Below, piece by piece: positions 1-64,000 of a stretch of 64,000 nt of DNA. The DNA is from a virus, in IMG/VR virus record IMGVR_UViG_3300042261_000652, positions 1 to 64,000 of that record; one strand, given 5' to 3'. The first letter of the stretch is position 1. Each line of letters opens with the position of its first letter. The position numbers and the translations under genes are program-made. The notes beneath the pieces are model-generated. The model worked only from the letters and a program-made list of their open reading frames with translations. It was not told where the DNA came from and did not search any database.

Positions 1-39
1 CAAACGAAAACAAAAAGACAACCAAGATGGGAACGATGA

Positions 40-1557
40 TTATTTGGAAATATTAGCAACATGTAGGGGTTTAGATACTCCCTTGAAAAATATGTCATAG
101 GTTCGGTGTTCTCTATCTACGACAATTTTTTCAATCATTCCTCTTAGTATCTCCCTAAGTTCAAGTTTCTTGCTTTCATCATTCCACATTTTTTTGAATT
201 CTTCTGTCTTGATTTGAACAATGTATTCATCAATGGGAATGGTTCCTTTTAGTTGAACGGTTTCTTTATCAATATTTTCGAGAAGTTTTTTCTCAATGAC
301 TTCAAAATCCCTTAACTTGTTTACGACCATTGTAGGTGGCGATTGGTTGTCTATGATAATATCTGTGAGTTTTTGGATTTGGATTCTGACTTCTCCAAGT
401 TCTTTTTCATACTTCTCCAAGTTGGAAACGTTGACGGGTTCCGACTTTTCTTTGGCAAGTTTACGAATGGGTTCCTCACACGTTTCCATAACCGATGATA
501 AACTTTTAATGAGTTCAACCTCTTTGATTCCTACTCCATCACACGACCCATCATTCATAGAACCGATACAGCATAGATAGACATAATAATGTTTGTGTCC
601 CCGCTTTCCAGTTCCATGACGAACCAAACTTCGTCCACACTTACTACATTTACATAATCCAGTGAATAGATTGATTTGAGAACCTTGGCGACCAACAAAA
701 GTTTTTCTTCGTTCGGTGCAGGTCTTTTGAACTTTGTAAAATAATTCCTCATCAACAATAGGTTTGAAGATTTTCATTTCGTTCTGTATTCCAGAATATG
801 ATTTAGGAAGATACCCAATGACCGCCTTATTGTGTAATAAGTTATACACGTTGGCAGGATTCCACTTGGCATTTGGATTTTTATTTCGGTTAAATGGTGG
901 AACTTGTTCTTGGTTTAACAAGGCAGTGATAGATGAACAACTCATTCCATTAGCAGAAAGATTAAAAATTCGTTGTATGACTTCTACTCTTTCAGGAATT
1001 TCAATATATTCGTTCTCACCGTTTTTTAACCAAATCGGGGGAAAATTGAGTTTCGTGAATTGTCCAGTTCCGATGGATTTCTTTTTGCCATACCAAGCAC
1101 TGGTGATACGTTCACTTTTCTTAATACTTTCATCATTGGCGATTTTACCTTGAACCAATATGTTTAGGTCTTTGTCATAATTCTTTTCAGTTAACTCGAT
1201 GTTATTACAGATGACGATTGCCTTCTTCTCTTCGGTGAGGATACTAAGTTCCCTTAACAATACTCCCAATCCTCGTCTGGTAATACGGTCAGTATTTTCT
1301 ACCAAAATGTAATCACCTTCTTTGACTATTTTCTTTAACCGACTAAATTCAGACCAAGGTTTAAGGTTCTCTCCCTTATAGGCAGATTTCCCATCATCCT
1401 TGAAAACACCAGCAAAATTAAGATGGCGTCGTTTTATTATATTGTCAGCGTATTGTATTTGTCTCCTTTCGGAGTCACGTCCAGTTTCTCCTTGGTCATC
1501 GGTTGACCATCGGATATAGGCATAGGCGTTCGGTCTTTTTGTTATTGTCTCATTCAT
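40..1557 (-). CDS. Large serine recombinase / integrase (resolvase catalytic domain + recombinase domain + zinc ribbon)
   Basis: N-terminus ...AYAYIRWSTDDQ... (catalytic Ser in the canonical YxRxSxxxQ context). Size ~500 aa. Cys cluster CKCSKCGRSL...C is typical of the zinc-ribbon domain of large serine recombinases. C-terminal coiled-coil-like region. Start moved to MNETITK (rc ATG at 1555-1557) from the longer 40..1668 ORF. Confidence 0.75.
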   Translation of the reverse strand: MNETITKRPNAYAYIRWSTDDQGETGRDSERRQIQYADNIIKRRHLNFAGVFKDDGKSAYKGENLKPWSEFSRLKKIVKEGDYILVENTDRITRRGLGVLLRELSILTEEKKAIVICNNIELTEKNYDKDLNILVQGKIANDESIKKSERITSAWYGKKKSIGTGQFTKLNFPPIWLKNGENEYIEIPERVEVIQRIFNLSANGMSCSSITALLNQEQVPPFNRNKNPNAKWNPANVYNLLHNKAVIGYLPKSYSGIQNEMKIFKPIVDEELFYKVQKTCTERRKTFVGRQGSQINLFTGLCKCSKCGRSLVRHGTGKRGHKHYYVYLCCIGSMNDGSCDGVGIKEVELIKSLSSVMETCEEPIRKLAKEKSEPVNVSNLEKYEKELGEVRIQIQKLTDIIIDNQSPPTMVVNKLRDFEVIEKKLLENIDKETVQLKGTIPIDEYIVQIKTEEFKKMWNDESKKLELREILRGMIEKIVVDREHRTYDIFFKGVSKPLHVANISK

Positions 1558-1815
1558 AAGTTCTTCCTTGACTTTTATTGTTACTGTGGTATAATAACCA
1601 CACAAGTATAAATATAATTGAAAATCCGAAAAACACGTTAAAATATCAAAAAGTGGACGCACAATCAACTCAGAGATACTTACAATTCTATAAATGCGAT
1701 TCTCGCAGATAAAGATTTTCAGAAATTTTTGCGATGGCGATTGAAACAGTCACCGACGGTATTATATAAATCAACCCTTGGCAAATTTAGAAATAAACGA
1801 AAGTATAGTTAATAT

Positions 1816-2187
1816 ATGAAAATGGAAAAATATTTTAAACAAATGGATAGTTTTGTATCCAATCGATTGGGATTGTGGGCGGGATCGCTTGCGACGCAAC
1901 TCGAAGAGATAGATGCTCTTTATGGTAAAAAACTGCCCAAAAATGAAGTTATCAGACTTTTTCGAAGCAGGGGGATTGTCATTTCTAAAGGCCATAGATT
2001 TTGGAGAATTGGCGCACCTGTTCAAGGCGGAGGATGCTACGGGATGGAAGTTGGGGAATATGAACATATATTTAATGAAGGCATCACGATTATGAAGGTT
2101 TTGCTGATTGTTGAGTCCGGACTTTGTGGCTCGGTTTATGAAAAGAGTTTTTCTGAAGGATGGTTAAGAGAAGCATTTACAATATGA
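1816..2187 (+). CDS. hypothetical protein
   Basis: 123-aa ORF; no recognisable motif. Confidence 0.35.
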   Translation: MKMEKYFKQMDSFVSNRLGLWAGSLATQLEEIDALYGKKLPKNEVIRLFRSRGIVISKGHRFWRIGAPVQGGGCYGMEVGEYEHIFNEGITIMKVLLIVESGLCGSVYEKSFSEGWLREAFTI

Positions 2188-2250
2188 CGTTTTTTAGGAC
2201 ATTTCGCAAATAAAGGGAATAATCCATCCGAGTTATATATTTATGTTCAT

Positions 2251-2721
2251 ATGAATGATAAAATTCAAGCCATTTTGTTTAAAATTGTCGTCGAGTTGAA
2301 AAAAATACAGTGGTCGGTAGACCCTGATTGGGAACTCACTTTTAAAAGTGAAAATCACGTTTTATTGACGAAGAGTATTAAAGTAGAGGGAACTATGGGG
2401 TCCGCATCTTGGTTTGATAGTGTGGAGACGACAATCAATTTAACATTGGTGTCGGGCGATGGAATAACATATTTTCCAAGTTATGGAATATATTGTAATA
2501 TTCATATCAGAGGGGGTGGCTATAAAGATATTGCATATAAGGCAGATGGGGATGTCGCATTTACTCAGGAGAATGTTAAAGATAATAGAATAGCTAAAAC
2601 AGCCGCCACTCAAATCGATCATGTGGTAAATAATTATATTGATGGAGAATATACCGCTTATGTGGAACAGAATGCTGCGGCGATACGTTCGCACAGACAG
2701 ATGAAGGATGATTCCGAATAA
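2251..2721 (+). CDS. hypothetical protein
   Basis: 156-aa ORF ending TAA just upstream of a consensus promoter; no recognisable motif. Confidence 0.4.
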   Translation: MNDKIQAILFKIVVELKKIQWSVDPDWELTFKSENHVLLTKSIKVEGTMGSASWFDSVETTINLTLVSGDGITYFPSYGIYCNIHIRGGGYKDIAYKADGDVAFTQENVKDNRIAKTAATQIDHVVNNYIDGEYTAYVEQNAAAIRSHRQMKDDSE

Positions 2722-2737
2722 ATTCCGCACAAGATGC

Positions 2738-2765
2738 TTGACATTTGGAAAAAAAGAAGTATAAT
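2738..2765 (+). promoter_or_regulatory. sigma70-type promoter (TTGACA-16-TATAAT) heading the tRNA array
   Basis: TTGACA at 2738-2743, TATAAT at 2760-2765, 16-nt spacer. Perfect -35/-10 consensus. Same motif family recurs at 4516, 20114, 23771, 25403 and 26071. Confidence 0.6.
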
Positions 2766-2993
2766 GACTTCATAATTGAGACGGCAAAATCAATTATAGG
2801 TGGTGAAATTTAAAAATCATCACTATTTATAGGTATACGCAGCGCCTTCAGCAAGGATCGAACTCTCATAAGGTTTGGTAAATGAGGGCAGCACTCGTCG
2901 CTGCGACATTTGCGCTCTTGGTGTAATGATTAGCATATCATCTTTCCAAGATGTTGGTTCTGGCTCAGCCCAGAAGGGCGCTCCATAATTAAT

Positions 2994-3070
2994 GCGGTGT
3001 TCGCCTAATTGGCTATGGCACCTTCCTTCCAAGTAGGAACAATGCGGGTTCAAGCCCCGCACACCGCACC
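2994..3070 (+). tRNA. tRNA-Gly (anticodon TCC), CCA encoded
   Basis: Acceptor GCGGTGT/CACCGC+ACCA. T-arm GCGGG-TTCAAGC-CCCGC. Anticodon stem CCTTC/GTAGG with loop CTTCCAA. Confidence 0.55.
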
Positions 3071-3076
3071 AAATTT

Positions 3077-3147
3077 GGCGGTATTAGTTTAGTGGCAGAA
3101 CTGGAAATTGCCAATTTTCGGGCGGGGTTTCGATTACCCCATACCGC
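3077..3147 (+). tRNA. tRNA-Gly (anticodon GCC)
   Basis: Acceptor GCGGTAT/ATACCGC. Anticodon stem GGAAA/TTTTC, loop TTGCCAA. T-arm GGGGT-TTCGATT-ACCCC. Confidence 0.55.
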
Positions 3148-3148
3148 A

Positions 3149-3222
3149 CGCCTTGTTAGCTCAATGGTAGAGTGACAGATCGGTAATCTGTCGACCCCGG
3201 ATCGTTACCGGGACAAGGCTCC
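3149..3222 (+). tRNA. tRNA (probable Thr, anticodon GGT; loop TCGGTAA has C33)
   Basis: Acceptor GCCTTGT/ACAAGGC + T + CCA. Anticodon stem ACAGA/TCTGT. T-stem CCCGG/CCGGG with unusual loop ATCGTTA. Confidence 0.4.
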
Positions 3223-3273
3223 AATTTCTTATATCTGGTTATCCTAGATGATCGTTTGTTTTTCTACCATAGT

Positions 3274-3292
3274 TGAAATGTGGTATATTTAT
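3274..3292 (+). promoter_or_regulatory. possible extended -10 promoter (AAATGTGGTATATTTAT)
   Basis: 17-nt motif AAATGTGGTATATTTAT is shared with the promoter upstream of the Hsp20 gene (23782-23798). TGn-TATATT is an extended -10. Confidence 0.3.
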
Positions 3293-3309
3293 CAATGTAA
3301 GATTTTAAA

Positions 3310-3404
3310 TGGTCCTGTAGCTGAAAGACAGCCGGTGCTCTTATAAAGCATTTAATCGCTAGATTGGCGTAAGATTCGGGAGCGTTACCCGACAGGACTA
3401 CCAC
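3310..3404 (+). tRNA. type II (long variable arm) tRNA-like gene, anticodon loop CTTATAA (anticodon UAU as read), CCA encoded
   Basis: Acceptor GGTCCTG/CAGGACT + A + CCA. D-stem GCTG/CAGC. Anticodon stem GTGCT/AGCAT. ~24-nt variable arm. T-stem TCGGG/CCCGA with atypical loop AGCGTTA. Confidence 0.4.
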
Positions 3405-3616
3405 CTGAATGCTGAAGTGATGCAATTGGCAGACATCTTTGACTCAAAATCAGAGTTTTGTGGGTCCGAGAGCGGAAGCCTTACCGTGGTGGAAAAGCAA
3501 TTGATAGAACTTGCAGAAATCATCGAGGTTGTCCATCTTGTGAAAGTAATCGCAGACACTCTGCAAAACAGAGAGAAATGTCTGCGGAAAATAAATTAAA
3601 AGATTTTTTGGTTAAT

Positions 3617-3690
3617 GCCAAATTAGTTCAATGGTAGAACGGGAATTTTGTAAATTTCAGACAAGAGTTCGATCCTCTTATTTGGCTCCA
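3617..3690 (+). tRNA. tRNA-Thr (anticodon TGT), CCA encoded
   Basis: Acceptor GCCAAAT/ATTTGGC. D-arm GTTC-AATGGTA-GAAC. Anticodon stem GGAAT/ATTTC, loop TTTGTAA. T-arm AAGAG-TTCGATC-CTCTT. Confidence 0.7.
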
Positions 3691-3736
3691 TGTAATTTGC
3701 ACTTGACTTTGAAGAAAATTCGAATATCATATCGGT

Positions 3737-3916
3737 ATGAAATCTGAAGATGTAGAGAATCTCATTAGTATGGCATCAATTCAAAAAGGCATAGATGTGG
3801 CGTTTGAAAATGATAGAATGCTAAGTTTTGAACCGAGTCCGAAACCATATACGTTTGATAATGTTCCGATTGTGGATGGGTTTTATTTGGATATGTCCCG
3901 GTGCATTTACAAGTAA
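3737..3916 (+). CDS. small hypothetical protein (59 aa)
   Basis: ATG-initiated ORF MKSEDVENLISMASIQKG... between tRNAs, preceded by TTGACT-16-TATCAT. Below the 60-aa cutoff of the supplied ORF track. Confidence 0.25.
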   Translation: MKSEDVENLISMASIQKGIDVAFENDRMLSFEPSPKPYTFDNVPIVDGFYLDMSRCIYK

Positions 3917-3921
3917 TTCTT

Positions 3922-3993
3922 GCCTCTTTGGTGATAATGGTAGCACGAATCCTTCGTAAGGATACGGTATCAGTTCGATTCTGATAAGAGGCT
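3922..3993 (+). tRNA. tRNA-Thr (anticodon CGT)
   Basis: Acceptor GCCTCTT/AAGAGGC. Anticodon loop TTCGTAA. T-arm ATCAG-TTCGATT-CTGAT. No CCA encoded. Confidence 0.5.
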
Positions 3994-3999
3994 CAGAAA

Positions 4000-4500
4000 T
4001 GTCCTATTGCCTGACAAGTGTGAAGGTCTGTCTGCAAAACAGAAAGGGATGGGGCGGTACTATCGAAAAAGCTCACCTACAGCCGCCCGGCGGCAACGGT
4101 GGAGCGCACAACAAATGAACGAATCACCTGCAACTCTGAGCGGAGAGTCGGGGCGGCTGTTAGGTACAGCGCCCTTGTTAGCCTGCTTCGATTTCAATGA
4201 ACATCCCGGCTGGCGAGCCAACCCGGACAAGACAATCGGGGTGACGTGGGATGGCTGGTGCTCACGCTGCGGATTCCGAATCGAGAACGCCCGCTTCGAT
4301 AGCGGAAAAGGACTCGGCATCACCGGTAATGGTCGGCGGCTGGCATCGTGTGTAAGTCGGCGAACCATAGACGGCGAAATTTTCACCAGTAACACATCAA
4401 AAATCTTCTGCTCGGCCTGCGTGCCAAGCCTACTTGGAAATGCACACGACTAAGCAGGCTAACATAGGACTCAGAATACGAGTTACAGAAGTTAGTAATG
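4000..4500. ncRNA. GC-rich (~58% GC) structured non-coding island inside the tRNA array; candidate large structured RNA (class undetermined)
   Basis: Abrupt GC jump against the ~35% background. Multiple strong local stems (GCCGCCCGGCGGC; GGGCGGCTG...CAGCGCCC; repeated CGCTTCGAT). Only overlapping, compositionally implausible ORFs on both strands (4007..4453 +, 4060..4395 -). Flanked by tRNAs. Confidence 0.35.
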
Positions 4501-4515
4501 CGGAGTAGAAAGCTC

Positions 4516-4543
4516 TTGACATTTGCCACAAATTCAATATAAT
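4516..4543 (+). promoter_or_regulatory. sigma70-type promoter (TTGACA-16-TATAAT)
   Basis: Perfect consensus hexamers. ~200 nt downstream lies an intrinsic terminator, and no convincing ORF lies between them. Confidence 0.55.
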
Positions 4544-4752
4544 GGTTCACGTAAGATAAATTTTGGTTGATGAAAAATTTTGAATGAAAATGCAGTTTGG
4601 TAGATACTTATTGATAGTATGATAGTGCGATCACAACATAAATGGTATAGACTCTCGGGCGATTTGACGCTCAATGCAAAGAGTGTCATTATTAATGATC
4701 GCCCAGAACCAGAAGGCTCTTGATGTAATGTAATCACATACTTACACCCAAG

Positions 4753-4779
4753 AGCCGACCAAAAGGTCGGCTTTTTTGT
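4753..4779 (+). terminator. rho-independent terminator
   Basis: AGCCGACC-AAAA-GGTCGGCT followed by TTTTTTG. Confidence 0.65.
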
Positions 4780-5176
4780 TGTAAAAAATAAGAATTTTGC
4801 AGAATAGGGTAGCGGTGGTTTTATTAAGACCTGTAAGTTTTTCCATAAAAAAACTTCGATGCGTTCAGTAGGGAATAAGCGATGAACTTTGAAGCTACGT
4901 GAGCGGGTGATTAATGATCGTTGGCAAACGAGAAACTCACCCTTTGTGTTGATAGTAGATTTATTATTGACACGAGATTAGAAACATGGTCGGAGTGGGG
5001 ACTTTTGAACCCTACTTATATAAAAATATGTTAAAATATATTTGAGTTTGGTCTGTCTCACCACTCTATATTAAAAATGAAAACTATAACATTAAAGTGT
5101 GCCGAATGTGAAAATGATTTTTTAAAAAATACATATCAATATGCTAAAGATTTAAAGCGGGGACAAAAAACTTCTT

Positions 5177-5431
5177 TTGTTCCCCAAAATGTTTAGGTAT
5201 GTGTTTCAAAAAACTAATGGCACTAATAATTTGTTAAAATACAACGTCGAAAAGCCGTGCTGTTTGAGGTGCAAAAAAGAATTAACATATGATCAATTTA
5301 AAAATAAAAGTAGATATTGTAGTCGCTCGTGTTCGGCCACCGTATTAAATCGTGGCGTGCTAAAAACGGATGAAATTAAAAAGAAGATATCGGCGTCTAA
5401 TAAAAAGGCGGCTATTTTAATGTATACTTAA
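5177..5431 (+). CDS. hypothetical Cys-rich (zinc-ribbon-like) protein, possibly the frameshifted continuation of ORF 5077..5196
   Basis: The upstream 39-aa ORF MKTITLKCAEC... carries a CxxC pair and runs into this ORF (CCLRCKK...CSRSC) in the +1 frame across a GGACAAAAAAC tract. Confidence 0.25.
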   Translation: MFPKMFRYVFQKTNGTNNLLKYNVEKPCCLRCKKELTYDQFKNKSRYCSRSCSATVLNRGVLKTDEIKKKISASNKKAAILMYT

Positions 5432-5438
5432 TTTATAT

Positions 5439-5514
5439 ACTTCGGTAATTCAATTGGTAGAATACGATCCTTTTAAGATCGGAGTTGTGGATTCGAGTTC
5501 CACCCGGAGTACCA
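5439..5514 (+). tRNA. tRNA-Lys (anticodon TTT), CCA encoded
   Basis: Acceptor ACTTCGG/CCGGAGT + A + CCA. D-arm ATTC-AATTGGTA-GAAT. Anticodon stem CGATC/GATCG, loop CTTTTAA. T-arm GTGGA-TTCGAGT-TCCAC. Confidence 0.7.
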
Positions 5515-5522
5515 ATTTTAAA

Positions 5523-5609
5523 TCCCGCATTATGCTACTAAGGACGTAGCGCCGACTGTAAATCGGACACATTTATGTTGAGTAGGATCAATACCTACAT
5601 GCGGGACCA
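5523..5609 (+). tRNA. tRNA-Tyr (anticodon GTA), type II, CCA encoded
   Basis: Anticodon loop CTGTAAA on stem CCGA/TCGG. Stem-loop variable arm. T-stem GTAGG/CCTAC. Acceptor TCCCGCA/TGCGGGA + CCA. Confidence 0.45.
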
Positions 5610-5745
5610 ATTTACCCTGAAGGAGATATGTAGTGAATGTCGGCAGACATAATTCCGAAAACATATTGGGAAATTCGGGCGATAATATAGCTATAAAATC
5701 TTACGCAAAAAGATGGCATACTATATTGTCGTATTTATTTGTAAT

Positions 5746-5820
5746 AGGAGTCTGATGTAATTGGAAGCATAAAAATCTCCAAAATTTTTTGTGCCGATTC
5801 GACTTCGGCGGCTCCTGCCA
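5746..5820 (+). tRNA. tRNA-Trp (anticodon CCA), CCA encoded
   Basis: Acceptor AGGAGTC/GGCTCCT + G + CCA. Anticodon stem AAAAT/ATTTT, loop CTCCAAA. T-arm GCCGA-TTCGACT-TCGGC. Confidence 0.65.
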
Positions 5821-5821
5821 T

Positions 5822-5951
5822 TTTATTTAGAAACGAAACTTGTTAGCTGATAACATCGATTGTGTGGTATGTCCGATCTAACTGCCGTAATACGTCGGTC
5901 TAGGACAAGTCGCCTTAGAGAAGCGACGGTAATGTCGGCATTCTAAATAAA
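5822..5951. other. ~130-nt structured element closed by an 11-bp perfect inverted repeat (TTTATTTAGAA ... TTCTAAATAAA)
   Basis: Internal hairpins (GTCGC-CTTAGAGAA-GCGAC; TGCCG...CGGCA). Lies between tRNA-Trp and tRNA-Glu. No ORF. Confidence 0.3.
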
Positions 5952-5959
5952 ATTTATAT

Positions 5960-6033
5960 GTTTATATAGATTAGTGGTAGATCCTCTGTCTTTCCAACAG
6001 ATGGCCCGAGTTCGATTCTCGGTATAAACACCA
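5960..6033 (+). tRNA. tRNA-Glu (anticodon TTC), CCA encoded
   Basis: Acceptor GTTTATA/TATAAAC + A + CCA. Anticodon stem TCTGT/ACAGA, loop CTTTCCA. T-arm CCCGA-GTTCGATT-CTCGG. Confidence 0.6.
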
Positions 6034-6082
6034 ACAAATTCATAATATTGAAAAATCAAAGTGAAATCGTCGGTTCGCTTAT

Positions 6083-6325
6083 ATGCATACTATGAAGCGA
6101 ATTGCAAAGACATCTCTTACTAACGTGGATGAAATTGACTATTCCAAGCCCATAAATTATTATCAGAAATTGATGAGAATTAGAATGAACAGCGCCATCC
6201 CCACCGCTTCGCAAGTATTTTGCGAGGAAAATATAAATAAGTTCGAAATTATTTATATGATTACGAAGAGTACCGCCAACTTATGCGTGATCCGTATCGG
6301 TCGTAAACCGAGAGCGGAAGAGTGA
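6083..6325 (+). CDS. hypothetical small protein
   Basis: 80-aa ORF between tRNA genes; no motif. Confidence 0.25.
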   Translation: MHTMKRIAKTSLTNVDEIDYSKPINYYQKLMRIRMNSAIPTASQVFCEENINKFEIIYMITKSTANLCVIRIGRKPRAEE

Positions 6326-6487
6326 CAAGCATGGAGAGACAGCACCAATCTGTTTGCGTATAGCACCGAAAAACGATACGTTGTGTAAACGCATTTCAAC
6401 CGCCGTGTTGTCGATAATTTAAAATCTAAAATAAACCCACTTTAGGGTTCAATGCCAAGGAGAAGTCTGGCTCGGCGATATTTTTAT

Positions 6488-6569
6488 GGTATCTGTAGCA
6501 TAATTGGTAATGCCCCGGATTGTGAGTCCGGCAAAAATAATGCGGATTCGAATTCCGTCAGATACCCCA
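6488..6569 (+). tRNA. tRNA-His (anticodon GTG) with encoded G-1, CCA encoded
   Basis: Extra 5' G before acceptor GTATCTG/CAGATAC + C + CCA. D-arm GCAT-AATTGGTAA-TGC. Anticodon stem CCGGA/TCCGG, loop TTGTGAG. Confidence 0.65.
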
Positions 6570-6613
6570 ATTAATTTAATTCTATTTGATAAAAAATCTA
6601 ATAATATAATAAT

Positions 6614-6717
6614 TTAATTGGTGCTTACTTTAATTGGTAATGAGGCGACACTGTTAATGTCGTGTATCCGGCCACCACACCGTATGGAAGTTCGAGTCCT
6701 TCCCTGTCAGCCAATTT
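6614..6717 (+). tRNA. atypical tRNA-like element carrying an Asn-type anticodon arm (CGACA-CTGTTAA-TGTCG) and an oversized 3' half
   Basis: D-loop-like TTTAATTGGTAA, canonical GTT anticodon arm and T-arm GGAAG-TTCGAGTC-CTTCC are present. ~25 extra nt lie between the anticodon and T arms and acceptor pairing is imperfect. A canonical tRNA-Asn(GTT) exists at 7141. Confidence 0.25.
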
Positions 6718-6721
6718 TAAT

Positions 6722-6809
6722 GGGCATATAATAGCACTGTCTTCTAAACAGTAATGCGTATAATTGGATTAATGAGAGTTCGAGTCTCTCTATGCCTGCC
6801 AAATTTAAT
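6722..6809 (+). tRNA. atypical tRNA-like element (acceptor GGGCATA/TATGCCT + G + CCA; anticodon-type hairpin ACTGT-CTTCTAA-ACAGT, i.e. TCT; D-loop-like AATTGGAT lies between the anticodon hairpin and the T-arm)
   Basis: Perfect acceptor stem, T-arm GAGAG-TTCGAGT-CTCTC and encoded CCA. Arm order appears to be acceptor/anticodon-like/D-like/T. Near-identical architecture recurs at 18213..18290. Confidence 0.3.
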
Positions 6810-6837
6810 ATCAATCCATCGGTATTAATGGGTCTAT

Positions 6838-6912
6838 AAGTCAAGCGGTAGACTGCAACTCTCTTAAAGTTGCGATTTCGGTTCGAATCCGAATGGACCC
6901 ACCATTTAATTC
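6838..6912 (+). tRNA. tRNA-Lys (anticodon CTT), CCA encoded
   Basis: Acceptor GGGTCTA/TGGACCC + A + CCA. D-arm AGTC-AAGCGGTA-GACT. Anticodon stem CAACT/AGTTG, loop CTCTTAA. T-arm TTCGG-TTCGAAT-CCGAA. Confidence 0.7.
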
Positions 6913-6918
6913 CCCATT

Positions 6919-6990
6919 CGTATAACGGCCATTACTTTCGGCTTTGGACCGAAAAATCTCTGTTCGATTCGGAGATGGGGAGCGTGTTAT
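6919..6990 (+). tRNA. tRNA-Gln (anticodon TTG) with U1:A72
   Basis: Acceptor TCCCCAT/ATGGGGA + G. Anticodon stem TTCGG/CCGAA, loop CTTTGGA. T-arm CTCTG-TTCGATT-CGGAG. U1:A72 is typical of bacterial tRNA-Gln. Confidence 0.6.
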
Positions 6991-7140
6991 AGTTTTATAT
7001 ATTTTGTAATACAAGCGGCAATTCGCTCTGTTAAGTAGCGGTGGTTCCAACCATCAAAACTGACGAATGACAACTTGAAAGTAAGTGCCATTTAAATAGA
7101 AAAGAGTATATTAGATTGATGAAAATGCGGCACTTTCAAT

Positions 7141-7215
7141 TCCACTCTAGCACAACGGTCGTGCGACGTGCTGTTAACACGTAAGATCTCCGTTCGAATC
7201 GGAGGGGTGGAGCCA
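7141..7215 (+). tRNA. tRNA-Asn (anticodon GTT), CCA encoded
   Basis: Acceptor TCCACTC/GGGTGGA + G + CCA. D-arm GCAC-AACGGTC-GTGC. Anticodon stem ACGTG/CACGT, loop CTGTTAA. T-arm CTCCG-TTCGAAT-CGGAG. Confidence 0.65.
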
Positions 7216-7551
7216 TTTTACATAATCAGGCGACCGTGAAAAGTCATCCCGATACAAAAGAGATTAGGGATTGGTAAAACGAGGAATCCCCTCCACTTAA
7301 TCATTGTCGCCAAAATGAATAATATGATTATGTGAAAATTTTAATACGTACAACAGATTCTTATTCAACATACAACATACAACTAGTTAAAACGTTGAAA
7401 AGTTAGTATACTAAAGCCGATAGACAAATAATGCGAGTATGAAGGTTAGATTCTTTCCCTGCCCACCAAGGGGGCAGGTAGACATAATGACAATGTCCGA
7501 GCATTTATGGGAACGCTTCGTGAAATCCGGCATAAATTTAATAATAGCAAT

Positions 7552-7625
7552 AGTCCTGTAACACAGTGGCAGTGCAGTCGTCCGATTAACGACCTACCTC
7601 AGTTCGATTCTGAGCAGGACTACCA
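7552..7625 (+). tRNA. tRNA (probable Ile, anticodon GAT; loop CCGATTA), CCA encoded
   Basis: Acceptor AGTCCTG/CAGGACT + A + CCA. Anticodon stem GTCGT/ACGAC. T-arm CTCAG-TTCGATT-CTGAG. Confidence 0.5.
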
Positions 7626-7661
7626 ATATTATTACAATAGTATTGGGCAATTAAAAAATAG

Positions 7662-8165
7662 TTGCATTTGATGGCATTACTAATATTTATCAGTATGACA
7701 TCTAAATTATTCGAATGCATTTCTGAGAATAAATTTCGCTTATCGAAAGATAATGAAACGTTGTATAGAAAAACTATTATTAAAATGGCGACGAACATTG
7801 CCAAGGAGTTGTGGGGAAAAGATGTGATAGTTAATTATCACACAGGTGATGGCGTTGATATTTTTCACTTCGAGATTACAAAACCGGAACAACAGGATGG
7901 TTCGAAAAATCAAAATCATCCCGATATGGGAGGTTCGTGGAACGACTTTGAGACGAGGTTTGCAGATAAAGGACCGGGCGATTCGTTCTATAATTTTTTG
8001 ACCGGTGGGACTTCATCCGCTAAACCATTTAATAAATGGCTGAGGTATTATAAAAAACGATGGGCGTGGAGCGAGGCATATAGCAGTATGCCATATACTT
8101 TTATTAAAACATTTGACAATTCGAAATTGAAAGCGAAGCTCGGTATTAAAAATGCCGAATATTAA
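7662..8165 (+). CDS. hypothetical protein
   Basis: 167-aa ORF (true start may be an internal Met); no motif. Confidence 0.35.
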   Translation: MHLMALLIFISMTSKLFECISENKFRLSKDNETLYRKTIIKMATNIAKELWGKDVIVNYHTGDGVDIFHFEITKPEQQDGSKNQNHPDMGGSWNDFETRFADKGPGDSFYNFLTGGTSSAKPFNKWLRYYKKRWAWSEAYSSMPYTFIKTFDNSKLKAKLGIKNAEY

Positions 8166-8210
8166 AACTTATAATATAAGTGGAGATATTCATTAGATAT
8201 TCATTATAAT

Positions 8211-8411
8211 ATGGAAGAGCAATATAAAATTGATCGGGAAGTCGCATATGTTGCGGCTGGCATAACAAAAGACGTTTTGGCAGAAGCACTATGGGAATAT
8301 GTGTTTGGTCAGCAGGATTCTAGTAAATCTACGTGTGATAGTATTCAAGCCAAACGTATGGAAATTAAAACGCTTTATCCCAAGCCGGATATCTCAAGTC
8401 GGACTGATTAA
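8211..8411 (+). CDS. hypothetical small protein
   Basis: 66-aa ORF. Confidence 0.25.
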   Translation: MEEQYKIDREVAYVAAGITKDVLAEALWEYVFGQQDSSKSTCDSIQAKRMEIKTLYPKPDISSRTD

Positions 8412-8629
8412 TTTAACGGAATGTAGCCTAAAAGTGAGGCACCTGTTTTGGGGACAGGATCAAGTGGGAGCATTACCCATCATTCCGAGGACACAGTGTA
8501 TTATACCTTCTCGTGGTTGTGTCTGAGTAATGCTAAAATAATACAGATTATGGATCAATGACTTTATATCCATTGTGAAGCAATACCTTTTTACAAAAAG
8601 AAAAAAATTCAGTAGGAATCATTCCATTT

Positions 8630-8833
8630 TTAGATATATTTGCCTGCCGAGTCGTCAATCCACAATTTTCCAATGTCGATTTTCCTCACTCGGTTTCTTA
8701 CTGCTTCTTTTGCGCTTGGGGTTAAATGATAGCGAACAGTGCTTTTGACACAACCAATTTCATCGGCAATTTTTGATTACTCCAAGTTGGAAACTGACGT
8801 TTCATATCTATTATTTTTTTCTTTTATATTCAT
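8630..8833 (-). pseudogene. HTH (sigma-70 region-4 / LuxR-type) regulator interrupted by one in-frame TAA (codon 19)
   Basis: Minus-strand reading: MNIKEKNNRYETSVSNLE-TAA-SKIADEIGCVKSTVRYHLTPSAKEAVRNRVRKIDIGKLWIDDSAGKYI*. The HTH helix IADEIGCVKSTVRYHL follows the stop in the same frame, and no alternative start lies between the stop and the helix. Confidence 0.4.
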
Positions 8834-9116
8834 AGGAATAAATATATGGACAAAACATCAGACATAAATGTTTCGTCCACGATAACCATTTTGAGATCCG
8901 AACGGCAATCAAAATTCACATGTTAAATGAAAATGCGGATCTCGGTCTTATTACGCTAGTAGGGAAGTAACCATTCTATATGAATGGCCTAGATGCGAAA
9001 ACATTGCTTAGACCTCCACGAAAGTGGATTGGCGGCTCCCTGCGGCACAGTAATTTAAGATGCGGACAGCAATAAAATAAATTTATTATTGGAAATAAAA
9101 AAACGCATCTTGTTAT

Positions 9117-9193
9117 CAGGATATAGTTCAGCTTAGTAGAACGCCAGTCTGGGGGGCTGGAGGTCATGGGAGCGAAGCCCATTATCCTGACCA
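9117..9193 (+). tRNA. tRNA-Pro (anticodon GGG) with C1:G72, CCA encoded
   Basis: Acceptor CAGGATA/TATCCTG + A + CCA. D-arm GTTC-AGCTTAGTA-GAAC. Anticodon stem CCAGT/GCTGG, loop CTGGGGG. T-stem ATGGG/CCCAT with unusual loop AGCGAAG. Confidence 0.5.
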
Positions 9194-9210
9194 TTACATT
9201 TCGACGATAA

Positions 9211-9477
9211 TTATTTAACTACCCCGCACGCAATTTTGCATCGTTTCTTCCCCACGCAAGGTTTATTTGTTATTTTGCAAATAAAGCAGGGCGAATAACA
9301 AGGCATGTCATCGTTTAGTTTAGTTATTTCTTGTTTTAATTGTTCGATTTCTTTATTTTTCTCGTGATTTTTGAAAATCGACAAGAACAACAAACCGCCA
9401 AATATAGTTCCCATTGTGATTATTAATGTCATAATTATAAATATAATAAGTTTATGGGACGGCGCAACAATTAACAA
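9211..9477 (-). CDS. small membrane protein (one TM helix + coiled-coil + Cys-rich tail)
   Basis: MTLIITMGTIFGGLLFLSIF hydrophobic helix, then KNHEKNKEIEQLKQEITKLNDD, then a CxxC-rich C-terminus. Confidence 0.3.
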   Translation of the reverse strand: MLIVAPSHKLIIFIIMTLIITMGTIFGGLLFLSIFKNHEKNKEIEQLKQEITKLNDDMPCYSPCFICKITNKPCVGKKRCKIACGVVK

Positions 9478-9491
9478 ATATTCGCATTTGG

Positions 9492-10235
9492 ATGGAGTTG
9501 GAATATCTATTTATACGTATGCAATTAAACGAAGGACCAATTTTAATTTCTGACGAAGATAGAAATATCATATCGAAATATATTAAAGATATGAAATCCA
9601 AGGTGGATGCTTTATTAAAAAGAAAACGAGGCATTCGGGAGAGGGATCTTTGCACTATTTTTCAGAAAATATCGGATGCGTCGAAATATAATTTATTTCC
9701 ATTTGAAATTCGCTATGAATATGAACAATTTGGGGGAATGAGTGCTTGTTATTATAAATCCACGAACACGGTTTATATGAACTTGGCATATATTGTTGAT
9801 ATAAAATCGTCCGACGATGATCCATATTGGGGACTTCCCGTAGTAGAATCTGTTAATTTTAAAAAATTCACGGAACTGTTTGCTCATGAATTTATTCATT
9901 ATATTCAACACGTTAGACGACAAGAAAAATCGGGAGAGTATGAAATTCCCGATACGTGGAATGATCGGGATAAATACTGGAAAAGGCCGTGGGAGCAGCA
10001 AGCACACGCAATTGAATATTTGGAAAAATTAAAACACGACTTAAAAATTAAAAAGCCCGGAGAAATTTTAAGCCAATTGAAAAAGATGGGAGTTCTTCAT
10101 AGAGTGGATTTGGATCAATTAAAGAAGTCGGATTATAAGTCGTGGAAGGCAATTATGAAGCAAGCAATAATGACTGCTCTTGCCGATATGGAGGGCGATG
10201 AAAGTCTCCCTTGGCAAAAAAGAAAATTGCCGTGA
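9492..10235 (+). CDS. putative ImmA/IrrE-family zinc metallopeptidase (HExxHxxxH)
   Basis: ELFAHEFIHYIQH motif (HEFIH...H), ~250 aa. Lies next to the HTH gene and upstream of the TnpB remnant. Confidence 0.4.
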   Translation: MELEYLFIRMQLNEGPILISDEDRNIISKYIKDMKSKVDALLKRKRGIRERDLCTIFQKISDASKYNLFPFEIRYEYEQFGGMSACYYKSTNTVYMNLAYIVDIKSSDDDPYWGLPVVESVNFKKFTELFAHEFIHYIQHVRRQEKSGEYEIPDTWNDRDKYWKRPWEQQAHAIEYLEKLKHDLKIKKPGEILSQLKKMGVLHRVDLDQLKKSDYKSWKAIMKQAIMTALADMEGDESLPWQKRKLP

Positions 10236-10444
10236 TGTATAACATAATTTAAAACCCCATACGCTTGAAATGATTGCAAGCATTTCGGACAAAGCGCATC
10301 ACTTGGGGTTATTTGACGACAGCAATGCACGTCAAGTTGTTGTTGGAACTTGTCCTTTCAATGACGATTCATTTGTAGATATAAGATGGGATCGCAACAA
10401 ATATAAATTTATATCTTTTTTATGATAGGTATGGTCGTATGTTG

Positions 10445-10480
10445 TGAATGCTCCCCTACCCTAAAGGGATAGGGGCTTCT
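10445..10480. mobile_element. IS200/IS605-family right-end subterminal hairpin (GTGAATGCTCCCCTACCCTAAAGGGATAGGGGC)
   Basis: Imperfect hairpin CCCCTACCCT-AA-AGGGATAGGGG overlapping the 3' end of tnpB. A second degenerate copy lies at 59467-59510. Confidence 0.45.
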
Positions 10481-11166
10481 ATGTTTCTTTTGGAAGCAAA
10501 AGAGTCCATTCCGACTCTTAAAATGTTTCTTGCGGCATTCAAATCTCGTCCAATATTCAATCCACAAACATTACATTTGTGTTGTCTATCGGAGAGTTCT
10601 TTCTTAACAATGCTGCCACATCCAGAACACATCTGACTCGTATAGGCAGGATTTACGTCCACCACTTCACAGCCAGCCTCTACCGCTTTACTATGTAGCA
10701 TTTGTCTAAACGTAGTCCATCCTGAGTCCAATATGCTCCTATTCAAACTTCGCCAGTTGTCATTCAACATCTGACTTGGTTTAATATCCTCTACACAAAC
10801 ATGAGAGTATTCGGTTACGAACTTCTTGCTCAACTTGTGTAGGAAATCTTTCCGTTGGTTCTTAATCTTACAATGTATTTTTACCAACGTATTCTTCACT
10901 CTAACCTTCTTTAGGTCGTCTTTAGGTTTAGTTTTCAACTCCGAATACTTTGCTTGTGTTTTGGAAAGTTCCTCTTGGGATTGCTTTAAGAAGTGAGGAT
11001 TAGAAATGGTAGCACGGCAGCACATACGCTGACAGATTGGTTCGAGTCCAAACGATTGATGTAGTAACTTTATTAATAAAACTCTGATAGGCGCAGTGTA
11101 CAAGGCGGAACATATAGTGAAATCCAGAAATATTTTTGAGCGTAGCTCAGTTGGTAGAGCAGACAC
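10456..11166 (-). pseudogene. tnpB: TnpB (IS605 OrfB family) remnant, 5'-truncated: RuvC-II, zinc finger and RuvC-III retained, N-terminal WED/REC/RuvC-I lost
   Basis: ...NQRKDFLHKLSKKFV...VCVEDIK...GWTTFRQMLHSKAVEAGCEVVDVNPAYTSQMCSGCGSIVKKELSDRQHKCNVCGLNIGRDLNAARNIL. The GIDLG (RuvC-I) position is degenerate (SFGLEP). The N-terminal ~35 codons overlap a plus-strand tRNA-like gene. Confidence 0.7.
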
Positions 11167-11229
11167 TCCGTTATCCGGTAAAAGACACCTAAAAAGGACG
11201 GAGGTTCAAGCCGTTGGTTCGAGTCCAAC
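11134..11229 (+). tRNA. tRNA-like gene with a ~21-nt insertion in the anticodon-arm region (canonical GCTC-AGTTGGTA-GAGC D-arm and GTTGG-TTCGAGT-CCAAC T-arm)
   Basis: Acceptor TTGAGCG/CGCCCGA (6 of 7 pairs). CTCCG...CGGAG stem encloses a 28-nt loop. Overlaps the truncated tnpB N-terminus. Confidence 0.25.
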
Positions 11230-11243
11230 CGCCCGATTATATT

Positions 11244-11318
11244 CGTTCCTTAGTTGAGTGGCCCAACGATGTTTTGATAAAGCATTAACACTGGTTCGAT
11301 TCCAGTAGGAACGACCAC
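11244..11318 (+). tRNA. tRNA-Ile (anticodon GAT), CCA encoded
   Basis: Acceptor CGTTCCT/AGGAACG + A + CCA. Anticodon stem ATGTT/AGCAT, loop TTGATAA. T-arm CTGG-TTCGATT-CCAG. Confidence 0.6.
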
Positions 11319-11344
11319 AATTTAAAAAAGGGCAGATTATTAAT

Positions 11345-11421
11345 GCAGGAGAAGCTCAATCGGATGAGCAAACGCTTGCGAAGCGTGAGGTTGGTGAGTT
11401 CGAATCTCCCGTCCTGTACCA
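11345..11421 (+). tRNA. tRNA-Arg (anticodon GCG as read)
   Basis: Acceptor GCAGGAG/GTCCTGT + A + CCA. D-arm GCTC-AATCGGAT-GAGC. Anticodon stem ACGC/GCGT, loop TTGCGAA. T-loop TTCGAAT. Confidence 0.5.
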
Positions 11422-11620
11422 AATTTAACACCATATGATATCCGTGCAAAGCGGGTAAAGTTTGTGGATCTTTTAGTGTAACAGTAGTATATTATGGGGG
11501 AGAAGAAGAAAATCCACTTTATGGGGATGTAGTATAAAGATGTAAATAATGCGCTTAAGAGAACTTCGAACTACGAGTAATCATCTAGTCTCGCCATCTC
11601 CGCCAATTTTAATAGTTTAA

Positions 11621-12070
11621 ATGCTATTTATAGTTATGATAAAATTAAAAGAACTGATAGAGATGATTTTTGATTCTGAAAGTGTTCCGCCCATCTTGTA
11701 TCATGGGACATTTAATAAATTAACCAATAAAATAAAGAAACATGGGCTAGTTCCGGGAGGAAGGGAAATTCAAAATTTTTCCGGAATAGAAGGGGGGGTT
11801 TATTTAGGATTAAATCCCGAGTATGCTGTCAGTATGGTAGAGGCGAGCGAAAATGATAGCATTCCTCCGAAATGGTTTGATGACATCGCCATCATCGCAA
11901 TAAATACATCAAAGATAGATTTATCAAAATTGGATATTGATCCGAATGTACTTCCACAGGAGGATGAATATGATGATGATATTCCGGCAGATGATACAGT
12001 ATATTCATTCATATATCGTGGGATAATTTCTCCAGATGCTATAATAAGCATCGACAGATATAGTTCATAG
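11621..12070 (+). CDS. ADP-ribosyltransferase-fold protein (H-Y-E class; Tpt1/KptA-, PARP- and diphtheria-toxin-like YHGT motif)
   Basis: ILYHGTFNKLTNKIKKHGLVPGG...GGVYLGLNPEY matches the LYHGT-x7-I-x2-x-GL-x-G core of KptA/Tpt1 and the YHGT of H-Y-E ARTs. Acidic C-terminal tail. Confidence 0.4.
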   Translation: MLFIVMIKLKELIEMIFDSESVPPILYHGTFNKLTNKIKKHGLVPGGREIQNFSGIEGGVYLGLNPEYAVSMVEASENDSIPPKWFDDIAIIAINTSKIDLSKLDIDPNVLPQEDEYDDDIPADDTVYSFIYRGIISPDAIISIDRYSS

Positions 12071-12151
12071 TTAGTTTTAAAAATGATCAAACATTTTGAA
12101 GATTGTGAATCGGCGAGATATTTATATATTGTATAGAATACAATTAAATAT

Positions 12152-15100
12152 ATGGCTAATATCAAAATCTCACAATTGTCGAATGCGAGCACGTTAAATG
12201 GTTCCGAACTATTGGAATTAGTTCAGAGTAATGGCTCTGTAAAGACTACTGCCGCCAGTATAGCGGCCATTTCCCAATCATGGACGGGTAGCAGTGATGG
12301 TAATATCTATAGAGCCGGCGGAAATGTTGGCATTGGAACGACCACTCCTGTAAAGCGATTAGATGTGACTGGTGATATTCTCTTGACTGGATATTTGGTT
12401 AATACTGGCAGTGCGCCAGCAAATTCAAATTTTGTCGGAAAGAATGCAGGAATAAATGCGCCGGGAGCAAACGATTCGAATTTCTTGGGATATAAGGCAG
12501 GAAATGGAGCAACAAATGCAAATGCCTCAAATTTCTTTGGATATAATGCAGGAAATGCCGCAACAGATGCAAATTATTCGAATTTCATTGGAAAGAATGC
12601 GGGGGGTGATGCGACGAATGCGAATAGATCCAATTTTTTGGGATATAATGCGGGGGGTGATGCGACGAATGCAAATTATTCGAATTTTCTTGGATTTTAT
12701 GCGGGAAATTTCGCAACGAATGCAAACAATTCGAATTTTCTCGGATATAATGCAGGAAATGCCGCATCACATGCGAACCATTCCAATTTCTTTGGATATA
12801 ATGCAGGAAATGCCGCATCATATGCGAACAATTCCAATTTCTTTGGATATAATGCAGGAAATGCCGCATCATATGCGAACAATTCCAATTTCTTTGGATA
12901 TAATGCGGGATATAATGCTCTATATGCCACAAGATCGAATTTCTTCGGTCTTAATGCAGGATATGGTGCAACACATGCTCATTTGTCCAATTTCATTGGA
13001 TATAATGCGGGAAATGCTGCAACAGATGCCCGGCAATCGAATTTCATTGGACAGGGCGCTGGAGCAAATGCAACATATGCGAGTAAATCCAACTTCCTCG
13101 GAGATGGGGCGGGATATACAGCCACAAATGCGAATAGATCCAATTTCTTGGGATATCACGCCGGGCTAAATGCAACAAATGCGAATAAATCTAATTTCTT
13201 GGGATATTACGCCGGGCTAAATGCAACATATGCGAACAATTCCAATTTCTTGGGATATAAGGCAGGAAATGGAGTAACATATGCGAATAAATCTAATTTC
13301 TTTGGTAATAATGCGGGAAATGGAGCAATAAATGCAGATAATTCAAATTTCTTGGGATATAATGCAGGAAATGAAGCAGCAAGTGCAAATAATTCAAATT
13401 TCTTGGGATATAATGCGGGATTGGGCGCAACAAATGCAAACAGTTCGAATTTCTTTGGATATAATGCGGGATTGGGCGCAACATATGCAAACAGTTCGAA
13501 TTTCTTTGGATATAGTGCAGGAAATGGAGCAACAAGTGCGAATAATTCTAATTTCTTGGGATATAATGCAGGAAATGGAGCATCAAGTGCGAATATTTCG
13601 AATTTCTTGGGATATAATGCAGGAAATGGAGCAACATATGCGAACAATTCCAATTTCTTTGGATGTAATGCAGGAAATACCGCAACAAATGCGAATAATT
13701 CTAATTTCTTGGGACATAATGCAGGACGTGCAGCAACAAGTGCGAACAACTCGATTTTCATCGGAAATAATGCAGGCAAAGACGACACGGTAAATAATAC
13801 CGGTGGCAAATCATCCATATTAATTGGCGATTATACATTTACAAGTGGCAGTAGTGATAGTATTGCAATAGGTAAAGGAACTTCAAATAGTACCAACAAT
13901 CAATTTAATATTGGCAATGTATTGTATGGATTAAACATATATTCGGGATCAACTGCAACAGCAATGCCTCAATTGAACGGTAAAGTGGGTGTAGGAATAA
14001 ATACGCCTACCGCCACATTACACGTAAATGGAAATATTTCGGCATCTGTAATAGAAGCCATAAATATCAGTGGTTCTAGTGCCGTATTGAATGTATTATC
14101 GATATCGTCTTCTACAACTATTCCTGCCATAAATATTAAAGGTTCTTTGGCCAGTGATTTGCCGACGTTTTCATCGGAATTTTTATCGGGCGGAACGTGG
14201 ACTTCTGCTAGTATTGATACGTGGACGGGTAATTATGCTGTGGGATTTACTCATATATCGGCATCTAATAATACATCATCATTATCTCATTCGGTTGCTG
14301 CTGTTAACAGTACAAAATATCAAATAAATTATACCGTTTCAAATAGAACTCTTGGGTCATTTATTCTTATGTTTGGAGGTTATGTTTCCAGTGCAATAAC
14401 TGTCACGGGCAATGTGGGACCGACTTCTACTGCTACCAATCAATTAACATTAACACCGACGGCAGATTTCAATGGTACTGTTGCTATTAGCATTAAATCT
14501 ATAACAGCAGGATTAATGCCCGTTGCAAGTTATGCCGATTCTGCCGGTGTGGTGGGCATTGAAATTAGAATTCCAAGTGGAAGTTCTAATAATACGTTTA
14601 TTGGAAAAAACTCGGGACAATATAACACAAATGGTTATAATAACAATGCTATTGGATATAATGCACTTCGAAATAACACAACTGGCAATTATAACAATGC
14701 TATTGGAGTAAATGCACTTTATTCTACCACAACTGGCAATTATAACAATGCTATTGGAGGATCTGCACTTCAAACTAACACAACTGGTTATCAGAACAAT
14801 GCTATTGGAGGATATGCACTTTATTCTAACACAACTGGTTATCAGAACAATGCTATTGGATATAATGCGCTTCAAACTAACACAACTGGTTATCAGAACA
14901 ATGCTATTGGAGTAAATGCACTTCAAACTAACACAACTGGTTATCAGAACAATGCTATTGGAGGATATGCACTTTATTCTAACACAACTGGTAGTAATAA
15001 CAATGCTATTGGAGGATATGCACTTTATTCTAACACAACTGGTTATCAGAACAATGCTATTGGAGGATATGCACTTCAAAATAACACAACTGGTTATCAG

Positions 15101-29171: not shown

Positions 29172-31145
29172 ATGGCGAATAAGCGTGTTTCCGAATTAGT
29201 TGAAATTACGGCCCAACAGTTGGCCGCAGACGATCTTTTGCTTTTAGCAGATGTTACGGCCCAAGAATCTAAAAAATTAAAGATGGCCGAGCTTAATGCG
29301 TTTATGCTTGCAACGAGCAATTCGGGGTCGTTTTATGGCACGGCAAGTTGGGCACAATATGCCGTATATGCGCTTTCTGCACCAACTCCAGTCTCAGTTT
29401 CGTATGCAGCAACTTCCACAAATACTGTAAATGCCGAAAATTCCACATTTGCAACTTCTGCGAGTTTTGCGTCAGCTTCAATAACCACATCATATGCGAT
29501 AACTGCATCATATGCACATACTTCGTCTGTATTATTGATCTATTCTGCTGCATTCTCCGATTATGCAAAAACGGCTTCCTATCTTCTTTATACAGGAATC
29601 CCAAATGGAACGTCTTCATTTTCACTAACTAGTTCACTTACTCGTGGAACGGCATCATATGCGCTTTCGGCGCTTACAACAATGGGGACGGCATCTTATA
29701 GTAACACCGCATCATTTGCTCTGTTTTCTTTATATACTCTTAATACGGGAAGTGCAATAAGTAGTGTTTTATATGCATTAAGCGCATCGTGGGCCTCCGC
29801 ATCGGTGCAAGCATCCATCGCCACACAATCGTTATCATCGTCATATATTAATTATAGTGGTATACCTAATGGTACGGCATCATATGCCTTGGTTGCGGGT
29901 CAATATCCATCCGCCAGAGTCAATTATGGAGTGTATTCGGCAATAACTCAATCTTCATTTTGTGCTCAATTAGACAGAGTGAATATTACTGCTCCAATTG
30001 GAGGCATATCATCCAGCTTTGAAGCCGTTGGATCGGTCATCATTCCATTTACTAGCTCAGTTTATGCTACGTGTTCTATAGAACTCATTGCATTGGATAG
30101 GTGGACGGGTATTACATCATCTTTAGATCGAGCTCCATTAAATGTATCTTTACAGCCTATTGCTATCGATACGGGCTCTATTTTAGTTCCATTCTCTCTA
30201 ATGGGCGAGCATCCGCTATCAGGATCTATTATGGTATATGTTACTGCATCGGGGGGCGCTCGCATCGATCAAAATAGACCTGTAAAATTTGATATAACAA
30301 GCTTGGGACAGGGAGTTCAAGTTACCACATATGAAACTATGAGTTTGAGAGTAATTCAAAATATGGGATTACCTCCAACTTTTGCATATACGTCTAGCGG
30401 AGTACTCACATATGGCGTAGATTCGGATTGTTATGCTGCTCCCAATGTTACCGAAATCGACGTGTCCAATTTATCATTGTGGATAACAAAATATGTATGG
30501 TTGATGCCGGATTTAATTAAATTCAATGCATCTAACAATAGCTTCTTAGTGGATGTTGGAGGTATGCCATCGTCATTGATCTCAATGTCGGTTCAAAATT
30601 GTGCTATTTCTATGTTAGCACCATTAAATTACAATTCGGCATTGAAATATTTAGATTGTTCTTATAACAATATATCATCCTTACCATCTCTTCCGTCGGG
30701 ACTTTGGTATTTGAATTGTATGGGCAATAGTCAATTGACCCGGCTTCCTAGTTCTTTGCCATCAAGTTTGATATTCATGAATGCGAGCGAAACTTCTATT
30801 ACATCTGCTCCATTGTTTATGCCGAATACTCTTATTTCTATGTCGGTCGCTACAAATACGAGTCTCGTCGGATGGTCCACAGCATTTCCATCTTCGTTGG
30901 GAATGTTCGATTGTCATGGTACATCACTAACAACTCTCCCCGTATTGCCATATAGTTTAAGAAATTTGAATATTTCGGACTGTTTATTCAGTTCTGCACA
31001 AATCGAGTATATAACAACTCAGCTTGTAAATGGTGGATTAACCGGCGGATATCTTAATACTAGCGGCAATGGTGTAACATATACCAGTACAACTCTTACT
31101 AACTTCTCCACCCTTGGAACAAGGGGATGGGTTTGTGTAATATAA
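29172..31145 (+). CDS. tail fibre protein with a C-terminal leucine-rich-repeat domain (bacterial LPxLPxxL type)
   Basis: N-terminal anchor motif MANKRVSELVEITAQQLAADDLLLLADVTAQESKKLKMAEL. C-terminal LRRs: LKYLDCSYNNISSLPSLPSGLWYLNCMGNSQLTRLPSSLPSSLIFMNAS...LTTLPVLPYSLRNLNISDC. Confidence 0.7.
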   Translation: MANKRVSELVEITAQQLAADDLLLLADVTAQESKKLKMAELNAFMLATSNSGSFYGTASWAQYAVYALSAPTPVSVSYAATSTNTVNAENSTFATSASFASASITTSYAITASYAHTSSVLLIYSAAFSDYAKTASYLLYTGIPNGTSSFSLTSSLTRGTASYALSALTTMGTASYSNTASFALFSLYTLNTGSAISSVLYALSASWASASVQASIATQSLSSSYINYSGIPNGTASYALVAGQYPSARVNYGVYSAITQSSFCAQLDRVNITAPIGGISSSFEAVGSVIIPFTSSVYATCSIELIALDRWTGITSSLDRAPLNVSLQPIAIDTGSILVPFSLMGEHPLSGSIMVYVTASGGARIDQNRPVKFDITSLGQGVQVTTYETMSLRVIQNMGLPPTFAYTSSGVLTYGVDSDCYAAPNVTEIDVSNLSLWITKYVWLMPDLIKFNASNNSFLVDVGGMPSSLISMSVQNCAISMLAPLNYNSALKYLDCSYNNISSLPSLPSGLWYLNCMGNSQLTRLPSSLPSSLIFMNASETSITSAPLFMPNTLISMSVATNTSLVGWSTAFPSSLGMFDCHGTSLTTLPVLPYSLRNLNISDCLFSSAQIEYITTQLVNGGLTGGYLNTSGNGVTYTSTTLTNFSTLGTRGWVCVI

Positions 31146-31155
31146 GGATTTAATT

Positions 31156-34100
31156 ATGGCAGTGAATATTAAAATTAGTGAACTAGATCCGTTTCCATCA
31201 GCTTCGCATCCAATTGCGTTCCCCGACTTTTTTCCGCTTGTAAATAGCAGTTCGATGACGACATACAGGGCGACTGTTGGAGATATTAACTATACTATTG
31301 GCTCGACGTTGCTTAACTACATAAATAATGGCGCAGTTTCGTCGTCTATGTATTCGGTGAGCGCATCATTTGCATCACAATCTATTTCAGCTTCTTATGC
31401 GGATGTTGCCGAAAATGTTAATATTCATGGGGGACTTCACTATTTTCCGGCGTGGAATACTAATTATACGGCGGGGACGAATGGCGCACTTTCTCAGACC
31501 ACCCAGCTTTATGAATCTGTAAGTTTAGCTCATAACAATACATCGTGTGATGTGATTGTTATCGATCCATCATATTCGGCCCAATCATCACTCATTCCAA
31601 ATCCTACAAGTCGGCCCGATTATATTCTTAATGGCTTTTGGAATTATAGGCAAAATTTCGATGGCGGCAGTCCATATCATACCGCAAGTGGAATCTTCAC
31701 CGCTAGACCAATTGTTTCTGCATATGGGTGTATGACCGACCAATCCAGATGGACATTTGTAACTGGCAGTTATCCCGTCGATGTAATGACATATCCACAA
31801 GATGCTTCGCTTCTTACAAGCCCGAATATACAAAGTTATTATTGGTCTGGAAGTTCAAATGCAGCAGTAACTCCGAACAATGGCTTTTATGCAATAGGAC
31901 ATGGGGTCGGGGCATTAAAGGGGGCATTCAACGGAAAGTGGGTTCGCCTCTCCAGTTATAGTATTAGAGACGATTTTAGTGGAACTTCGCCCGATACTTA
32001 TCTCATTTCTAGTGGGTCTTCTTATGGTGAACAAATGCACGTTCGTGTTCATAATGGACTTTTCGGGCGTGTTAGAATTTCTCTTACAACGACTGTATAT
32101 GGCGGTGGAAGTAATACTCATCAAGTTGTCGATATGCATATTCACAACGGTATGCTCGGCGGTGGTATAACTGCACAAGTTTTTCACGCTAGTACCAGAT
32201 ATGGATATGATCATATCCGAAAACTTCGCCTATCAACATGGACGCCACGCTCTAATGTAGAAGCAAACCGAATATATAATGATCCGATGTATGCGTTGGA
32301 TATATTTGTAGATGATTTAACTGACAATGATCATTTCTGTTCAATAAGATGTGAATCGTGGGGAAATGTGCGATTTTTGGAACAGCCAAATATTGATCCA
32401 CCTCCGTTATATGACACTGGAAGTGCGGAGCTCACCTCCAATGGATATTTTGATCCTAAAACCGCATCATATTTAATTTTTCCTGCGGCTCCTGGATATT
32501 ATTCTACTAATGGAGATCGTCAAGAGCAAAATCAGGGCGAAGGACTTCAACCGTACATGTTTCAAGGAAAAAAGATTCAGATTGATCCGAATCGCAACAT
32601 GATTACTGAAAGTGCTTGGTCATTGGAACCAACACTAAATTATAAGCCGTATTCATTGTGGGTGAGTGGATCAATTTCTACACATAAGTATTGGGCAGAA
32701 GATGATGGCGGGCAAAGTGGGCAAATCATTGGATATGATCCCGTACTAAATGACTGGAAACAATGGACATGTAAAGGGGGTATTCTTACTTATTCAGGGT
32801 CGGCTACAATAACTCCCAGCGCATTGGTGCCAAAAGACACCGTTGCTGTAGGTACTATTATGGCTTATGGTGGAGCGACGGTTCCGCAAAATTGGCTAGA
32901 ATGTGACGGGGCTATTCTTGCAACCTCGTCGTATTGGGAATTACATCGGGCAATATTATCTACTGATACAGAGGCAGCATTTGGATATACGTGCGATGCG
33001 GGGGGAACTAGAAATGCGGGGGGGCATTATTTTAAACTTCCCGATTTGCGTGGTGAATTTGTAAGAGGATGGGCTCATAATCGTGATGTTGATACGGGAC
33101 GTGTGCGCTCGAGTCATCAGGATGTAAGTGTTGGAGATCACTATCACGGCGTTGGAAATTTGCAAGAAAATGATAATTCCAATGCATTGTTTATTAATAG
33201 AAATTGGAATGATGGAGCCACGTATACCGGGCTCAGAATAATAGGATATACGTATGACGGCCCATTGACCGTGCCGAATTCGGCATCTGCTTTAGCAACG
33301 TCTAACCCAATAGCTACTAGCAACGGCGATACTCGTCCAAGAAATATTGCTGCAATGTATATTATAAAATATACTGGGGCGATTGATTTTGCGACCGATG
33401 CGACAACATTGGCTGGCGATTGTACTGGAAACGCCGCATCCAATACTGTAGAGAAGATTAGAGGGGTTGCGGTCGATACGACTGCCCCAAGTGATGGTCA
33501 GGTTTTGACATATGATTCGGGAGTGGGAAAATGGACGCCGTCCGATATTCCAACACCAACTACAACGCTTCCGGGCAAATCTTGGATAATGACTGACCCG
33601 AATGGATTTTTTGGCAGTGTGGCGGGAGATCCGATATATGTTGCTACATACAATTCTAATGCAGCGAGAGTTAATATTGCTCAACTCACAATGGCAACGA
33701 ACGCAATTAAGCCGTGTATTACTGCATCTCACAGGGATCATTCCGATTACTATTCATATCAAATGGCGGGAAGATTATTTAATACTAAAAATGTTCCTGC
33801 GGTGACTGGTTCTGTTTATCGCTCATTTGCGTGGGCCGGCCAAGGATGTTTTGAATTTATCCCAAATGCTGGGAGTTTAAAGGATTCGTATGGAAAAATT
33901 GTATTAGGTACGCCCGGCGCATATGGTATAACTGTTGTTTCTTGTAGTTATGATTCGAGCTGGGGATCTCAGCCACGCCTTTATACATTCAGAGGTTCTA
34001 CAGATTATGGTTGTCAATATCCGAATTTCGGATGGTCGAGATATACGTGGAACGGTGCGAGTTCTTATATACAGTCGGACTCTTCGCTCATTAATTTTAG

Positions 34101-34506
34101 AAATGTGAATAACAGCGAGGAATTTCTGAGATTTATGGACGACTATCCGTCCACAGTGGTTACGTCACAAGTTGTATGGTTATACGACTACAATTATATC
34201 AAGAAACGGTTTTATGTAATAATGAATGGCACGGGATTCTTACATACATTCTTATGGACTGGAGCAAGTGATCCTTTCCAAGGGGTGTGGGATTCTTCTA
34301 ACATTACATATGAAACATCTATGGCGATTCCGTCGGTCAATTCCTCATTCTTTTATTTAAATAGTGGCGCTCATCCTTGGGAGCGAATGATTGTAGATTA
34401 TCATCCCGATACAGGAGTAGAGCGAGGACTCGTATATTGGTGTCGGCAAAATGCAACATATATGGGCGTATTCAATTATGTATATTGGCCATTATCGCTT
34501 CCCTAA
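31156..34506 (+). CDS. tail fibre protein with a phage tail-collar domain
   Basis: N-terminal MAVNIKISELDP anchor motif. Collar-domain motif WLECDGAILATSSYWELHRAIL...GGHYFKLPDLRGEFVRGW (LxCDGxx...xxLPDLRGxF). Confidence 0.75.
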   Translation: MAVNIKISELDPFPSASHPIAFPDFFPLVNSSSMTTYRATVGDINYTIGSTLLNYINNGAVSSSMYSVSASFASQSISASYADVAENVNIHGGLHYFPAWNTNYTAGTNGALSQTTQLYESVSLAHNNTSCDVIVIDPSYSAQSSLIPNPTSRPDYILNGFWNYRQNFDGGSPYHTASGIFTARPIVSAYGCMTDQSRWTFVTGSYPVDVMTYPQDASLLTSPNIQSYYWSGSSNAAVTPNNGFYAIGHGVGALKGAFNGKWVRLSSYSIRDDFSGTSPDTYLISSGSSYGEQMHVRVHNGLFGRVRISLTTTVYGGGSNTHQVVDMHIHNGMLGGGITAQVFHASTRYGYDHIRKLRLSTWTPRSNVEANRIYNDPMYALDIFVDDLTDNDHFCSIRCESWGNVRFLEQPNIDPPPLYDTGSAELTSNGYFDPKTASYLIFPAAPGYYSTNGDRQEQNQGEGLQPYMFQGKKIQIDPNRNMITESAWSLEPTLNYKPYSLWVSGSISTHKYWAEDDGGQSGQIIGYDPVLNDWKQWTCKGGILTYSGSATITPSALVPKDTVAVGTIMAYGGATVPQNWLECDGAILATSSYWELHRAILSTDTEAAFGYTCDAGGTRNAGGHYFKLPDLRGEFVRGWAHNRDVDTGRVRSSHQDVSVGDHYHGVGNLQENDNSNALFINRNWNDGATYTGLRIIGYTYDGPLTVPNSASALATSNPIATSNGDTRPRNIAAMYIIKYTGAIDFATDATTLAGDCTGNAASNTVEKIRGVAVDTTAPSDGQVLTYDSGVGKWTPSDIPTPTTTLPGKSWIMTDPNGFFGSVAGDPIYVATYNSNAARVNIAQLTMATNAIKPCITASHRDHSDYYSYQMAGRLFNTKNVPAVTGSVYRSFAWAGQGCFEFIPNAGSLKDSYGKIVLGTPGAYGITVVSCSYDSSWGSQPRLYTFRGSTDYGCQYPNFGWSRYTWNGASSYIQSDSSLINFRNVNNSEEFLRFMDDYPSTVVTSQVVWLYDYNYIKKRFYVIMNGTGFLHTFLWTGASDPFQGVWDSSNITYETSMAIPSVNSSFFYLNSGAHPWERMIVDYHPDTGVERGLVYWCRQNATYMGVFNYVYWPLSLP

Positions 34507-34512
34507 TGATAT

Positions 34513-35499
34513 ATGAAAGATTATTTGATGGACAAGTTTATTCGGTTTGATAAACTGCTCGGAATTACGGCTATCATCATTGCATTGGTAGCTGCGTTCT
34601 TTTCAGTATATGGTATTGCTACTCTTTTTGCGGGCGCATTTGTTTTAACTGCGATTATGGCATCTGCATTAGAAGTGGGCAAACTTGTTGCAGTAACGTT
34701 TCTGTACAGATATTGGAAAAGCACGCAGGGATTTTTAAAAATTTATCTAAGCACTGCAACGGTGGTATTGATGCTTATAACTTCCCTCGGAATTTTTGGA
34801 TATCTGGCAGCAGCATATCAGAAATCGTCGATGGAATTTAATGCAACTCAGGAAAAGATTGCAACAATAGAAGAGCAAAAGGGTTATTTTCAAGATAAGA
34901 TTGCTCAATCTAAATTACGCATAAAAACTCTCAACGATATGCGGCGGATGCAAGAAAGTCGTATGAGCGAAACTCTTACGAATGTGTTCTTAATCCGCAA
35001 TCCGATTCAATTGAAACAAATGCAAGACCAAACCGCTGAGCTTATTAAATCGGCAGATGCCGATATTAAACAAGAGACCTCCGCAATTAAATCGGCCACG
35101 GACGAAATTTCTAAGGTTAATCAGCAAGTAAATGAAATGAAATTCGCATCTACGAGTAAAAAGGATATTCGTACATTTCAATTTATAGCCGATCAATTTG
35201 GGATGACTCTGGATAAAGTTGCCAAGTGGTTTATATTTACTATTATTTTTGTGTTTGATCCATTGGCAATTGCATTAATTCTTGCTTATAATATAGCTAC
35301 TTATAAAAAGGAGCAAATAGAAGTTCCGCAACCTATTACTCCCACCCCTCCACATAAAGCGGCTGAAGATGTAGAACTTCCTATATTAAATGGTCCGAGC
35401 GATTCGAGTGATAAACCCGCCGTCGTTGCTCCTACAGGTATATCTACACATATCTATCACGATCCGCACGGGTCAACTCCAAGGCCAAGTTGGTTGTGA
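34513..35499 (+). CDS. membrane protein with central coiled coil (3 N-terminal TM + 1 C-terminal TM)
   Basis: Hydrophobic helices at the N-terminus and FIFTIIFVFDPLAIALILAY near the C-terminus. Long Q/K-rich coiled-coil segment. Confidence 0.45.
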   Translation: MKDYLMDKFIRFDKLLGITAIIIALVAAFFSVYGIATLFAGAFVLTAIMASALEVGKLVAVTFLYRYWKSTQGFLKIYLSTATVVLMLITSLGIFGYLAAAYQKSSMEFNATQEKIATIEEQKGYFQDKIAQSKLRIKTLNDMRRMQESRMSETLTNVFLIRNPIQLKQMQDQTAELIKSADADIKQETSAIKSATDEISKVNQQVNEMKFASTSKKDIRTFQFIADQFGMTLDKVAKWFIFTIIFVFDPLAIALILAYNIATYKKEQIEVPQPITPTPPHKAAEDVELPILNGPSDSSDKPAVVAPTGISTHIYHDPHGSTPRPSWL

Positions 35500-35781
35500 T
35501 TGTTTTAGTAAATGAATATAATAAGTTGACAATTCGTTCATATTAGGATATCTTTATTTTAACAAAAGTGAAAAAAAGTCTTTGCTTTCATTGAAAAGTT
35601 AATATGTATGTGTCGGTCGTAGTAATAAATAAAGACTTATGGATCAATCCGACATAACATACATAATTGAACTTCTCAATGATTCCATTTCGGAAAAGGA
35701 TTGGGATAAAGTTGATGAAGCTCGTGAGACGCTAAAAGAATTTTTAGATTCCGACGACTTCATGGAAGAAGAATAGAACAC

Positions 35782-36072
35782 ATGATTATATTTCTTTTGA
35801 TTACGGGTCTAATTATCTCTATTGGATGTAATATCGCTTTGGTTATTTTGGTTAAAAATCTCCTTTTAAAACTAGGTGTATATGAAGATTGGATATTAGA
35901 TACGCAGACTGATGTAATAAATACGCTTGAACAGATGCGTGCGATTGATCGGCAAGGGACATTTGCTACATCATTAAATGATAAAGGAGTTTTTGAATCG
36001 GATGATCAGGTTGGTGGAATTTTCAAGGAATTGATGGCTCTAGTCGAGAAATTAGAACAAAAAATTCAATGA
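35782..36072 (+). CDS. small membrane protein
   Basis: MIIFLLITGLIISIGCNIALVILV TM helix; 96 aa. Confidence 0.4.
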   Translation: MIIFLLITGLIISIGCNIALVILVKNLLLKLGVYEDWILDTQTDVINTLEQMRAIDRQGTFATSLNDKGVFESDDQVGGIFKELMALVEKLEQKIQ

Positions 36073-37007
36073 AAATTAAACAAAAAGTTACACGTAAATT
36101 ACAAACAGTTAAGAGGCGGTACAACAAAAAGCGAGTCAACGCAGGGCGTAAGCCGAGGAAAATAAAGATCGAGGCGCAAATCCTCCCGGCCCCATCGCCA
36201 AAGCCTCCCGCTAATGTTAAACCGCAGGAAGTTACAGTCGAAACTTCTCCAACATCTACAAAAAAACGCCGCCGAGGTAAAAACAATTCTCGCATGTATT
36301 TTACTCAGGAAACCGAGGATGCCATAGTGGCATATAATCAATGCGAAGATCAAACCATCCGTGAGAAAATCTTTAGTGATAAGATATTATATCCGCTTCA
36401 GAAATTAGTGGAGAATGTCTTTAATACTTTCAAGTTCTCTTATTTCGAGACTGGACCTCAAGATGTTCAGAAAGAATGCCTCACACATCTTGTCGCAAAT
36501 ATGCGCAAATTTGATCCATCTCGTTTAAGTAAGACCGACCCGAAAAAGAAAACTAAAGCATATTCCTATTTTTCTATTATTGCAAAGCATTATCTTATCC
36601 TTCTCAACAATACGAATTATAAGAAATTCAATCAAAATGTTGAAATTAGTGATGATAAAGATGAACATACCATTCAACTTCAAGCACACGATAAATACCA
36701 CGATCAAGCTGAAATGGCGGATTTTATTAAGCTAATTGTAGAATTTTGGGAAAAAAATGCCGATAAGATCTTTACGAAGCAGCGGGATTTAAATATAGCA
36801 AATGCGGTGGTGGAATTATTCCGCAATTCGGATAGAATAGATGCGTTCAATAAAAAAGCTCTTTATTTATATATTAGAGAAATGGCCATGTGTAAAACTC
36901 AGCAAATTACCAAAGTTATTAATAAAATGAAGCAGTACCATGATAATATCCAAAAATCCTATATAGAAACCGGAGTTATTAATACTGAGCGTCACGCAAT
37001 CGCATAA
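36069..37007 (+). CDS. putative phage sigma-factor-like protein (sigma70 region 2/4-like) with a basic N-terminal extension
   Basis: IREKIFSDKILYPLQKLVENV and KAYSYFSIIAKHYLIL resemble sigma region 2.1-2.4 and T4 gp55 KYSYF. C-terminal HTH-like ALYLYIREMAMCKTQQITKVINK. Confidence 0.35.
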   Translation: MKIKQKVTRKLQTVKRRYNKKRVNAGRKPRKIKIEAQILPAPSPKPPANVKPQEVTVETSPTSTKKRRRGKNNSRMYFTQETEDAIVAYNQCEDQTIREKIFSDKILYPLQKLVENVFNTFKFSYFETGPQDVQKECLTHLVANMRKFDPSRLSKTDPKKKTKAYSYFSIIAKHYLILLNNTNYKKFNQNVEISDDKDEHTIQLQAHDKYHDQAEMADFIKLIVEFWEKNADKIFTKQRDLNIANAVVELFRNSDRIDAFNKKALYLYIREMAMCKTQQITKVINKMKQYHDNIQKSYIETGVINTERHAIA

Positions 37008-37183
37008 GTAATATACGTTACTTATTTTCAAAGAAATAAAATTTAAATTACCATAAATAGGTATGTCGCCTATTTATGTACATATGAAGATAACCGGAAT
37101 TTACTATATAACTAACCTTTCACGGGGGGTAAGATGCATTATACGAGGAAGACGAGAATCTTATAAAGGATGGGAGGTTTGTT

Positions 37184-37573
37184 ATGCCGTCTAATTTTGA
37201 TTTTGAAGTTTGTGATGGATCAACTTTTCGTGATCTTTGTAAAGATATAATTGATAGAAGTGCCGCAAAAAAATGTCAACTTGACACCTTAATTTCAGAT
37301 GTTCGCAGTCAAATTAAACAGGCCAACGATCTACAAGTATTTATTCCACGTATTAAAGAACTTCTTGAAATTGGTGTAAAAAATGACGAACAACTCATTA
37401 AATTAGCCGCAGTTCTTCAACGTTTGGAATCTACGCAAATAGAAGCAACGGGAGGGGATTCTACTGGATTAAGCGATGATGAGAAGGAACAGCTTATGCA
37501 AGCAAAATTGCGTGAGCTTGAAAATCTCAAGAATATCAAAAAAGACGTGGACGTTTCAATTTTTAACCATTAA
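37184..37573 (+). CDS. hypothetical coiled-coil protein
   Basis: 129-aa ORF. Confidence 0.4.
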   Translation: MPSNFDFEVCDGSTFRDLCKDIIDRSAAKKCQLDTLISDVRSQIKQANDLQVFIPRIKELLEIGVKNDEQLIKLAAVLQRLESTQIEATGGDSTGLSDDEKEQLMQAKLRELENLKNIKKDVDVSIFNH

Positions 37574-37579
37574 TTATAT

Positions 37580-39160
37580 ATGTCTTATTGGAAAGATGCA
37601 CCAAAAAATACACGGACGTTAGATAGTTTTGGATTGTCTACAAATCATTCTGGGGGTGCCGTGTCTCCCCGTGAATTTTATGAAATGGAACAGGGCATTG
37701 TGCTTGACATAGTCCTAGATGAAACGCATCCCATTATTACTAATGGAGAATCCGGCCATACAAAAATTGACTCGGACAGGTGGCCCGAAGATTTTGCGGG
37801 AAATCCTCCACTGAGAACCGATGTGGATTATACGTGGATCGGAAGAGCTCTCGTTCGACCGCTTAATTCTGAAAAGGTTACCAATAAAGATCAGTTAATA
37901 TGGGCATATCCAATAGAAGCTAATATTTCTGAATATCCTCTCATTAATGAAACGGTTGTATTAAGTCGTTACGGGGGTAAGCTATATTATATGCGAAAGC
38001 TCAATTATCATAATTGGCCAAATAATAATTTGGATTTCGCAATTGAGGGACAGACTTCCGGACGTTCTAATAATGTTTTATTTAGCGATGCTCCACTGAC
38101 AGGCAATATGGAGTCCAAAACAAATTGGAAAGGCGATTCGGGATTTCACGGATTTGCTGGTCAGTATTTTGTTGCAAATAATAAAATTCGTACTGTTAAA
38201 AGATGGGAGGGTGATTTAACAATTGAAAGTCGGCATGGACAAAATATCATTTTTAAGGCATTTGATAAAACTCGCAATAATGACGGCGGGGACGCAAAAT
38301 ATGAAGATTATAAGAATTGTGGTAATCCGATGATTATTATTCGAAATCGTCAGCGCCCACTTCTAAAAGAAAATCAAACATTAAAATTGCGGCATAGTCC
38401 AAATCCTGCCACGGTTTCTGGCACTAAACACGAAAAGAATGTCGGGGGATATCTTGAAGAAAATATTAACCACGATGGATCATCCATCTATATTACCAGT
38501 GGGCTGACTATTAGCGAGTGGGTGACAACGTGTTTTAAAAGGATGTGGCACGATGAAAAGGATGAGGAAGTTTCCAAATTTAGGGGAAATAGTACATTCA
38601 AATATCCAAAGTTAAATGGCGATCAGATTGTAATTAATAGCGATAGATTGATTTTTTCTTCCAGATATGATGAAACGTTTCATTATTCCAAAAAACGATA
38701 TGCGGTTGTTACAGACGATGAATATACGGTAGATGCTCATAAACAAATGGTATTTACTACTAATACGAAGACTGTGTTCAATTCTCCAGCAATTTATCTT
38801 GGACAATATGACGCAACCAATGAACCTGTATTGCTTGGACAAACCGCCGTCAATTGGTTGTATGAATTATGTAATTGGTTACTTGCACATACCCACTGGC
38901 ATCATCACTCGCACGAAGATGCGGGCAAAGAGTCTCCTGAGCAGACACAATTGCCCGTTCAGGTCCAACAATTGCTTGCTTTGAGAGATAGATTGCACAA
39001 ATTAATGAGTCGCCGTGTTTATGTTGTGGGTGGAGGACTTGAGCCCGGCCAAGACGGGGCAAGTATTCCTGAAGGACCCCCGCCGGTAAAAATTACGGTA
39101 TATGACGACGGTACAGGAGTACCTGGCGAATTTAAAGGAGAAAACTATCGTCCCAATTAA
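37580..39160 (+). CDS. structural protein (baseplate hub/spike region by position)
   Basis: 526 aa, immediately upstream of the gp25/W-like and J-like genes. Confidence 0.4.
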   Translation: MSYWKDAPKNTRTLDSFGLSTNHSGGAVSPREFYEMEQGIVLDIVLDETHPIITNGESGHTKIDSDRWPEDFAGNPPLRTDVDYTWIGRALVRPLNSEKVTNKDQLIWAYPIEANISEYPLINETVVLSRYGGKLYYMRKLNYHNWPNNNLDFAIEGQTSGRSNNVLFSDAPLTGNMESKTNWKGDSGFHGFAGQYFVANNKIRTVKRWEGDLTIESRHGQNIIFKAFDKTRNNDGGDAKYEDYKNCGNPMIIIRNRQRPLLKENQTLKLRHSPNPATVSGTKHEKNVGGYLEENINHDGSSIYITSGLTISEWVTTCFKRMWHDEKDEEVSKFRGNSTFKYPKLNGDQIVINSDRLIFSSRYDETFHYSKKRYAVVTDDEYTVDAHKQMVFTTNTKTVFNSPAIYLGQYDATNEPVLLGQTAVNWLYELCNWLLAHTHWHHHSHEDAGKESPEQTQLPVQVQQLLALRDRLHKLMSRRVYVVGGGLEPGQDGASIPEGPPPVKITVYDDGTGVPGEFKGENYRPN

Positions 39161-39193
39161 GATATTAAGCGGACGTATGCCATATTTATATAT

Positions 39194-39913
39194 ATGAAGA
39201 AATCAGAACTCATACAATTTACGCAAATAATTGAACATCTCGTTAGAAAGGAAGTGCGTAAGCAGCTTCCAAGCATTATAGCCGAGACCTTTCAAAATAT
39301 GATGGGTAATAAACAGGCCATAGTTGAACATATGAGTGCAACATCCAATTCGAGCGATGATAGTGGAGAGATGGCACGGCCATCTCAAAATATGGATGAT
39401 TTTAAATTATCCATGAAAGAGCTATTCGCAGGCATTGGTCCGCAAGAATCGGCTGTGTCTGATTTGACAACTCCACGATCACAGTCACCCAAACATTATA
39501 CAAATAATCCTGCGATTAATCAAATTTTGAATGAAACCGTTTCGGATTTAAGACAGCGAGACCGAATGGTGGGCGGGGCGGCGGCGTTTGGTGGATATTC
39601 ACCTTCGGTGGCTATAGCAGCATCAGCAATGCCCCAAGTATCTCTGACAGGAGTGGGAGAAATGGTTCCTGACAGTGAGTTGCCATCATTTTCCCGAATT
39701 CCGACTATGCCGGGAGCAAGTGTACCTATATCTAAACCCCCGCCCTTGATAGAGGGCCGTGAGAGTACGCACGCACCAATGGCCGAAATACCATCGGGAA
39801 TATCAGTATTAGACGTGGCTCGCCAAGTGCCGTTGGCAGCGCCCGTTGCACAAGCATTAACGAAGAATTATTCTGCTATGATGAAACTAGTAGATAGTAA
39901 GCGAAGGAGATAA
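39194..39913 (+). CDS. hypothetical protein (structural module)
   Basis: 239-aa ORF. Confidence 0.4.
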   Translation: MKKSELIQFTQIIEHLVRKEVRKQLPSIIAETFQNMMGNKQAIVEHMSATSNSSDDSGEMARPSQNMDDFKLSMKELFAGIGPQESAVSDLTTPRSQSPKHYTNNPAINQILNETVSDLRQRDRMVGGAAAFGGYSPSVAIAASAMPQVSLTGVGEMVPDSELPSFSRIPTMPGASVPISKPPPLIEGRESTHAPMAEIPSGISVLDVARQVPLAAPVAQALTKNYSAMMKLVDSKRRR

Positions 39914-39918
39914 TATAA

Positions 39919-40350
39919 ATGTCTGTTAAAAATTCAACCGTTAAGAATATTCCTATAGGTTTAACGCTTCCAATTCGGCGAGGCAATGTTGGCTATTTCG
40001 ATCAGTCAATCGACAGTTTTACGGCATATCGGATGAATATAATAAATTTAATACGTACAAAGCCGGGTGAACGGAGGATGAATCCAACATTTGGATGTCA
40101 TCTGTGGAATATTGTATTTGAGCCGAATGATCAATTTATTCCTACGAAAGTGAATAAAGTCATAGAAGATGATATTACGAGATGGATTCCGGGGGTTTCG
40201 GTGTCGTCGGTAAATGTCAATTATATCGATGACGATGCAAGTACTAACTTGAGAGATATGTATAAATTATATATTGTAGTAAAATTTATTGTTACATCCA
40301 TCAATCAAGAGGATGTGGTAGAAATTATTCTTGATACTAATAAAGTATAA
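39919..40350 (+). CDS. baseplate wedge protein, GPW/gp25 family
   Basis: PGERRMNPTFGCHLWNIVFEPND matches the gp25 G-x-R-x-x-P-x-FGC motif. 143 aa. Confidence 0.8.
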   Translation: MSVKNSTVKNIPIGLTLPIRRGNVGYFDQSIDSFTAYRMNIINLIRTKPGERRMNPTFGCHLWNIVFEPNDQFIPTKVNKVIEDDITRWIPGVSVSSVNVNYIDDDASTNLRDMYKLYIVVKFIVTSINQEDVVEIILDTNKV

Positions 40351-40476
40351 CGATGATATCATTTCTTATAAAAACAAAGCCAAATAAAACAACAAGTCAT
40401 TGTCTATTCAATGGCTCGTTGAAATTTTACATTCAAAAAGTTATGGCGGTGTAATGCTACAACCAAGGAAATAAAG

Positions 40477-42456
40477 ATGCCCTCCAACACACAAAAATCA
40501 TTTCAGCCCAATGCAAAAGACATTAGATATCTCAATCGAGATTTTTCATCTCTTAAAGATGCATTGATCAATTTTTCCAAGACTTATTATCCAAACACAT
40601 ATAAAGATTTTTCGGCGGCTTCTCCCGGTATGATGTTCATGGAGCAGGCCGCATACGTGGGCGATGTTTTGAGTTATTATACCGATTATGCATTCAAAGA
40701 AGGCCAAATGTTATCGGCAACAGAACGTAAAAATCTGATTGCGCTTGCTGCCCAGCTTGGATATAAGATAAAGCCGTCTCGTGCTTCTACGGGATATGTT
40801 AATTTAATGCAATTGTGTCCTTCTACGGACGATGGATTTGGGAATTATTATCCGGATCCAAATTATATGTTGACAATAAAAGATGAATCTCAATTCTCAA
40901 CAAATAATAATTCGTATTATATATTAACATCTATAGTGGATTTTTCCATCAGTTCATCATCTTCTCCGAGAAAAGAAGAAGTATACTCTCGCAATTCTGA
41001 TGGAACTCCTCAATTTTTTCTTTTAACGAAGCAGGGAATGGTAAGTTCGGGACAAGTATTAAAGAAGGAAGTTGCGGTTGGCAATCCGTCTTCATTTTTT
41101 ACTATTCAAATGGATGAGCCAAATATATTGGAAATTTTAAGTGTTGTAGATTCGGATAACAACAGGTGGTATGAAACGGAATATCTCGCTCAAGAGTTGG
41201 TTCCGATTTCTGTAGCAAATTCAACCGAATATGAGGGGTCTCTTTCTCAATATAAGGATTCGGTGCCATATATTTTAAAATATTTGAAGACTTCTCGCCG
41301 ATTTATTACTACAGTAGATGAGGATAATTACACCACTCTTCAATTTGGGGCAGGTATCAATGGAGCGGATGATGAAATTGTTACATTTGATTCCAATTTA
41401 ATTGGAATCGGATTGACTAAAGCCGCCGACGTTAACGTGCCTATAGATCCAAGTAATTTTTTACAAAATGAAAATTATGGTATTGCACCGCAAAATACAA
41501 CATTAACAATCACTTATTTGGTTGGCGGAGGATTATCGTCCAATTGTCAGGGGGATGAAATTAGAAATGTTGTTGCGGCTATTTTTGATAATTCCGAGGA
41601 GGGACTATTGCCGGAACAATTGAATTTATTAAATACTGTTAAGAACTCGCTTCAAGTGACTAATCCATCACCTGTGGTTGGCGGTAAGGATGCTGAGACC
41701 GACGAGGAAATTCGATTGAATGCTATGGCAAATTTTGCTGCTCAGAGTAGAACTGTCACTCAAAATGACTATCTTGTAAGAGTATATTCTTTGCCTGCAC
41801 AATTTGGATCTATAGCAAAAGCACAAGTAATTGCAGATACAAGTCTGGAGATTGGAGTAAATAAGATATTAGATGGGGTAGTTAATCAGGACAATGTCGG
41901 AATGGTATTTGACAATAGCGTTAACAATTATTTTCGAAGAATTGCGTATGATGTAACGAATCCATTTGCCATCAATGTATACGTTTTATCTTACGATGCT
42001 AATAAAAAATTGGTCAGACCAAATGCGGCATTGGTCAAAAACCTTATAACTTATCTAAAACAAACCCGCATGATTACTGATGGAGTTAACGTTATAGATG
42101 GCTATATCATTAATATTGGGGTAGAGTTTTCCATCACTGTATATAAGGGCTTCAATAAAAAGAATGTATTATTGGACTGCATAACGGCGGTTCAAAACTT
42201 TTTTAATATTGATATATGGAATTTCTCACAACCGATCAATTTAAGTCAATTACAACTCGAAATTGCAAAAGTCGATGGAGTTCAGTCAGTAATAGATGTC
42301 AAAATTACTAATAAAACGGTATTGGACGGTGATTATTCGCCCATAGAATATGATATCCAAGCAGCAACAAAAAACGGAGTGATATATCCATCGGTTGATC
42401 CTAGCATATTCGAAATACGTTATCCCGACAGTGATATTCACGCCAGTGCTTTGTGA
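40477..42456 (+). CDS. baseplate J/gp6-like protein
   Basis: 659 aa directly after the gp25-like gene (conserved W-J synteny). Confidence 0.5.
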   Translation: MPSNTQKSFQPNAKDIRYLNRDFSSLKDALINFSKTYYPNTYKDFSAASPGMMFMEQAAYVGDVLSYYTDYAFKEGQMLSATERKNLIALAAQLGYKIKPSRASTGYVNLMQLCPSTDDGFGNYYPDPNYMLTIKDESQFSTNNNSYYILTSIVDFSISSSSSPRKEEVYSRNSDGTPQFFLLTKQGMVSSGQVLKKEVAVGNPSSFFTIQMDEPNILEILSVVDSDNNRWYETEYLAQELVPISVANSTEYEGSLSQYKDSVPYILKYLKTSRRFITTVDEDNYTTLQFGAGINGADDEIVTFDSNLIGIGLTKAADVNVPIDPSNFLQNENYGIAPQNTTLTITYLVGGGLSSNCQGDEIRNVVAAIFDNSEEGLLPEQLNLLNTVKNSLQVTNPSPVVGGKDAETDEEIRLNAMANFAAQSRTVTQNDYLVRVYSLPAQFGSIAKAQVIADTSLEIGVNKILDGVVNQDNVGMVFDNSVNNYFRRIAYDVTNPFAINVYVLSYDANKKLVRPNAALVKNLITYLKQTRMITDGVNVIDGYIINIGVEFSITVYKGFNKKNVLLDCITAVQNFFNIDIWNFSQPINLSQLQLEIAKVDGVQSVIDVKITNKTVLDGDYSPIEYDIQAATKNGVIYPSVDPSIFEIRYPDSDIHASAL

Positions 42457-42570
42457 TTTAAAATTTCCCGAATAATATATTAAAAGAATGTTTGGGATAT
42501 AAGGTTGTAGAACCGTGGGAAGGTGAAATAAATAGAGGAGATTACGAGAAGTTGAATATTTATATCTGAT

Positions 42571-43086
42571 ATGATCAAACTTAAATCTCTTATTAAAGAA
42601 AATTCTAATGATTCTAAAATAGAATCGTTTATAGAATCTCTTTCGTCTTTCGGGTTAGAATTTCATACGTGGTGCATTGGCGATCCCTCTGTTGCTATAA
42701 AATGGAAGGGCAGCACCTATCCAACGATAACAGACTCGGAAAGAATTGTAAAAGTAGCATTGGATAGAACAGACATTTTTTCCCATAATGGGAGTGTATG
42801 GGTGGGAGATCCAAATCGTCCAATGTTAGATGGATATGTTATTCAGGCTATTATAACCGATCCTAAACAGAGACGAAAAGGTAAGGCGAAAGAAATGTTG
42901 AACAAAGTATTAGCTGCCGCAGATGCTTCGGGTATTAAATTAAAATTGGAACCGGTCCCGATGAAAGATTTTATTAAGAAAGGCGAACCAAGCCTTACAC
43001 AATTACAGTTGACCAAATGGTATTCCAAGCATGGGTTTCGAAAATCACCTGACGCTAATATAATGACACGATATCCAAAAAATTAA
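42571..43086 (+). CDS. putative GNAT-family acetyltransferase
   Basis: GYVIQAIITDPKQRRKGKAKEMLNKVL resembles GNAT motif A (Q/R-x-x-G-x-G/A). Confidence 0.35.
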   Translation: MIKLKSLIKENSNDSKIESFIESLSSFGLEFHTWCIGDPSVAIKWKGSTYPTITDSERIVKVALDRTDIFSHNGSVWVGDPNRPMLDGYVIQAIITDPKQRRKGKAKEMLNKVLAAADASGIKLKLEPVPMKDFIKKGEPSLTQLQLTKWYSKHGFRKSPDANIMTRYPKN

Positions 43087-43092
43087 AGACGT

Positions 43093-45768
43093 ATGCATCA
43101 CTTTATTTATCCAAGCAAAGATACTTTCATCACCAATCGTGACGGCCAATATGGGAAAAACTTTGGCGTAGATGAAATTCTCCAAATTGGAACTACTAAT
43201 AAGCCCGTCGTTTGTCTTAGTCCGACAAAGGATTATGTTTATACCGATACTATATTTAATGGAATCGGAGTTCAAAATTTCGGCGGATATTTTACGGGCT
43301 CATTCGGGGGAACCGTCGCAAGTTCCGACGGTATAATGTCAGGAAGTATATTGATGTTTAGTGCATCCTATTTTAGTGGTTCTGTGGACGGAGTAGTGAT
43401 AGAAACCAGTGGGAGTATTTCCGGAAGTTTGATTGATGGAATTATAAGTGGATCTATAATTGCGCCCTATGTCTCCGGACTTTTCGTAGGAGAAATCACG
43501 GGAGCAGTTGCGTGTTTAACGGGTACGGGTTCGGGGGTTGATACGAGGGCTGAGTCAAATTGGATTACAACGAATGGACAATTTGTAAATCGGTCGCTGT
43601 TAACATTCAATATTCAAAGGATTTCAGAATCAATTGCAAGTGGAGATATTTCAAATCCACGCTTTCTTCTCAATCTTAAAGTTTGCGATGAATATGAATT
43701 GCCAATTACATATACTATTTATGCATATCCTATAAGTCAAAGTTGGGTGATGGGCAATGGATATTGGCTCAACGGTGGATCTAGCGAAGGCGTAAGTTGG
43801 AATTATAGAGATCGTACGGATGGTACTCCGTGGTATACGGCATCCATCTCTACACCAAAGCCCGCCATTGATTTTGTGTCCAATCCATCATTATTAACGG
43901 CATCGTTTGGATATGGCGGCGGGACGTGGTATACCTCAAGTTGTGCATCGCAAAGTTTTTCATATCAGCCATCAGATATTTGTATGGATGTTACGCCAAT
44001 TGTGACGCAATGGCTGAATGGAGATATTCCCAATAATGGATTTATTCTTCTCAGTTCGGATGAACTTCTTGCTACGGGGTCTGGATTTACATTAAAGTTC
44101 TTCAGTAAAGATACTAACACAATCTACTCACCCTATCTCGATATCGCATGGAATGATGCAGTATTTACTACGGGTAGTATTTCTACGGGAAGTGTTCAAA
44201 TTTCCACAATCAATCCTGGGATATCCGCCTCTATTCAAAGTGGCTCATCTATGAATCTTGCGGGAGGAATTAATGGATGCTTTTCGAGTAGTGTTATATT
44301 ATCATTAGTTCCGCATTACATTTTAGCAACTGACCAAATATTTGATTATTCCGCACCCAATTCACAGGCGAACAATGTGTGGTGGGCAAACAACGGGTAT
44401 CATTACGATAGTTGGGAATCGGCGTGGGATTTAGATCCATATCACGGGGGATTTTTGCCAAACACCGATATAACAATGACGGTAATGCCGAATTATGGCA
44501 GTCCGCCCGTAAGTCAATTTACGGGAAGTTTTGTCGGGTCTTTTATGGGGACTGCGTCTTATGCCGAAGGAACTATTTCTGGCAGTATGTTAATATTTGA
44601 CGCATCTTATTTTACAGGATCTATAGATGGAGTGAGTGGAATTGAAACGAGTGGTGCAATATCCGGAAGTTTAATAGATGGATTCATCAGTGGCACTATT
44701 ATAGCACCGCAGATGATTGGAGTGTTTGATGGAATGATTACAAGTTCGATTGCGTATTTAAATGGTACAGGGTCGGGAACTTATTTGGATTCTACATTCC
44801 AAAGTTTCACGGGATTTGCAAATGGGGCGGGATTGAGTGGTAATATCATAGGGGTTCCCGTATTCGGTTCTACGAATGGGCTTATAGCATTATCTCAATC
44901 ATTGATAACGGGGTCGTGTGGAACGCAATTTTATACATATCTTGCTAAAGCTATTTTTACAGATGGTCCTTTCAGCGGAAGCACATTTACGGCGTATTAT
45001 AATAACAATAAATTCGAGAATGCGCTGCTTACGGGATCTTGGAATGAAGTCTCGTTGCTCGGCGCACATATAAATATTCCACTCCCATCTCAGATTGACC
45101 CGTATGTGTACGCATATGTGTATGGTCCATACATTAGCGGAACTGCGATGGGAACTTATACAATTTCGGGATCGGTGAGCGAAAGCGGCGGTTCCAATAG
45201 TGCAAGTTTTAATGGTCAGTTTATAGATGGTGTAACCTTGGGTGCAAGCTTACGGGTACAATTGAGCGGAAGTATTTATACTTCTAGTTACAATTATACC
45301 AGCAGTATAGCCATGACTTCGAGTGTGTTTAATGCGTTGGATATTGAGAGGCCATTCTCAATTAATTTGCAAAGCTTGCAACCGCAATATAAATCGGGCG
45401 ATATGGTTAAAATATATGTCTTTGGACGTAAGAAATATCCACAAAAATATTTCGGACGCTCAACTCAACAAGAACAATATATGATACCGGAGTCACTTCC
45501 ATCGTCGTCGTTTTTTGCATTAAAGGATAATCAGACGGATGAAATTGTGATCAACTTTGATGAATTTACTCAAATTTCGTGCGAGTATCCCTATGGTAAC
45601 TTTTTTTATCTGGACACAACGGGGTTGCCACAGGAACGATACTATCGTATACTAATTCAAGTAAATAATTCAGATAGCAGTTATACAATTGATACGGGGA
45701 AGATATTTAAAATTGTCAGAGGAAGTTCCAAGGCAAGCCCTGCGTGGTCTTCATCTGAAATAGAATAA
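43093..45768 (+). CDS. large structural protein with an internal ~85-aa duplication (G/S-rich)
   Basis: FTGSFGGTVASSDGIMSGSILMFSASYFSGSVDGVVIETSGSISGSLIDGIISGSIIAP is repeated as FTGSFVGSFMGTASYAEGTISGSMLIFDASYFTGSIDGVSGIETSGAISGSLIDGFISGTIIAP. Confidence 0.5.
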   Translation: MHHFIYPSKDTFITNRDGQYGKNFGVDEILQIGTTNKPVVCLSPTKDYVYTDTIFNGIGVQNFGGYFTGSFGGTVASSDGIMSGSILMFSASYFSGSVDGVVIETSGSISGSLIDGIISGSIIAPYVSGLFVGEITGAVACLTGTGSGVDTRAESNWITTNGQFVNRSLLTFNIQRISESIASGDISNPRFLLNLKVCDEYELPITYTIYAYPISQSWVMGNGYWLNGGSSEGVSWNYRDRTDGTPWYTASISTPKPAIDFVSNPSLLTASFGYGGGTWYTSSCASQSFSYQPSDICMDVTPIVTQWLNGDIPNNGFILLSSDELLATGSGFTLKFFSKDTNTIYSPYLDIAWNDAVFTTGSISTGSVQISTINPGISASIQSGSSMNLAGGINGCFSSSVILSLVPHYILATDQIFDYSAPNSQANNVWWANNGYHYDSWESAWDLDPYHGGFLPNTDITMTVMPNYGSPPVSQFTGSFVGSFMGTASYAEGTISGSMLIFDASYFTGSIDGVSGIETSGAISGSLIDGFISGTIIAPQMIGVFDGMITSSIAYLNGTGSGTYLDSTFQSFTGFANGAGLSGNIIGVPVFGSTNGLIALSQSLITGSCGTQFYTYLAKAIFTDGPFSGSTFTAYYNNNKFENALLTGSWNEVSLLGAHINIPLPSQIDPYVYAYVYGPYISGTAMGTYTISGSVSESGGSNSASFNGQFIDGVTLGASLRVQLSGSIYTSSYNYTSSIAMTSSVFNALDIERPFSINLQSLQPQYKSGDMVKIYVFGRKKYPQKYFGRSTQQEQYMIPESLPSSSFFALKDNQTDEIVINFDEFTQISCEYPYGNFFYLDTTGLPQERYYRILIQVNNSDSSYTIDTGKIFKIVRGSSKASPAWSSSEIE

Positions 45769-45780
45769 TACAATTATAAT

Positions 45781-46245
45781 ATGGCCGATTTTTCAAAAGA
45801 TATTTATGAATTTAAACAAAATGGAACATACACATATAAATTTGATAGTGTAGGTAATCTCATTTTTAATAGTTCTTCCGCCGATTTTTCACAGGTTTAT
45901 GTGGCGTTTCCACTGTACGATGTTGTATTTAATGATAAGAAAGTAGATAGCTTTTATAATCCCGAATTTGAAGAATTTATTCCGATGACAAGTTCATATA
46001 CAACATCATCAATAGATGCCAATGCGCTCAATCGGCAGATGGCATTATTGCAGACGGAAAACGATCAATTGAAAGTTCAGCTAGATAATGCTATTGCTAA
46101 TAGTGAAACTAGTGGATCACTCGCCGATCAAATGGCAATAAAACAAGTTATTCTTGAGCTTCGCAAGGCACTTGGTCAGGGAAGAGTTGACAGCGATTTC
46201 TCAGATACATTCCCATACACAGCGTTAAGGAAGGGTGCTAAATAA
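45781..46245 (+). CDS. hypothetical coiled-coil protein
   Basis: 154-aa ORF. Confidence 0.4.
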   Translation: MADFSKDIYEFKQNGTYTYKFDSVGNLIFNSSSADFSQVYVAFPLYDVVFNDKKVDSFYNPEFEEFIPMTSSYTTSSIDANALNRQMALLQTENDQLKVQLDNAIANSETSGSLADQMAIKQVILELRKALGQGRVDSDFSDTFPYTALRKGAK

Positions 46246-49200
46246 TATGGAATATACCTCATATCAATTAGTTGGTGAAAATACTGCTAGTTTAAATACT
46301 GGATCGTATTTAAATCGGGCAGAATATTCCTTATTTGTGAAGGGGTTTGCTACTGAACCTTGGTATGGCCTTTCTGCGAATGATGTGATAGAGCTTGGCG
46401 TATGGGATCACAATCAAAATCTTATTTCTTGGAAGACGATTGGTCAGGAAAAACAATATAATCCCGTTACCCTTTCATATACCAATACATTAAATTTCCC
46501 CGTAACCTATTCATATAGGGAATTAATCTCCGACTTTATTCTTTATAAAAATGAACAAATTCTTGTGAATCCGTCGCAGGAATTGTCGGCATCATTTCAA
46601 ATTTTATCCGGTAGTTATATACTAACATATAATTTTGTCCGTGAGATGGCGGGCAATATTTCCTCACCATTAGTAGTCAAAGACATTTCTCCATCACGAA
46701 AAGAACTTAAGCTCGTTCCTCTCAGTGCGTCAACTCCTGCTTATAGCGCATTTTGTCAGAAGAAGGTTTTAGTTTCAGATATTTCTCCACTTTATATTGA
46801 CTCTGTAAAAAACTGCCCGTATAGTAATATTTACTCGGCGATTGCTCCACTGTATCCAAATGAAATTAATATCATTAGAAATGTTTTCTTTTTGACAACG
46901 GATGCGGCAATTGTTCAATTTTTTAAAAACTTATATGAAGATCAGTGGATATATAGATCGACATCCACCGATACCAAATCCGAGACTATAAGAATTCAGG
47001 GAATACGAACATACTTTGATAATTTCCTTCTCTCTAATTTGGAAAAAATCGTAGATTTTGCGGAAGTAGATGGTCGTTTTATGGGATTTGTTTCGGCCTC
47101 TATAGAACGCAAATTTGCTCCGATTGGAGCACATCCTATCCAGCCATATGTAGAAGCGAAGGCATTTGTATTTGATTTCTTTACGAAATATTTTTACACT
47201 CCAATTTCGAATCGTCTTTCGAAGATTTATAATGACAAATATTATTCGCATTTAAAAAATGCTCTCAATTTTGGAAATAATCGCCTGCTTCCGATCATTA
47301 ATAGTGGAATGATGGATGAGCGGGTAGATTCTACGGATTCGATGACGCTTTTGCTTAAACTTCAAGCAGAACTTCCAAATGATATTCAAATTCAAACGCC
47401 GTGCTGGGTTACAAACGTATCATTGACACCATATGTTGTTAATGCTATAATAAAAAGTCCAAGTTCTAGTATCATTTATAAAATCGGCCCTCCAAATTTT
47501 TCAATTCCCATTCCGAATGCAAGTATGACAAATACTAATTTGTCTTACACTGCGGAAGATTTAAAGATAGAGGATCAAACGAATCGGGAAGTAGATGTTA
47601 GCAAAAATATTCAGGAATTATCGGTAGATTATACCGATTTTCAAAATTTCGTGGTGTTTTCTTCGGCAGAACTCCGATTAAAAATCTTTAAGAATAAAAT
47701 CATTAATATTTCTGCTTTAAGTTCTTCTCTGAATACATTAAACAGTAACAACAGTACATTTATCGCCACGAATGGAAGCATTTATCCAAATTATTCTCAA
47801 GAATATGCGGATATTCAGGGAAAAATAAACGAATATATTGATTCATTTGATGGATATGAATCATATCTTTATCGTGGAGGCAGCTACACTTATAAAAGTG
47901 GAAGTTTTGTAAGCTCCAGTTATGTAGTGGAAATGGATAATTTGGCGGCGGCATATGATAAGACAAATCGTGATAGTCTTATCAACAATTGTCCCGAACA
48001 TATTTTAACCGATTCTAACAACGATGAGTATATTATATTTCTATCGATGATTGGTCATTTCTTTGATAATATCTACATTTATATTGCCAACATGCCATCG
48101 GAGAGGAGAATTGGCAATGATACTTCGGCTGAATTTACACGGCGAATTGTAGACTATATGCTCCAAACATTTGGATGGAATCTTGATGATTCGTTGGAGC
48201 AAAGCAACATTCTCAACAATTATTTGACATCTGAGGAAGTTGGCAATCTTAATGCTATATCAGCCGAAGATAGATTAAAAATAATCCGAAATCGGATATT
48301 GATTAATCTTCCGCAAATTTATAAGACTAAGGGAACTGAAGAGGCGGTCAAATTAATCCTGGCGTGCTATGGTATTCCGTCTTCTCTTTTAAGTGTACGT
48401 GAATATGGTGGGATGAATTATGCAGATGAGAAGGCATCGTATACCACATATGAGCGGGTTTATCTTAGACAGTGGAATACAGCGTCACAATATGACACGT
48501 ATTATTTACAATGTCCGCCCGGATCTCGCACATATCTTTATAAATTTTCAGTAGATGATGCGGAATCATATACCTACGGAATAGATCATGCGCTTGTAGG
48601 TGGAGTTTCCGATATTAGCGTGGGATCAACAACGATAGATGGATCTGGAGGTTGGGCTTCGGGATTTGTCAGAACTCCAAATAAAAATAGCGGTAAAATA
48701 TTTTTCCGCATAGGTAATATTGCTGGCCCGATTTTAAAAATTTATAGTCCCGAATTTCCACTGTTCGATGGAAATATTTATAGCGTTATGTTGCGACGTA
48801 ATCAGCCCGATGCCGGGTTCGAATACCCAGAAGACCCCAACGCAACTCCATCTAAATTTGATTTATATGTTCAAAGAAATGAGAGCGGGGAACAAATTTT
48901 ACGACTAACATCAAGTGTAATTTGTTATGATACGGCATCTAATTACATGTTTGGAGAAGCGGGACATATTCTTATAGGCGGATGGTTTACATATTGGAAT
49001 CGTGGCGGATACACGGGATGTTTTGACAAATTTCAAATGTGGCGTACATCTTTGAGTGATAACGATTTTGAAAATTATGTAGACAATATAAATTCTTATG
49101 CATTTGGTGGATCTAATTCACACGAAAATTTAATTTTCAGAATGCATTACGATTATCCCATAGATCAGCGACAATTTGTTACGGGATCGAGCGATATTTT

Positions 49201-51169
49201 AGAAGTCTCGGATACGAATTGGGCAGGCGTATGGCAAAATGGAAATCCATATTTTGCTACGGGATCGGAAGCTAGACTGGAAGAATTATATGGGATTTAC
49301 GGCGTCAATGTAGATTATATGGTAAGTCGTGGTGCTTGGCAGGGAGCACAAACTCTTACACCTGATACATGTTCCGCAACAGGTTTTATTTCTTCATCTT
49401 GTTATCCGTGGCAATTTAAAGTCATAGATTATCCAAACACGTGGAATATTTCCAAGTATGGGCCAAATAAATTTAGAAATGAAAAGATTCGTCACATCTC
49501 ACAATCCATCGAAGCAAGATTTGATAATTTGAATCGTTCTACATATGTGCCCGCAAGCTCGACTTCTCCCGATTCTAATCAAGTTGGATTTTTCGTAGAT
49601 CCGCAAGACTTTAAAAATCGTGATATTGTCAGATATCTGGGCAATTTTGATCTTATGGATTCTATCGGAGATCCGTCCAATCAATTTTCTCAAAGTTATT
49701 CTTCACTTAAAACTTTACGAAAAGAATATGCCGATGCTCACTTACCGTCAGGCGGAAGTAAAACATTATATAATGAGTTGCTCATTCTTTATAAATTGTA
49801 TTTTAATCGCTCGGTATTTGAGTCAATTCGCAATGTCCTGCCATCACGTGCAAATACAATCGTCGGGGTTCTTATAGAGCCGACTATTCTGGAGCGTCCA
49901 AAATATCAAGCTAAAGAAGTGTCTAGTGAAATAAACAGTGGATCAGCAGTATATCTTGAATGTGCTGCCGTGCATTATTATAAAGACCCGTTGCCTGAAA
50001 ATAGGTTGGTCACCATTGCCGGATCAAGTGCAGAGATGGAGCGATCCACTTCCATCGAAGTGTCATATATTGCTCTTCCCGTTCGTGATTATCCCGTCAA
50101 TTTTGGGGGCAATTATATTGCAGATTTTGCAGATCCATATAACAAAGGCCATTTTACGGGCGGTATTCTCTCTCAGGAGGAATTACAGTCTCTCATTTTA
50201 TTGCCCGAAATTAATTTTATAGGAGTTCCAACATATGGAGTTGCGATGCTTCCCGTTCAATTTACTGCCCAGTGTTTTAATACAACCGCATATAAGTGGA
50301 TATTTGGGGATGAAGCATTATCACGAATTAATCCCGCCTCTTTTACTGAGATTGCAAGTCCTACCCCTCTTCACACATATGAGTGGGCAGGACTTTATAC
50401 CGTAACATTGACTGGATATAATGGTGGATTTAGCAATTCCAAGACACGGGTGGATTATATAAAGATAGACGCTCCTATCATTCACGCCGATTTCGAAGCG
50501 ACTCCCACTGCGGGCATTGCAAATAGTTCTATTTTTACATTTACTAATAATAGTACTCTTGCAAATGCTCCACTGTCTAATTTATCATATTTATGGCAAT
50601 TTGGCGATGGCACGACCAGCACTGAAATTAATCCGACGCATATATATGCGAATCAAGGTACATACACAGTCACTTTAACTGCAACGTGGGGTCATTATTC
50701 CGATACCGAAGTGAAATCTAATTATATCTTTGCTGACACGCCGATTACTCCGTGTGGAGGAACAATCAATGCTACGGGTGGTCAATCATGGCCAACGCCA
50801 TATTCAACCACAATAAATTTGGGAACGAGCACTGGAGTAGTTACATTAAGATATGATATGTATAGTGTGCCTGATCGTATGGCGGTTGTTTGGAATGGCA
50901 ACACGGTAATTGATACTGGATATTGCGGAGACAGCCGTTATCAAAGTCAAATTGATAGCATTGTTGGACCGGGCAATACGATAAGAACACCGAGCCGAGG
51001 CACAGCAACATTTAACAAGACCGAGAGTGAGCCACAATCCGTAACTATTTATGTGTGGGGTCCACTCGGTGGAACGTCGTGGAAGTTTAGTATCGGTTGT
51101 CCAAATAGTCCGCCCGATCCATTTCCCGAAACTGAGGATGATCCTCCACCGGGAGGAATTCCGCTTTAA
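46235..51169 (+). CDS. very large structural protein (1644 aa) with two C-terminal PKD domains
   Basis: PKD motifs YKWIFGDEALS...YTVTLTGYNG and YLWQFGDGTTSTEINPTHIYANQGTYTVTLTATW (nt ~50220-50700). Confidence 0.6.
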   Translation: MLNNMEYTSYQLVGENTASLNTGSYLNRAEYSLFVKGFATEPWYGLSANDVIELGVWDHNQNLISWKTIGQEKQYNPVTLSYTNTLNFPVTYSYRELISDFILYKNEQILVNPSQELSASFQILSGSYILTYNFVREMAGNISSPLVVKDISPSRKELKLVPLSASTPAYSAFCQKKVLVSDISPLYIDSVKNCPYSNIYSAIAPLYPNEINIIRNVFFLTTDAAIVQFFKNLYEDQWIYRSTSTDTKSETIRIQGIRTYFDNFLLSNLEKIVDFAEVDGRFMGFVSASIERKFAPIGAHPIQPYVEAKAFVFDFFTKYFYTPISNRLSKIYNDKYYSHLKNALNFGNNRLLPIINSGMMDERVDSTDSMTLLLKLQAELPNDIQIQTPCWVTNVSLTPYVVNAIIKSPSSSIIYKIGPPNFSIPIPNASMTNTNLSYTAEDLKIEDQTNREVDVSKNIQELSVDYTDFQNFVVFSSAELRLKIFKNKIINISALSSSLNTLNSNNSTFIATNGSIYPNYSQEYADIQGKINEYIDSFDGYESYLYRGGSYTYKSGSFVSSSYVVEMDNLAAAYDKTNRDSLINNCPEHILTDSNNDEYIIFLSMIGHFFDNIYIYIANMPSERRIGNDTSAEFTRRIVDYMLQTFGWNLDDSLEQSNILNNYLTSEEVGNLNAISAEDRLKIIRNRILINLPQIYKTKGTEEAVKLILACYGIPSSLLSVREYGGMNYADEKASYTTYERVYLRQWNTASQYDTYYLQCPPGSRTYLYKFSVDDAESYTYGIDHALVGGVSDISVGSTTIDGSGGWASGFVRTPNKNSGKIFFRIGNIAGPILKIYSPEFPLFDGNIYSVMLRRNQPDAGFEYPEDPNATPSKFDLYVQRNESGEQILRLTSSVICYDTASNYMFGEAGHILIGGWFTYWNRGGYTGCFDKFQMWRTSLSDNDFENYVDNINSYAFGGSNSHENLIFRMHYDYPIDQRQFVTGSSDILEVSDTNWAGVWQNGNPYFATGSEARLEELYGIYGVNVDYMVSRGAWQGAQTLTPDTCSATGFISSSCYPWQFKVIDYPNTWNISKYGPNKFRNEKIRHISQSIEARFDNLNRSTYVPASSTSPDSNQVGFFVDPQDFKNRDIVRYLGNFDLMDSIGDPSNQFSQSYSSLKTLRKEYADAHLPSGGSKTLYNELLILYKLYFNRSVFESIRNVLPSRANTIVGVLIEPTILERPKYQAKEVSSEINSGSAVYLECAAVHYYKDPLPENRLVTIAGSSAEMERSTSIEVSYIALPVRDYPVNFGGNYIADFADPYNKGHFTGGILSQEELQSLILLPEINFIGVPTYGVAMLPVQFTAQCFNTTAYKWIFGDEALSRINPASFTEIASPTPLHTYEWAGLYTVTLTGYNGGFSNSKTRVDYIKIDAPIIHADFEATPTAGIANSSIFTFTNNSTLANAPLSNLSYLWQFGDGTTSTEINPTHIYANQGTYTVTLTATWGHYSDTEVKSNYIFADTPITPCGGTINATGGQSWPTPYSTTINLGTSTGVVTLRYDMYSVPDRMAVVWNGNTVIDTGYCGDSRYQSQIDSIVGPGNTIRTPSRGTATFNKTESEPQSVTIYVWGPLGGTSWKFSIGCPNSPPDPFPETEDDPPPGGIPL

Positions 51170-51181
51170 TTATTTTAATAT

Positions 51182-52159
51182 ATGATTGGAGAAATATTTT
51201 TCAATATGATGGAGCGTCAACACCCGATATTGGGTAGTTCTACCTTTTTGATGAAGCGATGGAAAAAATATACAATTTACTCTAAGAGTGGATCATATGT
51301 TCGGACAAATTATCTTAAGAGTGGATCTTATGGATGGAATGGTAAGGAAAATTCGGCGGCCAATTTTCAAAAGGATATTGCGTATAATAGAACAAATGCT
51401 CCGCATGGAGGAGTGTATTTTAACGAGCAGAGTTCTATAAAAGACGAATGGTATCAGACAGCGTCCATTTATTTGTATGATTATGTGACTGTTACTCAAG
51501 CATTCTATTTTCAATATGTTTATACCGCATCTGTGGCAGATCGGGTTCCGTCAGACGATAGTGATTATGCTGGAAATATTCCTACCAATAAGTGGAATCA
51601 TAGGGAGGGGACGTGGCGCAATAGTCCGAACTCAATCTATAGTAATTGGGTGTGGCATAATAACTCCTCATTCGTATATAGCGGAAATGATTATATATGG
51701 CCATATAATTCAATAGCGAGTATGCTTGTGGGGCGTCCAATATATGGATGGTCTTCAATTTATACAGGAACTCCCGCATGGGACATGGGATATCAAAAGC
51801 GAATGAAAACTCCATTAATATGGGACGATGGCACATATTTCGAAGTTGTTAATGGGTATCCAAGGAATCATTTTTCTCATAAGCGCCCATTATTTTCACT
51901 GTTTTCTTATCAAACTAGTGGACGCATTCATAGAACTTCTACAGGAACTCTTGCTCCACGAGATCCGGGGCCGCTCAATCCTGAATCTATGGATATTACC
52001 CGCTCATTTTATACGGAAATCGGCTATTATATGAGAAATCGTCAAACAATATCCACAACTATTGGACAAAATGGGTTGGAAGATGGAACGTTGCCCGTTC
52101 GATCGTTCCAAGTTGGAAATCTTAATTTAGTACAAACGGATAATGTAATAAACCACTAA
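51182..52159 (+). CDS. hypothetical structural protein
   Basis: 325-aa ORF. Confidence 0.4.
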   Translation: MIGEIFFNMMERQHPILGSSTFLMKRWKKYTIYSKSGSYVRTNYLKSGSYGWNGKENSAANFQKDIAYNRTNAPHGGVYFNEQSSIKDEWYQTASIYLYDYVTVTQAFYFQYVYTASVADRVPSDDSDYAGNIPTNKWNHREGTWRNSPNSIYSNWVWHNNSSFVYSGNDYIWPYNSIASMLVGRPIYGWSSIYTGTPAWDMGYQKRMKTPLIWDDGTYFEVVNGYPRNHFSHKRPLFSLFSYQTSGRIHRTSTGTLAPRDPGPLNPESMDITRSFYTEIGYYMRNRQTISTTIGQNGLEDGTLPVRSFQVGNLNLVQTDNVINH

Positions 52160-52207
52160 AAAGACTTCTCCGATGATACTTATAGATGAATACTCTTATA
52201 AAATTAT

Positions 52208-52846
52208 ATGGCATACATTGACAATCAAAGCATAACCGTTGATGCAGTTCTAACTAAAAAAGGCCGTGAACTGCTTGCAAAGAATGGTAATCTTAATATC
52301 ACGTCATTTGCTCTTGCAGATGATGAAATTGATTACACTTTATACGAACCAAATCATCCACAGGGCAGTGCATTTTATGACATTGCCATAAGAAATACTC
52401 CGGTCTTTGAACCGCTGACTGATGAAACACAAGTAATGAAATATAAGCTTGTCACATTAAATCAAGGCGTAACTGCGATTCCCGTCATTACAATTGCGCA
52501 GGATAAAATTTTAATTACGAAAAATTATACGGGTGATATTATTATTTCACCTTCTACCAATCCCGCATATAATCTTCAGGCGGGATATACTGCAATTCTC
52601 GGAAATAAAACCGTTGGTACTCTTATTGTTCAGCAAACCAATGCGATAAATACCGTGTCAAGTACAGTTCCAACATTTGCGGGAGACATCAATACTACTA
52701 GTGCTCAAGTTGTTGTTGGAAATAGTTTTAGATTTGTTCCAAATAGTAGTTTGGGAAAGACGACCACGACTAATTTAACAATTATTGGAAATGAATCTGG
52801 AGGAAGTATTGCGATAGAAGTAACTGTAACCGTACCAACTCAATAA
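52208..52846 (+). CDS. hypothetical structural protein
   Basis: 212-aa ORF. Confidence 0.4.
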   Translation: MAYIDNQSITVDAVLTKKGRELLAKNGNLNITSFALADDEIDYTLYEPNHPQGSAFYDIAIRNTPVFEPLTDETQVMKYKLVTLNQGVTAIPVITIAQDKILITKNYTGDIIISPSTNPAYNLQAGYTAILGNKTVGTLIVQQTNAINTVSSTVPTFAGDINTTSAQVVVGNSFRFVPNSSLGKTTTTNLTIIGNESGGSIAIEVTVTVPTQ

Positions 52847-52850
52847 ATTT

Positions 52851-54026
52851 ATGATATTTAAAACATTCAATGCCAATCAAGATATTGTAGCCGGGCGTAC
52901 GACTCGTGTTGCTAGTGGATTTTGGCCAAATGGGCTAACAAATTGGAGTCAGAGTTATTTCGTCGATGATTTTTGGGCATTAACAAGTTCCGCATCTCCA
53001 TCTCCGTCTTATGGAACTTCTTATTATGATGTTCGTCGGACGATGTATTATACCAATGTTTATCCGGCCGAATCATATAAAAATAATTCCGATCCATATT
53101 TTTGTATTACGTACGGTCATATCGCAGGACATTTGGGAAGCGGATCATGGGCACAAGAGTCTGCAAGTATCCAAGCATGTCCAACAAAAGCGATTTATAC
53201 TCAATATAAAAATCTTTTACTCGGAACATATGATTTGGATAATAAATTTACAATGATGTCTGCGAGTACTACGGTTGCTGCGGATGATATATGGGTTATA
53301 GATTTTTCCGCTTATAAAATGAAAGACCGAATCGATGAGGGGCTTCTCGAATTTACATTTAGTGGATCTTGGGACAATACCCTTACATTAATAGATGATT
53401 CTATTTACACTACGCAGAACCAAACCGTATATCAAATGGTTCCCGGCACAATTACAAATCCCGATTCTACACCAACATATATGGGCCTTGGATTATTTTA
53501 TCCGGCAAATGGCATTGTAATTTTGAATGCAAGTCTGTTGGCAGCACGTTTAGGACTTACGGGATCATTCGCATGGCCAAATGGAATTGGGCCAGCGGGC
53601 GGGACGGGGCCGGGCACAAATCAATCGTGGCCATATAATCCGAGTTTAACGCCCAATTCTTTCTTTGCAAATGAAATTGGATATACTTACAATCACAGAA
53701 CATTATTTATGTCTATGCTTTTAGCACGGGCGACAATCAAAGTTCGTAAGAGTGAGTATGTGCCTGCACGACACTATTTCATTCGAGTGATGAACCGGGA
53801 GTTTAATTACAGCAATAATCCGACATATGTATATGATGGAACGGACGACATACATCCGAAAGGAACCATTTATAATGAAGATTTTATTAACGATCCAAAA
53901 ACATATATTACTACGGTCGGACTTTATAATGATAGTAATGAGCTCGTTGCAGTAGCAAAATTAAGTCGCCCCGCCTTAAAGAACTTTTCCAACGAACTTT
54001 TGATACAAGTCAGATTGGATTTTTAG
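52851..54026 (+). CDS. hypothetical structural protein
   Basis: 391-aa ORF. Confidence 0.4.
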   Translation: MIFKTFNANQDIVAGRTTRVASGFWPNGLTNWSQSYFVDDFWALTSSASPSPSYGTSYYDVRRTMYYTNVYPAESYKNNSDPYFCITYGHIAGHLGSGSWAQESASIQACPTKAIYTQYKNLLLGTYDLDNKFTMMSASTTVAADDIWVIDFSAYKMKDRIDEGLLEFTFSGSWDNTLTLIDDSIYTTQNQTVYQMVPGTITNPDSTPTYMGLGLFYPANGIVILNASLLAARLGLTGSFAWPNGIGPAGGTGPGTNQSWPYNPSLTPNSFFANEIGYTYNHRTLFMSMLLARATIKVRKSEYVPARHYFIRVMNREFNYSNNPTYVYDGTDDIHPKGTIYNEDFINDPKTYITTVGLYNDSNELVAVAKLSRPALKNFSNELLIQVRLDF

Positions 54027-54101
54027 TGGAAGCCGCTGCAAATATATAGAAATGTCGTTCTGTGCCCGTGTGGTGTATGAACGACATTTTATTTATGAAG
54101 G

Positions 54102-54872
54102 TTGATGGCGGATATATTTATCGATCGAATGATTAAACAATTAAAAAAATCCGACATTTCTATTATGCCCTTTGTTGCGACGAAGGCGTGGGAATTATTT
54201 AATATCGATAATCAAGATAGCGTTTTGCTAGAACCATTGTCGGGAAGTGAAGTAATTTCAGATACCTGTGTCGCTATGGATTACATAGATTATAATGTTG
54301 GTCCTACGCCCATATGGAGTAACATTTGTAATATTGCACTTGAACAACAAGTAGATGATCAAGTAATTTACGAAGAGGGAATTAGCGGAAGTAAAGAATC
54401 GTTTGATATTAATAGTTCTAAAAATAATTCGGGGACATATAAAACATTACTTTATACTCAAATTTTTAACGCATTCTATAATAGATACCACAATCCGTCG
54501 CAGATATTTGGGATGGAGAATATTGATTTTCCTCTTAGTCAGACAAATAGATATATTGCGGATAATTTTAGAATGTTCACTATTCCGAGAAAATTTTTCG
54601 GGGATAAATTGGTGGAGAAAAGTATCAAATTTTATGATGCAACCTTCGATGATAATGTTTATATTTACGACGATGGGAGTGGTAATTTGATCGTATCTAG
54701 TAATTTATTTTCGAAAATTCAAGAGGTAAGATCTTTTAATAATAATGTAATCAGTGGATCGATTAGCGAGGGCGGTGGCGGAGAAGAAATCCCACCTTAT
54801 AGTGGAATTAGAGTTTTGGAAAATGATGATACTCGTATGACCGAGGACGGTTTCATACGAATAGTAGAATAA
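54102..54872 (+). CDS. hypothetical structural protein
   Basis: 256-aa ORF. Confidence 0.4.
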   Translation: MMADIFIDRMIKQLKKSDISIMPFVATKAWELFNIDNQDSVLLEPLSGSEVISDTCVAMDYIDYNVGPTPIWSNICNIALEQQVDDQVIYEEGISGSKESFDINSSKNNSGTYKTLLYTQIFNAFYNRYHNPSQIFGMENIDFPLSQTNRYIADNFRMFTIPRKFFGDKLVEKSIKFYDATFDDNVYIYDDGSGNLIVSSNLFSKIQEVRSFNNNVISGSISEGGGGEEIPPYSGIRVLENDDTRMTEDGFIRIVE

Positions 54873-54878
54873 TAAAAT

Positions 54879-57800
54879 ATGTATGTCCAAATTCAAAATG
54901 AAAATTTCGGATATGATGTAACTACATATGGCGATTATGTCGCCGTATCTAATCCGGCGAGTTTGCGATTTGATTGGATGACGGCCAGCATCCAGCGAAC
55001 GGGTTCAGTAGATTATTTTCGTTATAATAAAAACACAGATAGTCACGACTATGTAGGAACACTACATCAACCATATATAGATATTGAAGTTCTTCTTTCA
55101 CGAGAATTGGGCAGTAATGCTCTTCAAACTGAACGCCTCGGTCCTTCGTATACAAGAAATAGAGGGCTTCTCATAGATAAGAATGATTATACCAGATCGA
55201 TAGAAGACGGATTTGGCACATCTATAGATTTATATAATAAATATTTGATTGTTGGATCACCACATTGCAATCAAATAGTACAAACGACTGCGACTCTTTT
55301 TACAGCTTCCATAGCAAGTGCGCAGATTTATAATCTTGAAATTAGCGAGTATCTTAATTTTACTCCAATTACCGACTGTTTAGTATTTACGTTGTATGAT
55401 CCCGACACATATAATTTAAATTGGAATTCTGAATCATTTGGGAAGAGTGTTTCGATCAATAATGCATGGGCGGCGGTGGGATCTCCATCAATAAGCGGCT
55501 CGCAAGGAATGGTCTATGTCTATAGATATGAGCCAACTTCTAGTTTAGAAGGAAATGGTACGGCATCTGTCACGTGGTCATTTTTCCAAAAATTAGAACC
55601 GTCAGGAGCGTTGGCGGACGCTCAATTCGGATATTCTATAAAACTTAATAAATGTGCGGGATCTACAAGTCATAGTATGATCATTGGCTGCGGAAATCCA
55701 TACAATACCCGAGCATATTATTTCGAATTTTATAATGGCAAATGGAATCAGACATATACATTTATTCCGGATAAAACGCCCCATCCAATGACATTTGGTA
55801 ATTATTTACCATATGAGTTAACAATGAGCGATGGTAATTGGTTCGGAAAATCGGTATCGCTTTATGGAGATACGGTTACAATCGGCGAACCTTATGATAG
55901 AAGTTTTAAAGAATACAGCGGATCTAGTGTTTATAGACAAGGCTCGGCATATATTTTTGAGAGATGTCCCAGAGGCAGTCCTACATCTTACACGTTGCCA
56001 AAATCTCCAAATTCGGCAATTCAGTGGACTATAGCAGAAGATACCATATCTCCCACAATTATAGAATCTACTATTACTCCCGAATTATATCCACACGCTA
56101 CGATTAAAGTAAATAATAAATTATATTGTGGAGGATGGGGCGGAAAGATATATCGCTTAAATAATCCCGATAATAATCTTTCAGATATAGATTCTGCAAT
56201 TTGTAATGCCGGTACTGGAATATCTGCGGCATGTTATTCGGAAATTACAAATCGATTGTATTTTATGGTAAATGCAACTGCTTCGGGAAGTATTATTAGT
56301 GTAAACCCAAACAATTTGCAAGATCAACAGATTCTTGTCAGAGAATTGCCGCCATACAAGTCATTGCTGCCTCTCTGTACCGATGGCAATTATTTGTATA
56401 CTGCTATGACTGGATCTTATCCATATGCGGCGACAATTTTAAAAATTGATATTGTCAGCGGAGCAACGGTAGCAAGCAATGTGTGGATATCCGGTTCAAA
56501 TCCGACATATTATCCTCGGCGTCCCCACGCATCGGTTATGGATTCTGATAATGAACATTTTTACATTACCACTACATGGGGCCATATCGCAAAAGTTAAA
56601 TGTTCTGATTTATCTTATATTACGACGACATTGTCAGTAGATTTTCCCGTGGGACCATTTGTACCGCCATTCGCATCAATAACGGATGATATTGCATATT
56701 CGGACGGATTTGTATACGCATCTGTAGAAAGTGGGGGGAATATTTTTAAAATCAGCGGCTCAAATTTGGATTTTAAAGCGTATCCGGTCGCACACAATTC
56801 ATATGGCGTATATGCATATGATAAACACGTTTATTTATTGGCACATTCCGAAATATGGGTCTATTTAAATGGAGATTTAGATGGCGGGCCTATTAGATTT
56901 AATATACCACTTAGTAATGGATGTGTTTGTAATGAATTGTGGAAAACGGATGGTGGTAAATTTGTCTATACCGAATTTGTCAGTTCGGGTGCGCCTACAG
57001 GGAAGATAACATCGTGTCTTTTCCCTGAGAGTTATGAGCTTCCCGCTCCGACCATATTCAGACAAGCTCTTAAAACTTATGGCAATGAAAATATCCTTAA
57101 AAATAATTGTTTGGGATGGTCTGTAGAAATGTTTGGTGAATATATCATTGTTGGAAGTCCAAAGACAAATGTTATAAGTATGAGTTCATCGTATATTGGG
57201 GGGACTTTAGAACAACTACACCAATGTAATTCGGATCTGGAAAATCTTCTATGTGGCCAAGCAATGCTGATGGCTCGAAATACATCGTCCTCGGAATGGG
57301 ATATAGTCAATATTTATCAAAAAAAGAAGAAATATCTTAGTCCATATCGTAGTTATGGGTTTGATGTCGGAATCGCCGATAAATCAATGGTAGTAGGAGC
57401 CCCGCTTTATCTTTGCAATGATGTGCGCCAGATTAACATTACTACAACTGCGAGCAACAATGTAGTCATGGACAGTATAAGTGGAAAGGCGTATATTTAT
57501 AATCTTAACGATTTACGGTCGGATTTTCACGTTGGGAACGTATTTTATCGCAACGGAAAAATTGTAATAATGACCTCCGGATCTGCATTTGATGGGTTAT
57601 TCTTTAATCCGCCGAACACATTTAATTATGAGTATGATTTGGAATTTAAGAGTAGCCATACTATTTTCGAAAAACAAGTAATTTGCACCGTAAATCCCGG
57701 GGAATTTAATGTTAGTACTAATCCAACGGCTCTGTTATCTACATCTGCATCGTTGGATGTAAATAAAAATGGATGGGTTGATTTTCAAGATGTGGATATT

Positions 57801-58376
57801 ATTTTGCGATATATGCAATATAAAAATACGTCTCAATTGGGCGTTCCAGTCACGACCGATTGGAGTTCGTCGGTGGTCGTCAATGATGATGAAAAGAGCT
57901 TACTGCGGTGGTATCAAGAAATATATGACGATCCCGATACAAGTACCCATACGTCTGAAAGTATTTACACGTGGGAAACTCAGGATACGCAAATGCAAGA
58001 TGTGCTCGATTTGAATGATGATAATAAAATTGATGTTCGGGATATGAACATTATGTGGAAATATTTTGCGAACAGACTGACCCAGGAGAATTATGCGGCA
58101 TATATCACTCCATCGTGCAAACGTAAATTATTTAGTGATGTCGTAGATTATATGGATTATCTTACTCGGAAGAGCGTGAAACCACATATTGATCCGCAAT
58201 TTATGAATTATGAACAATCCGTCGCATTGGATAAAACTGGATCATTTCTTGCTCCAATGGCTACTACCATCGGTCTTTATAGTGGACTGGATCTCGTTGT
58301 TATAGCAAAATTAGGAAGTCCAATTAAAATTACGCCCGAACTTCCTATAAATTTCGTAGTCAAAATGGACTTCTGA
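54879..58376 (+). CDS. very large structural protein (1165 aa) with two dockerin-like calcium-binding repeats near the C-terminus
   Basis: DVNKNGWVDFQDVDIILRY and DLNDDNKIDVRDMNIMWKY (D-x-N-x-D/N-G/K-x-I/V-D-x-x-D-x...; nt ~57757-58070). Confidence 0.5.
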   Translation: MYVQIQNENFGYDVTTYGDYVAVSNPASLRFDWMTASIQRTGSVDYFRYNKNTDSHDYVGTLHQPYIDIEVLLSRELGSNALQTERLGPSYTRNRGLLIDKNDYTRSIEDGFGTSIDLYNKYLIVGSPHCNQIVQTTATLFTASIASAQIYNLEISEYLNFTPITDCLVFTLYDPDTYNLNWNSESFGKSVSINNAWAAVGSPSISGSQGMVYVYRYEPTSSLEGNGTASVTWSFFQKLEPSGALADAQFGYSIKLNKCAGSTSHSMIIGCGNPYNTRAYYFEFYNGKWNQTYTFIPDKTPHPMTFGNYLPYELTMSDGNWFGKSVSLYGDTVTIGEPYDRSFKEYSGSSVYRQGSAYIFERCPRGSPTSYTLPKSPNSAIQWTIAEDTISPTIIESTITPELYPHATIKVNNKLYCGGWGGKIYRLNNPDNNLSDIDSAICNAGTGISAACYSEITNRLYFMVNATASGSIISVNPNNLQDQQILVRELPPYKSLLPLCTDGNYLYTAMTGSYPYAATILKIDIVSGATVASNVWISGSNPTYYPRRPHASVMDSDNEHFYITTTWGHIAKVKCSDLSYITTTLSVDFPVGPFVPPFASITDDIAYSDGFVYASVESGGNIFKISGSNLDFKAYPVAHNSYGVYAYDKHVYLLAHSEIWVYLNGDLDGGPIRFNIPLSNGCVCNELWKTDGGKFVYTEFVSSGAPTGKITSCLFPESYELPAPTIFRQALKTYGNENILKNNCLGWSVEMFGEYIIVGSPKTNVISMSSSYIGGTLEQLHQCNSDLENLLCGQAMLMARNTSSSEWDIVNIYQKKKKYLSPYRSYGFDVGIADKSMVVGAPLYLCNDVRQINITTTASNNVVMDSISGKAYIYNLNDLRSDFHVGNVFYRNGKIVIMTSGSAFDGLFFNPPNTFNYEYDLEFKSSHTIFEKQVICTVNPGEFNVSTNPTALLSTSASLDVNKNGWVDFQDVDIILRYMQYKNTSQLGVPVTTDWSSSVVVNDDEKSLLRWYQEIYDDPDTSTHTSESIYTWETQDTQMQDVLDLNDDNKIDVRDMNIMWKYFANRLTQENYAAYITPSCKRKLFSDVVDYMDYLTRKSVKPHIDPQFMNYEQSVALDKTGSFLAPMATTIGLYSGLDLVVIAKLGSPIKITPELPINFVVKMDF

Positions 58377-58405
58377 TAGATATTTATATAAAAGGATAAA
58401 AACAT

Positions 58406-58876
58406 ATGCCAGATACAACTAATAGAGATTCGTTGGTGAAAAACATTAATGACAGGTATGCTACCCAGCGTGCGGGCGGTGCGTTCGATGTAAAGGAAAC
58501 GCTGGGACAGCCCAATACCGAAGTTTCACCTGGAAAAGTCATTGACGCTAAAAGTGTGTCGGGACAGACATATCAAACCAAAAATGGATTTGTGGCAAAG
58601 AGTGAGACCGGAATTTCTCAACTTAAAGTTGTTCAGTCCAATGGGTCTGATGGCAGTTCTCAATATTCCCCTCCGAAGGGGGCAGACGTATCCGGTCAAG
58701 TAATAGATGCGGCAAGCGCCAATGGGCAAGCATTTCAAACTCCGAATGGATATGTAGTTAAAGTTCAGCCAATGGTTTCTCAACTCAAAGTTGTCCAATC
58801 TAATGGACAAGGAACGGATGGACAATCTCGATATGTAAAGGGCATAGATACGAGAAAATATAGCAACTTCAAATAA
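58406..58876 (+). CDS. small protein with an internal ~45-aa duplication
   Basis: SGQTYQTKNGFVAKSETGISQLKVVQSNGSDG resembles NGQAFQTPNGYVVKVQPMVSQLKVVQSNGQGT. Confidence 0.4.
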   Translation: MPDTTNRDSLVKNINDRYATQRAGGAFDVKETLGQPNTEVSPGKVIDAKSVSGQTYQTKNGFVAKSETGISQLKVVQSNGSDGSSQYSPPKGADVSGQVIDAASANGQAFQTPNGYVVKVQPMVSQLKVVQSNGQGTDGQSRYVKGIDTRKYSNFK

Positions 58877-58885
58877 ATTTTAAAA

Positions 58886-58936
58886 AATCGTCTTGCACGC
58901 TTCTATGTATTAGATGTCGGCAAGACGATTTTTGCT
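58886..58936 (+). terminator. rho-independent terminator
   Basis: 11-bp stem AATCGTCTTGC / GCAAGACGATT followed by TTTTGCT. Confidence 0.5.
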
Positions 58937-58965
58937 GTACATACTTAAACTAAGTTATAAAATAT

Positions 58966-59469
58966 ATGACACTGGGATTTGATTGTTCAACAGCATGTTG
59001 CGGTTGGGCATTTTGGGATGGACTTAAAATTATAGATGCGGGATTTATAGAATTGTCCAAATTTAAAAGTAATAAGGATAAAGCATTTCACGTTATTTCT
59101 GTATTAGATTCCAACCCGCACAGAGCGGGTATAACTAAAATAAACCTCGAGGCGGCATTGTCGGGATTTATGGGGGGTAGAACAAGTCAACAGACTATTA
59201 TTAAACTGGCAAGGTTTAATGCGGTGTTTGAATATATTATTTCGGAGCAATGGAAGCTTCCCGTCAATCTAATTAATGTTGCGACCGCTCGTAAAGCAGT
59301 ATTGGGAAAAGCGAGAGTCAAGGGTCTTACAGGTAAAGAATATGTTCAACAAGAACTTCCAAAAATTCGTCCAGAAATTACTCGCTTTGAAAAGCTAAAT
59401 ACAAAAAATAAATGGGACGAAAAAAATGGTGATATGTATGATGCAGTCGTCATTAGTTGTGCAATGTGA
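58966..59469 (+). CDS. RuvC-like Holliday junction resolvase
   Basis: N-terminal LGFDCSTACCGWA (cf. RuvC LGIDPGSRVTGYG). C-terminal DMYDAVVISCAM (cf. RuvC DAADALAIAITH). Confidence 0.55.
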   Translation: MTLGFDCSTACCGWAFWDGLKIIDAGFIELSKFKSNKDKAFHVISVLDSNPHRAGITKINLEAALSGFMGGRTSQQTIIKLARFNAVFEYIISEQWKLPVNLINVATARKAVLGKARVKGLTGKEYVQQELPKIRPEITRFEKLNTKNKWDEKNGDMYDAVVISCAM

Positions 59470-59510
59470 ATGCTCCCCTACCCTAAAGCCATCGGGGCTT
59501 TCTGGCTCCG
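59467..59510. mobile_element. degenerate second copy of the IS605-family right-end motif (GTGAATGCTCCCCTACCCTAAAGCCATCGGGGC)
   Basis: Its first 23 nt are identical to 10445-10467. The reverse complement encodes ...APMALG*, like the tnpB C-terminus APIPLG*. Confidence 0.4.
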
Positions 59511-59570
59511 TTAATATAGAATAGTAAAAAAACATTCATAAGATAGATGGTGGATGATATTTATTAATGT

Positions 59571-59783
59571 ATGAAAAATATTACAATTGCTTGTGATAGA
59601 TGTGGACGAGTTATTCAGGGAACGATAGACAAATGTCCGCATACGGGCGCAATAATTACAGAGGGTTATTATGATGTTGCGGGATTAAATTGGCACGAAT
59701 TTGCCAGATGGGAAGAAGAATTCATCTGCGACGATTGTATGCATTCCGATCCCAAATATAAAGAATTATATTCGTTGACTTGA
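59571..59783 (+). CDS. small zinc-finger protein
   Basis: CDRCGR...CPH...C..C Cys4/His pattern. 70 aa. Confidence 0.4.
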   Translation: MKNITIACDRCGRVIQGTIDKCPHTGAIITEGYYDVAGLNWHEFARWEEEFICDDCMHSDPKYKELYSLT

Positions 59784-60082
59784 AAGAAGGGTTTTTATAT
59801 TTAATTTCAAATGACGCATTCCCAGGATATGTGAAGGTTGGGATTACGGAAGACATTTCTTCTCGATTGAGAACGTATCAAACGTCAGATCCAAGACGTA
59901 AATATAAGGTGGAATCTTATATCTTTCACCCCGACGTTCGTGCCGCAGAGAAACAAATTAAAGAATTAATGAAGCCGTTTGCTAAACGTGTTCGCAATGA
60001 ATGGTATGAGATCGATCTACACATGGCCGTTCCACGATTACAGGAAACCTTGGCAGACCGGGAGGATATTAAAATAAGTTGA
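59780..60082 (+). CDS. T5orf172 / MUG113-like (GIY-YIG superfamily) domain protein
   Basis: GFLYLISNDAFPGYVKVGITEDISSRLRTYQTSDP...EWYEIDL matches the T5orf172 pattern GxxYxxxN....KIGxTxxxxxRxxxxxTxxP...EWF. Confidence 0.55.
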   Translation: MKEGFLYLISNDAFPGYVKVGITEDISSRLRTYQTSDPRRKYKVESYIFHPDVRAAEKQIKELMKPFAKRVRNEWYEIDLHMAVPRLQETLADREDIKIS

Positions 60083-60155
60083 GTTTTATTGGCCAATATT
60101 GTAATATCGTTGATATGCTTAGCGCAAAACAACGATTTGACAAAATAAGGACGCA

Positions 60156-61106
60156 ATGTTAATTCAATCTGAATTGGTTTCCATTCTCAATGAGGCACTT
60201 TCTCAACAGGGGAAGTTTCGCAAGGCGGGGTCACAATTGATATTCCACTGTCCTTTTTGTGCCGATAAAAACCTAATAACCAGAAAATTGGAGATTGCTT
60301 TATCTGGCCCAAGAGTTGGGAATTATCACTGTTGGCGCTGCGACACGAAAGGTAGTTCATTCGGTCATCTTTTAAAAAGACTCAATGCTCCGCAGAATAT
60401 CAGAGATGCTGTTTTTAAATTAACGGGTGATATTCGCATTATCCGTAGATCTGAATCGGACTCCGAGTCGTGTGTTGTCTTGCCCGATGAATTTAAACCA
60501 CTATCAATACCACGAAATTCGCCCGAATATAGAAACGCAATCGCATATTTGAAGCGGCGTGGGGTTGGTCGGGAAGATATACTCCGATATCACTTGGGAT
60601 ATTGCGAAGATGGCGAGTATGAACATCACATTATTATTCCATCATATGATGCCGAAGGGGCACTTAATTTTTTTATTGGTCGGCGTTATTATGACGTGGA
60701 TGGCATTCCCCGACATAAAAAGCCGAATGTTTCTATGGATTTAGTTGGATTTGAATGCTTTGTTAATTATAATGAGCCTGTAATTCTGGTGGAAGGCGCA
60801 TTCAATGCCATTGCAATTAGACAAAATGCCATTCCATTATTTGGAAAATTTCCATCTAAAACACTTTACTCTAAATTAATTTCCAACAATGTGCCGAAGG
60901 TTTATGTTTGTTTAGATGCCGACGCCGAACAGGAGTCTTTGTCGATTTGCACACGATTGTTGCGACTTGGAATATCGCCATTTATTGTAAATATTACGGG
61001 TGGGAAAGATGCCAATGAGGTCGGATTTAAAAAGGCATGGCAATGCATAGAATCTGCGATAGAAGTGGATTCTTCATTTTTGCTTAGAAAGCAATTGTTC
61101 GCTTAA
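60156..61106 (+). CDS. DNA primase (CHC2-type zinc finger + TOPRIM)
   Basis: HCPFCADKN...YHCWRCDTKG zinc-binding motif. TOPRIM-like ILVEGAFNAIAI ... YVCLDADAEQE. Confidence 0.65.
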   Translation: MLIQSELVSILNEALSQQGKFRKAGSQLIFHCPFCADKNLITRKLEIALSGPRVGNYHCWRCDTKGSSFGHLLKRLNAPQNIRDAVFKLTGDIRIIRRSESDSESCVVLPDEFKPLSIPRNSPEYRNAIAYLKRRGVGREDILRYHLGYCEDGEYEHHIIIPSYDAEGALNFFIGRRYYDVDGIPRHKKPNVSMDLVGFECFVNYNEPVILVEGAFNAIAIRQNAIPLFGKFPSKTLYSKLISNNVPKVYVCLDADAEQESLSICTRLLRLGISPFIVNITGGKDANEVGFKKAWQCIESAIEVDSSFLLRKQLFA

Positions 61107-61142
61107 TATCTACGAAGAATTGTTAATGGAAGATATAAATCT

Positions 61143-64000: not shown

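What the first reader, a model, noticed from the sequence alone, without database searches (positions are those of the whole stretch)
6722..6809. Two copies of a non-canonical tRNA-like architecture (acceptor / anticodon-type hairpin / D-loop-like hairpin / T-arm)
At 6722-6809 and again at 18213-18290 the same unusual element occurs. There is a perfect 7-bp acceptor stem with encoded CCA, an identical T-arm (GAGAG-TTCGAGT-CTCTC), and a hairpin with a textbook anticodon loop (CTTCTAA or CTTCGAA, i.e. Arg TCT or TCG). The anticodon-type hairpin directly follows an 8-nt linker after the acceptor. The conserved D-loop sequence (GCG-YAT-AATTGGA-T-TAAT-GAG) sits AFTER it, just before the T-arm. A third related oddity at ~6614-6717 has an Asn-type anticodon arm. 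These may be arm-permuted or degenerate tRNAs, or tRNA-like decoys or regulators.
Basis: seen in the sequence. Interest (0 to 1): 0.6.

Follow-up and report, generated by a model that had tools for sequence, protein, structure and literature searches.

The report
Rewired tRNAs with a transposed D-segment
The two elements are arginine tRNA genes whose D-arm piece sits after the anticodon arm instead of before it, and the same non-cloverleaf wiring is conserved in hundreds of phages (including well-known E. coli phages) and some bacteria but is missed or mislabelled by standard tRNA finders.

Summary
Window 6722-6801 (anticodon UCU) and 18213-18291 (UCG) each have a 7-bp acceptor stem, a normal anticodon arm, a normal T arm and an encoded CCA. 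They have no D hairpin between the acceptor and anticodon stems. A D-loop sequence (UAAUUGGA) lies just 5' of the T arm instead.

ARAGORN misses both copies. The Rfam tRNA model scores them just above threshold, with the D arm deleted and a 17-18 nt insert.

Over 150 relatives were recovered from viral contigs, cultured phages (phi92, Salmonella SSBI34, Agrobacterium Atu_ph04, Streptomyces Mildred21 and others) and bacterial genomes. The nucleotides after U8-A9 pair with the nucleotides just before the D-loop sequence, so this D-like helix encloses the anticodon arm. Two of its pairs are Watson-Crick in 107/107 distinct sequences, with four pair types each.

The order is that of a canonical tRNA with block 10-21 moved to just before position 48. 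Equivalents of U8, A14, G18-G19, A20 and the 15-48 pair are kept.

Anticodons are almost all Arg, with a few Ile that mostly lack A20. They complement the canonical tRNA-Arg genes nearby.

Best reading: functional, chargeable tRNA-Arg with a new topology. I found no description in the searchable literature. The "third oddity" is unrelated: a decayed long-variable-arm tRNA-Asn.

The parts
6722..6801 (+). Rewired tRNA-Arg(UCU), whole gene including encoded CCA
   Evidence: Sequence. Rfam tRNA 35.5 bits with D arm deleted. Family model R1 72.0 bits. Not called by ARAGORN.
6722..6728 (+). Copy 1 acceptor stem, 5' strand (GGGCATA). Pairs with 6791-6797 (TATGCCT).
   Evidence: Read. Acceptor pairs covary across the family: 97.6-97.8% paired.
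6729..6730 (+). Copy 1 U8-A9
   Evidence: T and A are invariant in 107/107 distinct family members. Neither position was part of any search pattern.
6731..6735 (+). Copy 1 'down strand' (ATAGC), equivalent to canonical positions 22-26. 6732-6733 pair with 6760-6759. 6734-6735 pair with 6757-6756, with G6758 bulged. A6731 can pair with T6761.
   Evidence: Read. The two homologous pairs are Watson-Crick in 59/59 sequences and 107/107 sequences, with 4 pair types each.
6736..6752 (+). Copy 1 anticodon arm: ACTGT / CTTCTAA / ACAGT. Anticodon TCT is at 6743-6745.
   Evidence: Stem pairs covary.
6753..6760 (+). Copy 1 spacer (AAT) plus 'up strand' (GC-G-TA), equivalent to variable-loop positions 44-47 followed by canonical 10-12
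6761..6773 (+). Copy 1 single-stranded D-loop-like segment TAATTGGATTAAT (U13, A14, A15, U16, U17, G18, G19, A20 ... A, U48 equivalents)
   Evidence: Same D-loop as the window's canonical tRNA-Arg(CCU), AATTGGAT. Column conservation. 15/48 covariation. No conserved internal hairpin.
6774..6790 (+). Copy 1 T arm: GAGAG / TTCGAGT / CTCTC
6791..6801 (+). Copy 1 acceptor 3' strand (TATGCCT), discriminator G6798, CCA 6799-6801
18213..18291 (+). Rewired tRNA-Arg(UCG), whole gene including encoded CCA
   Evidence: Sequence. Rfam tRNA 32.2 bits with D arm deleted. R1 75.5 bits. Not called by ARAGORN.
18213..18221 (+). Copy 2 acceptor 5' strand (GGACACG, pairs with 18281-18287) plus U8-A9 (18220-18221)
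18222..18226 (+). Copy 2 'down strand' ATGGC. 18223-18224 pair with 18250-18249. 18225-18226 pair with 18247-18246, with G18248 bulged. A18222 can pair with T18251.
   Evidence: Relative to copy 1, the second pair changes A-T to G-C on both sides. The MFE fold of copy 2 contains this helix.
18227..18243 (+). Copy 2 anticodon arm: GCTGT / CTTCGAA / ACAGT. Anticodon TCG is at 18234-18236.
18244..18250 (+). Copy 2 spacer (TT) plus 'up strand' (GC-G-CA)
   Evidence: (this sequence is the first row of alignment A2).
18251..18263 (+). Copy 2 D-loop-like single strand TAATTGGAATTAT
18264..18291 (+). Copy 2 T arm (18264-18280), acceptor 3' strand (18281-18287), discriminator A18288, CCA 18289-18291
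23683..23757 (+). Context: canonical tRNA-Arg(CCU) of the same genome. Its D-loop is the sequence that is displaced in the rewired copies.
   Evidence: ARAGORN. Sequence.
11345..11418 (+). Context: canonical-type tRNA-Arg(GCG), missed by ARAGORN. With CCU, UCU and UCG it gives four different Arg anticodons in the window.
   Evidence: Rfam tRNA 36.8 bits, loop UUGCGAA.

Best explanation
Both elements are genes for arginine tRNAs (anticodons UCU and UCG) built on a conserved non-cloverleaf connectivity. It is a three-way junction.

Secondary structure (shown):
1. A 7-bp acceptor stem is followed by an invariant U8-A9.
2. Next comes a 5-nt strand, equivalent to canonical 22-26, that runs straight into a normal anticodon arm.
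3. After the anticodon arm comes a 3-5 nt spacer, the variable-loop equivalent.
4. A short strand, equivalent to canonical 10-12/13, then pairs back with the strand that follows A9. The resulting D-stem-like helix encloses the anticodon arm.
5. The chain continues as a single-stranded D-loop sequence (U-A14-A15-U-U-G18-G19-A20...A-U48) that runs directly into a normal T arm.

In canonical numbering the order 1-9 | 10-21 | 22-47 | 48-76 has become 1-9 | 22-47 | 10-21 | 48-76.

Tertiary fold (inferred):
- The RNA still folds into an L. The D-like helix stacks on the anticodon stem. The layer count matches the canonical arm: 5 anticodon pairs + 1 junction layer + 3 pairs + the N10/U13 layer = 10, the same as 5 + 26/44 + 4.
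- G18-G19 dock on the T loop. U8-A14 and the 15-48 pair form.

Function (inferred):
- ArgRS reads A20, C35 and the discriminator and charges the RNA with arginine.
- EF-Tu and the ribosome use it to read AGA(/AGG) and CGA/CGG. These codons make up about 61% of Arg codons in this window.
For: Architecture:
- There is no D hairpin, and the D-loop motif lies before the T arm.
- Only these two sequences in the window fit the family model: 72 and 75.5 bits, against 31 bits or less for every other tRNA.

D-like helix:
- Counting by fixed anchors, with no structure assumed, gives 110/113 and 94/113 paired in register. Other registers give 5-47%.
- On a MAFFT alignment that is ungapped over this region, the two pairs are 59/59 Watson-Crick (CG31 GC14 UA13 AU1; GC31 CG20 AU6 UA2). 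The whole structure is 95.6% paired, against 39-45% when slid by 1-3 columns.
- On the model-fitted alignment the two pairs are 107/107 Watson-Crick.
- Copy 1 and copy 2 differ by an A-T to G-C double change in this helix.

Tertiary core:
- U8 and A9 are invariant in 107/107, although neither was in any search pattern.
- The equivalents of positions 15 and 48 covary: A/U 157, G/C 4, other 2.
- The D-loop is identical to that of the window's canonical tRNA-Arg(CCU).

Arg identity and use in decoding:
- Family anticodons are UCU, UCG, ACG, CCU, GCG and CCG, plus a few GAU/UAU/CAU.
- A20 is present in 99/99 Arg-type members. Among the 8 Ile-type members only 3 have A20; the other five have U (4) or G (1).
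- Of 56 rewired Arg genes with a canonical tRNA-Arg in the same locus, 5 share its anticodon, against 18.5 expected (P<1e-4).
- In 7/7 loci with two rewired copies, the two anticodons differ.
- The window holds canonical CCU and GCG plus rewired UCU and UCG, which together cover all six Arg codons.
- AGA, CGA and CGG are 31%, 19% and 11% of the window's Arg codons.

Distribution:
- Verified members occur in Escherichia phage phi92, Salmonella SSBI34, Agrobacterium Atu_ph04, Stenotrophomonas SOVA965 and Streptomyces Mildred21.
- 243 phage records match the SSBI34 copy.
- In the phi92 array stretch examined, no tRNA-Arg is annotated.
- Members also occur in bacterial genomes outside recognisable prophages.
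Against: - No expression, end-mapping, modification or charging data exist for any member.
- The L-shaped fold rests on counting layers and on conserved or covarying tertiary positions. No model or probing supports it directly.
- The D-like helix is short. Only two pairs are universal and the third forms in about 60% of members. RNAalifold does not predict it. The MFE fold of copy 1 uses a different local hairpin.
- The conservation of TAAT, GGA, ATG and the T loop is inflated. The collection scans demanded those motifs, and demanding GGA also biases the sample towards Arg.
- Loci are not phylogenetically independent, so the permutation P value is optimistic.
- tRNAscan-SE could not be run. 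One pipeline labels the E. coli phage homologue 'tRNA-OTHER'.
Confidence: 0.7

Rival explanations
1. tRNA-like decoy or regulator. The RNA mimics tRNA-Arg to soak up a host anticodon nuclease, a modification enzyme or ArgRS. It is not itself used in translation.
For: - The fold departs from every tRNA that bacterial translation is known to use. The abstract of PMC11551756 states that all known bacterial tRNAs are canonical.
- Phage tRNAs are known to counter tRNA-targeting defences, as in the papers listed (for example PMC11464382 and PMC10264068).
- There are no charging data.
Against: - A decoy has no need to avoid duplicating the anticodons of neighbouring canonical tRNA-Arg genes, yet overlap is 5 against 18.5 expected.
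- A decoy has no need to span all six Arg anticodons.
- A20, the discriminator, the 7-bp acceptor stem, the encoded CCA and an EF-Tu-type T arm are all retained.
- In the phi92 array stretch examined, the rewired gene is the only Arg-anticodon tRNA gene.
Confidence: 0.15
2. D-armless tRNA with a self-contained long variable arm. This is the reader's four-hairpin picture, like a class II tRNA that has lost its D arm. The D-loop-like stretch would form its own hairpin and no helix would enclose the anticodon arm.
For: - In the two window copies the stretch can form a short hairpin (TAAT/ATTA and ATAAT/ATTAT).
- The MFE fold of copy 1 uses such a hairpin.
Against: - Across 112 relatives the stretch has no more self-complementarity than shuffled versions (mean best stem 2.73 vs 3.13).
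- The enclosing helix covaries perfectly.
Confidence: 0.04
3. Decaying tRNA pseudogenes or assembly chimeras with no function.
For: - ARAGORN does not call them.
- The Rfam scores are only just above threshold.
- A genuine tRNA pseudogene lies next door at 6619-6710.
Against: - More than 150 distinct sequences come from independent contigs, isolate phages and isolate bacteria.
- All four helices show compensatory changes: 404 and 788 double-change cells, with 0/500 shuffles reaching the observed value.
- The loops and tertiary positions are invariant.
Confidence: 0.02
4. An ordinary cloverleaf that was mis-read, or a permuted/intron-containing gene that is processed into a canonical tRNA.
For: Permuted and split tRNA genes that mature into canonical tRNAs are known in other lineages (own knowledge: Cyanidioschyzon merolae, Nanoarchaeum).
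Against: - The Rfam model can align the copies only by deleting the D arm.
- The segment after the D-loop motif is not complementary to the strand before it.
- The acceptor strands are at the two ends in normal order, so this is not a circular permutation.
- Restoring canonical order would require excising and re-inserting an internal block. No known RNA processing pathway does that (own knowledge).
Confidence: 0.02

Closest known systems
Canonical bacterial/phage tRNA-Arg (Rfam RF00005), e.g. the window's own tRNA-Arg(CCU) at 23683-23757 and phage T4 tRNA-Arg(UCU)
   Same: - 7-bp acceptor stem, 5-bp anticodon stem with a CUNNNAA loop, T arm with a GTTCGA loop, discriminator and CCA.
- The same D-loop sequence AAUUGGAU with A20.
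- The same presumed role of supplying Arg decoders, including the rare AGA reader.
   Different: - Block 10-21 lies 3' of the anticodon arm rather than 5' of it.
- The D-like helix encloses the anticodon arm, giving a three-way junction instead of a four-way junction.
- There is no free variable loop crossing to the T stem.
- The molecule is about 3 nt longer.
D-arm-lacking mitochondrial tRNAs (mammalian mt-tRNA-Ser(AGY); nematode mt-tRNA-Ser(UCU)), reviewed in PMC7609411
   Same: No hairpin lies between the acceptor and anticodon stems, only a short connector.
   Different: - The mitochondrial tRNAs have lost the D-loop/T-loop interaction. They are shorter and more flexible and depend on co-evolved mitochondrial partners (PMC7609411).
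- The family here keeps the D-loop sequence, the G18-G19, A14 and 15/48 equivalents and a D-like helix.
- It occurs in phages and bacteria.
Class II tRNAs (Leu, Ser, Tyr) with a long variable arm
   Same: About 20 nt lie between the anticodon stem and the T stem, which is how the Rfam model accommodates them.
   Different: - The class II variable arm is an independent hairpin, and a normal D arm is present.
- Here the extra stretch is not a hairpin, and part of it pairs with the 5' connector.
allo-tRNAs with 8/4 or 9/3 acceptor/T branches (PMC5389517)
   Same: They are non-canonical tRNAs of bacteria and phages, found by mining metagenomes and missed by standard tools.
   Different: They keep the four-arm cloverleaf connectivity and change only helix lengths. 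Here the helix lengths are standard and the connectivity changes.
Circularly permuted tRNA genes (Cyanidioschyzon merolae; own knowledge)
   Same: The gene order of tRNA segments differs from the canonical order.
   Different: - There the 3' half precedes the 5' half, and processing yields a canonical tRNA.
- Here the two ends are in normal order and an internal block is transposed.
- The covarying helix shows that the colinear RNA is the folded product.

Membership tests
tRNA (Rfam RF00005) | Score at or above the curated gathering threshold (29 bits) | tested here: met
   35.5 bits (6722-6798) and 32.2 bits (18213-18288). Neither copy appeared in the whole-window gathering run with default filters.
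tRNA (Rfam RF00005) | 7-bp acceptor stem with discriminator and 3' CCA site | tested here: met
   Family-wide, 97.6-97.8% of acceptor cells are paired, with covariation.
tRNA (Rfam RF00005) | 5-bp anticodon stem with a 7-nt loop, U33 and purine 37 | tested here: met
   Loops CTTCTAA and CTTCGAA. U33 and A37 are present in 107/107 members.
tRNA (Rfam RF00005) | T arm with the T54-Psi55-C56 sequence and A58 | tested here: met
   GAGAG-TTCGAGT-CTCTC. Invariant across the family, partly because the scans required it.
tRNA (Rfam RF00005) | D-arm hairpin (10-13 : 22-25 with loop 14-21) between position 9 and the anticodon stem | tested here: not met
   Only 5 nt separate A9 from the anticodon stem. 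The Rfam alignment deletes 15 D-arm positions. ARAGORN makes no call.
tRNA (functional definition) | Aminoacylated by a cognate synthetase and used by the ribosome | not testable with these tools
   Only indirect evidence: A20 and C35 retained, anticodon complementarity.
tRNA-Arg isotype | Arg anticodon (C35 with U/G36) plus the A20 identity element (A20 as the major ArgRS determinant: Shimada et al. 2001, PMC61076, title seen) | tested here: met
   Anticodons UCU and UCG. GGA is present in both copies and in 99/99 Arg-type relatives, though the scan pattern required GGA.
D-arm-lacking mitochondrial tRNA (type III mt-tRNA) | Loss of D-loop nucleotides and of the D/T-loop interaction; mitochondrial origin | tested here: not met
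   The D-loop sequence is retained at a new position, and the 15/48 equivalents covary. The sources are phages and bacteria.
Class II (long variable arm) tRNA | Self-complementary variable-arm hairpin together with a normal D arm | tested here: not met
   No excess self-complementarity in the extra segment. No D arm.
Circularly permuted tRNA gene | The 3' half is encoded upstream of the 5' half, so the acceptor strands are adjacent in the gene | tested here: not met
   The acceptor 5' and 3' strands lie at the two ends of each element.

The most novel reading that the evidence does not exclude
The transposed-D fold may be an evolved insulation device. It keeps every surface read by ArgRS (or IleRS), EF-Tu, RNase P and the ribosome. 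It removes the contiguous D hairpin and the variable-loop strand that host tRNA-targeting nucleases, or modification and decay enzymes, would read. Phages would then carry these genes as defence-proof Arg/Ile decoders. Some bacteria carry them too, for example the tandem tRNA-Arg(GCG) + rewired tRNA-Arg(UCG) pair in Rhodobacteraceae and Rhizobiaceae. That pair could read the whole CGN box without the A34-to-I editing that tRNA-Arg(ACG) needs. If true, the bacterial translation machinery routinely accepts a second, topologically distinct tRNA core.
Probability: 0.3. Interest if true: 0.95.

Novelty: new variant of a known kind. Interest (0 to 1): 0.85.

Why it matters
- **tRNA structure.** The cloverleaf connectivity is treated as universal outside animal mitochondria. 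[quoted passage not shown] This family has standard helix lengths but a different strand order. It appears to preserve the tertiary core, so it would be a natural experiment on which features of tRNA are topology and which are geometry.
- **Annotation.** ARAGORN of 124 copies. GenBank records leave the gene blank or label it tRNA-Phe, tRNA-Ser or tRNA-OTHER. Phage tRNA repertoires, and codon-usage arguments built on them, are therefore systematically missing Arg decoders. The phi92 array stretch examined shows no annotated tRNA-Arg.
- **Testability.** Members sit in E. coli K-12 phages that are already in culture, so charging, decoding and nuclease sensitivity can be tested directly.
- **Synthetic biology.** It is a ready-made non-canonical scaffold that bacterial machinery probably already accepts.

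Tried and rejected
- **Close relatives of the window.** Megablast of window 6000-12000 against GenBank phages gave no match. blastn of copy 1 alone gave none either.
- **A faulty scan.** The first anticodon-agnostic collection scan used a pattern that was 1 nt out of register (ATGNNNNGTTCGA). It returned only chance hits in coding sequence, so L021-L140 are junk.
- **My first parser.** It reported zero good hits for the same reason.
- **RNAalifold.** It does not predict the short D-like helix. I therefore tested the helix by explicit pair counting instead.
- **Shared chromosomal context.** I asked whether the alphaproteobacterial tandem pair sits in one conserved neighbourhood. It does not: the uvrC/pgsA/moaE neighbours of L264 are absent from L278, L280, L329 and L372.
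- **HNH endonucleases.** An HNH endonuclease gene abuts the rewired tRNA in Mildred21, SOVA965 and SSBI34. This is not general: 6 of 139 loci.
- **E. coli chromosomes and plasmids.** No copy was found among 5,426 complete genomes.
- **Literature.** Seven full-text searches with different vocabularies found no description of this architecture. The library lacks most subscription journals, so this is not proof of absence.
- **Considered and rejected.** A canonical fold with a shifted D arm; an intron; a class II variable arm; a pseudogene. See the rival explanations.
Full report
**What is in the window**

The 64-kb window is a phage-like genome with 38% G+C. It carries PhoH, a serine recombinase, a TnpB-like ORF and a major-vault-protein-like ORF. 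It also carries a long tRNA array. ARAGORN tRNAs, and the Rfam tRNA model adds two more at 11136-11237 and 11345-11418.

The two flagged elements are real:
- Copy 1 is 6722-6801: GGGCATA-TA-ATAGC-ACTGT-CTTCTAA-ACAGT-AATGCGTA-TAATTGGATTAAT-GAGAG-TTCGAGT-CTCTC-TATGCCT-G-CCA.
- Copy 2 is 18213-18291: GGACACG-TA-ATGGC-GCTGT-CTTCGAA-ACAGT-TTGCGCA-TAATTGGAATTAT-GAGAG-TTCGAGT-CTCTC-CGTGTCT-A-CCA.

ARAGORN calls neither copy. The Rfam tRNA model scores them 35.5 and 32.2 bits against a threshold of 29. It can do so only by deleting the 15 D-arm positions and inserting 17-18 nt before the T arm.

**Relatives**

A pattern taken from the two copies found 19 viral contigs, all with the same layout. It hit the limit again in bacterial and archaeal genomes.

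I built a covariance model (R1) from 59 sequences. In the window it scores the two copies 75.5 and 72.0 bits and nothing else above 31 bits. It recovers 112, 53 and 38 members in the three batches of fetched loci.

ARAGORN calls only 3 of 124 copies.

Cultured phages carry the element:
- Streptomyces Mildred21, annotated tRNA-Phe(gaa).
- Agrobacterium Atu_ph04, Stenotrophomonas SOVA965 and Salmonella SSBI34.
- Escherichia phage phi92.
- 243 phage records match the SSBI34 copy: 136 Escherichia, 45 Salmonella and 37 Klebsiella. Almost all are unannotated and a few are labelled tRNA-OTHER.

**The structure**

The 5 nt after the invariant U8-A9 (N10-N14) and the nucleotides just 5' of the UAAU motif are complementary.

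- *No structure assumed.* I counted from two sequence anchors only. N11 pairs with position -1 in 110/113 sequences and N12 with -2 in 94/113. All other registers give 5-47%.
- *Structure-blind alignment.* On a MAFFT alignment with no gaps in this region, the two pairs are Watson-Crick in 59/59 sequences, with four pair types each. A third pair forms in 25/59. The full four-helix structure is 95.6% paired, against 39-45% when partners are slid by 1-3 columns.
- *Model-fitted alignment.* The two pairs are 107/107 Watson-Crick and the third forms in 64/107.
- *The window copies.* Here the helix is longer: T-A, A-T or G-C, a bulged G, G-C and C-G, plus a possible A-T with the U of UAAU. The two copies differ by one double change. 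The MFE fold of copy 2 contains this helix.

The D-loop-like stretch has no conserved internal hairpin. The RNA is therefore a three-way junction: the acceptor stem, a D-like helix that encloses the anticodon arm, and the T arm. A single-stranded D-loop sequence joins the D-like helix to the T stem.

**Reading it in tRNA numbering**

- The strand after A9 is 5 nt in 91 of 115 parsed sequences and 6 nt in 22. Five is the length of canonical 22-26.
- The strand before UAAU takes the place of 10-12, and the U of UAAU takes the place of 13.
- Next come A14, A15, U, (U), G18, G19 and A20, then a few nucleotides, then A-U immediately before G49.
- The window's canonical tRNA-Arg(CCU) has the same D-loop, AAUUGGAU.

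The order 1-9 | 10-21 | 22-47 | 48-76 has therefore become 1-9 | 22-47 | 10-21 | 48-76, with 2-4 linker nucleotides added.

The helical arm still has ten layers: 5 anticodon pairs, one junction layer, 3 pairs, and the N10/U13 layer. The canonical arm has 5 + the 26/44 layer + 4.

From the known yeast tRNA-Phe core (own knowledge), each new junction joins residues that lie in the same or adjacent layers: 8/9 to 22, 43/44 to 10, and 21 to 48. An L shape is therefore sterically plausible. This is inference.

One tertiary contact can be tested. The equivalents of 15 and 48 are A/U in 157 members. In four of the five members with G15, position 48 is C. Those members were found by the model, not by the patterns. 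This is the behaviour of the Levitt pair.

U8 and A9 are invariant, although no search pattern demanded them.

**Function**

Anticodons found are UCU, UCG, ACG, CCU, GCG and CCG, which is every Arg anticodon. A minority are GAU, UAU and one CAU.

The nucleotide after G18-G19 is A in 99/99 Arg-type members. Among the 8 Ile-type members it is U in 4, A in 3 and G in 1. A20 is the major ArgRS identity element (Shimada et al. 2001, cited). GGUU is the D-loop of E. coli tRNA-Ile (own knowledge).

Rewired genes complement their neighbours:
- 56 rewired Arg genes have a canonical tRNA-Arg in the same locus. Only 5 share its anticodon, against 18.5 expected under permutation.
- Seven loci carry two rewired copies. 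The two anticodons always differ.
- The window has canonical CCU and GCG and rewired UCU and UCG, which cover all six Arg codons.
- AGA, CGA and CGG are 61% of Arg codons in the window's 33 longest ORFs.
- In the phi92 array stretch examined, no tRNA-Arg is annotated.

These patterns fit working decoders. A sponge would have no need for them. Nothing here shows expression or charging.

**Beyond phages**

R1 finds members in bacterial genomes. These include the isolates Ensifer sesbaniae, Rhizobium rosettiformans, Phyllobacterium sp. and Rhodobacteraceae IMCC 34051.

In five alphaproteobacterial genomes a canonical tRNA-Arg(GCG) is followed by the rewired tRNA-Arg(UCG), 1 nt later in the one read directly (L264). 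The pair lies among ordinary chromosomal genes, and the neighbourhood differs in each genome. Other bacterial copies lie in tRNA arrays that look prophage-like.

**The third oddity**

Window 6619-6710 has a normal D arm, a GUU anticodon and a roughly 22-nt variable region. Intact relatives in three viral contigs are tRNA-Asn with a paired long variable arm and a good acceptor stem. The window copy has a broken acceptor stem and a T-stem mismatch. It scores 22.6 bits with Rfam and 12.4 bits with R1. It is a decayed member of a different unusual family.

**Comparison with what is known, and novelty**

The nearest known things are:
- canonical tRNA-Arg, which has the same parts in a different order;
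- D-armless mitochondrial tRNAs, which also lack a D hairpin but have lost the D/T interaction (PMC7609411);
- class II tRNAs, which also have a long stretch before the T arm, but there it is a hairpin;
- allo-tRNAs, which are also non-canonical but keep the cloverleaf (PMC5389517);
- circularly permuted tRNA genes, which are processed into canonical tRNAs.

The family passes the Rfam tRNA threshold but fails the D-arm criterion. Seven literature searches found no description of it. The library is incomplete. I rate it a new variant of a known kind.

**Caveats**

- The scans demanded TAAT, GGA, ATG and the T-loop sequence. Conservation at those positions and the dominance of Arg are therefore partly built in.
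- The loci are related to one another, so cell counts and the permutation P value overstate independence.
- The alignments are fitted to the model. The key result also holds on the anchor-based counts and on the MAFFT alignment.
- tRNAscan-SE was not available.

Noticed in passing
window 6619-6710: Decayed tRNA-Asn(GUU)-like gene with a normal D arm and a roughly 22-nt variable region. Its acceptor stem is broken and its T stem has an A-C mismatch. Intact relatives with a paired long variable arm occur in L382 (about 5480-5600), L383 and L384.
   Followed up: yes
viral loci L001-L020, L141-L258, L379-L384; window 3311-3403: Phage tRNA arrays hold many tRNAs of at least 84 nt from isotypes that are normally short. 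Examples: Asn(GUU) 16 of 56, Ile(UAU) 11 of 22 (including the window's 93-nt tRNA-Ile(UAU)), and some Pro, Met, His, Glu, Lys, Thr and Gly. I did not determine whether the extra length is a long variable arm or an insert.
   Followed up: partly
window 11345-11418: tRNA-Arg(GCG) with a canonical layout. Rfam finds it (36.8 bits) but ARAGORN misses it. It has A8 rather than U8.
   Followed up: partly
window 11136-11237 and 10456-11166 (-): A tRNA-like sequence (Rfam 35.5 bits) carries a 42-nt insertion in the anticodon region. It overlaps the start of a TnpB/IS605 OrfB-like ORF (Pfam Cas12f1-like_TNB and OrfB_IS605) that sits inside the tRNA array. It may be an intron or an insertion remnant.
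   Followed up: no
L002:2956-3032, L002:3619-3695, L143:3838-3915, L155:2428-2504, L184:4010-4090, L226:7511-7591, L249:2786-2862: The same rewired architecture occurs with Ile anticodons (GAU, UAU) and once with CAU. Most have GGU(U) instead of GGA after the G18-G19 equivalents. The fold is therefore not restricted to Arg, and the identity nucleotide changes with the anticodon.
   Followed up: partly
L264 6990-7146 (-), L278 1344-1499, L280 7153-7308, L329 1124-1280, L372 127-283: In Rhodobacteraceae and Rhizobiaceae genomes a canonical tRNA-Arg(GCG) is followed by a rewired tRNA-Arg(UCG). The pair sits in different, non-prophage-looking neighbourhoods (uvrC/pgsA/moaE; M23 peptidase/bactofilin; flavin monooxygenase; NrtR). 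Together the pair could read the whole CGN box without inosine.
   Followed up: partly
L020 1059-1493, L381 955-1491, L379 1297-1656, also L001, L006, L201: An HNH (homing) endonuclease ORF lies within 5-150 nt of the rewired tRNA in several phages. Homologues of these three HNH proteins lie that close in only 6 of 139 loci.
   Followed up: yes
window 20212-22755: An 847-aa ORF matches the major vault protein shoulder domain (Pfam PF11978, 1e-21) and a vault repeat. This is unusual for a phage-like genome.
   Followed up: no
L385 (phi92) 361-511 and 2243-2329; GenBank annotations under: Annotations of the rewired gene are inconsistent: blank in most records, tRNA-Phe(gaa) in Mildred21, tRNA-Ser in Alishewanella phages and tRNA-OTHER in pharokka-annotated coliphages. 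phi92 also lists two 'hypothetical tRNA' features that I did not examine.
   Followed up: partly
window 40-1668 (-), 16881-17678, 27727-28479: A large serine recombinase, a sulfotransferase-family ORF and a PhoH-like ATPase flank the tRNA region. No close relative of the window was found in the GenBank phage collection (megablast of 6000-12000 and blastn of copy 1).
   Followed up: no
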